This document shows, one piece after another, positions 1 through 64,000 of a DNA stretch of 64,000 nucleotides. This stretch comes from Promethearchaeota archaeon. GTDB taxonomy: Archaea > Asgardarchaeota > Lokiarchaeia > Sigyniarchaeales > SOKP01. The notes under the pieces are model-generated. The model had not been told where the DNA came from and made no database searches. It was given only the letters and a program-made list of their open reading frames with translations. A program made the position numbers and the translations under genes. Position 1 is the stretch's first letter. The number at the start of each line of letters is the position of its first letter. The stretch covers positions 160,001 to 224,000 of the forward strand of contig JAEOTA010000081.1 of the NCBI GenBank assembly GCA_016840085.1, given 5' to 3'.

Positions 1-391
1 CTGTCAGAAGCCGATTTACTTCTTCTGGCATTTTTTGATCAAAGCTTCTTAATCCCGCTTCTACATGTGCTACTTTTATAAATAATTTTTTGGCAACCAA
101 TGCACATGCTAGTGTAGAATTAACATCTCCTACAACTAAAACTAGTGAAGGTTTATCTTTAAGAAGAAATTCTTCAAATTTTACCATAATTTTCGCAGTT
201 TAAGTTGCGTGAGAAGCTGAACCAACATTTAAATGTATATCTGGTTCCGGAATTTCAAGATCATTAAAATTTTTTTTTGACATATTATAGTCGTAATGTT
301 GACCTGTATGAATAAATTTATAAATGATATTTTTTTTTTTTAATTCTTGTATCAAAGGAGCGATTTTAACTAAATAGATTAATTTTTTCAT
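1..391 (-). pseudogene. wecB: Decayed UDP-GlcNAc 2-epimerase (WecB-like) copy, runs off window start
   Basis: Matches 39707..40807 ([40 protein letters not shown]). It lacks the N-terminal GARPNF motif and has an in-frame TAA at 200-202 where the intact copy has Gln; the frame continues to position 1. Confidence 0.9.
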
Positions 392-652
392 TGAATTTTG
401 TCTATTTTTTAAAATTAATAAAAGCTTATTTTAATAACTTAATAATATATTAATATTTAAATGTAAATTCTAAGGATTCATTTTAACCTTAAAAACCTCT
501 CCCTATCTTTAATAATTTTATCCTAAAGAGTTTTTATATTTATGAGTATAAAATAACTTATAAATATAAACTCAAAAACTTATAGTCTCTCTTTGGAACT
601 ATAAGATGTAAACTCGGGATTACCCTCTTTATTGCTCAATTTTATAGGATAA

Positions 653-1897
653 CTATGAAAGATAAATGAAGTAATAATATAAAATTGCTTCAATTAAATT
701 AAAGAAAAGTAATCCAATAATTAACATTATCCCACTATTCATAAAGAAACCTAATATTAAAAAAGATAATAATCCCAAGAAGGACAAAAATGAACTAAAA
801 GCAATTTTTTTATATCTACCTAAAGCTTGGATTTTACCTCCCAAGAAAGCAACTATTACCATTGAAAAAATTAAAAAAATAAAAACACGAATTATATTTT
901 TTCCATCAGTAGATAAATATAAATTGAAGAATTTGTATAAAATTAATTCTAAAGGGATAAAATCTAAAATGAAAAATATAAGGAAAGTTATAATTATTCC
1001 GACAACAATTAAATAGAACATATTTTTATTTTTTTGAGGTGTTTCTTCAACATTGGAAACAGAGAGGGTGGAAATTAGCAAATTTGAACAAAACATAGCT
1101 ATAAATGAAACGAAAAATAGAGATAAATCAAAAATCTTAAATGAATCAGGTGTCATAATTTTAATTGCAAGAAATACTACTAGCCAATTTCCAATAGAAT
1201 GAAATAAGGTATTAATGCTCAATAAAAATCCTTTTTTAATATTTTTAACAGCATTCAACAAATATTCTTTATTGAGTAATTTCTGTAATGAAAAAAATAG
1301 ATATTTCCAACTTGGTTTAGAAAGAATTGCCCCAATAATAAACGAAGATATAAGACTAAAACAATATAAATAGATAAAGAAATTTAAGTTAAGAAAAATC
1401 TGAATATTAAATATAAATGGAATTATAATTAAACCTTCAATAATTGCTGGTATAGATGTGATTAATGCTGATTTTACAGCATATCCACGGGCTCTTGTAT
1501 TGGCAATAAAAAATTCCATAAATGACCTAAATATTATACTTATCGAAAAAAATAATAATTGGAAAATGGAAAATACTTTTAGATAAAAAAATCCCATCAT
1601 AAATATAAAGATAAAGCCAATAAAATTTGTGATCCAATAAGATAAAGCAAAATTCATTTCAATATCCTTAGAAGTATTATTCAATCTAATTTCTCTAGTT
1701 AGTGGACTATGTAGTGTTAATCCAGCCATAGTTATAGTTAGAGCAAATGTTTGTAATGTTAGAGAAAAAATGGGATAATCTTTTCCAGCTAAGACAATTA
1801 ATGGAATGAATCTGAACGGTATTCTGCCCAAGAAAGAAATTACGGTTCCGATTGAAAGAATAAATGTAAATCTTTTGATAGATCTAATTTTTTTCAT
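653..1897 (-). CDS. Multi-pass membrane protein, probable Wzx/MATE-like polysaccharide flippase
   Basis: 414 aa, about 12 hydrophobic segments, glycosylation context; no diagnostic motif. Confidence 0.55.
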   Translation of the reverse strand: MKKIRSIKRFTFILSIGTVISFLGRIPFRFIPLIVLAGKDYPIFSLTLQTFALTITMAGLTLHSPLTREIRLNNTSKDIEMNFALSYWITNFIGFIFIFMMGFFYLKVFSIFQLLFFSISIIFRSFMEFFIANTRARGYAVKSALITSIPAIIEGLIIIPFIFNIQIFLNLNFFIYLYCFSLISSFIIGAILSKPSWKYLFFSLQKLLNKEYLLNAVKNIKKGFLLSINTLFHSIGNWLVVFLAIKIMTPDSFKIFDLSLFFVSFIAMFCSNLLISTLSVSNVEETPQKNKNMFYLIVVGIIITFLIFFILDFIPLELILYKFFNLYLSTDGKNIIRVFIFLIFSMVIVAFLGGKIQALGRYKKIAFSSFLSFLGLLSFLILGFFMNSGIMLIIGLLFFNLIEAILYYYFIYLS

Positions 1898-2409
1898 TTA
1901 ATTTACCGAATAAATTCACTGTCTTCAGAATGTTTAATTTACTTTGAATAATAGGATAATACCATAAACGATTGATTAATTAAAAAATATGATATTCTTA
2001 TTGTTTACGTAGTTCACACGTTTTTAAGTGAATTGAAAACTCTATTGAACTTATATTATCCATAAAAAACATTCTTGACTTATTACCACTATTTGAATTT
2101 TCTTATATTTCAGGGTCTTTTTTGATGTTTATTAATGCACGAATATTTAGAATTTGTATGCTTATAGATCAAGATCATATGAGTGATTTCACTTCTCAAA
2201 CTCTTAAATATCGCGAGGATTCCGCTCCAAGCATCCGAAGTAAAGTGAAAGATGATTATAAATTGGTAGAATTATTAATTGGAATAGAAAGGTAAAAATT
2301 TAAGAAATTACTTCATATAAATTTAAGGGTTATTGAGAAATTTAAATACAATAACTGATATTTGCAACTATCAAGAAAATAATACGTAAACTTAGTAAGC
2401 AATATAGAT

Positions 2410-3510
2410 ATGAAATTAAAAAAAATTTTTTTAGTAATAATGGGACTAAATCAGAGTAAAGCTTTAACTTATATTTTACCGATTTTGGAGACTATGAAGA
2501 TATACAAGTTATATGTAATCCGCGATTCACCTTTACTATTAAATGATGAAAGAATTATAAATATCAACCCACCAAAAAGATTTAGAAAGAATCCTCTAAT
2601 TAAATCAATTTATAAATTATTTTTATTGATTGTATTGAATTTCAGATATAAATTTGATTTAATATATGCAGTTCATATGTTTCCACATGGGTTAGTTGGT
2701 TGGTTTATTTCCAAATTATTTAAAATAAAATATGTATTCAACTTAATTGCATATGATGCTGAATTAAGATATTGGGGTAACACTTTTACTTTTATTACGA
2801 AAAGAGTACTTTTAGATGCGGATTACCTTATGATTGAAGGTTTTTTTGATCAAGATCAAATTAATTCTAAAAATAAGCTACTCAGTTTCTTTAAACAATT
2901 GAATATTGATTTTCATAAATTATTACCTGGTTATACAGCAGTTTTTCCAGAAAAATTTTTTCCGATAAAAAAAGAGATAAAATGGGATATAATTACAATT
3001 ACTAGATTAAATCAAATTAAGCGGATTGACTTATTTATTGAAATAGTCCAAAATCTATTGGATAATATTGACATAAATTGTGCTATAATTGGAGATGGTC
3101 CGTTATTAAAAAAATTAAAAAAACAAGTTGAAAATAAAGGATTAAAAAATAAGATTTGTTTTTTAGGACGAATACCTAATAATAAATTAAATCAATTTTA
3201 TAATAGTGCAAAGATTTTTTTATTAACATCTGAAAATGAAGGATTACCCGCAACTCTAGTAGAAGCAATGTTAACTAAAACTTGTCCAATAACAACAGAT
3301 GTAGGCGCGATTCCAAATCTTATTAAAGATGGCTATAATGGATTTTTATACTCAATAAATAATTTAAAAAATGCTGAAAAAATAATTATAAAATGCTTAA
3401 AAAATAATAATTTGCGAAAAACTATTGGAAATAATGGTAGAAAACGAGCATTAGAAGTATCCGCATGGAATCGTATCTCTACATGGAATAGAATAATACA
3501 AAGTATTTAA
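2410..3510 (+). CDS. Glycosyltransferase family 4
   Basis: IIGDGP and ENEGLPATLVEAM (E-x7-E) motif, TDVGAI. Confidence 0.9.
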   Translation: MKLKKIFLVIMGLNQSKALTYILPILETMKIYKLYVIRDSPLLLNDERIININPPKRFRKNPLIKSIYKLFLLIVLNFRYKFDLIYAVHMFPHGLVGWFISKLFKIKYVFNLIAYDAELRYWGNTFTFITKRVLLDADYLMIEGFFDQDQINSKNKLLSFFKQLNIDFHKLLPGYTAVFPEKFFPIKKEIKWDIITITRLNQIKRIDLFIEIVQNLLDNIDINCAIIGDGPLLKKLKKQVENKGLKNKICFLGRIPNNKLNQFYNSAKIFLLTSENEGLPATLVEAMLTKTCPITTDVGAIPNLIKDGYNGFLYSINNLKNAEKIIIKCLKNNNLRKTIGNNGRKRALEVSAWNRISTWNRIIQSI

Positions 3511-3721
3511 TATGGATTTTTTCTATACATTAAATTAGTTGTTTTGTTTCTAAAAGAAAAAGGGCTCGATATATAATTCGAGAATTTAATATGAAAGGAA
3601 AATAGAAATGCGATAAAGCATTTTTTTTTTATTAATCTTTAATCAAATTCTGCTATTATCTATTTATAAAATTTAATAAAGCTTATAATATTTTATCAAT
3701 TTATCTTCAGTAGAAAAGAGA

Positions 3722-4825
3722 TTGGGATTATTTTCAATGACTATAAAGTTAAGTATTACTGGAGATATATTTCTTTCGGATCAACCACATATGGTTGGCA
3801 TTGGGGTTAGATCTTGTACTAAAAAAACCAAAATTAGAGATTATCCTTTTCATAAAATTAAAAACCATTTAAAAAGATCAGATATAGTTTTTGGTAATTT
3901 AGAATCGAGTTTTAGCAATAAAAGGAATAAATTTATACTTAAACCATTTTTAATTGATATAAAGAGTGCTATGTCCTTGAAAAATGCAAATTATAATATT
4001 TTAAATGTTGCAAATAATCATATTATGGAAAATGGATTTGAAGGCTTTAATTTCACTAAAAAAGTTTTGAATAGCTTAAACATTAAACTCTTAGGACAAA
4101 AAGACAGTAAATGTGGGTATTATACTAAACCAATTATTCTGATAAAAGATAATAAAAAAATATCGTTTTTAGGCTATAGTTTAAAAGCTGATGATTTTGG
4201 GAAAAATGTTTTATACTCTATTTCGGATGAAAAAATGATCATTGAAGATATAAAAAGGATTAAGGAGAAGGAGAACCCCAATATTATTATAATATCTCTT
4301 CATTGGGGTGATGAATACATTAGCATCCCGCATCCCGAAAATGTTAAAATTGCCAGAAGATTTATTGATACAGGTGCTAATTTAATTATTGGACATCATT
4401 CTCATGTTTTAGCTCCTATTGAAAAATATAAAAATTCATTTATAATATATAGTCTTGGGAATTTTGTTTTTGATATGACATATCCATTTACTAACTATGG
4501 ACTATTGGTTGATCTAAGCATATCGGGAGAAAATAATGAATTATTTTTAAAACCCAATCTTATAGTGATTCAAAAAAATTGGATTCCAAAAATCCTAAAA
4601 TTAAATTTTAAAAAGATAATATATCCATCAAGAAAAATAGATGAAATCACAAATAATATTGATAAATATCTCTATATTCTATCTGTAAATAGACAAAACT
4701 ATAGAAAATCTTTTTATAAACTATTAATTAAAAATTTAATAAGAAATCCTTATTACTTAATTCCATTTCTTCTTAGGCTTATTAAACTTAGGAGATATCA
4801 TATAATTAAAAAAAAAAAGTGGTAA
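3722..4825 (+). CDS. CapA-family (poly-gamma-glutamate synthesis-like) metallophosphoesterase
   Basis: GDIFL, GNLES, ANNHIM, SLHWGDEY, IGHHSHV, YSLGNFVFD motifs; the real start may be the ATG at 3737. Confidence 0.85.
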   Translation: MGLFSMTIKLSITGDIFLSDQPHMVGIGVRSCTKKTKIRDYPFHKIKNHLKRSDIVFGNLESSFSNKRNKFILKPFLIDIKSAMSLKNANYNILNVANNHIMENGFEGFNFTKKVLNSLNIKLLGQKDSKCGYYTKPIILIKDNKKISFLGYSLKADDFGKNVLYSISDEKMIIEDIKRIKEKENPNIIIISLHWGDEYISIPHPENVKIARRFIDTGANLIIGHHSHVLAPIEKYKNSFIIYSLGNFVFDMTYPFTNYGLLVDLSISGENNELFLKPNLIVIQKNWIPKILKLNFKKIIYPSRKIDEITNNIDKYLYILSVNRQNYRKSFYKLLIKNLIRNPYYLIPFLLRLIKLRRYHIIKKKKW

Positions 4826-4856
4826 AATTATAGACTATCGTAAATTCTTATTTAAT

Positions 4857-6170
4857 TTGGGACATTTTCTAAATTATCCTTTTTTCTTTAAATTGTATAA
4901 CTGGTTAGATAATAACCAGTATAAGAAAAAACAAATAATGCTTAAGCAACAATCATTTTATTTAAAACAGATAGTCAACTTTTGTTATGAAAATGTAAAA
5001 TTTTATCGGAATAACCTTAAGGCTTTAAATCTATTGCCTAAAGATATTAAATTTATTGAAGATCTTTCAAAACTTCCAATTATCGATAAGAAAACAATAA
5101 ACCAAAATTATAATGATTTTTTTCCAAAAAATCTGAATAACATAAAATATATTGAAAGATCTACGGGAGGTACTACAGGTACTCCAATGAGATATCGTAT
5201 TACCAAATACGAGCGTAATTTAGCAGGCGCATTAACCTATCGACGCTGGAAAAGGGCAAATTATAAAATTGGAGATAGAATCTTAATTATTGGAGGTTCT
5301 TCAATTATACCTAATAAAAATACTTATTTAAAAGATTTAATAACTCGAACTATAAGAAATGCTTTTTATTTAGATTCTTTTAATTTGTCTGAGAAGATTC
5401 TTAGAAATGAGATCGATAGAATAAATAAATTTCAACCCAAATTTATATATGGTTATCCTTCTGCAATTGAATTTTTTGGTAGATGGTTATATAATAATGG
5501 ATATAGTTTAAATGGAATTAGAGGGATAGTAACAACCTCTGAAACATTATATCAACATATTAGGGTGAAAATTGAAAATTATTACGGAATTTCAGTTTTT
5601 GATAATTATGGTTTAAATGATGGCGGAATCTCTGCAGGTGAATGTAAAAAGAAAGAAGGTCTTCACATTGATACCGAAAGAAGTATTCTAGACGTAGTTG
5701 ATAACAATAATAATAATATTATTGGAGAAGAGGGTGAGATAATCGCAACCTCTCTTTTCAATTATGCTATGCCTTTTATAAGATATCGTACCGGAGATGT
5801 TGGAATTCTATCACCCACAACATACGAATGTGAATGTGGAATAAATTCTCCGATTCTTGAATCAATTAAAGGTAGGACTGTTGATATATTGATAACTCCA
5901 GAAGGTAATTTTGTTCATGGATGGTATTTTTTATATATTTTTTGGAATTATTGTAAAGGAATCATTTCTTACAAAATTGAACAGAATAATAAAGAGGAGA
6001 TTAATATTTATATTGTCCCAGAAAAAGAATCAGATTATAAAAATACAATTAAAAAAATTGAATTAGCTGTTAAAGCGAGATTTCCAACATGGAAATTGAA
6101 TTTTATAATTAATGAAAAAATTAGTTATAACAATAAAAGAAAATTCATTATAAATAACCTATTAAATTAG
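4857..6170 (+). CDS. CapK/phenylacetate-CoA ligase-like adenylate-forming enzyme
   Basis: STGGTTGTP P-loop, YGYPSA, YGLND, MPFIRYRTGD, GRTVD; the frame is open further upstream to ATT/ATA at 4827/4830. Confidence 0.85.
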   Translation: MGHFLNYPFFFKLYNWLDNNQYKKKQIMLKQQSFYLKQIVNFCYENVKFYRNNLKALNLLPKDIKFIEDLSKLPIIDKKTINQNYNDFFPKNLNNIKYIERSTGGTTGTPMRYRITKYERNLAGALTYRRWKRANYKIGDRILIIGGSSIIPNKNTYLKDLITRTIRNAFYLDSFNLSEKILRNEIDRINKFQPKFIYGYPSAIEFFGRWLYNNGYSLNGIRGIVTTSETLYQHIRVKIENYYGISVFDNYGLNDGGISAGECKKKEGLHIDTERSILDVVDNNNNNIIGEEGEIIATSLFNYAMPFIRYRTGDVGILSPTTYECECGINSPILESIKGRTVDILITPEGNFVHGWYFLYIFWNYCKGIISYKIEQNNKEEINIYIVPEKESDYKNTIKKIELAVKARFPTWKLNFIINEKISYNNKRKFIINNLLN

Positions 6171-6240
6171 ATGACCAAAAAATAGCAAAAAAATCAAAGA
6201 AGGAATTAATAAATCTTCCATACATCTAAAAGATAAGATA

Positions 6241-6366
6241 TTAGTTAAACTAAAAGATAGAAAAAATTTTATGGTTCTCATAAATATAATGAAACATTAT
6301 GAAATTTTGAAAATTAAAGAAATCGAAATTTCACTTGAAAATTTATTTGTAAATCTTATTAAGTAG
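6241..6366 (+). pseudogene. C-terminal remnant resembling an ABC transporter ATP-binding subunit
   Basis: Translates LVKLKDRKNFMVLINIMKHYEILKIKEIEISLENLFVNLIK*; the 'SLE.LF..L' end is typical of DrrA-type ATPases, and no ATPase core is present. Confidence 0.45.
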
Positions 6367-6399
6367 TATAGAGGTAATTACCGATTTCTATATTATTTT

Positions 6400-6637
6400 T
6401 TATATTATGCAAAATAATCCTTTGAAATAAGCCATTCTTGGTTATTAGTATACTAATTCACGGTCAATTCTAAACCCTTGTCAAAATTGCTTAAGTTTGC
6501 CATTTTATCATGATTGATAAAATACCTTAGGTCATGATCAGGTCGGTCCTTTACAAATGGTATGAGACATTCGGGTTTATCAAGTATTTTAAGAATCTTC
6601 TTAACTAAATCAATATTTAGTAACTCAGAATTTCACC
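6400..6637 (-). pseudogene. rmlB: 3' remnant of dTDP-glucose 4,6-dehydratase
   Basis: Reads NIDLVKKILKILDKPECLIPFVKDRPDHDLRYFINHDK versus NIDLVKIILKHLNKPESLITFVKDRPGHDLRYAINHDK in the intact gene (about 28090-28370); deletions and stops follow. Confidence 0.88.
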
Positions 6638-8512
6638 AAAAATAGATGAGCTATTCTTATATCTTAGAATTTCATAAATCAATATGCTATTCTCATCATA
6701 AATTAGCCGATAATAATCCGGTAATGAGTTAAGCTTAAGAAGAAATAAAATGAAATCATCTGTATATTCTGAATTTGTTAAATTCCCATGAAAGATGGGT
6801 AATATAGGAAAGGTATGAGGAGGATTGATATCAATAAATAAATATAGATATGATAATGGATAATAATTGGTTTTGAACTCATCTTTATCAAAGTCATCAA
6901 AAAACATATTCATGTAAGGAGTTGCCCATCTCATCGATACCCCTGATATTAGAGCCGTTAAACATAGTGATGTGACAAATCGGGAATCTTCTGGTAGGTT
7001 GGTGTTAATCCAATAACAAGCATTGTACTGTTCTTCTGTGTAACTTAAATTTCTATCATATATAGTTATAGATAATAATGATATGGATAAAATTAAAAAA
7101 ACTTTAGTTGATTTTTTTTTAAATATTGAATTGAGTTTAAAACATTTGGAAATTAAATAAAATCGTTTTTCATCAATTATCGTCATAAAATCAAATAATA
7201 AAAAAAATATATATATAGGCATTATAAAAGTTATAACTCTGAAGAATAAAAAACCTGCCCCATAAAAAAGACTTAAAATAACGAATATTGATGTTATATT
7301 AACAAATAATCTTAAATAAGACTGAAAATTTGCCTCGAATTTCTTTTTCTTTTGATATTTAAAGGAATAACGAAATTGGCTATAAAATATAACAAAAAAG
7401 ATTATCATGAATTCAATAGACTTTAATAATAATCTGTAAAGAGAACCTTCATGACGTGATCTAACAAATGTACCACCAGTATTCCAATTTATTATAATAT
7501 ACTCTTTTATATAATCGGATAAAGGTAAAATGGATATGAAACTTGTCAAAATAAAGGGAAATAATATAATTAAGAACATGACTATATAAAGCAACCCATT
7601 CAAAATTAGAACATGAAAATAGGTAATTTTTAATTCTTTTCTTTTAATAAGGAAATATATAAATCTTAAAATTAGCGCGATAAATGTAAATGCAACTAAT
7701 AAATATCCGTAAACATGAGATTGAACCGAAAAGAAATTTATAATAATTAAAAAAATAAAATTAATAATTGAGAATTTATAAGAAAGATATATTACTAAAG
7801 GCATAAAAGTTGCAATAAAAATCCATGGCATCATTGTAAAGATAATCCCAAAATTCATTGAAAGAAACATAGTAAATAAAAAAATAATATAAAAAATTAG
7901 ATTGTTTTCTCGTTTTTTATTGAAAAACTCTGAATGAATTAGAAATATTCCAATAAAAAAAATTGAAAATTGAATAAATGGAGCAATATAAAGAAAAATA
8001 AAATGAGGATTCAAACCAGTTAAATTACTTAATAACGCATAAATTTTATGATAATACAAATTCTGATAATTATTCATACGTGTTTCAACAACAAATTCAG
8101 AGAGATTTTCGTTGTTTATTAATAATTTAACAATATAAAGATGATCTAAACTATCCTCTGACCAAATTCTTTTATTAGCTAGACTTGGCCCTAAAGCAAT
8201 TAGTAAACTTAAAATGAATACTATTGAAAAATAAATGGTTTTTTTGTAATTAATTCTCTCATATAAAATTTTAATCAAAATTGCACAAGTCAAAAGTATT
8301 ATTAAAATATAAAAAAAAACAAAAAATATATTCAATCTTTCTAGATAATATCGATAGCCAGGAAGAAAATACCCTAAAAACCCTTTAACTAAAATATTTT
8401 GTGGATTAATTAGGCTAAGAATATAGAAAATGAATAAAAGAAGAAGAAGGAAGAAAATCATTTTAACCTTCAGAAACTTCCATTGATATAATTTTAGTAC
8501 AAATTTTTTCAT
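6617..8512 (-). CDS. GT-C-like multi-pass membrane protein (putative lipid-linked sugar transferase)
   Basis: Many TM segments, WSEDSLDH loop after an early TM, soluble C-terminal domain (ACYWINTNLPEDSRF...LIYDEN..IYEI) typical of archaeal GT-C/AglB-like tails. Confidence 0.6.
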   Translation of the reverse strand: MKKFVLKLYQWKFLKVKMIFFLLLLLFIFYILSLINPQNILVKGFLGYFLPGYRYYLERLNIFFVFFYILIILLTCAILIKILYERINYKKTIYFSIVFILSLLIALGPSLANKRIWSEDSLDHLYIVKLLINNENLSEFVVETRMNNYQNLYYHKIYALLSNLTGLNPHFIFLYIAPFIQFSIFFIGIFLIHSEFFNKKRENNLIFYIIFLFTMFLSMNFGIIFTMMPWIFIATFMPLVIYLSYKFSIINFIFLIIINFFSVQSHVYGYLLVAFTFIALILRFIYFLIKRKELKITYFHVLILNGLLYIVMFLIILFPFILTSFISILPLSDYIKEYIIINWNTGGTFVRSRHEGSLYRLLLKSIEFMIIFFVIFYSQFRYSFKYQKKKKFEANFQSYLRLFVNITSIFVILSLFYGAGFLFFRVITFIMPIYIFFLLFDFMTIIDEKRFYLISKCFKLNSIFKKKSTKVFLILSISLLSITIYDRNLSYTEEQYNACYWINTNLPEDSRFVTSLCLTALISGVSMRWATPYMNMFFDDFDKDEFKTNYYPLSYLYLFIDINPPHTFPILPIFHGNLTNSEYTDDFILFLLKLNSLPDYYRLIYDENSILIYEILRYKNSSSIFGEILSY

Positions 8513-8686
8513 TGATAAGACTTAAAATTTACTATTTTTTTTTCTCTTAAATAAATTATGTTTTCTATTAGTCTTCTTTTGGGTAATTATATCAAATTAA
8601 GTATTAATTGTAAGTTTATTTAATTTCATCTAAAAATAAATTGTAATTGATGATCTTCTAATGATTAGGATATAATATTAAATTGG

Positions 8687-10528
8687 TTAGAGGAGGAAAG
8701 GAATACACTCTCTCATCCTTGATTGAAAGTTTCGCTTTACATAAGGAATCAAAAATAGATATTCTTCATGAAGTTCAATACCCGGATATGAAATTATCCC
8801 TATTTTGTATGAACACAATTGTGCTGTGTCGAGAAAATCAGAGAGATTTTGGACTTCGCTATAAGATGCTTTCAGAGAATCCCAATCATCGAAGAATACA
8901 GGATATAACACCCTCTTCCAAGGCTGGAATACATGCAAATCCGGAAGAATCGTTAAATTGTCGTTAGAGCGATAAAGCTCTATATCATAATATACACAAT
9001 ATGCAGCGATTATGCGAACATTGTAATCTACGGGGAATCCTACTAGTATAAGCACTTGAATATCATCGTTTGCCAGATGGTTGCGTAGCGGTATTGAATC
9101 AAGATCGGAATCTGGCACTATTGGGGGATACAAGATTTGTGATCCGATTAGAAGTGTAGAGAGTGCCACCACAGCAATTCCACCAGAATATTTCTTAAGG
9201 TGTTTGATATTAGTAGAATCAATTCTATCTAGTAATGTGTTTAACCTACATGATTGGGATTTCTTCATAATTTCGTAAACCGCGGTGATTGAAATGAAGA
9301 CAAGTACAATCACGATACCTAACAGATGAACCTTATAGTGAGGATAATCCTTGGTAACTCCAGTCCATGATCCTTGAACTATTAAATATACAACTAATCC
9401 TATAAGCGTGATGAAATGGATCCAAAAGTCCCTAAGAAATTTTGATAACTTCTCTGAAATCCCTGAATGCAAAACTTGTTCAGAATCAATATTCAGATAT
9501 CCTCTTACCATGATGCCTACTACTAGAGCACATAGACAAATGAGGAAAATGGATCCCAAAAGGGGATCAATCTCGAGGTCGTTATAACCCAAGAATGGTA
9601 TCTGTGGAACTTGATATATAGCTATTCGGTAGATAATCATGAGATTATATTCCGATTTTAAAATTTGCAGTCCTGCATCTAAGAGTGAAGTACTCCCGTA
9701 GAAAGTTGGTAAAAAAATAGGTTGTAGAACCAAGAACAAATAAAACCAACCAGCGCTCAGAAATAATATACCGCCAAACACAATCAAAGATTTAATTGGT
9801 ATTGTTCCGATAATACCATATAGCATGACTATAAAACAGAGAACTATTGCGAAATATACACACGAATAGTCATAAATCATGAACAAACCAACAGACAAGC
9901 CAAATAATGCGGAATGTCGCAAATTGCTCAGGTCCAGTGTTCCCATTAGGAGAATGAGGAAAAGTATCTGACTCATAACTGCGGTGTAAAAATGAGAATC
10001 TCTGCTCATGTTAACTAGAGGTGGATAAAAGAGAAATATACTTGCAACAAATAATCCCGTACGTTGATGGTTTAGAATTTTGGAGAATATTCCATATGCC
10101 CAAACCCCGGCTAAAGTTCCGGAGATAATCGATATAAAACGGGCTCCAAACTCAATCGGAAAACCCAGATTCCCAAAACCTACGATGGATATTCCATTCA
10201 GAAAGTTTCCAAGTGGGGGATGGAGCCGATTGAATGGCGATCTTTTATATCCTAATAACGAATAAACAACCTTCACTGGATTATTCAAGTTTTCAAGGAT
10301 AAGCTCCACAGTAAATGCCTCTTCCAGAGCATAGGTACCTTCATCCCATCTCAGAGGTATTAGATCGATATTGAAGACTCGTATAAGGAATCCGATTACT
10401 ACGAGTATCATCATCAATATCATCATTAGTGTTTTCCTGCGGAAAAGGATATCGCGGAGAAACTCTTTATTCTCTAATACTTTTTCTGTTTCTGATTTGG
10501 AACGTACAAGATTATTGCTTGAACTCAG
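8687..10528 (-). CDS. ArnT/PMT-like (GT-C) glycosyltransferase; probable CTG start at 10528
   Basis: WDEGTY and HPPLG motifs, AR.IS...G; the frame is open 34 codons upstream of 10426 to a CTG lying 6 nt after GGAGGAG. Confidence 0.75.
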   Translation of the reverse strand: MSSSNNLVRSKSETEKVLENKEFLRDILFRRKTLMMILMMILVVIGFLIRVFNIDLIPLRWDEGTYALEEAFTVELILENLNNPVKVVYSLLGYKRSPFNRLHPPLGNFLNGISIVGFGNLGFPIEFGARFISIISGTLAGVWAYGIFSKILNHQRTGLFVASIFLFYPPLVNMSRDSHFYTAVMSQILFLILLMGTLDLSNLRHSALFGLSVGLFMIYDYSCVYFAIVLCFIVMLYGIIGTIPIKSLIVFGGILFLSAGWFYLFLVLQPIFLPTFYGSTSLLDAGLQILKSEYNLMIIYRIAIYQVPQIPFLGYNDLEIDPLLGSIFLICLCALVVGIMVRGYLNIDSEQVLHSGISEKLSKFLRDFWIHFITLIGLVVYLIVQGSWTGVTKDYPHYKVHLLGIVIVLVFISITAVYEIMKKSQSCRLNTLLDRIDSTNIKHLKKYSGGIAVVALSTLLIGSQILYPPIVPDSDLDSIPLRNHLANDDIQVLILVGFPVDYNVRIIAAYCVYYDIELYRSNDNLTILPDLHVFQPWKRVLYPVFFDDWDSLKASYSEVQNLSDFLDTAQLCSYKIGIISYPGIELHEEYLFLIPYVKRNFQSRMRECIPFLL

Positions 10529-10876
10529 GTATATCTCCTCCGACCGTGACTTATGGGCTAAATATTACCAACATCAAGTTTAAAATTCTATTCTCTTAAT
10601 ATAGTGATTGACGCTAGATGAAAACCTTCCTTAAACAGCCTTTCGAAAGAAAATATTAAAAATTAATAATCATATTATCAACATCATTTAAAAATTTATA
10701 GCTAATTTTAGCCATTCAGATTGACAAAAAACAATCAATAACAGAGTAGTATTGTTTAATGAATTAGACGAAAGATGAATAAAAATAGGTAATTCTACCT
10801 GAATATGTTAATTTTCAATATTTAATATTATTATCTCATATTTATATTTTAGATATTTCAACTTCTCCCTTCCAAT

Positions 10877-12007
10877 TTATAGGAAATATACTACTAATAT
10901 GATTAGAAAAATATTATTAGCTAGTTCTCTTTTATCCTTAGGTTGAGATAAAATACCATAATGAGGGGAATTAATCACATCTGGTATTCCACCAACTTTT
11001 GTACCTATAAAAGGTTTACCACAACCTAATGATTCAAACATTACAGTTGGATTTCCTTCAAATAGACTTGAGGATACAAAAATGTCGCAAGCTCCAAACC
11101 AATAGACTAATTCATCGTGTGGTTTTCTTCCCAAAAGTTTAACATAGTCATCTAATTTATATTTTGAGATTAATTTCTTTAGATTACCTTCTTCTGTTCC
11201 ATCACCGATAATTAGACATAAAAAATCTTTTTTATATCTTGTAAGAATATTCAACGCTTTAATTAGAATATCAAAGCCTTTAACTTTCTCTAAGTTGCCT
11301 ATAGATAGTATTAATTTTCTCTCATCTAATAGATTTAAAATATTTCTAGCTTTTTGTTTTTCTATATAGTAAAATAAAGAGGAAAGAAATCCATTAGGTA
11401 ATATATAAACTTCATTTTTAATACCTAATTTTTGTAAATATTCTCGATTTTTTAAGCTTACTGTTGTTAACCGATCTGCTCTCCAATAGACTTCTGTCAA
11501 TCTTTTCCTCCAATTTCTATCGCGAAATGGAAGATCATACACATCATACTCATGCCCAGTAATCACTAATGGTTTTTTGTATTTTTCCTTCACTTTCATT
11601 CCAGCATAACCAGCAGACCATCCAAAATGTGCATGAATAATATCAAACTTGATTTTTCTTGTTTTAAGAATTTTTAAAACAGCCTTAGCATGTTTATGGC
11701 CTAAAAATTTATAAAAAAAATTTAAGGGAAGGTACCATAAAGGGACAAGAATAATTTCAACATTATCTGGTTTATTAGTATAATTTATGGAATATCTCTT
11801 GCTATGCCTCCTCCTAGATTTGAAGAAAGGTAAAGGAATAATATTAGATAACTCAGCAATAGGTTTATAACGAACCATTACAAAAATCTTATTAAATTCC
11901 TTCGATATTATCTCAATCGGGTCTTTAATAAAACTACCATATGTATGATACAAAATTAAAAGATTTGGTTTAGTCCTTTCTTCTTTCATTCTTAATCTTA
12001 ATTCCAA
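10877..12007 (-). CDS. Glycosyltransferase family 4 (TuaC-like), C-terminus apparently truncated
   Basis: HAHFG, KGFDILI, EGNPTVMFES, TKVGGIP; ends in an atypical NNIFLIILVVYFL*; probable start is MKEERTK. Confidence 0.85.
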   Translation of the reverse strand: MELRLRMKEERTKPNLLILYHTYGSFIKDPIEIISKEFNKIFVMVRYKPIAELSNIIPLPFFKSRRRHSKRYSINYTNKPDNVEIILVPLWYLPLNFFYKFLGHKHAKAVLKILKTRKIKFDIIHAHFGWSAGYAGMKVKEKYKKPLVITGHEYDVYDLPFRDRNWRKRLTEVYWRADRLTTVSLKNREYLQKLGIKNEVYILPNGFLSSLFYYIEKQKARNILNLLDERKLILSIGNLEKVKGFDILIKALNILTRYKKDFLCLIIGDGTEEGNLKKLISKYKLDDYVKLLGRKPHDELVYWFGACDIFVSSSLFEGNPTVMFESLGCGKPFIGTKVGGIPDVINSPHYGILSQPKDKRELANNIFLIILVVYFL

Positions 12008-12052
12008 GTTTCTTTATTCATATCTGAATTGATATGTAATCCTTGATGCGAG

Positions 12053-12072
12053 TATAGCATTCAAATGCTATA
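12053..12072. promoter_or_regulatory. Perfect inverted repeat TATAGCAT-tcaa-ATGCTATA, possible transcription-factor site
   Basis: 8-bp arms with a 4-nt spacer between divergent genes. Confidence 0.35.
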
Positions 12073-12160
12073 GAATTGAGTTAACCCGTCTATGAGATCA
12101 ACTATCTCTATAATTGAAAACTTTCATCAATTATAAACTCATCATACTACAAAGGAGCAT

Positions 12161-12575
12161 ATGAAAGTACTAATTGATATATGTCACCTAGCTCATGTTT
12201 CTTTTTTAAAAATATTATAACGAAAAGAACCAGATAATAGTAAGATCACAAAAAACACACATTACTGAAAAAATTTTAATGGAAGAGAAGTATCCATTTA
12301 TATCTTTAGGTAACTATAAGAATAATCTGCAAAAAATTATAAAAACGATACATATTGTCATTAAACTGATTACACTTTTAAAACGATTTAAATTTAATCA
12401 AAATGATTTTATTATGGGTATTTCTCCTGTCCATGCGAGTATTGCGTCCAAATTTGTTAGAAGTATTTGTATTAGATTTACAGATACTGATTTCGCGCCC
12501 CAACAATTTTATATTTATAGTTTTTTTTCAGATTACCTTTTTACACCAAATTGGTTCCCATTAAAATTTTATGGT
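12161..12575 (+). pseudogene. Decayed 5' copy of the DUF354 gene
   Basis: MKVLIDICHLAHV...IMGISPVHASIASKFV...FTDTDFAP...WFPLKFYG matches 13017..13445; frameshifted and truncated; the upstream TATAATTGAAAAC region is also duplicated (12109 versus 12964). Confidence 0.92.
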
Positions 12576-12576
12576 C

Positions 12577-12636
12577 TATGTTCATCCTGTAGATATGGAT
12601 CCTCTAATTGAGGTTGCTAATGATAATAATATTAAA
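12577..12636 (+). pseudogene. 60-bp internal remnant of a DegT aminotransferase
   Basis: YVHPVDMDPLIEVANDNNIK versus YGHPVDMDPLLEIAEENNIK at 14605-14664. Confidence 0.85.
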
Positions 12637-13016
12637 TGAGGAGAAGACATCGGTAACAATAGATTTTATCAGAAAAGCAAAAGAGAAAGATTTAAAAATT
12701 CATTATATTCCTAATATTTTTGTATATACTAAATGTACTAATAGTTTTCTTGGTTTTTTTAAAGTTAAAATTAAGATGGAGAGAATCAGGTACATATTAA
12801 CATTTAGTTATACTTATGGGTCATCATTTTTCTTATTCTGTTCCATTCTACTTAGAATATACTCATTAAATATTTTCTTAACAATATTGGATATCATTTC
12901 AACAAATACCCCATCAAAATTCTGTATAGTGGGAGATTAAAGTCTTTTATCAGTTATCTTTTATATAATTGAAAACTAACATTAATTATAAATTCATTAT
13001 ACTATAAAAAAAGAAT

Positions 13017-14027
13017 ATGAAAGTATTAATTGATATTGTTCACCCCGCACATGTTCATTTCTTTAAATTTATAATCAGAGATTTAAAGAAAAACCATCAT
13101 CAGGTTATCATAACTTCACGAAAAAAGATAATTACAGAGAAATTATTAGAAGAAGAGAATATACCATACATTTCTCTGGGTGATTACAAGAATAATTTGG
13201 ATAAAATCATAAAAACAATACCGATAATTATTAAATTGATTACTATCTTGAAACATTTTAAATTTGGTAAAAAAGATTATATTATGGGAATCTCTCCTGT
13301 CCATGCGAGTATTGCTTCGAAATTTGTAAAGAGTACTTGCATAGGGTTTACGGATACTGATTTCGCCCCTGAACAATTTTATATTTGCAGTTTTTTTTCT
13401 AATTTTATTTTTACTCCAATGTGGTTTCCATTAAAAGTATATGGTGCCAAACATGTCAAATATAGAGGTTGTCAGGAATATACTTATCTAAATACAAAAT
13501 ATTTCAAACCTAATGTAGAAATAATTAGAAAATATGGATTGAATGCAGATAAATATATAGTGGTTAGACTAATAGACTGGGATGCTACTCATGATATAGG
13601 TAAAAGAGGAATTCCCGATATTGATAAATTTTTAACCATTCTTTCCGAAAAATATGAAATACTTCTCACCTCAGAGTTCCCAATCAGTGATAAATGGAAA
13701 AAAAAACTATATAGAGGAAAATTAGGAGATTTTCATAATTTTTTATTTTTTTCTGCAGGTTATATTGGAGAAGCATTTACAACTGCCCAAGAAGCTTTAA
13801 TTTTAGGTAGACCTAGTGTTGTAATTAATCCTATAAAATGTTTACTGTTTGAACATTTTAATTCAATTAAGGCATTATGCAGAAAAACAAGTAATTTCTT
13901 AGAAGGAATAAAAATTCTTGATAATTTATTAGATTTAGTTGAAGAAAAAAAAGAAGAAATGGTATCTAATTATTGTAAAAATTTCGTTGATTTAAATCAA
14001 TTTATTCTAAAATTCATAACTTCATAG
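13017..14027 (+). CDS. DUF354-family GT-B-fold protein
   Basis: IDIVHPAHVHFFK, DTD, YL..KYFKPN, VVR..DWDATHD, EALILGRP. Confidence 0.8.
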   Translation: MKVLIDIVHPAHVHFFKFIIRDLKKNHHQVIITSRKKIITEKLLEEENIPYISLGDYKNNLDKIIKTIPIIIKLITILKHFKFGKKDYIMGISPVHASIASKFVKSTCIGFTDTDFAPEQFYICSFFSNFIFTPMWFPLKVYGAKHVKYRGCQEYTYLNTKYFKPNVEIIRKYGLNADKYIVVRLIDWDATHDIGKRGIPDIDKFLTILSEKYEILLTSEFPISDKWKKKLYRGKLGDFHNFLFFSAGYIGEAFTTAQEALILGRPSVVINPIKCLLFEHFNSIKALCRKTSNFLEGIKILDNLLDLVEEKKEEMVSNYCKNFVDLNQFILKFITS

Positions 14028-14045
14028 ATACTAAACAACCTATTC

Positions 14046-14120
14046 AAAAAATTGATTATTTAAAATTTTGTATCATTGATGAGAAGAGAGTTAAAGAAAT
14101 CTCTGAGATTAATTCTATAG
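14046..14120 (+). repeat. About 75-bp copy of an internal segment of the Gfo/Idh/MocA gene
   Basis: 14074-14115 is identical over 42 bp to 15422-15463, and the flanks are similar. Confidence 0.92.
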
Positions 14121-14208
14121 AAATATTTATAAAGAGCAAAATTTAAAGTATAATTTAAAGAATTAAAGTCACAAAACAAAAATTCAAAATTTATTATAAT
14201 AGTTATTA

Positions 14209-15315
14209 GTGGACTCCATGAATGAGATAAAGTTAGTTAAAATGTATATGAATCAAGATATTAAAAATGCTGTCATAGACGTTCTTGAAAGTGGATATTA
14301 TATTAAAGGACCTAATTTAAGAAATTTTGAAGAATCTTTTAGAGATTATATTGGATCAAAATATGCTATAGGTGTAAGTTCTGGAACTGCCGCGTTATTT
14401 TTAGCTTACCAAGAAATAAATTTAAATCCTGGGGATGAAGTTATCGTTCCTTCTCATACGTTTATTGCAACAGTAACTCCCTTGGCATATTTTAAAGCTA
14501 AACCAATATTTGTTGATATCGACCCCGAAACGTATTGCATGAATATTGAGAAAGTAAAAAGCAAAATCTCCCCAAAAACCAAATGCGTCGTTCCCGTTCA
14601 TATTTATGGACATCCAGTGGATATGGATCCTTTATTGGAGATTGCTGAAGAAAATAATATTAAAATCATTGAAGACTGTTGTCAAGCTCATGGAGCAGAA
14701 TATAAAGAAAAAAAAGTCGGAAAACTTGGAGATATTGGAGTATTTAGTTTTTTTCCCTCAAAAAATATGACTGTTGGTGGGGATGGGGGAATGATAGTCA
14801 CGAATAACGAGAAATATGGAGAAGAATTGAAATTGAGGCGAGATCACGGTAGGAAATCTAAATATGAAAATGAACTATTAGGTTTAAACTTCCGATTGAA
14901 TGAAATTCAAGCTGTAATCGGTAAAGAACAATTAAAATACCTTGAAGAATGGATTGAAAAACGAAGGGAAATCGTTAATTTTTATAATGAGATATTTGAA
15001 AAACACCCAAATGTTAAGATTCCTTCCGAAAAAGAATGGGCAAAATGTTCTTATTACGTATATACTATTCAAATTGAAAAAAGAAGTTCATTCATAGAAC
15101 ACCTTAATAAAGAGAAGATTGCAACTGGTATTTATTATCCTATCCCCGTTCACAGGCAACCAATTATTCAAAAATTATATGGGATGCAACCTAAATTAGG
15201 TGTGACGGAAGAGATCGTTGAAAAAATTGTGTCCTTACCATTATCTCCTCAATTAACTAATGAGGAACTAAACCGAATAAAAGTAGCTATTAATGAATAT
15301 ATGGAGGATTTATAA
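14209..15315 (+). CDS. DegT/DnrJ/EryC1/StrS PLP-dependent sugar aminotransferase (WbpE-like)
   Basis: SSGTAAL, EDCCQAHGA, SFFPSKNM (PLP lysine), GDGG. Confidence 0.93.
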   Translation: MDSMNEIKLVKMYMNQDIKNAVIDVLESGYYIKGPNLRNFEESFRDYIGSKYAIGVSSGTAALFLAYQEINLNPGDEVIVPSHTFIATVTPLAYFKAKPIFVDIDPETYCMNIEKVKSKISPKTKCVVPVHIYGHPVDMDPLLEIAEENNIKIIEDCCQAHGAEYKEKKVGKLGDIGVFSFFPSKNMTVGGDGGMIVTNNEKYGEELKLRRDHGRKSKYENELLGLNFRLNEIQAVIGKEQLKYLEEWIEKRREIVNFYNEIFEKHPNVKIPSEKEWAKCSYYVYTIQIEKRSSFIEHLNKEKIATGIYYPIPVHRQPIIQKLYGMQPKLGVTEEIVEKIVSLPLSPQLTNEELNRIKVAINEYMEDL

Positions 15316-16322
15316 TGGTTGGTATTGGTATAACTGGAACGGGATACTGGGGTAAGAATCATGTAACAATTTATAAATCTCTACTTCTTGAGAAAAAGAT
15401 TGATTATTTAAAGCTTTGTGACATTGATGAGAAGAGAGTTAAAGAAATCTCTGAGATTAATTCAATAGATTATACAACAAATATAAAGGAATTATTAAAT
15501 GACGATAAAATAACTGCTGTCGTGATTGTTACTCCCTCATCAACTCATTATGAATTATCTAAACTGTCTTTAGAGAGTGGTAAGGATGTATTTGTGGAAA
15601 AACCAATAACTCTCAAATCTGATAATGCTATGAAGTTAATTGATTTAGCAAAACAAAAAAGAAAAATCCTAATGGTTGGTCATCTTTTCAGATATCACCC
15701 TGCGGTTGAAGAGATTAAAAAAAGAATAGATCTTGGTGAATTTGGAAAAATTCAAATGATTTTGTCATTTAGATTCGCATTAGGAGTCCCTAGAAAAGAT
15801 ATGGGCGTAATCTTAGCATTAGCAGTTCACGATCTTGATCTTACATGTTATTTATTAAATAAAAAGGAACCAGAATCTATTCTAGTTGATAATGGAAAAT
15901 TTAATCAAGAAGAAGTTACTGAAATGACAAACATGTCTTTAAATTTTGATAATAATACTAAAGGTTATATAATGGAAAGTTGGAATATTCCTGTTTATGG
16001 TAAAAGAAGGGAATTGCTAATAATTGGATCTGAAAAGAGTGGCTACGTAAATTATCTTACTCCATCTGAATATCAAATTTTTGATTCAAGTATAAGGAAC
16101 AGTGTTATGAATGATAAAGTAATGTTCGAAAAATCTGATAATGGAATTCATAAAGTCGTTATTGAATATAAGGAACCTTTAAAGCAAGAAATACTTCATT
16201 TTATTAAATGCATTGAAACTAGGCAAAATCCAAATTCAGATGGTTTAGTGGGGTATAACGCAGTAAGGATGTGTGAAAAAGCAATACTTTCAGCAGAAAA
16301 AAATGAAAGAATCTATTTTTAA
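15315..16322 (+). CDS. Gfo/Idh/MocA oxidoreductase (WbpB-like)
   Basis: GTGYWG Rossmann fold, VEKP, LAVHDLD; overlaps the aminotransferase stop. Confidence 0.9.
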   Translation: MVGIGITGTGYWGKNHVTIYKSLLLEKKIDYLKLCDIDEKRVKEISEINSIDYTTNIKELLNDDKITAVVIVTPSSTHYELSKLSLESGKDVFVEKPITLKSDNAMKLIDLAKQKRKILMVGHLFRYHPAVEEIKKRIDLGEFGKIQMILSFRFALGVPRKDMGVILALAVHDLDLTCYLLNKKEPESILVDNGKFNQEEVTEMTNMSLNFDNNTKGYIMESWNIPVYGKRRELLIIGSEKSGYVNYLTPSEYQIFDSSIRNSVMNDKVMFEKSDNGIHKVVIEYKEPLKQEILHFIKCIETRQNPNSDGLVGYNAVRMCEKAILSAEKNERIYF

Positions 16323-16519
16323 AATATGATAGATCTATCTAAAAAAGACAATAAATTAAGCATAAATATAAATAAACAATATTATGAATAATTCTTATAG
16401 TTGAATTGTATTATACTGTTAACTATCAGCGAGGAAGCAATGAAATCCTTAAAAATAGAATTGAAATAAACACAGATAGAATAAATATTAAATATCAGAT
16501 AACTTAAAATTAATAATAT

Positions 16520-16834
16520 TTATCGGGATTCTTCTTTTGTTTTATTGTGCTTTTTTAAATAATCTTCTAGAATCTTTTCATGTTTTCCTGATGTTTTACT
16601 CAAATTACTGTATGGTGCTTTTTTCAATAAAAATATTAAAGTCCAAAGAAATTCTCTTTCAAAAAGAAGAATAATAATCCATAATGGAATAAATGGGATT
16701 AAAAAAAATAATGATATTTTATTAAATATTAATAGAAGAATTGAACCGATAAAGATTAAACCGAGAATAAATGTCAACCCTCCAATTATGACATTAACAA
16801 TTATTCTAACTATTAAACTCGCCATTTTTATCAT
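16520..16834 (-). CDS. Small two-TM membrane protein
   Basis: 104 aa, hydrophobic N-terminal half, 13 nt downstream of the GT2 gene. Confidence 0.6.
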   Translation of the reverse strand: MIKMASLIVRIIVNVIIGGLTFILGLIFIGSILLLIFNKISLFFLIPFIPLWIIILLFEREFLWTLIFLLKKAPYSNLSKTSGKHEKILEDYLKKHNKTKEESR

Positions 16835-16847
16835 TTCTCTAATAATT

Positions 16848-17606
16848 TTAGAGTTTTTTATCTTTTCGTTTATTTCTAATCTTTCTTTGATGGATTATTC
16901 TCCACTTCCATCCTTTTAATATCATTAAAAAATTACGCTTTATATAGCGAGAAATAACAATTTTTGATTGCTTTTCTCCTTCGAGATATATCGATCTTCT
17001 TGGAACATCCTTAATACGAAATCCATGAGCTGCAATTTTTATAATGAAATCAGATACATAGCCATATCCGTCCCAAAAAAGATCCCAATCAACAGTTTCA
17101 ATTACTTTCCTTGAGATAGCAGTAAATCCATCTTGTGTATCGAATATATTATGAACACCTGATCCTATTCTTGTTAGAATCGAAAGAAAAATATTTCCAA
17201 AATATCTTTTGTTAGGCATTACTTTTTTAGCATCGACTAGGAATCGATTTCCCTTTGTATAATCAGCTTCATCATTCACAATTGGGTCTAATAATAAAGG
17301 CAATTGTTCTAAATCAAATTGATGATCACCACCTACTACTGCTACAATATCTATATTGTGTCGTAAAGATGTCATATAACCTATTTTGATTGCATTTCCG
17401 ACGCCTTGATTTTTAGTTAATTTTATTAGTTTTATTTTTGGATTTTTTAATCTTTCGACTAAATTTGATGTCAAATCTTTGCTCCCATCATCTACTACAA
17501 ATATTTTATCAACAAAATCGGGAATTCCCATGATGGTTGGAATTATTAACCGCTCCTCATTATAAGCAGGGATAGTTATTGAAATTTTCTTTCCTCTATA
17601 AACCAA
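16848..17606 (-). CDS. GT2, DPM1/polyprenol-phosphate glycosyltransferase-like
   Basis: IPAYNEE, VDDGSKD, NQGVG, GDHQ, GNRF, DTQDGF. Confidence 0.9.
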   Translation of the reverse strand: MVYRGKKISITIPAYNEERLIIPTIMGIPDFVDKIFVVDDGSKDLTSNLVERLKNPKIKLIKLTKNQGVGNAIKIGYMTSLRHNIDIVAVVGGDHQFDLEQLPLLLDPIVNDEADYTKGNRFLVDAKKVMPNKRYFGNIFLSILTRIGSGVHNIFDTQDGFTAISRKVIETVDWDLFWDGYGYVSDFIIKIAAHGFRIKDVPRRSIYLEGEKQSKIVISRYIKRNFLMILKGWKWRIIHQRKIRNKRKDKKL

Positions 17607-17902
17607 ATAAAAAGACCTTGGATATTGTTTAAATTTATAAAGATTTACAATATTTAAAAATTTTTTTGACCTCCTAGATTATTTTTGGCTTTTAATATTG
17701 ACTGAAGTTACACTTAAAAAATGATAAATTTCTAAAAGTTATTGAATTTACTCAAGATTCTTAATCTTTGGAAAAAAATCTTTTCTTTTTCACATATAAT
17801 TCAGTAAATAATTGATTGAGAATTTAAGAAAAATTTTTTTATGTATATATTCAAAAATCATAGATAATGAAATAGAAAATTTTTAGAAAATCCTTTAAAC
17901 AA

Positions 17903-19501
17903 CTACTTCAACTGATATTTATAAAGATTCCTTATATCTCTTATTTTTTTTCCTGGATTCCCTGTAACAATCGCATAATCCTCCACATTTTTAACAACAA
18001 CTGTACCAGCACCAATTAAAGCATGTTTTCCAATTATTAAACCAGATAAAATTGTAGAATTTGCTCCAATTTTTGCATATTTTTTTATAGTTGGACCAAC
18101 AAGATTCCTTTTTACACCGATAGATTTAGGATATTTTGCATTGCATAAAACCACATTTGGACCTAACCAGCAATCATGCTTCAGAATTGAAAATTCAGGA
18201 ACAAAGCAATTAGAGTGAATACGAACATTATCTTCAATGATGATATGATGTTCTATATTAGAATGGGACCCAATACTAACATTATTTCCAATTTTATTAT
18301 TTTCTCTGATAGTAACAAAATGACCAGTTTGAAAATTATCTCCAATCTCATTTCGAGGATAAATAATAGTTGGTTGTCTTATATTGGAATTTATGCCAAT
18401 TTTATAATCTTGCTTAAACTTTTTGTATTCTTCTGCTTTAATTTTTTCTTTTTTTATTATTTGGGAACTTATTTCTTTCCTTTTTATACTAATACTTTTA
18501 TCTTCTTGAATAAATACGGGCAATTTAGCTATTGCTTTGATTTCTTCTTTGAGATTTAAACGTTCTCTCCGCGTGTATGTGTCTTTTGGAAAAACATTAG
18601 CTTTAAAATCAGGCAATTCAAAATTTTTAATAGCTCTTTTACTAATTTGATTGAAATTGAATTTACTTTCTAGCGATTGCCTTCGATGTGTCATTTTTTT
18701 AAAAATATAATGCAGGATACAAGAAGAGATTGATCTGAGAATCCTTATAAGATTGACATGAGAAGTGCCATATTGTCGGGGATTGGCAGAAACAGGAGTT
18801 TCAACAATCTTTAATTGATTAAATGCAGCTGTAAATAATAATTCGGTGGAAAAGCCCCTTCCAGTATTTCGTATATTCCCTAAAATTTTCTTGATGTCTT
18901 TTTTAAAGGCTCTAAAACCACATTGGTTATCATGTACTCTTTGAAGATATAACATTCTAAAGAATACTCTTATAAAATATTCACCTACACGAGCATAGAG
19001 CGGATATTTATAATTAAACTTACCTAAATATCGTGATCCAACAACAAGATCAGCTTGATTATTAATAATTGGCTTAGCTAAATAAGGAATTTCTTCAGGA
19101 TTATGTTGTCCATCCGAATCCATTGTTATTATAATATCTCCTGTGGCGTGCTTAAATCCAGTTAATAATGCTGCTCCATAACCTTGATTTTTTTCATGGC
19201 GAATGAGTTTAATTTTTCTATTTGTAATTTCTTTAATTCTTTCCACGCTATTATCAGTAGAGCCATCATCGACTATAACAATTTCATATAAACGGTGGTG
19301 TGGTATTCGGTCAATTACACCCTTAATTGAATTTTCCTCATTATAAAGAGGAATAACAATAGAAGTTAGGATTTTTTTTCCTTTTTGAACTAAATTTTCA
19401 CTAGAACGAAAATCTTCAACCTTATCAATTCTCGACTTCTCTAAATATAAATTTTCAAGAGTCATTTTCTGTTTATAAAAATTGCTATTACTAAAAAACA
19501 T
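17903..19501 (-). CDS. Fusion of a DPM1-like GT2 and a hexapeptide-repeat (WbpD-like) acyltransferase
   Basis: N-terminal IPLYNEE, DDGSTD, DSDGQH, GSRY, DNQCGFR; C-terminal left-handed beta-helix repeats [38 protein letters not shown]. Confidence 0.88.
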
Positions 19502-19969
19502 TTGAATGATTTCTGAATATTATTATCAAAATAAGCTTTTAAATTGTCGAATAATTTCACTGAATTATAACTTTTTTTCTTCTTTAACATAATTCTATTA
19601 TTTTTTTCAGACAATATGCGTTAGTTTCCTTTCTTTTTTGCCTAGTATTTTTTAATATTACTATTATATAAAAATTTATTTGAATTGTACATTTTTATAG
19701 AAAATTCTAAAATGAATTTAACAAAAAGATTCGAAATATGATTTATTATTTTAAAGCATAATCATCAATAATGTTGTTTATTAGAATACCAGTTATAAAG
19801 CCATATATATGAAAGTGAAGGTATTGAGGTTTCGTAGAGCGTTGAAGAAGCAACACTCTATGAATTAAAAATATTGGATAAAAAGTCCATTATGAAAACA
19901 CTTGAGCTAAGTAAGATTTTCCTCTAAAAAACGATTTATGACACTTTAACAATGTATATAATTAGATAT

Positions 19970-21895
19970 TCAAAATATTTTCCATACTAATAAATGTTGA
20001 GTTGAGAAAACAGGTTCAAATAATTCCGACTGCTGTAAAGATTGGATTAAGGTGCAATTATTTATACTTCCTGACTGAAAAGTGTCGTTAATAGAAATAA
20101 TATATTGCACATTATACGAGACCAAAACCTCAAAATCTGTCCCCTCTCTTAAATCTAATGCTCTAATAGAATTCAATAGCTCTATTATAGGATCCATTTC
20201 ATTAAAAGTGAAAAGACCGAACCTAAACAATTCGGATAAGGAAAATTTTGCATTCTCATGAACATAATTGGGTGGGATAATACCATAATATAAGGGTATT
20301 CCAATTATTCTAGAACTTCTGCTAAAAGTGGGTAAAAAACCAACCCCTCCAATTCTATCAGAGAGATAAACATCAGTAACATATATTAATCCCTCAATAT
20401 CTTCATTTTGGAAATATTCAATAATTTCGATTTCTTCATTGGTTAAATATCTATTTTCCCATGGATAGGGGCTGGTAGTGAGAGCATGTCTGCCTGCCAC
20501 TACATATAATTCCGAAAATGTTAAAAATGAAATTGTTAATGCTATAATCCAGATCTCTTTTTTCATTTTATGGGGATCAAAAGAAGCGCGTGAAAAAGTT
20601 AGATTATTAAAATTATAAATTAAAAAAACAAACAAAAATAAGATCAAAGAAACAAGCGAGAATAAAAATACATTCCAAAATACAATATTTGAATAATTTT
20701 CATACCTTAGAAAGTAATAACTCACTACTAAAAATAAGAGAAGTATCGGAAAAACCCAATCTAATTTTTTAGAAAAGCTTGAAATAAACTTTTTAATATA
20801 AATTAGACCTTGGACTGAAAAAATTACTATTATAGGCAAAAATATGACTATCGCATAAAAGAAATTAAAAATCGTAAAAAAAAAAGGTATAAGAAAAAGT
20901 TGTAAATAATAAAAATTGTCAATAAATTCATGATGGGAATTGTCAAGTTGTGCATTCTTTTTTTTAGATGTTTTAAAGGCATTAGAATTTTTAAATGTAA
21001 AAGTTAATTTATACAGGGTTATTATTACTCCAATCGGAAAAAAAAGAGAAATTAATCCTATTCTAAATCCAAAATACTCGATCAAAAATGTACTTATTTC
21101 GAGAACAGTTGCATTAACACCAAAATCAGATCTAGATTCAACATCAAAAAATTCTAATCCATAGAAAAAAGCGATAATGCTTAGCGGAAGAAGTAAAAAT
21201 ACAGTAAGATGATGTAATTTTTTATGTTTTCGAATAAAAACCGTAAAAATCATGAATATTATCGTTATAACTGTACCCATCCAGAGTCTATGCGCTAACG
21301 CACCAACCAAGAGAAGTAAAAACATAAGAATCGTTGTTTCAAATTTATTTTGATTATCTGTAGTTATTATCTTTAAATTTAGATTTAAAAGAGCTATCAT
21401 GACAATAGTTATAATAATTCTGGTACCTACGTACATGGCGGTATTACCAATTATGTTCGTAGATAATAAAATAGCAGCTACAAATATAAATCGACTCCAT
21501 TCTTCTTCGAATAGTCTATTTGCGAGATTTCGAGAGCTTTTATAGATAATTAGGATAAGTATAATATTGAACGTTAATATCGCTTCAGCTAGACCAAATG
21601 TACCGAATGAAATAAAGTCCAGAAGACTTATTAAAAATGCAAGGAACATAGGAACGCCTATCGCTCGATGAGAAAAGGGGAAATATCCAAAGTAGGAAAA
21701 GGGGGAGATTAACCACGTATTATTAGAAAATAAAGCCCCCTCTCTAAGAGCATTTGCCATCCATATCACTTGAAATGCGTCTACTCCATATATGCGTGGA
21801 TAATGGATTATTTGGATTACAATTGCCACTAAAACAAGGACAAGGTAATAAAGTCTGTTTTTTTTTATAATTGCACTCATAAAATTATAGCTCAT
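19970..21895 (-). CDS. GT-C-like multi-pass membrane protein
   Basis: GVDAF acidic loop after the first TM, many TM segments, soluble C-terminal domain ending VFSTQHLLVWKIF. Confidence 0.55.
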   Translation of the reverse strand: MSYNFMSAIIKKNRLYYLVLVLVAIVIQIIHYPRIYGVDAFQVIWMANALREGALFSNNTWLISPFSYFGYFPFSHRAIGVPMFLAFLISLLDFISFGTFGLAEAILTFNIILILIIYKSSRNLANRLFEEEWSRFIFVAAILLSTNIIGNTAMYVGTRIIITIVMIALLNLNLKIITTDNQNKFETTILMFLLLLVGALAHRLWMGTVITIIFMIFTVFIRKHKKLHHLTVFLLLPLSIIAFFYGLEFFDVESRSDFGVNATVLEISTFLIEYFGFRIGLISLFFPIGVIITLYKLTFTFKNSNAFKTSKKKNAQLDNSHHEFIDNFYYLQLFLIPFFFTIFNFFYAIVIFLPIIVIFSVQGLIYIKKFISSFSKKLDWVFPILLLFLVVSYYFLRYENYSNIVFWNVFLFSLVSLILFLFVFLIYNFNNLTFSRASFDPHKMKKEIWIIALTISFLTFSELYVVAGRHALTTSPYPWENRYLTNEEIEIIEYFQNEDIEGLIYVTDVYLSDRIGGVGFLPTFSRSSRIIGIPLYYGIIPPNYVHENAKFSLSELFRFGLFTFNEMDPIIELLNSIRALDLREGTDFEVLVSYNVQYIISINDTFQSGSINNCTLIQSLQQSELFEPVFSTQHLLVWKIF

Positions 21896-21932
21896 TTTTT
21901 CTTATCTCTTACAGACTTTTTTAAAGACAATT

Positions 21933-23771
21933 TCAAGCCAGACGATTTAATTTTTTTTTGATGAAAAAAGTTGCTTTAATAATAATATATGATACAACAG
22001 CAATTATGAAAATTATAGCTGAAATTAAAAATAAATCCGGAAAGTCCATTTCTTCGTTCATCTTTTCATAAATAGGACCTAGTCCATTATCTTCTAAAGA
22101 ATTTCCCGAAATTTTATTGAACTTACTTTCTTCTAAATATATACCATATTTAAAATTCTTATTAGCGATATTGTAAGTTAAAGTGTTATTATTGGAATAC
22201 CATAAATGAAAACCATGTTGATCATTATTATTAGCGGTGTTGTTAGTTATTGTATTATTATTAGAATAGCTGAGAAAAAAACCATTGAGATTACCCGTTG
22301 CAGTATTATTTATTAAGATATTATTATTGGAAGAACCTAGGTAAACCCCGAGATAAGTGTTATCCTTTATCTCATTACTCATCAAGGAATTATTATAGGA
22401 TGAATCGAGGGATAACCCATGCCTATTATTCGTTATGTTATTGAAAGTCAAAGTATTGAAATTGCTTGAGTTGATTGTGATTCCATTAATATTGCCAATT
22501 GCAGTATTGTCCTCTAAGCTGTTATTATAGGAATCTTTAAGAAGGAAACCATATATATTATTCTTCGCGATATTATTTTCCAATTTTCCGTGTGTCACAT
22601 TCTCTAAATAAAAACCAAAATAATTATTTAAAAAACCATTACTCACTCTTACATTTCTGATTTTAAAATAGATATCCGTGTTTTGAATATGAACTCCGTG
22701 TCCCACTGAAGCAACAATTTCATAATTTTCGATAATATAGGGATTGTTGTAAGTTCCATCACCAGAATAGTTATAAGCAACCGCTTTTTGATAAAAATCA
22801 GAATTTCCATCAACATGAATAGTATAGCTAACAATAACTTCGATTATATTCGAATCTAGTTCTTCATATTTATTAATTGCTTTTACAAAAAATTCATAAG
22901 TTCCTATAGCTAAATTATGGATGGTGTAATCTGTTGTTGTTAATCTTTCAGCTATAATTTCATTATTTTGATATAATGTATAACTATCAGCATACTTCGA
23001 AACTGTCCAGGTTAGTGTGAATGATCCATCCTCATCGAAGCCATCGACGTCTGAAAATAAAGTAAATGGTTGCGGACCGCGACCGCATATATTATCTGAA
23101 ATATTATTCCATATGCAATTTTTCTCATAAATGCAATCTATACCATTACGCAATAAAACATTTTCCGAAATTGTATTATTATTGCTATTATCTAAAAATA
23201 TACCGTATTCAATATTATCATTAGCAGTATTATTAATTAGGGAATTATTTGTGGAATACCAGATCCGAAATCCATGTAAATTGTCATTTGCAATATTACC
23301 TTCCAAGGTGTTATTATCGGAATCTTTGAAGAGGAAACTAGCGATATTATTATTAGCAGTATTGTTTATCAATTTTCCGTTAGTTATATTATTGAAATAA
23401 AATCCATGTTTATAGTTTGAAGCACCATTGCTTATGATCACATTTTTGATAATGAAATAGAGATCCGTGTTTCGAATCTCGATTCCGTGATCGTCGAAGG
23501 AGGTACTGATAATATAATTTTCAATAATGTAAGGGTTACTGAGAGTTCCATCGCCATCCCAACCCTCGCTACTTGCTTTAACAGTAAACATATTATTACC
23601 ATCAATAAAAATAGGATTATGATTTTCCGATATTTTAAGATATTCATTATTTTTCTTGTTTCTATTTGTTTGTAATATTTCGTGAGTATTGAAATAGAGT
23701 ATTGACACTATGAAAAATATACAGAAGATGAGAGTTAGTATTAAAACGTTTTTCTTTCTATTACTCATCAT
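21933..23771 (-). CDS. Membrane-anchored NosD/CASH parallel beta-helix surface protein with a central Fn3-like domain
   Basis: N- and C-terminal TM segments; duplicated GDGT..NPYIIENY unit; G.L..S.NN.L..N.A..N repeats; LTW...ADSY.LY...Y.F.VKA.N. Confidence 0.85.
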   Translation of the reverse strand: MMSNRKKNVLILTLIFCIFFIVSILYFNTHEILQTNRNKKNNEYLKISENHNPIFIDGNNMFTVKASSEGWDGDGTLSNPYIIENYIISTSFDDHGIEIRNTDLYFIIKNVIISNGASNYKHGFYFNNITNGKLINNTANNNIASFLFKDSDNNTLEGNIANDNLHGFRIWYSTNNSLINNTANDNIEYGIFLDNSNNNTISENVLLRNGIDCIYEKNCIWNNISDNICGRGPQPFTLFSDVDGFDEDGSFTLTWTVSKYADSYTLYQNNEIIAERLTTTDYTIHNLAIGTYEFFVKAINKYEELDSNIIEVIVSYTIHVDGNSDFYQKAVAYNYSGDGTYNNPYIIENYEIVASVGHGVHIQNTDIYFKIRNVRVSNGFLNNYFGFYLENVTHGKLENNIAKNNIYGFLLKDSYNNSLEDNTAIGNINGITINSSNFNTLTFNNITNNRHGLSLDSSYNNSLMSNEIKDNTYLGVYLGSSNNNILINNTATGNLNGFFLSYSNNNTITNNTANNNDQHGFHLWYSNNNTLTYNIANKNFKYGIYLEESKFNKISGNSLEDNGLGPIYEKMNEEMDFPDLFLISAIIFIIAVVSYIIIKATFFIKKKLNRLA

Positions 23772-23959
23772 TTTTCATATTGGTTTTATTATTTAATTTT
23801 TATTATCTACCAATAGATAAGGAACTGTTATTTAAATTTTATATTTTATTAGCTTTTTAGATCCATTTTATGAAGGCTAAATAAGCTCTTAATTGAATGA
23901 ACATATTTGATTATAATTAAAAATTTTGAAATTATATAATAGGATTTTTTAAATAAATT

Positions 23960-24234
23960 CTCATTTTGCTATAACTTTGGATTTTTTTTCGCTTTTGAGA
24001 ACAAGATTTCTAGCAATTAATAAATTTTTAGTTAAATTATGATTTATTACGTTAATTTTTATCTCCTTTTCATAAAATTTAATTATATATGCTCGAATCT
24101 TTAGATATATTGTCAATTATAGCAAATCCAATCTCCTTTAAGTTATTCAAAGACTTTATTGAATCTAAATGTCATTTAAGGAATTTTGCTTTATTATATA
24201 AGGAAAAATTTACTAATTTTTTAGGATTTGTCAT
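23960..24234 (-). pseudogene. Degenerate GT2 5' remnant
   Basis: MTNPKKLVNFSLYNKAKFLK*HLDSIKSL...AIIDNISKDSS follows the GT2 N-terminal pattern (P.YN...LDSI...IIDN.S.D.S); multiple stops; left end approximate. Confidence 0.6.
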
Positions 24235-24455
24235 TTATACTGTTTAAAAGGCTCTAATATCTCAAAAAGGATTTTGTTATGTTCCTAAAAGTTTTACAAA
24301 AAGATATTTAACATAAAAATATTTTGAAAATTAACTCAATCCAAAAGCAAGAATTCAATACCTTTATTATTTTTATTTTAATTTTTCATTATTTACTTCA
24401 TTTTTCTATGAATCAAGAGCAATAGACACCTTTTGTTTAAAAAGACGAGAAGTAA

Positions 24456-24833
24456 GTTCTACACGGTGGTATTATCATTTCTGAATTTGGATGGGGGTCG
24501 ACTTTTATTTACTATGATTATCCGTTTGGAGATAACCATAAAACACTACCATTAAAATCAATTCATTTTTTTTTAGATGTAAATTCTTCTACATTACATC
24601 CCTCCTTACATTATCCGAATGGTATTAATATATTGAAGAAATTGAAGGCAGAATATAATACTGATGTTATAATAATCTTGCCGGGATATTACTATTCACT
24701 ACTTAGTTGGAGTTTCTTTGATCAGCTTAATGAAGAGGAAAAAGAAGTATATTATACGCTCGAATATTTAAATCGAATTTTTTCAGCTAAGACAGAAGCA
24801 GGTGAAGAAACACCTTATTATTGGGTTATATGA
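24456..24833 (+). pseudogene. 3' remnant of a larger gene, probably the soluble tail of a GT-C-like protein
   Basis: 126 codons open after a stop at 24453 (IISEFGWGSTFIYYDYPF...YLNRIFSAK...YYWVI*), with no plausible start at the 5' end. Confidence 0.5.
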
Positions 24834-25017
24834 ATAAATTTATTGATTAAAAGAATAATAATTCAGGAATTTTCGTAAAAGGGCAAATTATAAGGATACT
24901 TGTAATGAAAGAAAGTTTTGATATCATTAAATGTTAATAAATTTTGTAAATATTTTTGAGATGAGAGTTTATTGATTTATTATAGTGTGAAACGCACAAA
25001 AATTAAGCGTGTTTTAA

Positions 25018-25526
25018 ATGGATAGGCAAAGAATATTAAGAGAAGCCCAAAAATTGCCTTAAAATTTTCATTTTGGATGGTTTCAGGGAACATTGCTCAC
25101 TTATATGGACATATGTATGAAATACCTGAAAAAAAATATGAATTAGTAATAAAATTTGGCGAGAATTTCCCAAATCCCCCTCCTAAACTAGTGGATCATG
25201 ATGAAATAAAGAGAGTATTAGGGGATTTTCAATTAAAAAATATAACAAATTGGGCTCCTGAGAAAGCTGTAATTGATATTATTGAAGAACTTAATATGAA
25301 AATTCAAGAAACATTAGAAATGCCAAAAGAAGAGTTGATTTCACCAAAAACCGAGGAATATATCACTCCTGATTTAAATGCATATCCCCCAGATGCCGAG
25401 TTGAATAAATATCTTACTCCCTCTTATACTGAAAATGAATTTTTCTAAGATAAACCGCCAGAGATTTCTGATCTTCATTTAACTGAAAATTCCATAAATG
25501 AATCAAAAACTATACCACGAGAGTGA
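25018..25526 (+). pseudogene. Diverged 5' copy of the RWD-repeat RING gene
   Basis: MDRQRILREAQK, then a 1-nt frameshift, then FSFWMVSGNIAHLYG...EEYITPDLN; TAA at 25446 replaces Tyr; matches 29544 to about 30065. Confidence 0.92.
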
Positions 25527-25527
25527 A

Positions 25528-25800
25528 AGTGTATTAGTAATTTTAGATTCAGATCATTCAAAGAATCATGTTCTTACAGAATTAAAAATCTATAGTAAGA
25601 TTGTGACTATAGGTAGTTATATCATTGTAGAAGATTTAAATATTAATGGAGATCCCATTTTACCTTAATTTGGTCCGAGTCCTATGGAAGCTATCAAGGA
25701 ATTTTTGAAAGATAATAATAATTTTATAATTGATAAATCCAAGGAAAAATTTTTTATAACCTTCTTTTCTCCAAATGGTTATCTTAAAAGAATAAAATAA
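25528..25800 (+). pseudogene. 3' remnant of a CmcI/rhamnosyl O-methyltransferase-family gene
   Basis: VLVILDSDHSKNHVLTELKIYSKIVTIGSYIIVED...*FGPSPMEAIKEFL...IDKSKEKFFITF.SPNGYLKRIK; internal stop at 25666. Confidence 0.8.
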
Positions 25801-25911
25801 GTGAGTTGTATCTTAAAAAAATCAATATTTTTAATCAAATTACCAAATATTTATGAGATTTATTTAATCTAATTGAATTATATTCCTTTTCTTAAAAATC
25901 AGATCGTCATA

Positions 25912-25929
25912 ATCTGACATTTGTCAGAT
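25912..25929. promoter_or_regulatory. Inverted repeat ATCTGACA-tt-TGTCAGAT upstream of the rml operon
   Basis: Perfect 8-bp arms about 135 nt before rmlA. Confidence 0.4.
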
Positions 25930-26063
25930 GATATAAAGAAGAAAATGAGAAAAAATCATTAAATACGGGTATATCTTATAAAAAAATCTTAAAATAAAAG
26001 AATAAAAAATAATATTAAAGAATTAAAAATATTACGAATTAAACCCAAATATTCAAAAAATAG

Positions 26064-26813
26064 TTGAGTATTATTAAAGGAGTTATTTTAGCGGGAGGAA
26101 CGGGTTCAAGGTTATCTCCTTTAACCAAAGTAACAAACAAACATCTTTTACCCGTTTATAATGAGCCAATGATTTATAAGGTTATTAAAACTCTAACTAA
26201 TTCAGGAATTGGAGATATTACTATTGTATTGGGTGGAGAGAGTGTTGGCGATTTTGTAAGATTACTGGGGGATGGTAGCGAATTTAATGCTAGTTTTAGT
26301 TATGTTTATCAACAAAAAGCGGGAGGTATAGCAGAAGCTTTATATTTAACAAAAAAAATTGTTGAGGGGGACAAAGTGGCTGTTATTTTAGGAGATAATA
26401 TATTCGAAAATACTTTCAAGTCCGAAATTGAGGAATTTGAAAAAACAAACGCATATCAATGTTGCTTATTTTTGAAAGAAGTAAAGGATCCAAAAAGATT
26501 TGGTGTTGCAGAATTAGATGGAAGAAATACTATAAAATCAATTGAGGAAAAACCAAAAAATCCACAAAGTAACTTTGCTGTGACAGGGTTATATATCTAT
26601 GATGAAAATATTTTCAAAGTAATTAATTATATTATCAATAAAATCGGATATTCAAAACGAGGAGAACTAGAAATTACTGATGTTAATAACTACTATATTA
26701 AGAATTACAAAACCAAAGCAGTAAAAGTGGACGGTTTTTGGTCAGATGCTGGAACTTTCGATACTTTAATCAAATCTAGTAATTTTATTCAATCAGTTTT
26801 AAAAAAGGAATAA
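26064..26813 (+). CDS. rmlA: Glucose-1-phosphate thymidylyltransferase
   Basis: LAGGTGSRL.P.T...NKHLLPV, LGDN, EEKP, RGELEITD. Confidence 0.93.
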   Translation: MSIIKGVILAGGTGSRLSPLTKVTNKHLLPVYNEPMIYKVIKTLTNSGIGDITIVLGGESVGDFVRLLGDGSEFNASFSYVYQQKAGGIAEALYLTKKIVEGDKVAVILGDNIFENTFKSEIEEFEKTNAYQCCLFLKEVKDPKRFGVAELDGRNTIKSIEEKPKNPQSNFAVTGLYIYDENIFKVINYIINKIGYSKRGELEITDVNNYYIKNYKTKAVKVDGFWSDAGTFDTLIKSSNFIQSVLKKE

Positions 26814-26864
26814 AAGGATACTAACAAATAAAATTATTTAATTAGTTTTAGTGAGAATTTAAAA

Positions 26865-27326
26865 ATGGATTTAATTGAAGGGTTGGCAATAAAAAGTTTA
26901 AAACCAAATTTAGATGAGAGAGGTTATTTGCAGGAGTGTTTTAGATCAGATTGGTCGATATTTAAAAAATTTGGTCAAGCTTATATTACTATAGCATTTC
27001 CTGGTGTTGTTAAAGCATGGCATATGCACAAGATACAAACAGATAATATGGTATGTATATATGGAAATGCAAAGTTAGTTTTATGTGATAATAGAGAAAC
27101 AAGTTCTACTTATAAAAAAGTAACTGAGATCTTTTTTGGGGAAAAAAATCCTCTTTTAGTAAATATACCTCCTAATATTTGGCATGGTTTTAAAGCAATT
27201 GGGGGAAGAAAAATTATTGTCTTAAATTGTCCCACAGAACTCTATAATTATGAAAATCCCGATGAATTTCGATTACCTTATGATAGTGAAGAAATAGATT
27301 ATGATTGGGACATTAAAATGGGATAA
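26865..27326 (+). CDS. rmlC: dTDP-4-dehydrorhamnose 3,5-epimerase
   Basis: DERG, AWH.H, WHGF cupin motifs, operon context. Confidence 0.9.
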   Translation: MDLIEGLAIKSLKPNLDERGYLQECFRSDWSIFKKFGQAYITIAFPGVVKAWHMHKIQTDNMVCIYGNAKLVLCDNRETSSTYKKVTEIFFGEKNPLLVNIPPNIWHGFKAIGGRKIIVLNCPTELYNYENPDEFRLPYDSEEIDYDWDIKMG

Positions 27327-27346
27327 ACTCTAAAATTATAAAAAAT

Positions 27347-28378
27347 ATGAGTGAAATGAAGAATATCTTAGTTACAGGAGGAATGGGGTTTATCGGAAGT
27401 AATTTCATTAGATTTATTCTTGATTTAAATCAAGATTTCAATATTATTAATGTTGATAAATTAACCTACGCAGGCAATCCTGAAAATTTAAAAGAATTTA
27501 CTGATAAATTTTCAAACTGCTACAGATTTTATAAAAATGATATTTGTGATTTTGATTCGATTGATAAAATTGTTAAAAAAGAAAATATAGAGTATATTAT
27601 TAATTTTGCAGCAGAATCTCATGTAGACCGTTCGATTAATAATTCCACTACTTTTTGTAATACAAATTTTATGGGAACACAGTCCTTATTAAATGCTGCT
27701 AAAATAAATGGTATTAGAAAATTTCTGCAAATTTCTACTGATGAAGTCTATGGATCTTTAGATTTTGAAGACCCTCCTTTTACTGAGCAAACTCCTTTAG
27801 CTCCAAACAGTCCTTATTCTGCAAGTAAAGCTTCAGCTGATCTTTTAGTAAATGCTTATTATAAAACCTTTGGATTACCTGTAAACATAACTCGCTGTTC
27901 TAATAATTATGGACTTTATCAATTTCCTGAAAAATTTATTCCTTTAATGATCACCAATGCCTTAAATAACAAAAAACTCCCTGTTTATGGAAAAGGGATT
28001 AATATTAGAGATTGGATTTACGTAGAAGATCATTGTAAAGCAATTTTAGAAGTTCTATTAAATGGAAGAATTGGAGAAACTTATAATATCGGTGGAGATT
28101 CTGAGATTGCTAATATTGATTTAGTTAAAATAATATTAAAACATTTAAATAAACCTGAATCTCTCATAACTTTTGTAAAGGATCGTCCAGGACATGATTT
28201 ACGGTATGCTATTAATCACGATAAAATTACAAGAGAACTAAATTGGAAACCTAATATAAAATTCGAAAATGGATTAGAAATAACCATTCAATGGTATAAG
28301 CACAACGAAAATTGGTTAAATAACGTGATAAGCAAAGAATATCTTAAATATTATGAGCACCAATATAAAAACAGATAA
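27347..28378 (+). CDS. rmlB: dTDP-glucose 4,6-dehydratase
   Basis: GGMGFIG, DKLTYAGN, AAESHVDRS, STDEVYG, YSASK, DRPGHD. Confidence 0.96.
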   Translation: MSEMKNILVTGGMGFIGSNFIRFILDLNQDFNIINVDKLTYAGNPENLKEFTDKFSNCYRFYKNDICDFDSIDKIVKKENIEYIINFAAESHVDRSINNSTTFCNTNFMGTQSLLNAAKINGIRKFLQISTDEVYGSLDFEDPPFTEQTPLAPNSPYSASKASADLLVNAYYKTFGLPVNITRCSNNYGLYQFPEKFIPLMITNALNNKKLPVYGKGINIRDWIYVEDHCKAILEVLLNGRIGETYNIGGDSEIANIDLVKIILKHLNKPESLITFVKDRPGHDLRYAINHDKITRELNWKPNIKFENGLEITIQWYKHNENWLNNVISKEYLKYYEHQYKNR

Positions 28379-29288
28379 AAACCTTAAAAAAGTTCTGATA
28401 GTGGGTGCAAACGGATTTTTAGGCACTAATTTATTAAGATTTAGAACTTCTCATGACTATATAAGTCAAAATCTGGATTTAATTGCTGCGGATCTAGATA
28501 ATTCAAATATTCCCTCTGATGTTCAATTTCATAAGATTAATATTACCAACCATGAACAAACTCGTAAAAAAATCACTAAAATTGCTCCAGATATCGTCAT
28601 TCTGACCGCAGCCATGACAAATGTGGATCAATGCGAAGTTAATAAAAATCTTGCAACTAAAGTAAATGTAGAAGGACCATTTAACATAATTAAGGCATGT
28701 AAAAAGACAGGTTCTAAATTAATTTTTATATCAACAGATTTTATATTTGATGGAATGAAAAAAAGAGGGTATTCTTATAAAGAAACTGACGTTCCAAATC
28801 CTTTAAGTTATTATGCAAAAACTAAATATGAAGCAGAATTGGTTATTTTCAGTTCTGGGATTGAATATTTAATATGTAGAACTGGAGTATTATATGGTTG
28901 GAATGAAAAGAAATTGAATTTTATTACATGGATTTTAAATAACCTAGAACAAAATAAACCAATATCAATCATTACAAATCAGATTAACTCCCCTACTTTT
29001 ATAGCTAATTTAGCTCAAATATTATTAAAATTAGTTGAAAAAGAAGCCAAGGGGATTTATCATACGGTAGGAGATTGCGCTTTAAATAGATATGAAATAG
29101 CTTTAAAATGTGCGGATATTTTTGAATACCATAAAGATCTGATTACTCCAATAGATCATTTAGAACAGAAAGCGATAAGACCTAAAAATGCTAGCTTAGA
29201 TATAACAAAATTAAAAAATTTACTAGGATCAGAACTTAAAATTTTTAATCTTGATGATGGTTTAAAATATATGAGAAATTTTAAGTAA
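28353..29288 (+). CDS. rmlD: dTDP-4-dehydrorhamnose reductase
   Basis: GANGFLG, AAMTNVD.CE, STDFIFDG, YAKTK. Confidence 0.92.
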   Translation: MSTNIKTDKNLKKVLIVGANGFLGTNLLRFRTSHDYISQNLDLIAADLDNSNIPSDVQFHKINITNHEQTRKKITKIAPDIVILTAAMTNVDQCEVNKNLATKVNVEGPFNIIKACKKTGSKLIFISTDFIFDGMKKRGYSYKETDVPNPLSYYAKTKYEAELVIFSSGIEYLICRTGVLYGWNEKKLNFITWILNNLEQNKPISIITNQINSPTFIANLAQILLKLVEKEAKGIYHTVGDCALNRYEIALKCADIFEYHKDLITPIDHLEQKAIRPKNASLDITKLKNLLGSELKIFNLDDGLKYMRNFK

Positions 29289-29543
29289 ATTTAAAGAGTA
29301 TATTAAATTTATCAACTCTATTCTAATTATTTAAATTTTATAATGTAATTTTGTAATATTTGATTTAGAAATTTTACAAATTCTTTCAAAATATAATTTA
29401 TTCAGAAATAGTATCTTTTAATAATTATAAAAAGATATTTTCACGAAATTAAAAGAAGTACTAATATTAAATATTCAATAATATTTTTAAGAGAATTCTT
29501 TAATGTTCTTTATATACAAAAAGTAAAAAATTCTGATATCTAA

Positions 29544-31196
29544 ATGGATACACAAAGAATATTAAAAGAAGCCCAAAAACTCGCTGCAAGGTTTTCTTTT
29601 TGGATGGTCTCAGGAAATATCACTCACTTATATGGATATATGTATGAGACTGCTGGAAAAAAATATGAATTAGAAATAAAATTTGATGAAAATTTTCCAG
29701 ATTCTCCTCCTCAATTCTTATATCATAATGAAATTAAAGAATTACTTGGCGATTTTCAATTAGAAAAAATATCAAATTGGAGTCCTGAATTCGCCGTAGT
29801 TGAAATTGTTGAAGAACTTAAAATGAAAATTCAAGAGATATTACAATCTCCTAAAGAAGAGTTGATTTCACCAGAAACTGAGGAATATATCACTCCTGAT
29901 TTAAATGTATATCCTCCAGATGTAAAATTTGATGAATATGTTACACCTTCATATTCTGATGATGATTTTTTTTATGAGGAGCCACCAGATACTAGTTCTC
30001 AAGATATTCCAGATTTTAATTCGACTGAAAATTCTAAAATAGAGTCAAAAATTACACCGAAAGAACCAATCTTTAAGGAACCTGAATCGATGAGTATAGC
30101 TCTAAACACTGAATTAGGTTTAATTCAGCAAGAATATGCTTATGACCAAAGAAGTTCGAAAGAAGCAGATATTAATGTGTATATGACAATTACTCTAACA
30201 AAAACATTTAATATTTCAATAGATTTTGTAAATTATCCTGAAAGACCAATAATTGTTTTCCCTGAAGAGATCGGACATCTACTGGGAGATCCTTATAAGA
30301 CTTTAAACTCATTAAAGTCATGGGATTCTAAAGAACCGTTACATATTGTAGACATTTTACATGAATTAGAAAAAAAATTGCATTTCATTAAAGAGATAGA
30401 AACTCAAACTAAAAAAATTTCAGGAGAATATGAATGTGAAACTGTTTCAGATAGTTTAACCAAATTGAAGGTGCATTTATTAACATATGGTTTCAAAGAT
30501 TATACTATGGATATAGATTTAGAGTCATATCCTAAAGCTCCTATTATAAACCTATCTCCTGAATTGCAACAAATTATTCCTCTCCCACTAACAGAACTAA
30601 ACTCCCATAAAAATTGGAGAGAAGAAGAATCCGAGCCCGTTGAAATTGTTAGAGAAATATCTTGGTTAGTTGATAAATTTTCAAGAATTAACTTCGAAAT
30701 TGATTTATTGAAAGACCATTATAAGAATATGAAATACGATACCGAGACTTCAACGTTAAATGTGGATATGAAAGGTAAAATGAAGACTCAAGATCTCACT
30801 TTTGAATTTCAAATTAATTTACCTTTAGAATATCCTATGAAGATGCCTGAAATAAAAGTTGTAAATGAATTTGAATTAGAGGCACATGAAAAAATTAAAG
30901 AAGATTTACACACATCTTTTGATGATTTCTTTGATGAATGGACGCCTTTTAGCTATCTCATTGACTTATTTAATTTGATTTCAAAGAAAATTTTTGAAGT
31001 ATCAGTTGTCTCATGTGTAATATGCCATAAAATAGAATGTCCAAGTTGTACAAAAAAAATTGGTGGTGATGATAGTTGCCATGCGGAGTGTCCTTACTGC
31101 GAAAAACAATATCATCTTCACTGTTGGCAGCAAACTATTAAATCTTTTGGCAAATGTGGCTTTTGCCTTAAAGCTCCTCCTCCAAGTATGATGTAA
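29544..31196 (+). CDS. Four RWD/UBC-like (E2-fold) repeats plus a C-terminal C4HC3 RING; putative E3 ubiquitin ligase
   Basis: Four (F/Y)PxxxP-type motifs after beta strands (ENFPDSPP, NYPERP, SYPKAP, EYPMKMP); C-terminal CVICH..CPSC..CPYC-x4-H-x2-CW..CGFC. Confidence 0.75.
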   Translation: MDTQRILKEAQKLAARFSFWMVSGNITHLYGYMYETAGKKYELEIKFDENFPDSPPQFLYHNEIKELLGDFQLEKISNWSPEFAVVEIVEELKMKIQEILQSPKEELISPETEEYITPDLNVYPPDVKFDEYVTPSYSDDDFFYEEPPDTSSQDIPDFNSTENSKIESKITPKEPIFKEPESMSIALNTELGLIQQEYAYDQRSSKEADINVYMTITLTKTFNISIDFVNYPERPIIVFPEEIGHLLGDPYKTLNSLKSWDSKEPLHIVDILHELEKKLHFIKEIETQTKKISGEYECETVSDSLTKLKVHLLTYGFKDYTMDIDLESYPKAPIINLSPELQQIIPLPLTELNSHKNWREEESEPVEIVREISWLVDKFSRINFEIDLLKDHYKNMKYDTETSTLNVDMKGKMKTQDLTFEFQINLPLEYPMKMPEIKVVNEFELEAHEKIKEDLHTSFDDFFDEWTPFSYLIDLFNLISKKIFEVSVVSCVICHKIECPSCTKKIGGDDSCHAECPYCEKQYHLHCWQQTIKSFGKCGFCLKAPPPSMM

Positions 31197-31434
31197 TTGT
31201 AAGATTAAGGAAGTAAATTTTGATTTTTTGCATAAAATTTTTGATAAATAAAAAAGACTTAATTAGAATATTAATTTTAAAAGTTAGTCCTAGAATTCTT
31301 AAAAAATTCGAATATGTCATTCTACTATTAAGAAAAGGTATTTCTAAATGAATTTTTTATAATTTTAAAAATAATTTAAACAATGTTCAGATTTAAAAAT
31401 ATTGCAATCTTTAGAAATAGATTTTGTTCAAGTG

Positions 31435-31491
31435 TTTTCTGTCCTATTTTGATGCCAAAATACGGAAAGGGACTCTCTATTAAGAGATTTT
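31435..31491 (+). promoter_or_regulatory. Structured 5' region of ileS with alternative hairpins
   Basis: TATTTTG-atgc-CAAAATA stem, extendable by TTTTCTG/CGGAAAG or GTCC/GGAC; then TCTCT-atta-AGAGA-TTTT. Confidence 0.35.
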
Positions 31492-31595
31492 ATATAATTT
31501 TTAAATTGAAAATTTAGTTATGTAAGTTCTTAGATGAATTAATTAAATTTTTTTAATATGCTCCTCTTATTATAAACAATCAAATATGGAACTAG

Positions 31596-34500
31596 ATGAT
31601 TTTCATGGAATTATTAGATAAAAAGTTGCTTCTGAATGAATTAGAAGAAAAAATATTGACTTATTGGGAAGAGAAAGATATTTATTCATTGATAAGAAAG
31701 AAAGAAGAGGGAAAGGAAGTATGGCGCTTTATCGATGGTCCTCCCTACACTACAGGATTAATCCATCTTGGAACTGCATGGAATAAGATTCTTAAAGATT
31801 ATTTAATAAAATACAAAAGAATGAGAGGGTTCAAAGTAACGGATACTCCCGGCTATGATACGCATGGATTACCAATTGAGGTTCAGATGGAAAAAGAACT
31901 GGGTATAACAAATAAACAAGAGATTTACGAATATGGCGTAGATAAATTCATTAAAAATTGTAAAGATTATGCCCAGAAAAATTTGAAAATTATGAATGAT
32001 CAATTCAAGCGACTGGGATGTTATTTTTGGGACTGGGATAACCCTTATATTACCTTTAGGAATAGTTATCTTGAGGGAATTTGGTGGACTTTGAAAAAAG
32101 CTTGGGAAAATGGACTATTATATCAATTCTATAGACCTTTAAATTGTTGTCCCAGATGTGCTACGGCTCTCGCAAAACATGAGCATGAGTATAAAAATAT
32201 AGAAGATACAAGTTTATTTCTCAAAATAAAAGCTGTAGATTTGTATAATACTTACTTTATAATTTGGACCACAACTCCATGGACTTTAGTTGCTAATGAA
32301 GCAATAATGGCAAATCCATTTGCAGAGTATGGGAAAGTACACATAGAAGATCTTGATGAATATTGGATTTTATCAAAAGCATCCATTACTCACCTTATTT
32401 CAGGGGAATTAGGATACAAATATAAAATTGTAGAAGATTATCAAGGTACAGATTTAGAAGGTATGAAGTATATTCATCCTCTATTAGAAGAAGTGCCATA
32501 TCAAAAAGAATTGGAAAAAGAAAGTGATACAGTTCATACTATAATATTGTCAGAAGAATATGTTTCTGCTTCAGAGGGAGTGGGATTAGTTCATACTGCG
32601 CCTGGACATGGCCCTGAAGATTTTGAAGTAGGTGTAGCTAATAATATACCAGTTTTTACTCCTGTTAATATTAGAGGAATTTATACTAAAGATGCAGGCA
32701 AATTTGCAGGAAAATTCGTCTTTGATGCTAATGACGAGATCTTAGATATATTAAAAAACAAGGGCACTTTAATATTTACGACTGAGATTGAGCACGAGTA
32801 TGCTCATTGTTGGCGTTGCGATTCTAAGTTAGTATATAGAGCCACAAATCAATGGTTTTTTAAAACTGAACGTCTAGTTCCCGAATTATTAGAAAAAAAT
32901 AGTGAGATATATTGGGTCCCAGATTGGGCAGGAAATCGTTGGTTCAAAAGTTGGTTAAGTACCTTAAAAGATTGGTGTATTTCAAGACAACGATTTTGGG
33001 GTATCCCATTAAGTGTATGGATTTGTGATAATGAAGGTTGTGGGGATGTTACGGTTATTGGTTCGGCTAAAGAATTAAAAGAAATAGCTGGAAAGTGTCC
33101 AGAAGATTTACATCGTCCATGGATTGATGAAGTTACTTGGAAATGTAAAAAATGTAAAAGTGGTACAAAAAAGAGGATTCCTGATATTTTGGATGTTTGG
33201 TTAGACTCTGGCTCTGTTATGTGGGCTGCTCAAGAAGTTTACGATGGAAAAAGTCATTTTGGCACATGGGTTCCAGCGGATTTTATACTCGAAGGAAAAG
33301 ATCAGATTAGAGGTTGGTTTAATACTCTATTATGTAGCGCAATGGTATCCTCTGGGAGAAAAAATTATGATGCTTGTTATATGCATGGTTGGACTTTAAG
33401 AGATAAAATGAAAATGAGCAAATCAAAAGGAACTCAAATTTATCCTGAGGATCTTATTGATGGAACTTTGGATGAACTCAAAAAAAAGAAGTCTTATTCG
33501 AAAATAAAGGGAATTGAAACCTTCCGCTTTTATGCTATTGGAGTTACACAACCTGGTCGGGATTTTAATTTTGTTGCTAAAGAATATGCAGATACTTATA
33601 AGATAATTAATACTATATGGAATGTTTATGTCTATGCTAGTGAGAAGTTCGATTTAGCAGGATTTGATCCATCAAAAGTAATTTTAAAAGAAAATATGTT
33701 AAGTAAATTAGATAAATGGATGATTTCCAAAGTAAATTCTACAATTAAAAAGATTACAGAATTATCAGATAATTATGAACTTCCATGGATTACAGGAGAA
33801 ATTAGAGATTTAATTGTTAATGATATTAGTAGATGGTATATCATGTTAAATCGAGAGAAACTTGACATATATTCTGAAGATCCAAACAAAGAAATCATAA
33901 TGAGAGTACTATTCGAATCCCTATTCAATGTGCTTTTAATGCTTGCCCCTATAAATCCAATGCTTACAGAGGAAATTTATTTTAAGATGTTCAAATCTTA
34001 TATGAAATCGATGGGTTTAAATGAAGTAGAAAGTATACATCTCCAAGATTGGCCTAAAATTGATCAAAATAAGATTGATTCAAAATTAGAAGAACAGATG
34101 GTATTCACAAGAGATTTAATTGAGAATGTTCGCGCTTTAAAGGATGAGAACAAAATAAGATTGAGATGGCCAAATAAGAGAATAATAATTGAACCAAAAG
34201 AAGATATGCCAGACATAATCTTTCCAGATATAATAAAAACGATTGGAAATATAAAAGAATTAGAAACTAATGAATCTGTAAAGACAGGGGAAAATCTAAT
34301 TAAAGGAGAATCAAAATATTATAACATATATTTGGATATCAGTGTAGATGATGAGCTTTTAGGTGAACGTGTAGTTAATGATTTAATTCGAAATATTCAG
34401 TTTTCACGTAAAAAAAGTAATTTTAAAGTTGGAGAAAAAATCTCATTAAAAATTGGAACTACGACTGAATACTTAAAAGAGTATTTAGAAAAGAATAAAG

Positions 34501-34742
34501 AAATAATTGCCGATAAAGTAACTGCTGAAAAATTTGAGATAATCCTCGGCGATATACCAGAAGAAAAAATTGAAGTTTCAGGAAAATTGAGTATTTGTGC
34601 TAATCGGGATTGTTCTGCTTCATTAAAAAACAATACAATATCAAAATTAGTAAAAAAACAGAAAATAAAATGCCCCTATTGTAATTCAGATTTAAGTAAT
34701 GAATCAATACAACCCTTAACTTTTAGCTTTAAGAGAATCTGA
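31596..34742 (+). CDS. ileS: Isoleucine-tRNA ligase (archaeal/eukaryote-like type)
   Basis: DGPPY..G.IHLGT, GYDTHGLPIE, WTTTPWTL, DWCISRQRFWG, EGKDQ.RGWF, KMSKS. Confidence 0.97.
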   Translation: MIFMELLDKKLLLNELEEKILTYWEEKDIYSLIRKKEEGKEVWRFIDGPPYTTGLIHLGTAWNKILKDYLIKYKRMRGFKVTDTPGYDTHGLPIEVQMEKELGITNKQEIYEYGVDKFIKNCKDYAQKNLKIMNDQFKRLGCYFWDWDNPYITFRNSYLEGIWWTLKKAWENGLLYQFYRPLNCCPRCATALAKHEHEYKNIEDTSLFLKIKAVDLYNTYFIIWTTTPWTLVANEAIMANPFAEYGKVHIEDLDEYWILSKASITHLISGELGYKYKIVEDYQGTDLEGMKYIHPLLEEVPYQKELEKESDTVHTIILSEEYVSASEGVGLVHTAPGHGPEDFEVGVANNIPVFTPVNIRGIYTKDAGKFAGKFVFDANDEILDILKNKGTLIFTTEIEHEYAHCWRCDSKLVYRATNQWFFKTERLVPELLEKNSEIYWVPDWAGNRWFKSWLSTLKDWCISRQRFWGIPLSVWICDNEGCGDVTVIGSAKELKEIAGKCPEDLHRPWIDEVTWKCKKCKSGTKKRIPDILDVWLDSGSVMWAAQEVYDGKSHFGTWVPADFILEGKDQIRGWFNTLLCSAMVSSGRKNYDACYMHGWTLRDKMKMSKSKGTQIYPEDLIDGTLDELKKKKSYSKIKGIETFRFYAIGVTQPGRDFNFVAKEYADTYKIINTIWNVYVYASEKFDLAGFDPSKVILKENMLSKLDKWMISKVNSTIKKITELSDNYELPWITGEIRDLIVNDISRWYIMLNREKLDIYSEDPNKEIIMRVLFESLFNVLLMLAPINPMLTEEIYFKMFKSYMKSMGLNEVESIHLQDWPKIDQNKIDSKLEEQMVFTRDLIENVRALKDENKIRLRWPNKRIIIEPKEDMPDIIFPDIIKTIGNIKELETNESVKTGENLIKGESKYYNIYLDISVDDELLGERVVNDLIRNIQFSRKKSNFKVGEKISLKIGTTTEYLKEYLEKNKEIIADKVTAEKFEIILGDIPEEKIEVSGKLSICANRDCSASLKNNTISKLVKKQKIKCPYCNSDLSNESIQPLTFSFKRI

Positions 34743-35026
34743 TGATACACTTATTTTAATATTTTCGGACTTAATTCAGAGAGGATTATGGGTTTTTACT
34801 GAACTTTTAAACTTTTTTTTATAAATTATTCTATAACTCGATTGTTGTTTCTATGCTTTATGAATTTTTAATGGGTATAAGGAATTTGAAAAAGTTGCAC
34901 TATTAATATAGACAATTGAATACAATTTAATGCAAATTAAAAAAATTAAAATAGGAAGGAAGTATAAGTTTTACTAACGTAAATCTCATAAAAACATTTA
35001 AATAAACAAAGGTTAAAGTATATATT

Positions 35027-37075
35027 ATGTCAAGTAAATCTAAAATAATAATTGGAATTGTTTTACTAGCAGTTGGTGGTGGTTTAATACCAACTGGTAT
35101 ATTAACAAATGACTATTTACGTGATGCAGTCTACGATGGAGTGCCTGATGCTCTTCTGCAAATTCAAGATGAAGCCGTCTCTGAAATAGAAGAATTGGTA
35201 CCTGTATTAGCAACTCCCTCAGCACTACTGGGCGCAAAAGAAGAAGCAATAGAAGGCATTAAACCAATGGTAGCAGTAGCAGAAACTCCCGGTATTCTTC
35301 GCACTCTCAAAGCTACAATGGAGGCACAAATTCCTTATATACTTACTTTCACCACAGCAGCACACCTCCTTAATTTATCTTACTATTGGGCAGAAGGCAC
35401 TTACGGTCCTGGAAATGGGGCTGAGCAATTTTTTAATAATCCTGGCTATTTTGATCCTTATTCGCAAATCGGACCTTCCACTTTTGCGGGAATTAGTATG
35501 GGCTATACACCATTAGCACAACAAAACCTCCTATTCGATGGTTTTTATGATAGTATAATAGCAGATTATTACTCTGAGTGGTTTCCTACTTCCATTCCCG
35601 GTTTAATCACCGATACTACATTGGGTTCAGGTGTCGGCAATTATTATAGTTATTTTGGAACTGCCGATTATTTTGCTAATGTTGTGTTAGACACCTATCC
35701 TAAAGATGTAATGATGGCAAAGTATAATGCTACATGGGACCAATTAGGAACTTTATGGGCTTATTTTGAATATTTTTTGTTTCCTACTGTCGTTCCTACA
35801 GCATTTCTCAATAATTACGGTATTGATATAGTTACTGCAGCTACTTATGGGTTTTACTTCCAATGGGCGAATGGTACTTTCGTACCTGATGGAATTGATT
35901 TAAGTGCTTTATTGGGTCTTGATTCAGAACTTAAAGGCGTTGAAGCAGGGGTTCCAGCGCCTACTAACATTTCTCTTGCTAATTCTATTGATCTATGGAA
36001 TGATTCAATTCCTTTATCATTTGCAAATGATGATGGAATTTATGCCTGGTTAGATGGAACTGTTACAAATTCCACATTTGGCCTTGATGAAACTCAATTT
36101 GCGATGGTATTAAGCTGGTTAAATAATTTTATCACAAATGTGGCTCCCACCCTTATTGAAAATGACCAAGGAGTTACTATGGATAGGATTGGGGAAGTAT
36201 TATTTTACGAGCAATGGGCAAATGGTACTATTCAAGGTGAAGTAATGGTTCCAGGTGGATTTCTTACTGAACTCGGTGATGAATTTGAAGGGCCACCTTA
36301 TCTTGAAGCTGGTTTACAAGTTCCTACAAACATTTCTTTGGATGCAACAGAAGACCTATGGGATGAATATAATAAATTATCTTTCGCAAACGGAGATGGA
36401 GTTGAAGTGTGGGTTGGAGCAGCGACAAATACTACTCTTAAGGCGCTAATTAAGGATGAGTTTAATATTACTTCAGCGGAGGTTGATTTGCTTGTAGAAT
36501 GGTTAAATCACTTCATATTTGGGCTTAATAAATTTATTAGGGGAAAAACTCTAAAACTTCTTGAATATGCGACTGGTTATGATTTATCTCAATTCTCTTT
36601 AAGGTTATTCTATGAGCAATGGGCGAATGGAACGATAAACGGCGAAGAAGTTATACCTGATGGATTTCTCAGTATGCGAGATCCTCCTATCTACGGACCA
36701 CCCTATTTTGAACTGGGTATAATGTATGCCTGTGGGATAACATTTCCACAAGTAGAAGATCTTTGGCGTGAATCTAGTGATTATGCCTTAACTTCTGTTA
36801 AAGGAGTTAATAAGTGGTACAAGGCAAAAGAAGGTAATGACCAGTGGAATGAGTTAGCTGACGAATTTGACTTTGATTATATTCAAATGTTAGCAATAAC
36901 AACATGGTTACCAGAATTTAGAGATACTCTTGTGAATAAATTAGCAAAAGATGATATGAATTTACCTATGGAGCCTTATGATCTAGGTAACACACTATTT
37001 CTCACTTTACTACCCATAGGGTCAGTCCTTGCAGTATTAGGAGTAGTAGCTTTAATTTTATCGAGGAGATCATAA
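35027..37075 (+). CDS. Acidic surface protein with N- and C-terminal TM helices and three QWANGT repeats
   Basis: Repeat starts at nt 35861, 36212 and 36617; about 11 N-x-S/T sequons. Confidence 0.8.
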   Translation: MSSKSKIIIGIVLLAVGGGLIPTGILTNDYLRDAVYDGVPDALLQIQDEAVSEIEELVPVLATPSALLGAKEEAIEGIKPMVAVAETPGILRTLKATMEAQIPYILTFTTAAHLLNLSYYWAEGTYGPGNGAEQFFNNPGYFDPYSQIGPSTFAGISMGYTPLAQQNLLFDGFYDSIIADYYSEWFPTSIPGLITDTTLGSGVGNYYSYFGTADYFANVVLDTYPKDVMMAKYNATWDQLGTLWAYFEYFLFPTVVPTAFLNNYGIDIVTAATYGFYFQWANGTFVPDGIDLSALLGLDSELKGVEAGVPAPTNISLANSIDLWNDSIPLSFANDDGIYAWLDGTVTNSTFGLDETQFAMVLSWLNNFITNVAPTLIENDQGVTMDRIGEVLFYEQWANGTIQGEVMVPGGFLTELGDEFEGPPYLEAGLQVPTNISLDATEDLWDEYNKLSFANGDGVEVWVGAATNTTLKALIKDEFNITSAEVDLLVEWLNHFIFGLNKFIRGKTLKLLEYATGYDLSQFSLRLFYEQWANGTINGEEVIPDGFLSMRDPPIYGPPYFELGIMYACGITFPQVEDLWRESSDYALTSVKGVNKWYKAKEGNDQWNELADEFDFDYIQMLAITTWLPEFRDTLVNKLAKDDMNLPMEPYDLGNTLFLTLLPIGSVLAVLGVVALILSRRS

Positions 37076-37095
37076 AAAATTAACAAATTTTAAAA

Positions 37096-37121
37096 TTAAT
37101 ATTTTTCTTTTTTTTATTTTC
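37096..37121 (+). terminator. Oligo-T tract, probable archaeal terminator between convergent genes
   Basis: ttaatatttttctttttttt-type T run 20-45 nt after the stop at 37075. Confidence 0.45.
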
Positions 37122-37142
37122 TTGTTGAATTATGTGATTAAT

Positions 37143-38210
37143 TCAATTAGTGTGTAATGATGTATTTTCTTTTTTATAATAATCTAACCAGTAATTAAAC
37201 ATATTTTTTAAGGTTGTCTCTATAGGTATTTTTGGTATCCATCCTAATTCCTTCGTTATTTTTGAATTATCTCCCAGAATAAAATCCTCATCACTTGCTC
37301 TTAATTTTCTTGGAGTATTTTCTCTGATTTCTATTTCTATTTTTGAAAAACTTAGTGCTATATTCAAAATTTCTCTGATTTGAATTTTCCTACTAGAACA
37401 AATATTATAAGTTTCTCCTGGTTTTCCTTTTATTGTAGCTAACCAAATTGCTGGAATGACGTCCATGACATCTAAAAAATCTCTATAGGGGTGTAAATTT
37501 CCCACCTCAATAATGGGGGCAATTAATTCTAAATCAATTTGCGCAATTTTCCTTATAAAATCAGAGGGAGCATCATTTATCCTGCGAATCCCTGTAATAT
37601 TGAAGAATCTCAAATTTAATATTTCAATTTCAAAATTTAAAAAATATTGACGTGCTAAGAGTTCTGCTGCGATTTTACTTATACCATATGGGTGTACTGC
37701 CAGTAAGGGATCAGTTTCTTTTAAATGTCTTTCTATTTTTGTGGTCGTTCCATATTCAGTTGCGGAACAAGCCAATATTACTCTTGTTGGAATATTATAT
37801 TTCTTAATCGGTTCAAAAATATTTATAGTGCCTATAACGTTCGTGTTAAATGTATCAATAGGATCCTCAAAAGATGGAACAATATAGGGTTGTGCAGCAA
37901 AATGAAATATAAATATTGGTTTAATAATTTTAATAATCTTTTCTAAAAGTGGCGCATTTTTTATATCGCATTCAATAATTTTTAACTTAGTATTATTTGT
38001 TGGGATTTCAATCGATACTCCAAATATTTTCAATTTTTCTTTATTGGAGAATGTTTCTTTCCCATCAGTATAATGCTTTAAATTTTTATATTTTTGGTTC
38101 GGTCTTTCTAAAGCATAAATCTCATAATCCTTTTTAATAAAAAAATCAGTAAGATGAGATCCTAAAAATCCATTTGCTCCTGTAATTATAATCTTATCCA
38201 TTTCAGACAA
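37143..38210 (-). CDS. GDP-sugar SDR, Rmd-like reductase or Gmd family
   Basis: GANGFLG, HFAAQ, CSATEYG, YGISK, VGNL...RDF.DV.D. Confidence 0.8.
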   Translation of the reverse strand: MSEMDKIIITGANGFLGSHLTDFFIKKDYEIYALERPNQKYKNLKHYTDGKETFSNKEKLKIFGVSIEIPTNNTKLKIIECDIKNAPLLEKIIKIIKPIFIFHFAAQPYIVPSFEDPIDTFNTNVIGTINIFEPIKKYNIPTRVILACSATEYGTTTKIERHLKETDPLLAVHPYGISKIAAELLARQYFLNFEIEILNLRFFNITGIRRINDAPSDFIRKIAQIDLELIAPIIEVGNLHPYRDFLDVMDVIPAIWLATIKGKPGETYNICSSRKIQIREILNIALSFSKIEIEIRENTPRKLRASDEDFILGDNSKITKELGWIPKIPIETTLKNMFNYWLDYYKKENTSLHTN

Positions 38211-38226
38211 TCTTTATTATACTTTT

Positions 38227-39360
38227 TTATTTTAGTAAGCCTTTATCCTTTAAAATGTCTATTGCTTTGGTAAAATTATCTTGAAAATTATTTGCAGATG
38301 ATTGTATCCAGTTTAATACTTCATCTATTCCTTCCTTAAATGGTATAGTAGGTCTAAATCCTAGTTTAACTTTAATTCTTGAGATATCAGCAATACAATG
38401 TCTTATATCACCAACTCTATATTGCTGATTATAAATTGGTTTTAAGTCTGGATTTATTTTTTCTGACAAAATTTCAGCAACATCTTTAATTGTAATTGGT
38501 ATTCCGGTCCCAACATTGAAGATTTCTCCATTCGCAGCATTTTTTTCCATTGCAAGAATTAAGGCTTGACAGACATCTTGAACATTCACAAAATCTCTAG
38601 TTTGATGTCCATCTTCAAAAATAATTGGAGGTTTTCCACTAAGTAATCTCGTACCAAATATCGCACAAACTCCAGTATAAGGATTTGATAATGCTTGTCT
38701 TGATCCATATACTAAGAAAAATCTTAATATGGTGGTTTTAATTCCATAAGTTTCACCAATTAATAGAGAACTTTGTTCCTGTGCTTGTTTGGAAAAAGCA
38801 TAAATGGAACTAGGATCAAAAGGAGTGGTCTCATTAGACAATAATGGTTCAACTTTCTTACCGCATTTAGGACATAATAATTCCCACTCTTTAGTTTTCA
38901 ATTGATCCATAGTTCTTAATTTAGGGAAGACAATTCCACAATCATCGCAACTATATTTACCTTCCCCATATACAGTATTAGATGATGCTACGATCAATTT
39001 TTTAATATCATGTTCACTATTAGCAAGAATATCTAGTAGATTAGCTGTACCAAGAATATTATTTTCTATATAATCTTTAACTTGATACATTGATTGCCCA
39101 ACGCCAACTTTTGCTGCCAGATGAAAAACAATATCACTTCTTTTAATTAATTCTTCTAATTTATTGTAATCTGAAACTGAGCCAAGAATAAATTCAGCTT
39201 TTTCATTTAAGTAACTTGGTGCTTTAGTTCTCTTCCCATGCACTTGTTCTTCTAATGAATCAAATACAATAACATTACATTCCTTTTCTTCTATTAATGT
39301 ATCAACTAAATGAGACCCTATAAAACCAGCTCCACCAGTAACTAATATTCTTTTTTTCAT
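38227..39360 (-). CDS. NAD-dependent epimerase/dehydratase with a CxxC...CxxC insertion
   Basis: GGAGFIG, HLAA.VGVGQSM, YAFSK, CDDC/CPKC, EDG.QTRDF. Confidence 0.9.
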   Translation of the reverse strand: MKKRILVTGGAGFIGSHLVDTLIEEKECNVIVFDSLEEQVHGKRTKAPSYLNEKAEFILGSVSDYNKLEELIKRSDIVFHLAAKVGVGQSMYQVKDYIENNILGTANLLDILANSEHDIKKLIVASSNTVYGEGKYSCDDCGIVFPKLRTMDQLKTKEWELLCPKCGKKVEPLLSNETTPFDPSSIYAFSKQAQEQSSLLIGETYGIKTTILRFFLVYGSRQALSNPYTGVCAIFGTRLLSGKPPIIFEDGHQTRDFVNVQDVCQALILAMEKNAANGEIFNVGTGIPITIKDVAEILSEKINPDLKPIYNQQYRVGDIRHCIADISRIKVKLGFRPTIPFKEGIDEVLNWIQSSANNFQDNFTKAIDILKDKGLLK

Positions 39361-39706
39361 TATTATTTCTTTAAGAAGGTATTACTCTTATATACTCAGA
39401 TCTAAACTTTAAAATATTAAATAATTGATGTAATTTTGAAAAAGATAACTTAAGATTTAAAATGACTGTAAAAATAAAAAAAGAGATTATTAATTTTTAA
39501 AGACTAGTTCTAATTTCAAAATGAGTTTTAATAATGATTGTTAGGTAAATACCCCATTGAATCTAAAGCATTTAATATTATTTTTTTACTTTCTTCAGCA
39601 TTATTGCTTATTATATTTAAAAATCGAAATATTTTCTATTTTAATTTTATTCACTAAAAATAAGAACACACTCTATTAAATAGTTAAATTTTACATATAT
39701 ATCCAA

Positions 39707-40807
39707 TTAATCTGATAGAATTCTTTCTTTAATAATTGCTACTATTCTTTTTGCAGTATTTCCATCCCATTTTTCAATTTTTTTACTTTCTTTATAATTA
39801 TTTGATAAAATATCATCGATACATGCTTTTGCTTTATAAAAATTATTTCCAATTACTGTATTTGTCCCAATATCCACAGTAATAGGTCTTTCGGTATTTT
39901 TTCGCAAAGTAAGAACTGGTATTTTCAGATATGAAGCTTCTTCTTGGATCCCTCCTGAATCAGTTAAAATAAATCTTGAGTTGGACATTAAATTTAGAAA
40001 ATCTAAATAACCAATTGGTTCAGATAAACAAATATTTTTATTCTGCAATTTTTTATTAAGTTTGAATTTTACAAGATTCTTTTGTGTTCTGGGATGAATA
40101 GGAAAAAAAATTTGAATCTTTTCTTGAAGATAATTTATGATTTTTATAATTTTTTCAAAATTTTCCTTTATGTCTACATTGGAAGGTCTGTGCAACGTTA
40201 TTAAAGCATATTTACTTTTTTTTAAATTAAACTTTTTCAGTGAGTTCAATGTCTTGGCTTTTTTGAGATTCATTATTAATGTATCAATCATTATATTTCC
40301 AACAAAATAAATTTTTTCAGAGCTGATACCTTCACGTTTAAGATTTATTTCTGCACTTTTTTCTGTTATAAATAAAAAATCAGCAATTTGATCAGTTAAT
40401 AATCTGTTAATTTCTTCAGGCATGCTCATATCAAAACTTCTTAATCCGGCTTCTACATGGGCAACTTTAATGAATCTTTTTTTAGCTACTAAAGCACAAG
40501 CTAATGTTGAATTGACATCTCCAACTACTATAACTAATCTTGGTTTTTCATTCAATAAGACTTTTTCAAACTCAATCATAATTTTTGCTGTCTGAATAGC
40601 ATGAGATGCTGAACCAACATTTAGATAAATATTTGGCTCTGGTATTCCAAGATTCTCAAAGAATATCTTTGACATATTATAATCATAGTGTTGTCCGGTA
40701 TGTATTAATTTATACTCTATATTTTCTTTTTGAAATTCTTGGATTAATGGAGCAATTTTCATGAAATTAGGTCTCGCTCCTGCTATGATATGTATCAATT
40801 TGTTCAT
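39707..40807 (-). CDS. wecB: Non-hydrolysing UDP-N-acetylglucosamine 2-epimerase (WecB/WbpI-like)
   Basis: [50 protein letters not shown]. Confidence 0.95.
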   Translation of the reverse strand: MNKLIHIIAGARPNFMKIAPLIQEFQKENIEYKLIHTGQHYDYNMSKIFFENLGIPEPNIYLNVGSASHAIQTAKIMIEFEKVLLNEKPRLVIVVGDVNSTLACALVAKKRFIKVAHVEAGLRSFDMSMPEEINRLLTDQIADFLFITEKSAEINLKREGISSEKIYFVGNIMIDTLIMNLKKAKTLNSLKKFNLKKSKYALITLHRPSNVDIKENFEKIIKIINYLQEKIQIFFPIHPRTQKNLVKFKLNKKLQNKNICLSEPIGYLDFLNLMSNSRFILTDSGGIQEEASYLKIPVLTLRKNTERPITVDIGTNTVIGNNFYKAKACIDDILSNNYKESKKIEKWDGNTAKRIVAIIKERILSD

Positions 40808-41061
40808 TTTCAGTAATAAAAATATTATTATAAAACTTTCATAAAAAAAATTAATATTTATTAATGTTTCAAGGAAATAATAATTAATTCTTTTAATTGG
40901 AGTATAGTAAAACTGATTAATTCAAAGTAAAACTTATGGTTTTTCAAATTTTTTTGAAATATTATAAAAATATTTTAAATTTCAATATGAAATAAGAGTA
41001 ATATTGATAACATTAAATCTTGATCAATATTCTTTTTAAAAATAATATCTAATTTATTTTT

Positions 41062-42222
41062 ATGATAAGAATAATTAAAGATTTGTCTAAGATTAATTTC
41101 TTACAGCCATCAATTCTTAGATTACTTTTAAGAGATTTTTTTAAAATAAATAATAAAATTCAATCAAATTTATTTCATATACAAAAAGCTATTGATTGGC
41201 TAATTCATGCTCAATCAAAAACTAAAGATGGGGGGATTTCTCTTGGTTATTCATTAAAATTAGGATGGTTCCCATCATATCCTGAAACATCAGGATATAT
41301 TATTCCAACATTATTAGACTATTACAATATTTCTCATAATGATTTTTATAAAAAAATTTGTAAAGAAATTGCAGATTGGGAATGTTCTATCCAATTAAAG
41401 AATGGAAGTTTTCCAGGTGGATTTATAACACAGAATAAAGAATATTCTATTTTTAATACAGGACAAATCATTTTAGGTTTGATCAGGGCATTTAAAGAAT
41501 TAAAATTTAAAAATTATTTGGATTGTGCCATTAAAGCAGGTGAATTTTTGGTTGATAATCAAGAAACTAATGGTAATTGGATAAAATATTGCTTTAAAAA
41601 TAAGCCTCATACATATAATGTACGAACAGCGTGGGCTTTATTAGAATTATACAAAATTACTCATAATAATATATTTAAGGAATCTGCTATTAAAAATTTG
41701 AAATGGGCATTATCTCAAAAATTTGATAATTATTGGTTTAAAAATAATGATCCTACTATTGAATTGAAACCTTTATTACATTTTATTTCATATACAATTA
41801 GAGGATTTTTAGAATCTGGGTTAATTTTAAAAGATAATAAATATATTCGAATAGCAGTTGAAACTTCGAAAATTTTATTAGATTATTTTATAATCAATGG
41901 ATTTTTACACGCAAGATTTAACTCAAATTGGGAAAGTAATGATTATCTTAGTTGTTTAACAGGAGATGCTCAATTGTCTATTATTTGGTTAAAATTATAT
42001 GAAATATGTCAGGATGACCGATTTCTTATAAATGCTATAAAATTAAATAACTATTTAAAATCGAAACAAGTTTTAAATAAACGGAATAAGGCAATTGATG
42101 GTGCTATTAAAGGATCTGATCCCATTTGGGGAAATTATATGAGATTTACTTTTTTAAATTGGGCTGCTAAATTTTTTTGTGATGCTTTAATCCTTGAAAA
42201 TAGAATACTAAAAACAAATTGA
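41062..42222 (+). CDS. Alpha/alpha-toroid (prenyltransferase-repeat-like) protein of polysaccharide clusters
   Basis: WL..AQ...DGG, SYPETSGYIIPT, FNTGQII.GL, Q..NG.W repeats, CLTGDAQ, NWAAKFF.DAL. Confidence 0.7.
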   Translation: MIRIIKDLSKINFLQPSILRLLLRDFFKINNKIQSNLFHIQKAIDWLIHAQSKTKDGGISLGYSLKLGWFPSYPETSGYIIPTLLDYYNISHNDFYKKICKEIADWECSIQLKNGSFPGGFITQNKEYSIFNTGQIILGLIRAFKELKFKNYLDCAIKAGEFLVDNQETNGNWIKYCFKNKPHTYNVRTAWALLELYKITHNNIFKESAIKNLKWALSQKFDNYWFKNNDPTIELKPLLHFISYTIRGFLESGLILKDNKYIRIAVETSKILLDYFIINGFLHARFNSNWESNDYLSCLTGDAQLSIIWLKLYEICQDDRFLINAIKLNNYLKSKQVLNKRNKAIDGAIKGSDPIWGNYMRFTFLNWAAKFFCDALILENRILKTN

Positions 42223-42292
42223 AAAAATTAATGTCGTAAGAGTATTAACACAAATTTTTATTATATTCTATCCATACCAAATTATTATTTTT

Positions 42293-43219
42293 CTAATTTA
42301 ATTTTTCACTTATTAGATCGTATGGATATAAATTATTTTCCATTAATTCCTCTTTTGTTGAATATATTGTAATATTTAGTTTAGCCAAATCCATTAAAAC
42401 TTCAATAAATCTTCTGGCATTTACCCACCAAGATGTAGCTTCTCCAATTTTACCAACTTTTAATATCCCTAACCTTTTATAGATTTCCCAAAAATAATTA
42501 CGAATAAAAGTACTATCTTTTTTATCTATTCTAGTTTTAGCTACTTCAGGATCCAATGGATTTACATCAACATTGATGTATTTATCATCACCAATCTTAC
42601 ATTTTAATTTAAAAATTTTATCCACTTTAGTTTTAATTGGGAAATCTTCACCCATAATATCTTCTATATAATGATACTGAGTTGTTGGCCCTAGAGTTAT
42701 CCCAATTCCTAAGATTTTCCCGTTTAATTTAATTAATTTTCCCCAAGGAGAATTTTCACCAAAAGTTTTATCTCCAATATGATGTGTTTCTGTTAATTCC
42801 TTGGCATATTTACCTATTGCTGAAATCGAATGAGTAGGATGAATACTACGAAAAACTTCTCTTAATTTTAAAAATTCTGATGGAATTGCTCCCATTGCTG
42901 TTTTTTTTGATGTATAATCAAAAATATAATTCTTAATATTACATGTATTATACATACTACCTCTTCTTGGATACGTTGGCACCAATAGAGTCCCTTCTTG
43001 TTTTACAGCATAAAGAAGCGCTTCAATGACAGTTTTAGCACCCCCTATAATATAACCAATGCTTTTCAATGAACTATGAATTAAAATAACATCTCCACGC
43101 TCAATTCCAAGATTTTTCAAGTCATTTTTAAGAGTATTTCCATTTAAATGAATTCTACTTCTTCTTAATTTAAATTGGTTTAGTTGTTTCTTTCCAAGTT
43201 TTTTTATTTTTCTTATCAA
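42293..43219 (-). CDS. AAC(3)-family N-acetyltransferase
   Basis: LGI..GD.ILIHSSL.SIG..GGA, GTLLVPT, RS.HPTHS..A.G, FG..SPW, H.IE. Confidence 0.88.
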   Translation of the reverse strand: MIRKIKKLGKKQLNQFKLRRSRIHLNGNTLKNDLKNLGIERGDVILIHSSLKSIGYIIGGAKTVIEALLYAVKQEGTLLVPTYPRRGSMYNTCNIKNYIFDYTSKKTAMGAIPSEFLKLREVFRSIHPTHSISAIGKYAKELTETHHIGDKTFGENSPWGKLIKLNGKILGIGITLGPTTQYHYIEDIMGEDFPIKTKVDKIFKLKCKIGDDKYINVDVNPLDPEVAKTRIDKKDSTFIRNYFWEIYKRLGILKVGKIGEATSWWVNARRFIEVLMDLAKLNITIYSTKEELMENNLYPYDLISEKLN

Positions 43220-43629
43220 AATATCACAGTTAATTTGGGTTTTAACGATATCTAATTTGTAATATCTTTTCTTAAATAAATTAATTAATATATTTAATAT
43301 CTGAATATTGGCTATCTTGACTTATTAAATAAACGCTTAAATTAGATTGTGTTTTCTGTAAATTTCTTCTGGAATTAACGATCTAATTAATTTATAATTA
43401 TATATTACAGATCAAACATACTATTTTATAAATTAATTATCTAATTTTTATTGCAAATCTTTCAATCTTTCTGTTTGAATTAAGCCTAACTAAACTTTGA
43501 AATATTAGGGAATGATCAGTAATTAAAGTGTTTAAAATAATCTTTAATTTTTATCTTAAGATAAATAATAAAAATATATTCTTATTTATTATATCTTTTA
43601 TTTAAATATACTGCTAGATAAAGATTAAA

Positions 43630-44499
43630 ATGAAAATCATTAACAATATTTTAAGAAAAATTCGAAATTTCTTCTATAAAAATTTGAAGAGAGGAATAGA
43701 ATTAAGAAAATTAGAAAATATCAATGATGACACATTAAATTCAGTTGTTAGAGCTTTAAAACATGTAATTAGTAATAAGATCTCTCAAGAGGAGAAATTT
43801 TGGGTTGATAAAATAGAAAATCTTCGAAGAAACTTACTTACATCTACTAATGAAATAACTATTGTAGATTATGGGGCTATTTCCCCCAATACTTGCTTAA
43901 CTGAAGTTGAAAAAGATAAAGGACGAATAATAAAGAAAACAATTGGGGTAGCAATAAAGGGCAGCGTCCCTTATACAGAAGGGATACTTTTATTTAAACT
44001 AGTAAAAGAATTTCAACCATCAACTTGTTTAGAACTTGGAACCGCTTTAGGAATTTCTTCATCATATCAATCAGCAGCTTTAGAATTAAATAATAGAGGA
44101 AGAATGGTTACAATAGAAGGAGCAAAGTCTGTCGCAGAACTAGCTAGAGAAAATCATAAAATTTTAGGTTTATCAAGAGTTATTTCCAAAATTGGCAAAT
44201 TCGAAAATGTCTTAGAAGAGATTATTAATGAGATTAAACCTGTAGATTTTGTTTTTATTGATGGTAATCATGAAGAAACCGCTACTTTAAATTACTTTAA
44301 CACTATAGCCCCATCACTCTCTGATTATGCTATACTTGTATTTGATGATTTAAGATGGTCAAAAGGTATGAAACGTGCATGGAAAGCATTAACTCAAGAT
44401 AATCGAATTAAATTTGCTATTGATTTAATTGGTATGGGTATATTAGTGATATCTAAATCTGAAAACAAAAAAAGAGTTTTCAAACTATTACTCAAATAA
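43630..44499 (+). CDS. Class I SAM-dependent methyltransferase (Methyltransf_24-like)
   Basis: LELGTALGIS, FVFIDGNH, VFDDLRWS. Confidence 0.88.
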   Translation: MKIINNILRKIRNFFYKNLKRGIELRKLENINDDTLNSVVRALKHVISNKISQEEKFWVDKIENLRRNLLTSTNEITIVDYGAISPNTCLTEVEKDKGRIIKKTIGVAIKGSVPYTEGILLFKLVKEFQPSTCLELGTALGISSSYQSAALELNNRGRMVTIEGAKSVAELARENHKILGLSRVISKIGKFENVLEEIINEIKPVDFVFIDGNHEETATLNYFNTIAPSLSDYAILVFDDLRWSKGMKRAWKALTQDNRIKFAIDLIGMGILVISKSENKKRVFKLLLK

Positions 44500-44576
44500 G
44501 ATATCTCTTGAAATGGCAAAAATTGTTATCCTTGTGAAAATCTTAATAAAAATTAATAGTAATTAATATTTATCGC

Positions 44577-45479
44577 ATGAATAAAGAAAAAGACTTCTAT
44601 TATTATATTTATAATAACAAAAATTATTATTATGGTCTTGAAGCCGAAAGAATTAATCAGATTTTAAAGAGAGTTCCTAGCAAAGGCAGTATTTTAGATG
44701 TTGGATGCGGTGATGGAAGACTGCTCAATAGAATAAATGCAAATTTTAAAATCGGCGTAGATTTTACTATTAAACCTTTATTCTATGTTAAAAATATGGT
44801 ATTCGCAGCAAATGCCAGTAATCTTCCTTTTTCTAATAATAGTTTTGACGTAGTAATATGTTCTGAAGTTCTAGAACACTTAGATAATCCAACCTATAGC
44901 AAAACTCTTCATGAAATATTGAGAGTCTCTTCTCGATATATATTAATATCTGTTCCCTATAAGGAAAATTTAAATCAAAGAACGGCAAAATGTAAAAATT
45001 GCAATCGTTTGTTTAATGCAAGCTTACACTATAGAGCTTTTGATGAGGGTATGTTTGATAATCTATTTCCAGATGCCATTATTATTTTAATTGAAAAATT
45101 TGGTTATAGAAAGTTTTTTCCTGACATTTTTAATAAAGTAAAGAGATTATCAGGTAATTATTTTATTAAAGATAATATAATATGTCCTTATTGTGGAAAT
45201 AAAAATCCCTGTAAAAAAAATAATTTAATAGGGAAGAGTTTAAATTTTTTATTAATCCTTGTAAAAAAATTTTTTTTCTTTTCTAATAAGAAAAAACCAA
45301 TTTGGATCCTTGTTATATTTGAAAAAAGAAGACATAAAGTTATTAAAAGTTATAAAATTGAAAATATATTGGTATGTCCTATATGTCACAAACGATTATC
45401 TTATAAAGATGATATTACAAGATGTAAAAATGGGCATAAATTTTATCATATCAATGAGATTTTAGATCTGAGAGTATAA
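44577..45479 (+). CDS. SAM-dependent methyltransferase with Zn-ribbon insertions and a Trm112-like C-terminal tail
   Basis: LDVGCGDG, LPF..SFDVV.CSEVLEH; CKNC, CPYC; ILVCPICH...C.NGH.F....ILDL. Confidence 0.85.
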   Translation: MNKEKDFYYYIYNNKNYYYGLEAERINQILKRVPSKGSILDVGCGDGRLLNRINANFKIGVDFTIKPLFYVKNMVFAANASNLPFSNNSFDVVICSEVLEHLDNPTYSKTLHEILRVSSRYILISVPYKENLNQRTAKCKNCNRLFNASLHYRAFDEGMFDNLFPDAIIILIEKFGYRKFFPDIFNKVKRLSGNYFIKDNIICPYCGNKNPCKKNNLIGKSLNFLLILVKKFFFFSNKKKPIWILVIFEKRRHKVIKSYKIENILVCPICHKRLSYKDDITRCKNGHKFYHINEILDLRV

Positions 45480-45512
45480 TTCCTTGGATATAATCTATTT
45501 AAAACCCCTTTT

Positions 45513-47192
45513 TTAATCTCTTACTATTTTCTTCAAGATATTCATACATTTTCTAATAAAGATATGTAGCCCTGTACTTTTATCAAAAAAAGCTTCAATA
45601 TATTCAATATCTTTAGTTGTAAATACTCTAAAAATTATTATTAAACATAAAAATGTTAATATAAATAAACTTATCGAGATTAGGTTTAATTTACTGAAGA
45701 ATAATAGGTTTAAACTTTCAAGTATTAGAAGGTTTACTTTATTAAGTATTACAATTTCTAAAAGCCATACTACCCCTAAAGCTATAAAAAATGTTAAAAA
45801 CAATAATATTAATTTGATAACATTTAATTCAATTTTTCCAACTTTAATACTTAACACTACGGCAATAATTGAAATTATTAAATTACTCATAATAATACCA
45901 AAAATCCCCCATAATAATCCAAAATTTATTAGAAATGTCAAAAAGATTGGTACTCTTACTATAAAAGCAATAACCCTATAACTTAACATAACTTTCGTTT
46001 TTCCAATGGATAAGATCAATGCTTCAAAGGGCATTCCAATGCTTAAGAATATTAAGGTGAAAAGCATTAAATTAAGGATATTTGTATAGATTAAATAAGA
46101 TTGTCCATAAATAAAAGCCAAAAAGAATTCAGTACATAAGAATAATACTCCTGTTATTAATGTTAATAAAAATATCGAATATATTAGCACTAAATTATAT
46201 AATTTATTGATTTGATAATAATTATTTTTAGCACTTAATCCTGAAAAAGATATGAGCAATGGATTAGAAAAAGTTAGAGCAACACTGGAAGAAACGCCAA
46301 TATAATTTTTCGAAATATTAAAACCTGTCACTATCTCTGCTGAAGCAAATATTGCTATTGATTGAGTTTGGATCTCTGACCAAATATCAGTAAAAAACCT
46401 TCCCAATCTGATAGGTCCACCATAATTTAGAGTTTTACTAATAAAATCTTTCAAATCTTCATTTCTTTTTTCTGTATGTTGAATTTTAGTATATTTTATA
46501 ATCACAATTAAACAACTTAAAATGAATGGAAATAAAAATGATAAAAGATCGATATATGCCACAATTTCAATTTTAAGAGGATTAAAAAAATAGAAAGAAA
46601 ATATTAAAGCACTTATGTTAAAACAATATCTAATCAGTAATAATAAAAAAAGAACATTAAACATATTTAATCCTCTATAAATTGAAGCTAAAACATTATT
46701 TAAACTCAAAATTACTATAAGTGGAGACAAAATTATTAAAAGATTTGTATAATCTTTTATAGTAATTGTAAATATTTGGCTAAAAAAAAAAAATAAAACT
46801 AAACTGATGAGGAATAATGGACATGTAAATAATAATTTTAAGTAAATAGCTTTTTTTATGAAAAATTTTAAATTACTATATTCTTTTAAAGCCAAATATT
46901 GAGGAATATAATAATTTAAAGTAGCATCTAATCCAGGAGGCAAAAAACTCAAAAAAATATTGAAAATTGCAATATATGAAAGAGCTATAATTAACATACC
47001 CCATAACTCTTGAGTAATTAATCTTGCTAATAAGAAAGAAGTGACTAATGAGAGAAAAAAAGACCCATAAGAACTTAAAAATGAATAAAGTGAGTTTTTA
47101 GCTAGGATTCTATGAGTTTTTGTAATTTTTACTTTTTGGGCTTTATTATTGTCTATTGACATGTTTGAAAATTCATTAAACTCATTCATCAA
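45513..47192 (-). CDS. Oligosaccharide flippase (Wzx/MOP family)
   Basis: AKNS.YSF....S.....LLARL....WG; about 14 TM segments; F...YG..Y. Confidence 0.85.
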   Translation of the reverse strand: MMNEFNEFSNMSIDNNKAQKVKITKTHRILAKNSLYSFLSSYGSFFLSLVTSFLLARLITQELWGMLIIALSYIAIFNIFLSFLPPGLDATLNYYIPQYLALKEYSNLKFFIKKAIYLKLLFTCPLFLISLVLFFFFSQIFTITIKDYTNLLIILSPLIVILSLNNVLASIYRGLNMFNVLFLLLLIRYCFNISALIFSFYFFNPLKIEIVAYIDLLSFLFPFILSCLIVIIKYTKIQHTEKRNEDLKDFISKTLNYGGPIRLGRFFTDIWSEIQTQSIAIFASAEIVTGFNISKNYIGVSSSVALTFSNPLLISFSGLSAKNNYYQINKLYNLVLIYSIFLLTLITGVLFLCTEFFLAFIYGQSYLIYTNILNLMLFTLIFLSIGMPFEALILSIGKTKVMLSYRVIAFIVRVPIFLTFLINFGLLWGIFGIIMSNLIISIIAVVLSIKVGKIELNVIKLILLFLTFFIALGVVWLLEIVILNKVNLLILESLNLLFFSKLNLISISLFILTFLCLIIIFRVFTTKDIEYIEAFFDKSTGLHIFIRKCMNILKKIVRD

Positions 47193-47277
47193 TATAAATT
47201 CAATTTAAAATAAAAATATTAAAAATAAATTATTAGTTTAACTATATTTTTTAAAAATTTAAAATTCAATTAATAAA

Positions 47278-48564
47278 ATGGAATTTAGTAATATCTCAAA
47301 ATTGCAACATGAATTTAGACCCACGATCTTACACTTATTGAATACTTCTCTTCCAAATTTGTCAGGATATTCAATTAGAACCCAAAATATTCTAAGACAT
47401 CTGAAGGATTATTGTTCCTTATACGCAATGACAGAACCAAGATTCCTTCCAAATAGAAATCCTGATCTTATAGATAATATTTTCTATTACCGTTATCCTC
47501 CTATTTCTGGGATTAATTACTTCTTTAATCCAACAATTCAAAAAATAATCAAAAAAGCCAAAATAAATAATTGGTATTATCAAACACTATTTAAAAATGC
47601 TTCATTAGTTTTAAGAAATTTCTTAAATACTTATCCTATAGACATAATACATATACATTCATCCTCATTTTATGGTAAATATGGGGGAAAAGTCGCTAAA
47701 GAATACAAGATTCCTTTTATTTATGAACTTCGAGGATTTCTAGAGGATACTCATGTGGGATTAGGTATTCTAAAAGAAAATTCTTTTATATATCATAGAA
47801 AACAAGAAAAAACCTATTCAATATTAAAAAAAGCAGATGTCATTATAACGCTTGGAGAACCTATGAAAAACGAATTAATATGCCACGGTTTTGATAAAAA
47901 TAAAATTATCATAATTCCAAATGGCGTAAATACTCAAAAATTTAAACCAATACCACCAAATTTACATCTAAAGAAAAATTTATCAATTGAAAATGATTAT
48001 ATTCTTGGATATATTGGTTCTATAAGAAGAATTGAAGGGATTGAGATTCTGCTAATGGCATTAAAATTAATAAAGAAGAAAATCAATAATATAAAACTAT
48101 TATTAATAGGACCTTATAATTATGATTATCTCCAAGATTTAATCACATTAACTGAAAAATTAAATATTAAAAAGAATATTTTAATTATCGGTAAAATTCC
48201 AAATTCAAGAATACAAGAATATTATTCAATACTAGATATATGTATTATTCCACGGTTAAATTTAAAAGTAAATCGTTTAGTAACTCCATTAAAACCATTA
48301 GAAGTTATGGCAATGGGAAAAGTCTTAATAACTAGTAATCTTCCAGCTCTAAGAGAACTTGTAAAACCGAAAATCTCTGGAATTTTATTTGAAGCTGAAA
48401 ATCATCAAGATTTATCAGAAAAAATACTTGAAGTTTTAAATGATGAGAATAAAAGGAACAATCTAGGAAAGAGTGCAAGACAATTTGTTGAAGACAATTA
48501 TGACTGGAAAATTATAATAAAGAAGTATTTTTCTATTTATCAAGAACTAATAAATAAAAGATAA
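47278..48564 (+). CDS. Glycosyltransferase family 4
   Basis: SLP.LSGYSIRT, YELRGF.ED, IPNGV, VTPLKPLEVMAMGK. Confidence 0.92.
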   Translation: MEFSNISKLQHEFRPTILHLLNTSLPNLSGYSIRTQNILRHLKDYCSLYAMTEPRFLPNRNPDLIDNIFYYRYPPISGINYFFNPTIQKIIKKAKINNWYYQTLFKNASLVLRNFLNTYPIDIIHIHSSSFYGKYGGKVAKEYKIPFIYELRGFLEDTHVGLGILKENSFIYHRKQEKTYSILKKADVIITLGEPMKNELICHGFDKNKIIIIPNGVNTQKFKPIPPNLHLKKNLSIENDYILGYIGSIRRIEGIEILLMALKLIKKKINNIKLLLIGPYNYDYLQDLITLTEKLNIKKNILIIGKIPNSRIQEYYSILDICIIPRLNLKVNRLVTPLKPLEVMAMGKVLITSNLPALRELVKPKISGILFEAENHQDLSEKILEVLNDENKRNNLGKSARQFVEDNYDWKIIIKKYFSIYQELINKR

Positions 48565-48976
48565 AAAGTTAAATTTTACACTAAAATTTAAACCCAAATA
48601 AAAGAATTAAATTTCCTCGGGAATTCTCTTAATCTTTCTTAGAATTGATAGTAAAAATTGGAATAATCATTGAAAAATAAATTTTTTGATTAAAATTTTA
48701 TATAAAACATATTTTAGAAATAGAAATTTTAAGGAGTAAGATTAAATAAAGTTCTACTATTTTTAAATTTCTCATCCAGTTTATCTTTATCTTGACAAGA
48801 GTTTTCAAATAAAAAATTCACAAATTAAGTTGAATCATAATTACAATAAAATTTTTTTTACCTTTAATCTTTTTAATAGGATCATTAAATTTAAATTAGT
48901 TTTTTTAACTTCTAATATCAAAATTTTGATAAATTTATTCTAAAGGAATAAATATCATTCAGAATTATCTTTTTTT

Positions 48977-50188
48977 ATGGTTTTGCTAAACCAGATAAAA
49001 AATATAATAGATTTATTTTTAGATTTTATATTATCAATAGATTTCATTACTTTCCTTGTTATCTTTGTATTTTTATATAATTTATTAATCTATCTAATCA
49101 GAGATAAGATTTATATTAGAAGTTTTAAGCAATATAAAGATCCTAAAGTTGTAAGTATATCTGACTTAAAAGATTTACCTCTTGTAAATATTATTATCCC
49201 TGCTTGGAAAGAGGGAAAATTGTTTGAGGATTGTTTATTATCTATTACTAAGTTAAATTATCCATATTTAAAAGTCATTATAAGCGCAGGGGGTAATGAA
49301 GAAACAATTCAAATAGTTAATTCATTTAAAAAATTCAAAAATTTTATTATTTTAAAACAAAAACCTGGGGGAAAAATGAAGGCATTGAATGATTGTTTAA
49401 AATATGTATCTGAAGGAATTATCTATTCAATTGATGCTGATGTAATCTTGAATAATGAAATTCTAATAAGAATGCTTTATCCTTTAGTAAATATAAATCA
49501 ATATGTAACAGCAGGTAGTGTGAGACCTTTAAAATTTCAAGAAAATATCGATATTGTTAAATATATGCTTATAAATCGAAATACAAATTTTCGAATTAAA
49601 TTTTCAAGATTAGGAAGGGCTGATATATCTGGACCTAATAGTTGTTTCAAATATGAAGTTATTGAAAAAGTTGGTAATTTTTTGGATGATAAATTATTTC
49701 TTGCGTCAGATAGATTTAGAGGACCTCTAATATTCTCCAAAGGATATAAAATATATTGGTTAACTGATTATCGAGGAAAAATTTTTACTTACTTTCCTGA
49801 CTCATTAAAAAAATATTTCTTACAGGAATTTCGCTGGAGAATAAATTCATTAACAAATCCTTATATGAAAAAAAAGGTGAAAATTTATATTAAATTTTTA
49901 ATTTCTTTTTTAATTTCTCTGTATCTTTTAAGCTCTCCATTCTTCATTTTTTTTAATATAAATTTAGCCTTAATAGGTCTTATTATGTTATTAAGTAAAT
50001 ATTTAAAGAAACTAAGAAGAATTGTATTTTTTAAGAGAACAACTAATAAAAATTTTTATGAAAAATTTGGGCTCCTTTTTTTCTTAAAATTAGTGATTTT
50101 TATATATATAGATGAGATATTAACTTTTTATTTAGGTATTAATTTGTTAATTACTCGAAATAAGCAACCCAAAATAAAGATAAAATAA
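48977..50188 (+). CDS. Membrane-anchored processive-type GT2
   Basis: IIPAWKE, GK..ALN, DAD, SDR, QEFRW (QxxRW), with TM segments at both ends. Confidence 0.8.
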   Translation: MVLLNQIKNIIDLFLDFILSIDFITFLVIFVFLYNLLIYLIRDKIYIRSFKQYKDPKVVSISDLKDLPLVNIIIPAWKEGKLFEDCLLSITKLNYPYLKVIISAGGNEETIQIVNSFKKFKNFIILKQKPGGKMKALNDCLKYVSEGIIYSIDADVILNNEILIRMLYPLVNINQYVTAGSVRPLKFQENIDIVKYMLINRNTNFRIKFSRLGRADISGPNSCFKYEVIEKVGNFLDDKLFLASDRFRGPLIFSKGYKIYWLTDYRGKIFTYFPDSLKKYFLQEFRWRINSLTNPYMKKKVKIYIKFLISFLISLYLLSSPFFIFFNINLALIGLIMLLSKYLKKLRRIVFFKRTTNKNFYEKFGLLFFLKLVIFIYIDEILTFYLGINLLITRNKQPKIKIK

Positions 50189-50278
50189 ATTTAGAATCCT
50201 TCTTAAAATCAATAATTATATAAAAAGCAAAAGTTATTTTGACTTTTATAATCTCTATAAATATAGGAAGATTTAACC

Positions 50279-51186
50279 TTATTGTTTGAATACTACATCA
50301 GTTGTATTAACCAAATCTCTAATATCAATTCGCTTTCTCTCATCAAGAGATAATGCGTTATAAGAATATTTTTTCATAAATATGTGTAAATCTTCTATTT
50401 TATATCCCAATAATGGATAAGCTTTAGGAGCAATTTCAACAATAATAGGTGGCAACTTTTCTTTATTATTCTCAAAATATGAAGCTAATCCTTTCAAAAC
50501 TGGAAATTCGAATCCTTCCACATCGATTTTTATAAGGGAAATCTTTTCAATATTCTTTTCAAATATATAATCGTTTAAACATTTAACTCTAACTTTAATA
50601 GTGTTTTCGATTTCATTTGTGTTCATAAATCCACGTACCATTGTATTCCAGCCCTTATTTTTTTATTTAAATCAATATTAGATATTCCTTCTGTTTCACC
50701 TAAAGCATAATTGTTTACAAATATTTGATGATTTTTATTTAAATGAGAGAATTCCAATAGTTTTTCGAAATATACAGGCACCGGCTCAAAACTGTGAACT
50801 TGTCCTTTTTTGCCAACAAGTCCTGTTCCAATAGCAGTTATATATCCTATGTGTGCTCCTACATCTATAAAAATATCTCCTTTTTTAAGATATTTTAATA
50901 AAACACTTACTAATCTTGTTGAATATAATCCTAAATATAAAACCCTCATTCTCGGATAATTTTCAAAGTTAAAGATATAAGTTATTCCATTAAGCTTCCT
51001 TTGAATCTAATTTAACTTTATTTTTGGGAATTCCTGAATTATTTAAGTAGAAAGAGATTTACAGATATTAATTAATTCTTTAAAATAATAAATTGGGTTT
51101 TGAATTAATATCGAAATTTGTTTAAAAAGTATTTTGCAATAATCGGGTAAATTTCTCAGATATTTTCTTCCTATCTTATTAATCAT
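50279..51186 (-). pseudogene. FkbM-family methyltransferase pseudogene
   Basis: DVGAHIG, HSFEP, IKIDVEGFE split by a frameshift at the T7 run 50658-50664; two further in-frame stops lie between ATG 51186 and 50949. Confidence 0.88.
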
Positions 51187-51359
51187 TTCATATTTCTCAT
51201 CTGTAATTGGAAATTTAACTTATATTTCAATTATAATAATCATAGAGTCTTATATTTTACTATTTAAATAAAATAACAAAAATTTTTTTTGATTTTAAAT
51301 ATTTATTTGAATAAGAACTCTTTTATAGAATTAACTTATCCTTAATATGAGATTATAAG

Positions 51360-52592
51360 ATGAATTTAAAATCCCTACATAGAATATTAAATAAATATGA
51401 TTATTTTAAACAAAATAAACTCTATACAATTACAAGAAAAATTATTTTTCCCTTTATCTTAAAAGTAGTATCAAAACTCTTTCAAAGCAAGATAGATGAT
51501 AAATTAATTGTAATGAGCGCTTATGGAGGTTATGAATACTTAGATAATACAAAATACCTATTTGAATTTCTAAACAGATACTCAGACTATAAGTTAGTTT
51601 GGATTACAAGATCTCAAGAAGTACTAAATAAATTAAGAAAAAAGGGACATAAAGCGGTATATAATTATGATTTAGAGGCGATTCGTCTATTAAGAAAAGC
51701 TAAATTTATTTTTATTACTCATGGATATGTTGACATCTTACCTATAGAATTTTCTCCAGGAACTATTGTTATTTTTACTTGGCATGGAACCCCAATTAAA
51801 AAAATGGATGAATCTCCCATCTATGATAAATGGAGTGATTTTTTTCATTTAAAACTGAAATACGATCAATATGTAGATTATATGTTAACACCTACAAAAG
51901 ATAAAAGAGAACATAAAATTTTAAGCAAAGCATTTAAATTATCTCTTAAAAAAATTTTACCTCTTGGTTATCCTAAATTAGATCTTCTTTTTAATAAGGA
52001 TGAAAATTTTATTACAAATTTAAAAAAATCCTATCAAATTCCTGATAATATTGATAAAATAATTCTATATTGTCCTACTTATAGGCAAAATTTTACATTA
52101 AATTTTCCTTTTAAACCTGAACATTTAAAGAAATTAAATGATTTACTTGATAATACTAATTCTCTTTTTCTCATAAAGGCTCATATGTTTGTACAAAATA
52201 TAAAATTTAAAAATTATGGGAACATAAAAGTCGTTCCTAAAACGGCAAATATAGAAGAACTATACTTAATAACTGATATTCTCATAACAGACTATTCCTC
52301 AACAATGCTAGATTTCTCTTTACTAAATAGGCCAATTCTTTTATTTCCTTATGATTATGATGAATATTTAAAAGAAATTGGTTTATATTATAATTTAGAA
52401 GATATTGCTCCAGGACCGATTTTTTTTGATGTTGATAATTTAATAGAAAGTATAAAAAACATTTCCCAAATCGATAAGAATTACAAAGAAAAGAGAAAAA
52501 ATATTCGGGATCGTTTTAATAAATATGTCGATGGAAAATCAACGGAAAGATTATTAGACTTTTTAAAAATTGATTATCGCAGGGCTATTTAA
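51360..52592 (+). CDS. CDP-glycerol glycerophosphotransferase (TagF/TagB-like)
   Basis: DNTKYLFE, TWHGTPIKK, GYPK.D, ILYCPTYR, ITDYSS...DF, DGKST. Confidence 0.92.
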   Translation: MNLKSLHRILNKYDYFKQNKLYTITRKIIFPFILKVVSKLFQSKIDDKLIVMSAYGGYEYLDNTKYLFEFLNRYSDYKLVWITRSQEVLNKLRKKGHKAVYNYDLEAIRLLRKAKFIFITHGYVDILPIEFSPGTIVIFTWHGTPIKKMDESPIYDKWSDFFHLKLKYDQYVDYMLTPTKDKREHKILSKAFKLSLKKILPLGYPKLDLLFNKDENFITNLKKSYQIPDNIDKIILYCPTYRQNFTLNFPFKPEHLKKLNDLLDNTNSLFLIKAHMFVQNIKFKNYGNIKVVPKTANIEELYLITDILITDYSSTMLDFSLLNRPILLFPYDYDEYLKEIGLYYNLEDIAPGPIFFDVDNLIESIKNISQIDKNYKEKRKNIRDRFNKYVDGKSTERLLDFLKIDYRRAI

Positions 52593-52601
52593 AATTTTAT
52601 T

Positions 52602-53771
52602 TTAAGCAATTATATTAATAAAATTTCTAAACATTTCAATTTCTTTGGAAATTGAATATTTCTGCATAGCATATTCTTTTGCTAAATTTTGTAATTCTTT
52701 CACTTTTCTCGGGTTTTCTAACCATAATTTATATAATTCTTTAAATTTTTCTTTAAATTCTTCTTTATTTAAATTCTGAAGAAAAAACGCAAAATTTTTT
52801 CCTTTTAATATCTCAATTGAACCTACTGTCTTTGTACAAATAATTATCAATTTTGATGCTAGTGCTTCTATTATCACTCTACCAAATGGTTCCTTGCGAG
52901 AAGAGAATAAAAATATATCATTTTTTTTAATAGCTTCTGCTAATTCCTCCTGAGTTAGATATCCTAAAGAGCTAATAAAATTTGGAAATTTTTTTTCTAA
53001 TCTTTCAACCTCTGGTCTTAAAGGTCCAACACCTATTATTTCAAAAAATAGTTTGAGATCTTTATTTTGATTTAAGAACTCTTCAATTGCTTTTAATAAA
53101 ACACCAACTCCTTTGTGCATATCATCGAGAAAACCCATATAGACAAATTTTAAGACATCACTTCTCCTCTTCTCTTTATCATTATCATCAAACTTATCTA
53201 ATTCTAATCCTTCGATTAAGAAAACCACTTTTTTCTTCTCAAAAAAATTTTCAAGGTATTTTTTAGTATGAAGTGATATCGTATGATGATATACATTTTT
53301 TTTAATAAGAGAAAAAAATAATATAGAAATTCGATATGTCAGATTATAGATTGATATTTTTTTTTCACTATGTAAAGGTTTATGATATCCAATAATTAAT
53401 TTATTTCGAGGATTTAATATCTTAGTAAACAATAAAATCAGATTTATTTTAAAATTACCAGCACTGGTATAGATGATATCATTTTCTCTAACCTTCTTCA
53501 TTAATTTTATTACTGTCCGAGGATAAGGAAAATTAAATTTTTTATTCAAAATGTTAAGTTGAGCAAATTTCAATTGAGAATTTCTTTTTACTCCACGTAA
53601 TCTTTTTTCAATTTCTTCTTTCCATAAAAATTTCTTATTAAGTAGGATATTTGTATCTATCAGAGTTACTTTATAATAATCTTGTAATCCAGCAGCTAAT
53701 TCTATAAAAAAGATTTCGCCTCCTCTTCCGTTTTCCAAAGCAATTTTAGAGAAAACTAATATTTTTAACAT
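52602..53771 (-). CDS. Glycosyltransferase family 4
   Basis: GGE N-terminal motif, HKGV, EPFGRVIIEALA. Confidence 0.9.
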   Translation of the reverse strand: MLKILVFSKIALENGRGGEIFFIELAAGLQDYYKVTLIDTNILLNKKFLWKEEIEKRLRGVKRNSQLKFAQLNILNKKFNFPYPRTVIKLMKKVRENDIIYTSAGNFKINLILLFTKILNPRNKLIIGYHKPLHSEKKISIYNLTYRISILFFSLIKKNVYHHTISLHTKKYLENFFEKKKVVFLIEGLELDKFDDNDKEKRRSDVLKFVYMGFLDDMHKGVGVLLKAIEEFLNQNKDLKLFFEIIGVGPLRPEVERLEKKFPNFISSLGYLTQEELAEAIKKNDIFLFSSRKEPFGRVIIEALASKLIIICTKTVGSIEILKGKNFAFFLQNLNKEEFKEKFKELYKLWLENPRKVKELQNLAKEYAMQKYSISKEIEMFRNFINIIA

Positions 53772-54126
53772 TTTATGAAAAGATGTATATGAATATTATC
53801 TATTGATTTTAATTAAGTTAATTTTGTAATATATTTTTAAAAGTTTATAATTTTGATACATATAGATTTTCAAATGATTACAAATTGAAAAATTCATTGA
53901 TTAAATAAATATTAGATAAATTCTAAAATTATTTTAAGAACTATTAGTGAAAATTATTAGATCATGATACTTTAATAGTGAAGGGAGAAAATAACCATCT
54001 TTTAAAAATCTTAAAGGCTTCACACACCAATCCAAAAAACTTAAAAAATACAAGATTTATTAATATTTTCTAAAAAATTTAATAATTAAGTTAAAAATTA
54101 ATCTATAATTTCTCTTAATAAATATT

Positions 54127-55278
54127 ATGAATGATCTTATACCTATTGAGAGAGTATTAGAAGAAAATATTAGAGTCAAAGAACTTGAAAGACAAGGATT
54201 CATAATAAAACCTGACAATATTGAAATCTATATAAAAGAATTTGAAAATCGAACTAGTGTTTTGCCAGATGAGAATTACTGGAGAGAAAAAAGGGTTCTT
54301 ATTACTGGAATCAGTGGTTTTGCTGGAAGTCATTTAGCAGAACAACTATTAGATTTAGGATGTGAGGTACATGGAACCATTCGAAGACATGCTGTTCCAA
54401 TGCATGAAAATATTGAACATTTGAGAGGAAAAATATATTTACATGAAGCAGATATTACGAGTGCTGAACGTATACTTAGTATATTTGAAAAAATTCGACC
54501 TAATGCTGTTTTTCATTTAGCAGCAGAATCTTTTGTTCCAACTTCTTTTCGAGAGCCTGTGAGGGTAAGTCATAATAACATTGTAGGCACAATTAAAATA
54601 TTTGAAGCAGCACGGAGATTCGATGACGGCTTAGAAAGTGTTCATGTTGCCTGTAGTAGCGAGCAATATGGATTAGTTGATCCAAATGAGGTTCCAGTTG
54701 TAGAAGATTTAAAAAAAAATCCTTTTAGACCAAGAAGTATTTATGCTATATCTAAAGTTGCGACAGAACAGATTGCTTGGTTATATCATAATTCATATAG
54801 CGTACCAAGTATAATTACTCGAGGATTTAATCATGAAGGACCTAGAAGAGGAATACAATTTGTCACAAGCGTCATTCATCGACAAATTGTTGAAATCATG
54901 AATAACAAGAGAAAAAAAATTATTATTGGAAACCCAAATGCTATTCGTGATTTTACTCATGTTAAAGACACGGTTAATGCTTATATTTTAGTTAGTGAGA
55001 AAAAAAAATACGGTGAACCCTTTAATGTTTGTTCAGGAAAAGGTATTACAATAGCAGACTATGTAAAGTTGGCCAAAAGAGTCTTTAATATTAAAGTAGA
55101 CGTGTTTGTAGATCCCAAACGTAAGCGACCAAGTGAGGTTCCTTTATTAATAGGGAAAAATGATAAAATTGTAAAATCGATAGGATGGCGACCCGTAAGA
55201 TCAATTCTTGATATTATTAAAGAAGGTGTCGAATATTTCCAACAACATCCAGAACAGTTAGGTATTGAAGCTCATTAA
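54127..55278 (+). CDS. gmd: GDP-mannose 4,6-dehydratase family SDR
   Basis: ITGISGFAGSHLAE, HLAAESFV..SF, SSEQYG, RS.YAISK, FNHEGPRRG..FVT, GN..A.RDF, RPSEV..L.G. Confidence 0.85.
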   Translation: MNDLIPIERVLEENIRVKELERQGFIIKPDNIEIYIKEFENRTSVLPDENYWREKRVLITGISGFAGSHLAEQLLDLGCEVHGTIRRHAVPMHENIEHLRGKIYLHEADITSAERILSIFEKIRPNAVFHLAAESFVPTSFREPVRVSHNNIVGTIKIFEAARRFDDGLESVHVACSSEQYGLVDPNEVPVVEDLKKNPFRPRSIYAISKVATEQIAWLYHNSYSVPSIITRGFNHEGPRRGIQFVTSVIHRQIVEIMNNKRKKIIIGNPNAIRDFTHVKDTVNAYILVSEKKKYGEPFNVCSGKGITIADYVKLAKRVFNIKVDVFVDPKRKRPSEVPLLIGKNDKIVKSIGWRPVRSILDIIKEGVEYFQQHPEQLGIEAH

Positions 55279-55325
55279 ATTTCGAATTTTTTGAATATTC
55301 TTCTTAAAAACCTTAACATCTTTTT

Positions 55326-56531
55326 TTATATGTTTATTTTAAGGTCTAGAAATTCAGCAATCCGTTTGCAAGAATTTCCATCATGGAATTTATTGACAAG
55401 TTCATTCACATTTCTTCTTCGTTCTTCATATTCAGGAGACCATTGTTCAATAGTTTTTAAATGATGAATCAAATTTGAAATATTATAAACAATTGGTGCT
55501 GGAATAAATTTTTCATAATCATGATAATATAATCCACGTTCATTTTTGTAAAATTCAAGGTCATATGGGAATGAAATAATCGGTTTGTTATCAATTAATA
55601 AAAAATCAAACATGATTGAAGAATAATCAGATATTAATACATCTGATATTAATAATAGTTCTTGAGGGTCTGAATAAGAATCGGGTATTATAATATGGTC
55701 TAAATCTAAATTATCAATTTCTTTTACAAATACATGTGTTTTAAATATTAATATTGAATTGTTTTCTTTTAAAAAATTATTTAGTGTAACCATATCAGTT
55801 TTAGAAAACGGCATTTTTGCAATACGATTTTCCCTAAACGTTGGGGCATACAATATAATTTTTTTAATTTCTTTTGAAATTCCTTGTTGTTCTTTAAAAA
55901 TATTAATTTCTGATGCAGTTTTATTATATAAGAAATCATGTCTTGGATACCCCGTTATAATAATTTTTTCTGAAGGCACTCTGTATGCGCTTTTCATTTT
56001 TTGTTTATCATCTTCTGATGTGGCTAAAATATAAGAAATTTCTTTGGAAAACATTTGAAGTACCTGGAAATTATATCTATTAAATCTTGTTGTTGGTGAA
56101 TCAAATCCAACTTTTTTAATTGCACTTCCATGCCACGTAAGAATAAGTTTTGTTTTTTTTGAAAATTTAATAGGTAGGACATCACCTTCACCATGTGTTA
56201 CAAAAACACATCTTGCATTTCTTAATTTTGAAAAAGCCTTGAAAGAAAATGCATAAAGAGATTTTAATTCCATCTTATTCAGTTTCTTTACAATTTCTTT
56301 TGACCTTGAGATCCAAATACATTCGTAATTGGAAAATTTATTAAGATATAAAAACAAGTATTTTGTATTTCCGATAAAAGATTTTCCAAGATAACCTCCA
56401 AATATTAATAAATTATTGTCTATTTTAGATATTTTTAATCTAGAAATTAATCTTAAGCCTTTCAGAAGTGATATTTTTGCAAAATACTTAAAAAACTTAG
56501 AAATTTTACTAATCATTGTTTTCTTCAACAT
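55326..56531 (-). CDS. CDP-glycerol glycerophosphotransferase (TagF/TagB-like)
   Basis: GNTKYLF, TWHG.AIKK, TGYPR.D, ILYAPTFR, ISDYSSI.FDF, DGNSC.RI. Confidence 0.92.
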   Translation of the reverse strand: MLKKTMISKISKFFKYFAKISLLKGLRLISRLKISKIDNNLLIFGGYLGKSFIGNTKYLFLYLNKFSNYECIWISRSKEIVKKLNKMELKSLYAFSFKAFSKLRNARCVFVTHGEGDVLPIKFSKKTKLILTWHGSAIKKVGFDSPTTRFNRYNFQVLQMFSKEISYILATSEDDKQKMKSAYRVPSEKIIITGYPRHDFLYNKTASEINIFKEQQGISKEIKKIILYAPTFRENRIAKMPFSKTDMVTLNNFLKENNSILIFKTHVFVKEIDNLDLDHIIIPDSYSDPQELLLISDVLISDYSSIMFDFLLIDNKPIISFPYDLEFYKNERGLYYHDYEKFIPAPIVYNISNLIHHLKTIEQWSPEYEERRRNVNELVNKFHDGNSCKRIAEFLDLKINI

Positions 56532-56985
56532 TTTTAATTTTTGGATTGTCTAAGTAAGTAAAATCTATTTTTTTTGATAAAACTAAATTTCCTTGAAATT
56601 TTTTTATAAAAGATCTCCAATCATACAAATATATCTTTAATTATGAGTCATAATAGTATAATCTACATGTAATAAGAATTTTTAACAAAAAAATTTAATT
56701 CTTCTAATATTGTGTATAATTAACATTTAAATATCATCAATTTTGAAATTAGAAATGCTAATTTAACAGAAAACCACGTTTATTATTAGCATAAAGATTA
56801 AGATTTATTAAAAGAAAAAAGAAGCTTTTCTTTTAAAAGTAGAGTAATTTTCGCCAAACTCATAGTAGAAATTAAATCTATCTATTGTTTTTGCATGTTT
56901 TATCAAAAATTCTTTATACATCTTTATTTCTTTAGAAATTGAGTATTATTGGAATGCATTTTCTTTAGTTAAATATACTTATGCT

Positions 56986-57033
56986 AAATATTTTCAAGAA
57001 CATCCAGAACAATTAGGCACCGATGTGCATTAA
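56986..57033 (+). repeat. Diverged duplicate of the last 16 codons of gmd
   Basis: KYFQEHPEQLGTDVH* versus EYFQQHPEQLGIEAH* at 55231-55278. Confidence 0.88.
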
Positions 57034-57108
57034 ATCTTTTCAAATTTAAAAAAATATTATTTACGATTTTCTTTTTATAGATAAAAATTTTATCTTTTAA
57101 GGAAAAGG

Positions 57109-57825
57109 CTATAAATTTAATACATTTTTTTGTATTTTTATTAATTCTAAAATACCTTTTTCCCCTAACTCCATTATTTCATTTAACTTCTTTTTAGTGA
57201 AAGTAGCACTTTCAGCGGTTCCTTGAATTTCAATAATTTCGGAATCTTCATTCATTACTAAATTAAAATCAACATCAACCTTAGAATCCTCAACATAATT
57301 CAAATCAAGTGAGATATTATCATCTTTTATACCTAATGAAATTGCTGCAATAGTTTTGTAATCTGGAAATTCATATATTAATTGTTGATCATACATATAG
57401 TTAATAGCATCAAAAACGGCTACAAATGCACCTGTAATTGAAGCACATCTAGTACCTCCATCTGCTTGTATTACATCACAATCTATCCTGATTGTACGCT
57501 CCCCAAGTTTTTCATAATTGAAAGCGGCACGCATAGATCGTCCAATTAGTCTTTGAATCTCCATAGATCTTCCTCTATAAGTCTCTCTTTGATTTCTGAT
57601 TTGTGTTGCTCTAGGTAACATCGAATATTCTGCGGTTATCCATCCTGTTCCTGTGTCTACTAAAAATCTTGGAACCGATTCTGTCACTGATGCCGTCACA
57701 ATTATTTTTGTATGTCCTTGAGTTATTAGTACTGAACCTTCAGGATATTTAAGATAATTACGTTCAATAGTAGTCTTTCTTAACTCATCATATTTGCGAC
57801 CATCAAACCTTATTTTCTGATCCAT
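57109..57825 (-). CDS. rph: Ribonuclease PH, bacterial type
   Basis: R.DGR...LR, GWITAEYSMLPRAT, EIQRLIGRSMRA, LGERTI.IDCDVIQADGGTRCASITG, EIQGTAE. Confidence 0.95.
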   Translation of the reverse strand: MDQKIRFDGRKYDELRKTTIERNYLKYPEGSVLITQGHTKIIVTASVTESVPRFLVDTGTGWITAEYSMLPRATQIRNQRETYRGRSMEIQRLIGRSMRAAFNYEKLGERTIRIDCDVIQADGGTRCASITGAFVAVFDAINYMYDQQLIYEFPDYKTIAAISLGIKDDNISLDLNYVEDSKVDVDFNLVMNEDSEIIEIQGTAESATFTKKKLNEIMELGEKGILELIKIQKNVLNL

Positions 57826-57911
57826 TGAAAATATACCATTTTTTAGTAAAAAAAGTATATAGATATATTTTTTGTAAAGTAAAAAAGTTACTAAAAATGA
57901 ATTGAATTCTG

Positions 57912-59015
57912 CTATTTAAAAATTGGATAAGATCCTAATAGTTTATACCAAATAACAATCTCATTCATTTCATTTAATACTTCTTTTATTTTAGGGTCTT
58001 CCCTATCACCTTCAAAATCCATTAGAAATATATATTCCCATCGACCTTTCCTACGTGGCCGAGATTCAATTTTCATTAAATTAATACCTGCATCAGCAAA
58101 AATTTTTAGTACACGATATAAAGCTCCGGGAATATGCTTAGTGACAAAAACTATAGAAGTTTTAACTTTATCTTCTTTTAGTTTATTTTCTTTTTTAGAA
58201 ATTATTAAAAACCGTGTATAATTTGAAGGGTTGTCTTCAATCCTTGAATTAAGAACCTTTAAATTATATATTTTACATGAAAATTCAGTACCGATAGCCG
58301 CGTACGATTCATCGTCTAATTCTTCAACTCTACGAACGGCTTCAGCTGTTGAATTTACATTAATCATATTAACATTAGGTAAATATGCTTTAATCCAAGA
58401 TCTTGTTTGAGCAAACGCTTGAGGATGGGAAATTATATTTATAATTTTTGACAAATCAGAATTTTCTAAAGAAATTAAATTTTGAATAATTCTTAACTCA
58501 ATTTCCCCAAATATTATGAGATTTTTTTCAATTAATAAGTCAAGGGTTTCTCTAACAGTACCTTGAAGGCTATTTTCAATTGGAATAACTCCAAAATAAA
58601 TAATATCTTTTTCTATATTTTCAAATATCTCTGAAGTACTATTAAACGTTTTGAATTCTGATCCCGCTTTTGGAAAATATTCAAGAGCTGCTTGATGGGT
58701 AAATGTCCCTTCGGGCCCGAGATACCCTACTTTATTAATAGCTCCTTGAATTAATTTGCTTGCACTCATTATCTCTTTCCAAATTGCGTCAATACTCCCA
58801 TTTTTAAAAATTGTTGCTTTATTTTTTAGTCTTTCAATAATTTTTTTTTCTCTTTGGGGCTCTAGTACTTTTAAATTTAACTTTTGTTTTAAGTTACCAA
58901 TTTCAATTACAATCTTTCCTCGATTGTTTAAGAGATCTACAATAGCGTCATCAATTTTATCGATTTCGTCTCGTAATTTTCTTAATTTTTTCTCTTGGTT
59001 ATTATTTTCACTCAT
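57912..59015 (-). CDS. pheA: Chorismate mutase/prephenate dehydratase (P-protein)
   Basis: LRDEID.ID..IV.LL..R, LGPEGTFT, PIENS, SHPQA, NYTRF, ACT domain IESRP. Confidence 0.95.
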   Translation of the reverse strand: MSENNNQEKKLRKLRDEIDKIDDAIVDLLNNRGKIVIEIGNLKQKLNLKVLEPQREKKIIERLKNKATIFKNGSIDAIWKEIMSASKLIQGAINKVGYLGPEGTFTHQAALEYFPKAGSEFKTFNSTSEIFENIEKDIIYFGVIPIENSLQGTVRETLDLLIEKNLIIFGEIELRIIQNLISLENSDLSKIINIISHPQAFAQTRSWIKAYLPNVNMINVNSTAEAVRRVEELDDESYAAIGTEFSCKIYNLKVLNSRIEDNPSNYTRFLIISKKENKLKEDKVKTSIVFVTKHIPGALYRVLKIFADAGINLMKIESRPRRKGRWEYIFLMDFEGDREDPKIKEVLNEMNEIVIWYKLLGSYPIFK

Positions 59016-59054
59016 TTTTCAAAATTATAGTGTTTTTAATATAAAAATGATAAA

Positions 59055-60740
59055 TTATAATTGATCAAAAAAATGTTCAATATTTAATTCAAATGCCGCA
59101 ACTGGAAATTCTAATTTAAAATTTAATAAAACTTCTGGATGTATTTCACCAATTTCTCCTATAATAGAACCATTCAAATAGATTTCCCCATATCGGCCAT
59201 CTATATAGCTTTGATTTTTACCAGGTTTAACTTCATAATTATTATATTCTCCAAGTGAGTTTATTATGAAATCTAAAGTAGACTTTATTTCAGTATAATC
59301 TGCATCTTCATGATATGAAACAGCAGATAAATGAACTTCTCTCTTTGTTCCCGTTTCCTCTTTTTTTGATAATAAAATTATATCCCCAACCTCGAAAATT
59401 TTAATAGGTTTTTCTTCAGATCTATTTAAAAGTAATGTATCCATTAATTTGGGAAGAATTCTCGTTCTAGTTGTATTATACTCTTTAGAAACGGGATTTG
59501 CTATTTCAACAATTTTATCCTTATTATATTCTTGGTTCATATACTTAAATTGTTTTTCTGAACTTGTTAGAATGAAATTAAGAACTTCTAAGTATCCTGC
59601 TCCAATCATAATTTTCCTTATTCGATTAGAATAATCTTGTATTGGATGATATTGACCGATGCCACCTTCGCGAATTGTAAGAGGTAAATTAATGTAGCCA
59701 TAACCAATAGCACATTCCTCAGTAAAATCAACTGGATGCATTATATCCCCCCTATAAGCAGGTACTAATATATCTAAATATCCCTTCTTTTTAGATTCTA
59801 CTGCACCCATTCTTACTTTTTTAAAACATTTTATCATTTCTGAAATTGTTAAATTCAAACCAATAATGCTATTAATGTAGTCGACATTAACCATCCATTT
59901 TTTTGGGTTCAAATCAGGTGTAATTACCACACTTTTTCCTTCATAATTAACTTTTACAGTTTCTAATTTTGCTCCCATGTCCATCAATGTAGTTGATAGG
60001 ATGTTTAATGCTAAATTAACTGCTTTTAAATCGGTTCCTGTTAAATCTAAAAATAAATTTTTGGTTTCATCTGTTACAGTTGTGAGAACTCCGTTTATAA
60101 CAGGTGGAAAGGACAATACTTCATTCTTTTTATCAAAAATAATAGGATATACTTCTTTTCCTTCTAAAATATGGGCATACTCAATACCCTTATCGTGTAA
60201 TAATAAAATTTCTTCCAAATTCATAGGATATCCATCTCCATGTAATGGAACAAAGCTAACAGAATCTGGTTTTACAGCAGTGTATCTATAGGGAGGTGAA
60301 ACTTTATCAAAATCATGAACTCCAATGGCAACTTTTTTTCTATCCCTTCCTACCGCCCAATGTAGATGTTCTTGAATATTCATCAATGTAGCCACTTCAT
60401 CCTCATCTAAATCAATATCTCGTATAACTCCACAGACTATGTATGGTCGAACTTTTTTTACGAGGGGATCTACATTTAAAACTGTTTCTCCTGAAATAAT
60501 TTCATAAGTTGGAAGGCCTTCCTCAATTTCATAGTAACCCTTAAGAGCTCTCGCAATACCCTCTGGGCTAGAAAAATCTGGCCTATTGGGATTGTATTCA
60601 ACTTTTACCACCTGTTCTTCTTCATTAATATCTTCTAAATCTAAACTAATCCATTGGAGATCATATTCTAATTCTTTTAGATCTAATTTTCTCCCAACTA
60701 ATTTTTCTAATCTTTCAACCTTTAATTCAATTGTAGGCAT
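59055..60740 (-). CDS. pheT: Phenylalanine-tRNA ligase beta subunit (archaeal type)
   Basis: MPTI start, NRPD.SS.EG.ARAL, YRGDIMHPVD..E..AIGYGY, GEIHPEVL. Confidence 0.96.
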   Translation of the reverse strand: MPTIELKVERLEKLVGRKLDLKELEYDLQWISLDLEDINEEEQVVKVEYNPNRPDFSSPEGIARALKGYYEIEEGLPTYEIISGETVLNVDPLVKKVRPYIVCGVIRDIDLDEDEVATLMNIQEHLHWAVGRDRKKVAIGVHDFDKVSPPYRYTAVKPDSVSFVPLHGDGYPMNLEEILLLHDKGIEYAHILEGKEVYPIIFDKKNEVLSFPPVINGVLTTVTDETKNLFLDLTGTDLKAVNLALNILSTTLMDMGAKLETVKVNYEGKSVVITPDLNPKKWMVNVDYINSIIGLNLTISEMIKCFKKVRMGAVESKKKGYLDILVPAYRGDIMHPVDFTEECAIGYGYINLPLTIREGGIGQYHPIQDYSNRIRKIMIGAGYLEVLNFILTSSEKQFKYMNQEYNKDKIVEIANPVSKEYNTTRTRILPKLMDTLLLNRSEEKPIKIFEVGDIILLSKKEETGTKREVHLSAVSYHEDADYTEIKSTLDFIINSLGEYNNYEVKPGKNQSYIDGRYGEIYLNGSIIGEIGEIHPEVLLNFKLEFPVAAFELNIEHFFDQL

Positions 60741-60749
60741 TTTTTCACC

Positions 60750-62291
60750 TCATTTAAGATAAGATTGTTGTCTTAACCAATTTAATGGATTAATATAAAA
60801 ATCTCTAATATCCTTCCGACCATAATAAGGTATTGCGATTCGTTCAAGTCCTTGCCCCCAAGCTAAAACTCGAGTTGGTTCCTTTAACCCCCAAGGATAA
60901 GTCACTTCCGGGCGAAATATCCCAGAACCTCCCATCTCTAGCCACTCGTCAAATTTATCATAATATACTGAAACTTCCATGGAGGGTTCAGTATAAGGGA
61001 AAAATCCTGGTCTTGTAATAATCTTCTTAAATCCCATTTTTCTGTAAAATTCTGACAATAATCCAATTAAATCACATAATGTCACGTTATCATCAATCAC
61101 TATTCCTTCTATTTGAGTGAATTCTGCTAAATGTGATTTATCAACTTTTTCGTTACGAAATACCCTATCAATGCAAAACACCTTTACTGGCACTTTATCA
61201 TTATTTCTATAAAATTCTGCCAATCTTCGCATAGTTGTAGCTGTTGTGTGAGTTCTTAACACTGTTTTTTTAGCGATCTCAATATCCCATTTATAATCCC
61301 ATCCAGTAGAACCTGATTCTCCTCCATTTTCATGCATATCACGTACAGCCAAAACTCTATCTTTCTCGGGTAATTTTGCTGTTTTGGGATTATTAAGATA
61401 GAATGTATCTTGCATTTCACGAGCAGGATGATCTTGCGGTTGATATAAAGCATCAAAACAGTAAAAAGCACTCTCAATGATTGGGCCTCTTATCTCAGTA
61501 AAACCCATTGATAAGAAAATTTCTCTTATTTCATTAATCAAATTAATTAACGGATGGATTTTTCCTGCCTTTAACAATGGTCCAGGTTTAGTGACATCAA
61601 ACGGTTTTAAATTATAATTTTTCCATGTACCTAAACTTAGCATTTCTGATGAAATTTTACTTATTTGCTTCAATTCTTCAATTTTAGAAATAGATACTTT
61701 TTTCCCTTTTTCTGTTAAATATATAATTCTTTGAGTTTTTCGTGTTTTCTTTATTAATTTTCTTCTATTTAAAGTTTCAATTAAACTTAAATGATCTTTA
61801 GACAAAGTAGAATAATCAATCACACAATTTTCTTCAAATTTTTTCAAGAATTTTTCAAGTTCAGTTTGCGGAAACTCTTCAGAAATTAGGTAAACTTTAT
61901 TTTCTCCTGTCGCCTTACTCTGACCGATCCATCTATTTTTCTTCAAATTTGAAATTCCTATATAAAAAATATCTTCTTCTAAATTTGATTGTTTTAACAA
62001 ATTATCGAAGTTAATTTCTTTTATTTTGCTTTTTAACATTAAATTTAATAATTTACGTTCGGGTAATCCATTTTTCAAATAATCGATCCCTTCATTGTTT
62101 AATGAAATTTGATAGATTTCCTCTTCTTTGAAACCTCCCAAATCATATTCAATTAAATCATTAATTGTTGACATTAAGACTATATAATCGATTTTTAATT
62201 CTTTTGCTAGTTCTGCAGCTACCACATCAGAACTTTTTTTTTTTAAGACTTTTAAAATGTCAATTACTTGCTTTTTAAGTTTAATTGTCAT
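60750..62291 (-). CDS. pheS: Phenylalanine-tRNA ligase alpha subunit (archaeal type)
   Basis: FDAL.QPQDHPAREMQDTF, LRTHTT, FRNE..D..HLAEF.Q.EG, FFPYTEPS, AWG.GLER. Confidence 0.97.
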   Translation of the reverse strand: MTIKLKKQVIDILKVLKKKSSDVVAAELAKELKIDYIVLMSTINDLIEYDLGGFKEEEIYQISLNNEGIDYLKNGLPERKLLNLMLKSKIKEINFDNLLKQSNLEEDIFYIGISNLKKNRWIGQSKATGENKVYLISEEFPQTELEKFLKKFEENCVIDYSTLSKDHLSLIETLNRRKLIKKTRKTQRIIYLTEKGKKVSISKIEELKQISKISSEMLSLGTWKNYNLKPFDVTKPGPLLKAGKIHPLINLINEIREIFLSMGFTEIRGPIIESAFYCFDALYQPQDHPAREMQDTFYLNNPKTAKLPEKDRVLAVRDMHENGGESGSTGWDYKWDIEIAKKTVLRTHTTATTMRRLAEFYRNNDKVPVKVFCIDRVFRNEKVDKSHLAEFTQIEGIVIDDNVTLCDLIGLLSEFYRKMGFKKIITRPGFFPYTEPSMEVSVYYDKFDEWLEMGGSGIFRPEVTYPWGLKEPTRVLAWGQGLERIAIPYYGRKDIRDFYINPLNWLRQQSYLK

Positions 62292-62466
62292 GCTTTTGAA
62301 TCGAATTTTTTATTTTTTCATTATTATTTTTAAAATCTCTAATGTATTTAAATCTTTCGTGAATTAAATCGCTTTATTTTGCTCTATCTCGAATTAGAAC
62401 AAAATTTAAACATTTTTTATTATGAAATTTTGGATTTTAAGAAAGATAAGCTCAAGCTCGTCCGCA

Positions 62467-62508
62467 GCCAAGGGAACTATCTCAGCTATTAATATCTATT
62501 CCCTTGGC
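62467..62508 (-). promoter_or_regulatory. GC-rich hairpin GCCAAGGGAA-N22-TTCCCTTGGC upstream of pheS
   Basis: Perfect 10-bp inverted repeat (62467-62476 and 62499-62508) in otherwise AT-rich DNA. Confidence 0.7.
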
Positions 62509-62585
62509 AGAATAAAGAATTTAAAGAGAAATGAATCTTGAGAAATTTGTATATTCAGAAGATTAGGTGTTTTACATATTTTCAT
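62496..62585 (-). CDS. Candidate Phe-rich leader peptide MKICKTPNLLNIQISQDSFLFKFFILPRE
   Basis: ATG 62585 to TAG 62496; four Phe within six codons just before the hairpin; below the ORF-track size cutoff. Confidence 0.4.
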   Translation of the reverse strand: MKICKTPNLLNIQISQDSFLFKFFILPRE

Positions 62586-62652
62586 ATATATATCTCTATT
62601 CAAGTATTCATTTCTTATGATTTATTAAAAGAATACTCAATAAAAAATTTTA

Positions 62653-63093
62653 TTAAATTAAATTTTCTCTAATGGAAGTCGAACTTATTTTAATATTATT
62701 TTTATCCTTGATAATAGGAATTACAATAATTACTAAAGGTTTAAAGCTTTTATTTACTCGTATCTCGTTAATTCTTAAAGCTGTTTCATATGTTTCCTGA
62801 CTTACAACTATACCTTCATATTCCGATTCATTAATAGGAGGACCGTAAGGATCATTTAACTCTACAATATTCGCTCGTTTTATATCTGTAAATGTCTTAA
62901 TATATGATTTAAGATTCCTTTCACGTGTTGCGTAATCCTCAAGTTTTGAAGCAGCTTTCTTATTCTTCAATAATTTTTCTGTTGTTAACCCTATTACAAT
63001 TTTTTTTGAAATAGATAAAGCAGTTTTTATAAGTAACTTATGTCCTTCATGAAGATGATCAAAAGTCCCACCTAATCCAACTTGATTGAGAAT
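62653..63093 (-). CDS. coaD: Archaeal phosphopantetheine adenylyltransferase, probable ATT start
   Basis: The frame extends upstream of 62970 through VGLGGTFDHLHEGHK; DPYGP, IVVS.ET, KISST.IR. Confidence 0.9.
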   Translation of the reverse strand: MLNQVGLGGTFDHLHEGHKLLIKTALSISKKIVIGLTTEKLLKNKKAASKLEDYATRERNLKSYIKTFTDIKRANIVELNDPYGPPINESEYEGIVVSQETYETALRINEIRVNKSFKPLVIIVIPIIKDKNNIKISSTSIRENLI

Positions 63094-63148
63094 TTGTACA
63101 ACACCTTAAAAAATTAAGAAAAACATAAAATAATTAATCCTTTTCCTT

Positions 63149-63568
63149 TTAAACCTTGGGTTTTGTTTCTTGCCCCTTATTGGATTCAGTAGGTCTTTTC
63201 AATCTTACAGAATAAATTTGCTTAATTTCCATTAAGTCATCACACTTATTACATTTGTCTCTCTTCTTAAAAACAAAATCACCTTTTGCATAGTTCCTAA
63301 CTTTAGTAATGCCGCATAAATTACAGATTAAAATAGTTAATGTTTGTCTGATAGGTTCTGGCGGACTTTTTTGTACTTGTATTAACGTAGCACCAAAGCA
63401 TATTAATATAAAACCAATAGACCAGCTTGAGATTTGATCAGGACCAATATTGAGGTAAATAAAAAGAGCTCCTAAAATAATTAAAAATATAAACAGAATA
63501 TTTTTTAAAACACTTTTAAATGTGATTCCTTTTTTTAAAATTTCCTCATCGTCTTCTTCTTCAATCAT
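63149..63568 (-). CDS. Membrane protein with a C-terminal Zn ribbon
   Basis: Two TM segments, CNLC...R.Y..GDFV.K...CNKC...I..IY. Confidence 0.8.
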   Translation of the reverse strand: MIEEEDDEEILKKGITFKSVLKNILFIFLIILGALFIYLNIGPDQISSWSIGFILICFGATLIQVQKSPPEPIRQTLTILICNLCGITKVRNYAKGDFVFKKRDKCNKCDDLMEIKQIYSVRLKRPTESNKGQETKPKV

Positions 63569-63688
63569 AGAAAATGTTGCAATATCTTGTTATCTATTCA
63601 CTATAATAGAAAAGAATAAATAAATTTTTTTATTATAAAACTATAATAGATAAAAGTTTTCAATTTTAAGTTAAAGTTTTGGGTAAAA

Positions 63689-64000
63689 ATGTTTAATATA
63701 TTTCAATTTGGCAGTGAAGGAACTGATCCGATAAGTTTAATTATCCAACTATTATGGTTTGTTCTTATATTTATAAGTATTTTTTATGGACAGAAGATTC
63801 AAGGTTGGAAAGCATCTAAAGAAATACAAATAGGATTAGAAAAATTAAAAAAATGGAATGACGAGTGTAAAGAAATTTTAATGAATAATTTTAAAGAATT
63901 TGCTGATCAAAAGAAGACTCAAAAAGATTTAATGCTGCAACTTGAAGATTTTATTACTTTTGTTACTATAGCTCCTGTATCACTTGATCCCTATGGTATT
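63689..64000 (+). CDS. DUF1512-family protein, partial (runs off window end)
   Basis: MFNIFQFG...LLWFVLIFISIFYGQKIQ...FVTIAPVSLDPYGI, open to the window end. Confidence 0.75.
   Translation, partial: MFNIFQFGSEGTDPISLIIQLLWFVLIFISIFYGQKIQGWKASKEIQIGLEKLKKWNDECKEILMNNFKEFADQKKTQKDLMLQLEDFITFVTIAPVSLDPYGI

Follow-up and report, generated by a model that had tools for sequence, protein, structure and literature searches.

A gene in the window analysed here (the whole 64,000-nucleotide stretch of contig JAEOTA010000081.1 of a Promethearchaeota archaeon) encodes a 550-aa protein, P0001, which, judging from its sequence and structural models, is likely to be an E3 of the Asgard ubiquitin system, with a RING set on four dead E2-fold (UEV/RWD) domains in a row. 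From the N- to the C-terminus, P0001 comprises four UBC/RWD-like units, with an acidic linker between units 1 and 2, and a final C4HC3 zinc domain (Table 1). FANCL, the E3 of the Fanconi anaemia core complex, consists of an ELF domain, a double RWD domain and a C4HC3 RING (PDB 7kzp_L, 9a0j_L, 3k1l, and 3zqs). The domain order of P0001 is that of FANCL, and the protein is therefore probably a ubiquitin ligase. A homologue search identified >320 full-length homologues sharing 58-74% identity, and the AF2 models of P0001 gave pLDDT values of 82.5 and 89.4. Our literature search found no paper describing a four-pseudo-E2 plus RING architecture, and P0001 is probably an undescribed archaeal ubiquitin ligase candidate. 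For Asgard archaea, 'an RWD-like domain' is all that Tromer et al. 2019 (PMC6601020) mention, and Hatano et al. 2022 (PMC9192718) counted RWD/UBC InterPro matches as E2.

Table 1. Features of the P0001 gene and of its broken copy in the window.
Feature	Position	Strand	Residues (aa)	Basis
Broken, diverged 5' copy of the P0001 gene (unit 1 and linker) with in-frame stops	25019..25545	+		translation
Whole gene, P0001 (stop codon included)	29544..31196	+	550 aa	ORF call
Unit 1, UEV-like pseudo-E2	29544..29855	+	1-104	UQ_con, VIA, hhalign, model
Acidic, Pro-rich disordered linker	29856..30083	+	105-180	pLDDT under 50
Conserved short linear motif EEYITPDLNxYPPD within the linker	29880..29924	+	113-127	conservation
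Unit 2, RWD/UBC-like fold	30090..30383	+	183-280	model secondary structure, hhalign
Unit 3, RWD/UBC-like fold	30384..30668	+	281-375	model secondary structure, hhalign
Unit 4, RWD/UBC-like fold	30669..31007	+	376-488	Pfam RWD, family profile, VIA
Three-zinc RING finger	31008..31178	+	489-545	profile matches, ligand pattern, covariation
Conserved Pro-rich tail PPPSMM	31176..31193	+		alignment

All four units carry a (Y/F)PxxxP turn after the meander, i.e. YELEIKFDENFPDSPP (aa 41-56), FNISIDFVNYPERP (aa 222-235), YTMDIDLESYPKAP (aa 320-333), and FEFQINLPLEYPMKMP (aa 420-435), and the motif prolines P232, P330, and P431 are invariant in an alignment of 67 sequences. The earlier note had recognized four repeats by these motifs, and the units are indeed mutually homologous in hhalign profile-profile comparisons (95.7-99.4%, E 9e-9 to 4e-21). 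In P0001, two Pfam models exceed their curated thresholds, UQ_con with 42.3 bits (cut-off, 27) and RWD with 28.5 bits (cut-off, 22.8), and an NCBIfam search returned no matches. The models show the alpha/beta UBC fold, in which a 3-4-strand meander lies between an N-terminal helix and C-terminal helices. Units 1 and 4 superpose on E2, TSG101 UEV, and RWD structures (RWDD1, GCN2, and RNF25) with VIA Z values of 10.5-12.3 and rmsd of 2.2-3 A over ~100-110 residues, as expected from the UBC/RWD fold that had been proposed for the repeats.

Unit 1 is the most E2-like of the four. It matches Pfam UQ_con (7e-11, residues 37-106) and a Plasmodium E2 (VIA Z 11.9, 97 aa at 2.2 A), is modelled with pLDDT 90-97, and aligns with the lineage's own E2 (hhalign E 2.6e-5) with the catalytic-Cys loop deleted. 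Unit 4 is the most divergent; it matches Pfam RWD (1.8e-6, residues 388-478) and gives VIA Z values of 12.3 for RWDD1, 11.6 for the GCN2 RWD, 11.0-11.1 for the RNF25 RWD, and about 11 for E2s, and in its region the family profile matched E2 chains at 1e-5. Units 2 and 3 are assigned the UBC fold from their model secondary structure and their homology to units 1 and 4 by hhalign (U1-U2, 99.2%; U2-U3, 99.4%). The last helix of unit 3 (365-390) continues into unit 4 in the style of double-RWD modules, and the two units together resemble the Knl1 tandem RWD (VIA Z 10.0-10.3, 170-178 aa at 3.4-3.8 A). As stated in the earlier note, neither HPN nor a catalytic Cys, the marks of an active E2, is found in any of the four units, which thus cannot carry ubiquitin as a thioester; P0001 has only one Cys beyond its zinc domain, the non-conserved C298. 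Sequence profiles and models place the units in the non-catalytic RWD/UEV branch of the UBC superfamily.

The linker after unit 1 is acidic, Pro-rich, and disordered, in agreement with the first description, and its length differs by about 45 residues among homologues (alignment A1). It contains a short linear motif in which P118, D119, Y123, and P124 are invariant, and T117, L120, N121, P125, and D126 are conserved in at least 90%, among 20 homologues; any function of this motif is putative. At the other end, many members, beta-helix-RING relatives among them, have a PPPxhh tail after the RING.

The zinc domain contains CVIC(H) (491-495), CPSC (499-502), C512, CPYC (516-519), H524, H526, C527-W528, and CGFC (538-541). 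Its core C4HC3 ligands are C491 and C494, C516 and C519, H524 and C527, and C538 and C541, with the spacing C-x2-C-x21-C-x2-C-x4-H-x2-C-x10-C-x2-C and all eight ligands of a RING in place. Among 67 sequences, C491, C494, C519, H524, C527, C538, and C541 are invariant, and C516 is conserved in at least 97%. An inserted zinc site is predicted, with C499, C502, C512, and H526 as its ligands. The CPxC pair (499 and 502) and C512 are jointly absent in four members of the wider family, in which the core ligands are invariant or, for C516, nearly so, and the insert covaries with residue 526; this joint loss identifies CVIC as the first RING pair and CPSC as the inserted site. The Cys/His pattern described in the earlier note was thus correct, but its ligand assignment, in which CVIC was the extra pair, has to be reversed.

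By profile, the domain is RING-like, as had been supposed, with a predicted cross-brace. The family zinc profile matched, among PDB entries, the RINGs of RCHY1 (1.6e-6), RNF4 (4.5e-6), APC11 (1.2e-4), Rbx2 (3e-4), and Rbx1 (3e-3), as well as those of Arkadia and HRD1. In Pfam searches with 30 family zinc domains, Prok-RING_1 was matched by 19 (best 4.4e-8), zf-RING_2 by 12, and zf-rbx1 by 9; with 39 family proteins, Prok-RING_1 was matched by 24 (best 3.8e-6). P0001 alone lies under the cut-offs of all Pfam RING models (zf-RING_2, 0.039; Prok-RING_1, E 0.5-0.6 and about 10.5 bits, the cut-off being 29.1), and some family members match PHD, C1, and Rubicon-homology zinc models. In 27 of the 30 members, I, L, or V precedes the second Cys (I493 in P0001), and in 25 the sixth ligand is followed by W (W528); these two positions are the usual E2-contact sites in RING-E2 complexes. 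Their conservation is suggestive of E2 recruitment, which is predicted here from sequence. Prediction of a RING-E2 complex (RING alignment A5, three Zn, and E2 alignment A7) gave a median score of 0.35, compared with 0.22 for a single control, a difference that carries no weight either way for binding. In the close family, the last zinc pair is CGFC in place of the usual CPxC, and a Leu directly follows the last Cys in place of the usual Arg/Lys.

Within its genus, the P0001 gene is flanked by a glycosylation island and ileS, with no adjoining ubiquitin genes. The genus-level neighbours are ileS (conserved), glycosyltransferases, rml genes, and a gene for a LAGLIDADG protein, and these neighbours are uninformative on the function of P0001. 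The broken copy lies upstream of the rmlACBD genes, and roughly 80% of its positions are identical to those of 29544-30080 in a DNA alignment. A beta-helix protein encoded at 21933-23771 has no RING and is a membrane-anchored surface protein.

Relatives of P0001 are linked to ubiquitin genes. A 351-aa relative, P0164 (phmmer E 5e-22), which has three units and a minimal RING, is encoded by the first gene of an operon with genes for ubiquitin, E1 (ThiF), E2 (UQ_con), JAB, and a second RING, and this operon was found on three contigs that derive from different samples. Short relatives (350-430 aa in length) contain exactly three units and a RING; five other three-unit relatives (P0153, P0190, P0132, P0203, and P0165) are on short contigs or in uninformative contexts. 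In the same genome as P0001, a JAMM/JAB deubiquitinase is fused to a P0001-type unit, which ties the unit to ubiquitin handling, and such an RWD-JAB fusion is present in 29 of the 61 genomes of the class. P0001-type zinc domains (46-54% identity) are fused in other proteins to NosD/beta-helix and LRR modules, which are likely target-binding modules; such recurrence is as expected of a modular E3 domain. Besides the RWD-JAB, beta-helix-RING, and LRR-RING proteins, vWA-RING relatives were also observed.

The lineage encodes ubiquitin-like proteins, one of which ends in GG plus one residue, as well as E1 and E2. In this assembly, the eukaryote-type E1 gene and the sole canonical E2 gene are each broken up by 30 inserted nt that contain TAA, and the E2 gene has a further insertion, of 1 nt, at its start; relatives carry 2-4 E2 genes that are intact. 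With E1 and the only E2 interrupted in the assembly, a working cascade in the organism is not assured. The possibility that the 30-nt insertions are BHB introns was considered and rejected: each contains a hairpin, the folds are non-significant (z -1.3 and -1.7), and there is no clear bulge-helix-bulge.

Among solved structures, the best Foldseek match to P0001 was FANCL (E 1.1e-8; 403 columns against the 370-aa chain, over its whole length), BRE was the second best (6gvw_C; E 3.5e-8, 376 columns), and Ltn1/LTN1 chains also ranked high (E 1e-5 over about 197 columns), so that the three proteins named in the earlier note are the closest solved structures. All three are E3s or scaffolds of ubiquitin complexes with a similar build, in keeping with an E3 role of P0001. 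Residues 181-550 are colinear with whole FANCL chains, one extra unit and the linker lying N-terminal to this region in P0001. FANCL also ranked top in an Atlas structure search and was the first named family, after the protein's own clusters, in a language-model feature search (score 0.89). Units 2 and 3 fit the models of FANCL d2 and d3 (171-177 aa at 3.6 A), and units 3 and 4 fit the FANCL DRWD (3zqs_B; VIA Z 10.1, 178 aa at 6.8 A), with an ambiguous register in these two-domain fits because all P0001 units are alike. These rankings, the equal domain order, and the C4HC3 RING would suit a true FANCL orthologue, which would, like FANCL with UBE2T as E2 and FANCD2/FANCI as substrates, monoubiquitinate a DNA-bound clamp in DNA-damage repair. 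A UBC-fold array with a RING of any origin, however, would select FANCL as its top match, and we consider such orthology highly improbable. Global TM values to the solved-structure matches are 0.2-0.3 (0.27-0.29 to FANCL, at an rmsd of about 27 A). Pfam FANCL_d1 was matched marginally by 2 of the 39 family proteins (best E 0.0063), FANCL_d2, FANCL_d3, and FANCL_C were absent from the 25 families listed, and P0001 itself had no Pfam FANCL match at E up to 10. P0001 also has four units instead of three, an Rbx1-like third zinc site, and a RING tentatively placed in the Prok-RING_1 family, and its locus offers no DNA-repair context. The 'prototype' of FANCL-type ligases put forward in the earlier note is therefore conjectural. 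Homology in a wider sense, in which eukaryotic FANCL, and perhaps BRE and the listerin RWD modules, would be truly homologous to the P0001 family and its three-unit relatives, is tentative and on balance doubtful. In a profile search with A3, which was directed at eukaryotic relatives, the 120 matches listed were family members only.

The second-best match raises the question of a non-catalytic protein. In the BRISC and BRCA1-A deubiquitinase complexes, BRE/BRCC45 serves as a tandem-UEV scaffold (PDB 6gvw_C and 6h3c_C). It is also the best, though weak, PDB sequence match, on unit 1, and Pfam BRE matched 6 of the 39 members below the cut-off (best 0.0014). P0001 could accordingly be a scaffold or ubiquitin reader, its zinc domain being a PHD-like or zinc-ribbon binding module and its pseudo-E2 units binding ubiquitin or organizing a complex, e.g. 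with the RWD-JAB deubiquitinase. The PHD, C1, and Rubicon-homology matches, the fusion of a P0001-type unit to JAB in the same genome, and the intact state of the P0001 gene in an assembly whose E1 and E2 genes look broken are consistent with such a role. BRE itself, however, has no zinc domain, and in P0001 this domain has active RING-H2 E3s as its best profile matches, retains the E2-contact positions, and recurs on beta-helix and LRR proteins in the manner of a catalytic module, all of which makes a scaffold unlikely. A listerin-like quality-control ligase, which would bind the large ribosomal subunit through unit 4 and the RING, as Ltn1 does through its RWD-RING end, and mark stalled nascent chains, appears less probable by far. 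In addition to the Foldseek matches, unit 4 plus the RING is similar to this part of Ltn1 (VIA Z 9.3-9.7 over 155-156 aa), Pfam UBC_like (listerin-type) matched 19 of the 39 members, and ileS, a very weak hint, is a conserved neighbour; but the rmsd is 6.3-6.6 A, the likeness is confined to a generic RWD-RING pair, and P0001 has neither a HEAT-repeat body nor an N-terminal ribosome- or NEMF-binding domain.

If P0001 is a RING E3 on a dead-E2 array, its C-terminal three-zinc RING would recruit a ubiquitin-charged E2 through I493 and W528. Units 2-4 may together make a rigid pseudo-E2 scaffold like that of FANCL, on which the substrate, ubiquitin, or both are held beside the RING. Unit 1, a UEV on a long acidic linker with TPDLNxYPPD, might serve as a mobile arm for binding either ubiquitin or a partner protein, or might be an arm with an autoregulatory role.

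No known prokaryotes are more closely related to eukaryotes than Asgard archaea, and, to our knowledge, the E3s reported to date for the Asgard ubiquitin system are small, simple RING proteins. A Lokiarchaeial protein that is widely conserved and has four pseudo-E2 units and an Rbx1-like three-zinc RING suggests that complex eukaryote-style E3 architectures are already present in these archaea. P0001 may provide a tractable prokaryotic model of how arrays of UEV/RWD domains bring substrates or ubiquitin close to a RING, and, together with its RWD-JAB, beta-helix-RING, LRR-RING, and vWA-RING relatives, it brings a modular archaeal ubiquitin toolkit into view. The family is also a concrete candidate for the origin of FANCL-type ligases. 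If the homology were true, the 'pseudo-E2 array plus RING' design would be Asgard-born, inherited by eukaryotes, and recruited there to DNA repair, and the tethered UEV of unit 1 would make P0001 a self-contained machine that holds the acceptor ubiquitin while the RING delivers the donor ubiquitin.

In both P0001 and FANCL, consecutive Cys-less UBC-like folds lead up to a C4HC3 RING at the C-terminus, and the three-unit relatives are the size of FANCL. P0001 differs in having four units, the first of which is carried on a disordered linker of roughly 75 residues, whereas FANCL has three; in its RING, which has an inserted third zinc site and putative Prok-RING_1 kin, whereas that of FANCL belongs to FANCL_C; and in its domain packing, as reflected in the TM values above, at an identity of 10-13%. 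BRE shares with P0001 the tandem inactive E2 folds with a YPxxPP...W pattern and a link of such folds to a JAMM deubiquitinase, which in the archaeon is made by gene fusion. BRE works as a subunit of a deubiquitinase complex rather than as a ligase and has no RING or zinc domain, whereas P0001 has a RING. Ltn1 and RNF25 contain a single RWD and canonical two-zinc RINGs, in contrast to the four units and three-zinc RING of P0001, and the long HEAT-repeat body of Ltn1 has no counterpart in the 550 aa of P0001.

The zinc domain itself resembles Rbx1, Rbx2, and APC11 in its layout, C-x2-C ... CxxC ... C ... C-x2-C-x4-H-x-H-C ... C-x2-C, with an extra zinc site in the first loop, presumably equivalent to that of Rbx1, and a His placed between the fifth and sixth ligands. 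The Prok-RING_1 family (PF14446) was reportedly defined by Burroughs, Iyer and Aravind in 2011. P0001 lacks the cullin-binding N-terminal strand of Rbx-type RINGs, and its RING is fused directly to the presumed substrate-binding array, whereas an Rbx-type RING is a separate subunit. Archaeal ubiquitin operons of Caldiarchaeum and Asgard archaea encode small RING E3s (PMC5654768; bioRxiv 10.1101/2023.07.25.550441), and the architecture of a pseudo-E2 array plus RING is unmentioned in these two reports. Those E3s have no pseudo-E2 arrays, in contrast to the four units of P0001; what is probably shared is the E1-E2-RING system, and the operon of P0164 encodes a second RING beside its own pseudo-E2 protein.

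The ORF for P0001, the candidate RING E3, is solitary, with AT-rich spacers of 255 bp on its 5′ side and 400 bp on its 3′ side, in a window corresponding to C78:160001-224000 of a 4.68-Mb assembly (G+C 24-33%). The rmlA-C-B-D genes lie on one side and the isoleucyl-tRNA synthetase gene on the other, and no functional context was found in this gene neighbourhood. The product contains the four units (aa 1-104, 183-280, 281-375, and 376-488), the linker, and the C4HC3 zinc pattern described in the earlier note. A partial copy of the gene, containing in-frame stops, is located directly upstream of rmlACBD; it suggests recombination along the border of a variable glycosylation island.

Pfam searches with P0001 detected UQ_con (7e-11) and RWD (1.8e-6), both exceeding the curated cut-offs. 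In an AlphaFold2 model built from 67 sequences (mean pLDDT 82.5), two ordered segments (residues 1-104 and 181-550) flank a disordered one (residues 105-180); a second model, of residues 181-550, reached a pLDDT of 89.4 and a pTM of 0.71. Each unit is modelled as a helix followed by a 3-4-strand meander and further helices. Profile-profile comparisons among the units gave probabilities of 95.7-99.4%, which identifies the units as true internal duplicates, with units 1-3 closest to one another and unit 4 the most diverged. Units 1 and 4 superpose rigidly on E2s and the TSG101 UEV, as well as on the RWD domains of RWDD1, GCN2, and RNF25 (Z 10.5-12.3, rmsd 2.2-3 Å). The Pfam matches, models, and superpositions bear out the earlier reading of the repeats as RWD/E2 folds. 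HPN and a catalytic Cys are absent from all four units; when unit 1 is aligned with the lineage's own E2, the catalytic-Cys loop is deleted. The linker varies in length, but the TPDLNxYPPD motif inside it is nearly invariant. This motif and the C-terminal PPPSMM might occupy UEV-type grooves as docking or autoinhibitory peptides; neither is docked in the predicted model.

Zinc-ligand conservation was assessed in 67 sequences, including 3-unit relatives at 21-45% identity. C491, C494, C519, H524, C527, C538, and C541 are invariant and C516 is nearly so, whereas C499, C502, and C512 are jointly absent from four members. Where the CxxC insert is present (26 domains), position 526 is occupied by His or Cys in 25; the four domains that lack the insert have Ala, Asn, Arg, or Gly there. 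These patterns argue for a C4HC3 RING core (predicted ligand pairs C491, C494/C516, C519/H524, C527/C538, C541) with a predicted third zinc site (C499, C502, C512, and H526) inserted in its first loop, the arrangement found in Rbx1 and APC11. The domain profile matches RING-H2 fingers of genuine E3s (RCHY1, the best quoted, at 1.6e-6; also RNF4, Arkadia, APC11, Rbx2, HRD1, and Rbx1), in agreement with the proposed RING identity of the C-terminus. Pfam assigned Prok-RING_1 to 19 of 30 members, zf-RING_2 to 12, and zf-rbx1 to 9. The positions at which RINGs usually contact E2 are conserved: the residue preceding the second Cys is I, L, or V, and the sixth ligand is followed by Trp.

Features of the P0001 gene, its own genome (contigs C), and extracted loci (L)
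Feature	Location	Strand	Remark
550-residue ORF	29544..31196	+	reading frame intact
TPDLNxYPPD, Pro-rich, in disordered linker	29880-29924		basis: conservation
PPPSMM, Pro-rich, after RING	31176-31193		basis: conservation
Broken, diverged gene copy, first ~170 codons (unit 1 + linker)	25019-25545	+	DNA roughly 80% identical
Only canonical E2	C78:52530-52988, L001:1501-1959		in-frame 30-nt insertion with TAA + small hairpin
Eukaryote-type E1	C78:55673-56923, L009:1192-2800		in-frame 30-nt insertion with TAA + small hairpin
Three ubiquitin-like ORFs	C25:5910-6101 (L003), C18:1928-2104 (L004), C67:8489-8665 (L005)
221-aa protein, one UBC/RWD-like unit (type of units 1-3) + Prok-JAB/JAMM	C43:22669-23334, L024:1492-2157	+	HxHPx6Sx2D
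599-aa protein, N-terminal UBC/RWD-like units, C-terminal part resembling ABC-ATPase	C47, L023:430-2229	-
ORF overlapping 599-aa gene	L023:2162-3202	-	putative Walker A + ABC-signature motifs
393-aa protein, vWA (Ssl1-like), then two RING/PHD-like fingers	C68, L026:1201-2382	-
Operon: 3-unit pseudo-E2-RING protein, ubiquitin (97 aa), E1 (414 aa), E2 (181 aa), JAB (335 aa), second RING (323-339 aa)	L037:3923-9083, L038:1165-6325		metagenome contigs
P0145, behind Roadblock/LC7 gene + 90-aa orphan gene	L041:6226-8305		GCA_019058315.1 contig

P0001 has >320 full-length relatives at 58-74% identity. Every one comes from an Asgard (Promethearchaeota) assembly or metagenome, and the annotation reads 'hypothetical protein' or, by JGI, 'ubiquitin-protein ligase'. 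Across 301 genomes from the phylum, strong matches over nearly the full length were found in about 43 of the 69 genomes of its own family and, within the same class, in one genome from each of three sister families; in other genomes, matches were weak and confined to one- or two-unit pieces. This distribution makes the Thor, Odin, Hod, and Hermod labels carried by some NCBI records (65-70% identity) look doubtful. No description of the four-pseudo-E2 plus RING architecture was found in the searchable literature.

The gene contexts and fusions of relatives bear on function. The relative P0164 (351 residues, phmmer E 5e-22) combines three units with a minimal RING; on three contigs from different samples, its gene is the first of an operon that also includes ubiquitin, E1, E2, JAB deubiquitinase, and second RING genes. 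P0145, of a coiled-coil, 3-unit, and RING subgroup, lies in a Roadblock operon with Arf/Ras-like GTPase genes nearby. Of the 61 genomes of the class, 29 encode the unit-JAB fusion, which parallels the eukaryotic BRE-BRCC36 pairing, the archaeal version being a gene fusion. The zinc domain also recurs at the C-termini of beta-helix, LRR, and vWA proteins. Its three-zinc form (43-54% identical) ends P0170, P0171, P0174, P0177, and P0184 (beta-helix/NosD) and P0197 (LRR) of other assemblies, and the beta-helix proteins share the PPPxhh tail; these proteins suggest that candidate archaeal E3s form a modular family whose target-binding parts differ. Together, these observations place P0001 in the ubiquitin system and give the zinc domain the look of a portable, putative ligase module, and the proposed RING E3 ligase is supported in its architecture and probable role.

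In its own assembly, the E1 and E2 genes share a contig with the P0001 ORF, 105 kb upstream of it. Their 30-nt insertions may represent decay, assembly error, or removable inserts; at codon 2-3, E2 carries a further insertion, of 1 nt, a TnpB-like gene adjoins E1, and both genes have intact orthologues elsewhere in the genus. Among the three ubiquitin-like ORFs, one terminates in ...TQAGG followed by a single additional residue (Ile) and would therefore need processing; the other two are extended by acidic residues at the N-terminus and finish with ...PASTAG. The C-terminal part of the 599-aa protein has no Pfam match, and its relative P0207 has a weak ABC_tran match; the layout of the 393-aa protein recalls TFIIH p44/Ssl1.

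Foldseek against the PDB recovered as top matches all three proteins named for comparison in the earlier note: human FANCL (7kzp_L, E 1.1e-8, 403 columns against a 370-residue chain), BRE/BRCC45 (3.5e-8), and, after further FANCL chains, Ltn1/LTN1 (1e-5, about 197 columns). Below these came fly FANCL at 8e-5 and then the double-RWD of FANCL at 4e-4; double RWDs from Knl1, CENP-O, and Mediator were next, ahead of single E2s. Two-unit pieces fit better than the whole chain: units 3+4 matched the Knl1 tandem RWD (Z 10.0-10.3, 3.4-3.8 Å) and the FANCL DRWD (Z 10.1, 6.8 Å), and units 2+3 matched FANCL d2+d3 models (3.6 Å, 171-177 residues). In a language-model search, eukaryotic FANCL clusters (0.89) came first behind P0001's own, followed by listerin and RNF25-like proteins; the FANCL signal is nearly absent from sequence models, FANCL_d1 being marginal in 2 of 39 members. 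To our knowledge, no protein of solved structure other than FANCL has three UBC folds together with a RING, and FANCL would therefore top any query combining a UBC array with a RING. For this reason, we keep likeness and kinship apart: P0001 is built like FANCL, and a relationship to FANCL is a candidate reading. Global TM in the PDB comparison was only 0.23-0.29; thus, the matches have their domain order, but not their packing, in common with P0001.

Follow-up and report, generated by a model that had tools for sequence, protein, structure and literature searches.

A conserved phenylalanine-codon leader upstream of pheS-pheT-pheA in a family of Asgard archaea, a candidate ribosome-read sensor of charged tRNA-Phe

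Why should an Asgard archaeon keep a very short, phenylalanine-rich reading frame directly ahead of its genes for phenylalanyl-tRNA synthetase (PheRS) and PheA, and could this frame serve as a leader peptide for them? The locus resides in a stretch of 64,000 nucleotides, referred to as the window, which corresponds to contig C78 of a host genome of 4.68 Mb with a GC content of 29.5%. The relatives of this organism carry the labels Promethearchaeota or Promethearchaeia and are thus Asgard archaea. On the minus strand, a gene for a coaD-like cytidylyltransferase (CTP_transf_like, 63105-62653) is followed by an open reading frame of 29 codons plus TAG (62496..62585), by pheS for PheRS alpha (62291-60750), pheT for PheRS beta (60740-59055) and pheA, which encodes a fusion of chorismate mutase, prephenate dehydratase and an ACT domain (CM-PDT-ACT, 59015-57912), and finally by the gene for RNase PH. 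The pheS-pheT-pheA block (57912..62291) is interrupted by gaps of just 9 and 39 nt. Pfam domains match PheRS alpha, PheRS beta and PheA, in agreement with the initial annotation, according to which the downstream genes all concern phenylalanine. The RNase PH gene (RNase_PH and RNase_PH_C domains, 57825-57109) lies 86 nt past pheA on the same strand. At the other end of the locus, ATG, GTG and TTG are all absent from the coaD-like gene between the upstream in-frame stop codon (63108-63106) and the GGTFDHLHEGH motif, and translation probably begins with an ATT at 63093. In some relatives, the phenylalanine leader, too, seemingly begins with ATT or TTG. No tRNA genes were found within the window.

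The short reading frame runs from an ATG at 62585 to a TAG at 62498-62496 and encodes the 29-residue peptide MKICKTPNLLNIQISQDSFLFKFFILPRE. It contains a total of four phenylalanine codons, all of which fall into the stretch TTT CTC TTT AAA TTC TTT (FLFKFF, 62514..62531), exactly as initially described. The accompanying caveat that such codons are common in AT-rich DNA proved justified, as phenylalanine codons are expected at a frequency of 8% in this DNA and a genome-wide composition scan for short reading frames locally enriched in a single amino acid left the frame unranked. A lone phenylalanine-rich reading frame in DNA with 30% GC does not rise above chance. It is conservation that lifts the leader above it.

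The region upstream of pheS was collected from about 75 genomes of the order. The reading frame is retained upstream of pheS, on the operon strand, in about 60 genomes from several genera together with its phenylalanine cluster, and the leader idea has thereby withstood the comparison with relatives that had been suggested for it. The complete leader unit is conserved throughout one family of the Promethearchaeia (genera g1, g12 and g14-g18). All over this family, the peptides share the C-terminal motif Q-D/A-S-F-x-F-x-F-F-I/N-L/P-P-R-E/D, the N-terminal half is not conserved, and the frames terminate 9 nt into the same arm of a hairpin. Relatives have three to five phenylalanine codons within six to seven codons at the position of the cluster; their number is kept while their positions move. 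The last TTT is invariant in the alignment and in every case 5 nt separate the last phenylalanine codon from the hairpin stem.

Frame statistics were obtained for 56 non-identical genomes. Nucleotide identity across the 13 N-terminal codons is just 36%, and yet the leader frame is free of stop codons over this part in 55 of the 56 genomes, compared with 17 and 9 for the other two frames. Shuffled sequences had an open frame in a mean of 15.8 genomes and in 29 at most (2000 trials). The start codon, ATG or TTG, is found at a fixed distance, the modal length of the leader is exactly 29 codons (26 of 56 genomes), and the last 15 codons contain a mean of 4.0 phenylalanines in the leader frame as opposed to 2.0 and 2.1 in the other frames. 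Judged from these counts, selection keeps the leader frame open. A frame that preserves its length, its phase and its codon content while the peptide sequence drifts bears the signature of a translated leader, as far as sequences can reveal it. Among genomes of the same genus, the intergenic DNA is 70-79% identical and as conserved as the flanking coding DNA; the flanking proteins in the same comparison are 63-73% (PheS) and 57-67% (CoaD) identical. A variant arrangement is present upstream of pheS in genus g13 (L053-L056), where the reading frame stops 4 nt before the hairpin arm and contains two phenylalanine codons only (…GVIFSLASLFVI); the hairpin persists, its closing pair having changed to C-G in a compensatory manner.

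The hairpin itself, designated P2 (62467..62508), was evaluated by folding, RNAalifold and covariation. Its 5' arm GCCAAGGGAA (62508-62499), formed by the codons L-P-R-E at the end of the reading frame, pairs perfectly over 10 bp with TTCCCTTGGC (62476-62467). The GC-rich stem proposed in the initial annotation is therefore real, with the refinement that the TAG is located at the beginning of the loop. A stretch of 221 nt folds with z = -2.75, and none of 200 shuffled sequences was equally stable. In an RNAalifold analysis of 56 sequences, P2 was the sole consensus structure. Compensatory exchanges of GC for AU pairs were observed, so that the predicted covariation of the stem was indeed encountered in related genomes: pair 195:231 is GC in 35, GU in 12 and AU in 8 of the 56 genomes, and C-G replaces G-C as the closing pair in genus g13. 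Cells deviating from Watson-Crick pairing are G-U in 26 cases and A-C in 2, an asymmetry which indicates that selection acts on P2 as an RNA transcribed in the direction of pheS. No variation affects the stem core GCCAAG/CUUGGC, and the tail UGCGGA immediately 3' of P2 (62461..62466) is nearly invariant in alignment A1. The invariant core hints at a sequence-specific reader, for which the model favoured below has no place. Hairpin plus tail are a single copy in the 4.68-Mb genome and do not constitute a repeat family. A search of Rfam over 61500-64000 at E ≤ 10 yielded nothing relevant, with neither a Phe_leader nor a T-box match. Mimicry of tRNA, considered because of GAA in the loop and UGGN as a possible T-box-like acceptor partner, was dropped since these features are not conserved.

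A second helix, P1, is probable, though not certain. Its 5' strand AAAUGAAUACUUGA (62600..62613) lies upstream of the start codon of the leader, at a distance of 15 nt (spanning 15-28 nt), and is complementary to codons 15-19 of the frame, where the 3' strand UCAAGAUUCAUUU (62529..62541) encodes Q-D-S-F. When duplex energies were calculated genome by genome, the mean z was -2.8 and the pairing was significant against shuffles (p ≤ 0.05) in 73% of 56 genomes. Genus g17 retains the pairing with a different sequence (AUCGUAA/UUACGAU), and the sense strand is the more stable one in 38 genomes against 18 for the antisense strand (p = 0.004). An alignment-based count gave a weaker result, with 77% paired and 33 G-U compared with 27 A-C cells. 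The phenylalanine codons are thus placed between P1 and P2. No conserved alternative partner was detected downstream or in the tail behind the hairpin, neither for the 3' arm of P2 and its tail nor for the 5' strand of P1 (mean z of -0.03, -0.22 and -0.14 in the respective tests). Instead of a mutually exclusive 1:2/2:3/3:4 set of terminator and antiterminator, the leader contains P1 and P2 only.

A parallel within the same genome provides independent insight. The composition scan retrieved two tryptophan-rich reading frames, MATEKIILFRWQWLWRA and MIMATVIYFTWQWPWWRQ, upstream of trpD-trpC-trpF-trpB and of a gene for a PALP protein of 471 residues that resembles TrpB2. Both are encoded on the plus strand (G000:C46:18058-18111, equivalent to L105:759-812, and G000:C81:42463-42519, equivalent to L104:664-720), end with …FRWQWLWRA and …FTWQWPWWRQ, and use their last codons to build a GC-rich hairpin with the stop codon in its loop. 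An architecture scan, in which a frame of 10-60 codons with a GC-rich hairpin over its stop codon was demanded upstream of a gene, returned just 16 matches in 4.68 Mb, and these included the phenylalanine leader and both tryptophan leaders. Taken together, the two scans of the host genome uncovered leaders for phenylalanine and tryptophan and for no other amino acid; a valine-rich match before a zf-AN1/M50 gene and a histidine-rich one before a luciferase-like gene were discarded, as they are not cognate to the gene downstream. In relatives, tryptophan leaders were located via TrpD protein searches, because a DNA search gave a single genome, trpD being patchily distributed. Twenty of the 22 family genomes possessing trpD have a tryptophan-rich leader in front of it, and the hairpins covary between genera (GGCGCG/CGCGC, GGCGTT/AACGCC, GCACGC/GCGTGC). 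With tryptophan codons accounting for 0.6% of random frames in this DNA, such a recurrence is beyond chance. By the evidence of their codons and hairpins, the tryptophan leaders demonstrate that this lineage uses cognate-codon leaders. Between the tryptophan leader and trpD, a further reading frame of about 50 residues (L105 about 1038-1190, plus strand) with the conserved sequence …GPEK(N/S)KTA(R/K)FI… was noted in the host genome and in several genera (g12, g15, g16 and g17).

The leaders for the two amino acids, found in the same lineage, share cognate codons at the C-terminal end, a GC-rich hairpin whose 5' arm consists of the last two to four codons and whose loop harbors the stop codon, and a short conserved motif behind the hairpin that is followed by a run of U. 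They differ in their additional pairing. In the tryptophan leaders, the 5' untranslated region pairs with the segment behind the hairpin including the U-run, a pairing which is absent from the phenylalanine leader, where the 5' strand instead pairs with codons inside the reading frame. In addition, the tryptophan hairpin covaries freely whereas the stem core of the phenylalanine hairpin is invariant.

In principle, P2 could simply be the terminator of the coaD-like gene, which ends 145 nt upstream on the same strand and is a widespread neighbor of pheS. Synteny rejects this reading and leaves it with hardly any probability. The association of reading frame and hairpin with pheS is unbroken in L011, L006 and L052, whose upstream gene is divergent, and in L042, L045 and L046, where another gene occupies the upstream position; an oligo-T sequence is already present after the coaD stop codon, and in a sister family the distance between coaD and pheS is 50-120 nt and the element is missing. 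The hairpin follows pheS and not coaD, and the attenuator idea thus survives an objection that had been raised along with it. The sister family in question, f2, includes closed genomes; wherever coaD is its upstream neighbor, only the said 50-120 nt remain up to pheS. No comparable short reading frame was found in sister families f2 and f4. Given a sister family without it, the leader element is an innovation of a single family.

The oligo-T just mentioned is part of the A-run/T-run TAAAATTTTTTA (62641..62652), which directly follows the coaD stop codon, is at least 90% conserved in alignment A1 and is present also in the three relatives with a divergent upstream gene. It is a candidate BRE/TATA element for the leader transcript or else the oligo-T terminator of coaD; a role as promoter is suggested by its spacing only. 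At the other end of the leader, P2 and its tail are followed by a small hairpin, GAGC-UUGA-GCUU, and the U-rich stretch CUUAUCUUUCUU (62439..62460). Both had been pointed out in the initial annotation and call for some correction. The small hairpin exists but is confined to this genome and its nearest relative, and the U-rich stretch contains no run longer than U3 in the window, while most relatives have U4-U7 at this site. Family-wide, T-runs of at least four occur in the 35 nt after P2 in 72% of the genomes compared with 32% for a spacer control, and T-runs of at least six in 23% compared with 2%. In relatives, the U-run begins 6-7 nt past the stem and not directly at it. In archaea, termination relies on U-tracts together with aCPSF1/FttA, and a hairpin is dispensable (PMC8716108, PMC11616081). 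The enrichment of U-runs behind P2 fits a transcript end at this site. Another hairpin after P2 (GGAUUUU...AAAAUCC) is restricted to some g1 genomes, has a mean z of -0.4, was not recovered by RNAalifold and is not a family feature.

Downstream of the hairpin, pheS very probably also has a start of its own. The BRE/TATA element CGAAAGA-TTTAAATA (62345..62359) is nearly invariant in the family alignments, is situated at the usual promoter distance and coincides with no RNA structure, which is why we regard it as the probable pheS promoter; the early suggestion that it could drive pheS independently has gained considerable weight. In most genomes, 61-63 nt separate the TATA from the pheS ATG. 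Matches to TTTAWATA before genes of the host genome peak at 50-69 nt, so that the pheS element falls inside the peak, and similar BRE/TATA motifs were found ahead of other genes. Transcription would be expected to start near 62322 and to generate a 5' untranslated region of about 30 nt. With this conserved element between P2 and pheS, the gene need not rely on read-through from the leader.

A separate pheS promoter, together with a promoter-like element ahead of the leader, a hairpin with U-runs behind it and a frame that is selected to stay open, would also suit a stand-alone microprotein of 29 residues with a hydrophobic C-terminus and a terminator hairpin of its own, which merely happens to neighbor pheS. 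Several of the properties described above speak against this interpretation and render it improbable: the N-terminal half is unconstrained, phenylalanines change position but not number, the residues that are conserved map to the RNA helices P1 and P2, the linkage to pheS outlives the loss of the upstream neighbor, and the same design recurs with tryptophan codons before trp genes.

Directly upstream of the pheS BRE, a block of about 40 nt (TTCTAATTCGAGATAGAGC...GATTTAATTCA, 62360..62399) is conserved in the family alignments at a fixed distance to the hairpin. RNAalifold provided no consensus RNA structure in this block, and a TCTAAT/ATTAGA pairing that had been spotted by eye is not accompanied by covariation. 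The block (62399-62360) looks like an operator or an upstream activating site. On the minus strand it contains TTCGAGAT; the version in most relatives is TTCAAGAT. In one relative (L014; G012:C54), the pheS promoter block along with the first 18 or so pheS codons is duplicated (465-638 and 1180-1351), and the additional copy precedes a 5'-truncated coaD, indicating a local rearrangement. The motif TCAAGA appears three times in the leader region, i.e., inverted in the 5' region of the leader, within the codons Q-D-S of the reading frame, and before the pheS BRE. Hairpin and TATA keep a fixed distance of 112-118 nt in 51 of the 62 genomes, and the sequence of the spacer is free. This constancy hints at a closer functional tie between leader and promoter, and the favored model leaves it unexplained.

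These observations could be combined in a different way, namely as a non-coding region in which repeated TTCAAGAT boxes are operator sites for a DNA-binding regulator, accompanied by a structured RNA or terminator, with the reading frame being incidental. The threefold TCAAGA, the fixed spacing to the promoter and the alignment count for P1, in which G-U cells do not clearly exceed A-C cells (33 versus 27), would conform to such an arrangement. It is nevertheless quite unlikely, since an open frame is seen in 55 of the 56 genomes where about 16 would be expected, the start codon occurs at a fixed distance, P1 is stabler on the sense strand, P2 is clearly under selection at the RNA level, and the tryptophan leaders repeat the design.

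We consider it very likely that the conserved frame is a translated leader peptide that senses Phe-tRNA. The proposal in the initial annotation that the position of the ribosome senses Phe-tRNA and controls the hairpin is strongly supported by the conserved frame, its length, the phenylalanine cluster, the hairpin and the tryptophan leaders. Whether termination and read-through are the output of the leader is an evenly balanced matter. The designation as an attenuator of pheS is backed by the enrichment of U-runs in the family, and weakened by the failure to find an antiterminator, by the poor U-tract in the window and by the promoter between hairpin and pheS. By a narrow preference, we explain the locus in full as a leader that gauges charged tRNA-Phe for pheS-pheT-pheA via termination and read-through.

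In this model, we infer that the leader transcript begins upstream of the reading frame, with a 5' end that can pair with codons 15-19 to form P1. When Phe-tRNA is plentiful, the ribosome would reach the stop codon and depart, P1 and P2 would form, and the transcript would end at the U-rich stretch behind P2, before the pheS promoter. A shortage of Phe-tRNA would stall the ribosome on the phenylalanine codons, where it would mask the 5' arm of P2 as well as the 3' strand of P1; P2 would then be blocked and transcription would continue through the pheS promoter into pheS-pheT-pheA. With the last phenylalanine codon in the A site, the ribosome would extend over the next 5 nt into the beginning of the 5' arm of P2 and, at its rear, over the 3' strand of P1. 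On the basis of this geometry and of standard ribosome footprints, stalling should block both helices. Read-through would supplement the basal output of the pheS promoter, such that in this two-promoter arrangement the internal promoter may ensure the basal supply of an essential enzyme and the leader promoter may add read-through whenever Phe-tRNA runs short. A point against termination is that P2 is likewise covered while a ribosome occupies the stop codon; the timing would then need pausing of the polymerase. Coupling of transcription and translation has been reported in other archaea (review PMC13681488).

The leader may also sense phenylalanine and act by something other than termination, which we hold to be possible but unlikely. 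Three options come into question. The terminated leader RNA with P1 and P2 may act in trans as a small RNA, and bacterial attenuator-derived small RNAs and leader peptides that can work in trans are known (PMC7968998, PMC7298713). Transcription of the leader, or the stalled complex, may modulate the adjacent pheS promoter, be it through interference or because a regulator is dislodged from the conserved block. Finally, the nascent peptide (…FFILPRE) may arrest the ribosome in response to free phenylalanine. Arrest of the ribosome by a nascent peptide in response to tryptophan is exemplified by TnaC. An output of this kind would agree with the conserved promoter owned by pheS, with the hairpin-to-TATA distance that is maintained despite a free spacer, with the invariance of the stem core and the UGCGGA tail and with the lack of an antiterminator in our searches. 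On the other hand, neither a target nor a partner sequence came to light, the hairpin is followed by an excess of U-runs as expected for a transcript end, and a reading in cis is the simplest explanation for the linkage to pheS.

Taking the phenylalanine and tryptophan leaders together, the balance tips slightly towards the view that this Asgard family runs a set of ribosome-read leaders, with phenylalanine codons for pheST-pheA and tryptophan codons for trpDCFB and trpB2, which would have evolved independently of bacterial attenuators. Their wiring would be their own, as part of the same view: cognate codons placed close up to a hairpin with the stop codon inside, a closing helix that involves the 5' untranslated region, and an output via U-tract/FttA termination or via the adjacent promoter. 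In bacteria, attenuation mediated by the ribosome is a textbook mechanism and requires coupled transcription and translation, and our literature search found no published leader-peptide attenuator from archaea. If the interpretation is correct, these leaders would constitute the first case of leader-peptide attenuation in Archaea, residing in the closest prokaryotic relatives of eukaryotes. Such a case would imply that archaea, too, gauge amino acid supply by the speed of the ribosome, and do so with a eukaryote-like transcription machinery and U-tract/FttA termination. The locus would offer a testable system for archaeal coupling, for the interplay of RNA structure and termination and for control of the uORF type in the organisms nearest to eukaryotes, and it draws attention to unannotated mini-genes that have been overlooked in the annotation of Asgard MAGs.

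Several known systems invite comparison. T-box riboswitches of Firmicutes similarly switch aminoacyl-tRNA synthetase and amino acid genes according to the charging state of the cognate tRNA. They bind the tRNA directly and are not translated, in contrast to the Asgard region, which is an open reading frame and has no T-box match in Rfam. In mycobacteria, polycysteine leaderless short reading frames (bioRxiv 10.1101/834739) resemble the proposed Asgard leader in that ribosome stalling on a short frame with many codons for one amino acid informs a downstream operon about the supply of this amino acid and that a classical terminator/antiterminator pair is missing. The mycobacterial frames are bacterial and leaderless, and the genes they act on follow immediately downstream, whereas the putatively regulated gene of the Asgard case is located 200 nt away behind its own promoter.

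The functionally closest known systems are pheM-pheST and pheL-pheA of Escherichia coli, where leader peptides mediate transcription attenuation (Phe_leader in Rfam). Here as there, a short reading frame on the operon strand has phenylalanine codons near its end, precedes a hairpin and lies upstream of genes for Phe-tRNA synthetase or phenylalanine biosynthesis, and the logic would be the same, with the speed of the ribosome on phenylalanine codons reporting charged tRNA-Phe. The Asgard leader belongs to another domain of life and not to that RNA family, as it matches neither sequence nor structure in Rfam. With 29 codons it is about twice as long, and two helices flank its phenylalanine codons in place of the 1:2/2:3/3:4 switch with its antiterminator. 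Unlike in E. coli, the U-stretch does not directly adjoin the stem, a promoter is interposed between hairpin and pheS, and a single leader would serve pheST plus pheA.
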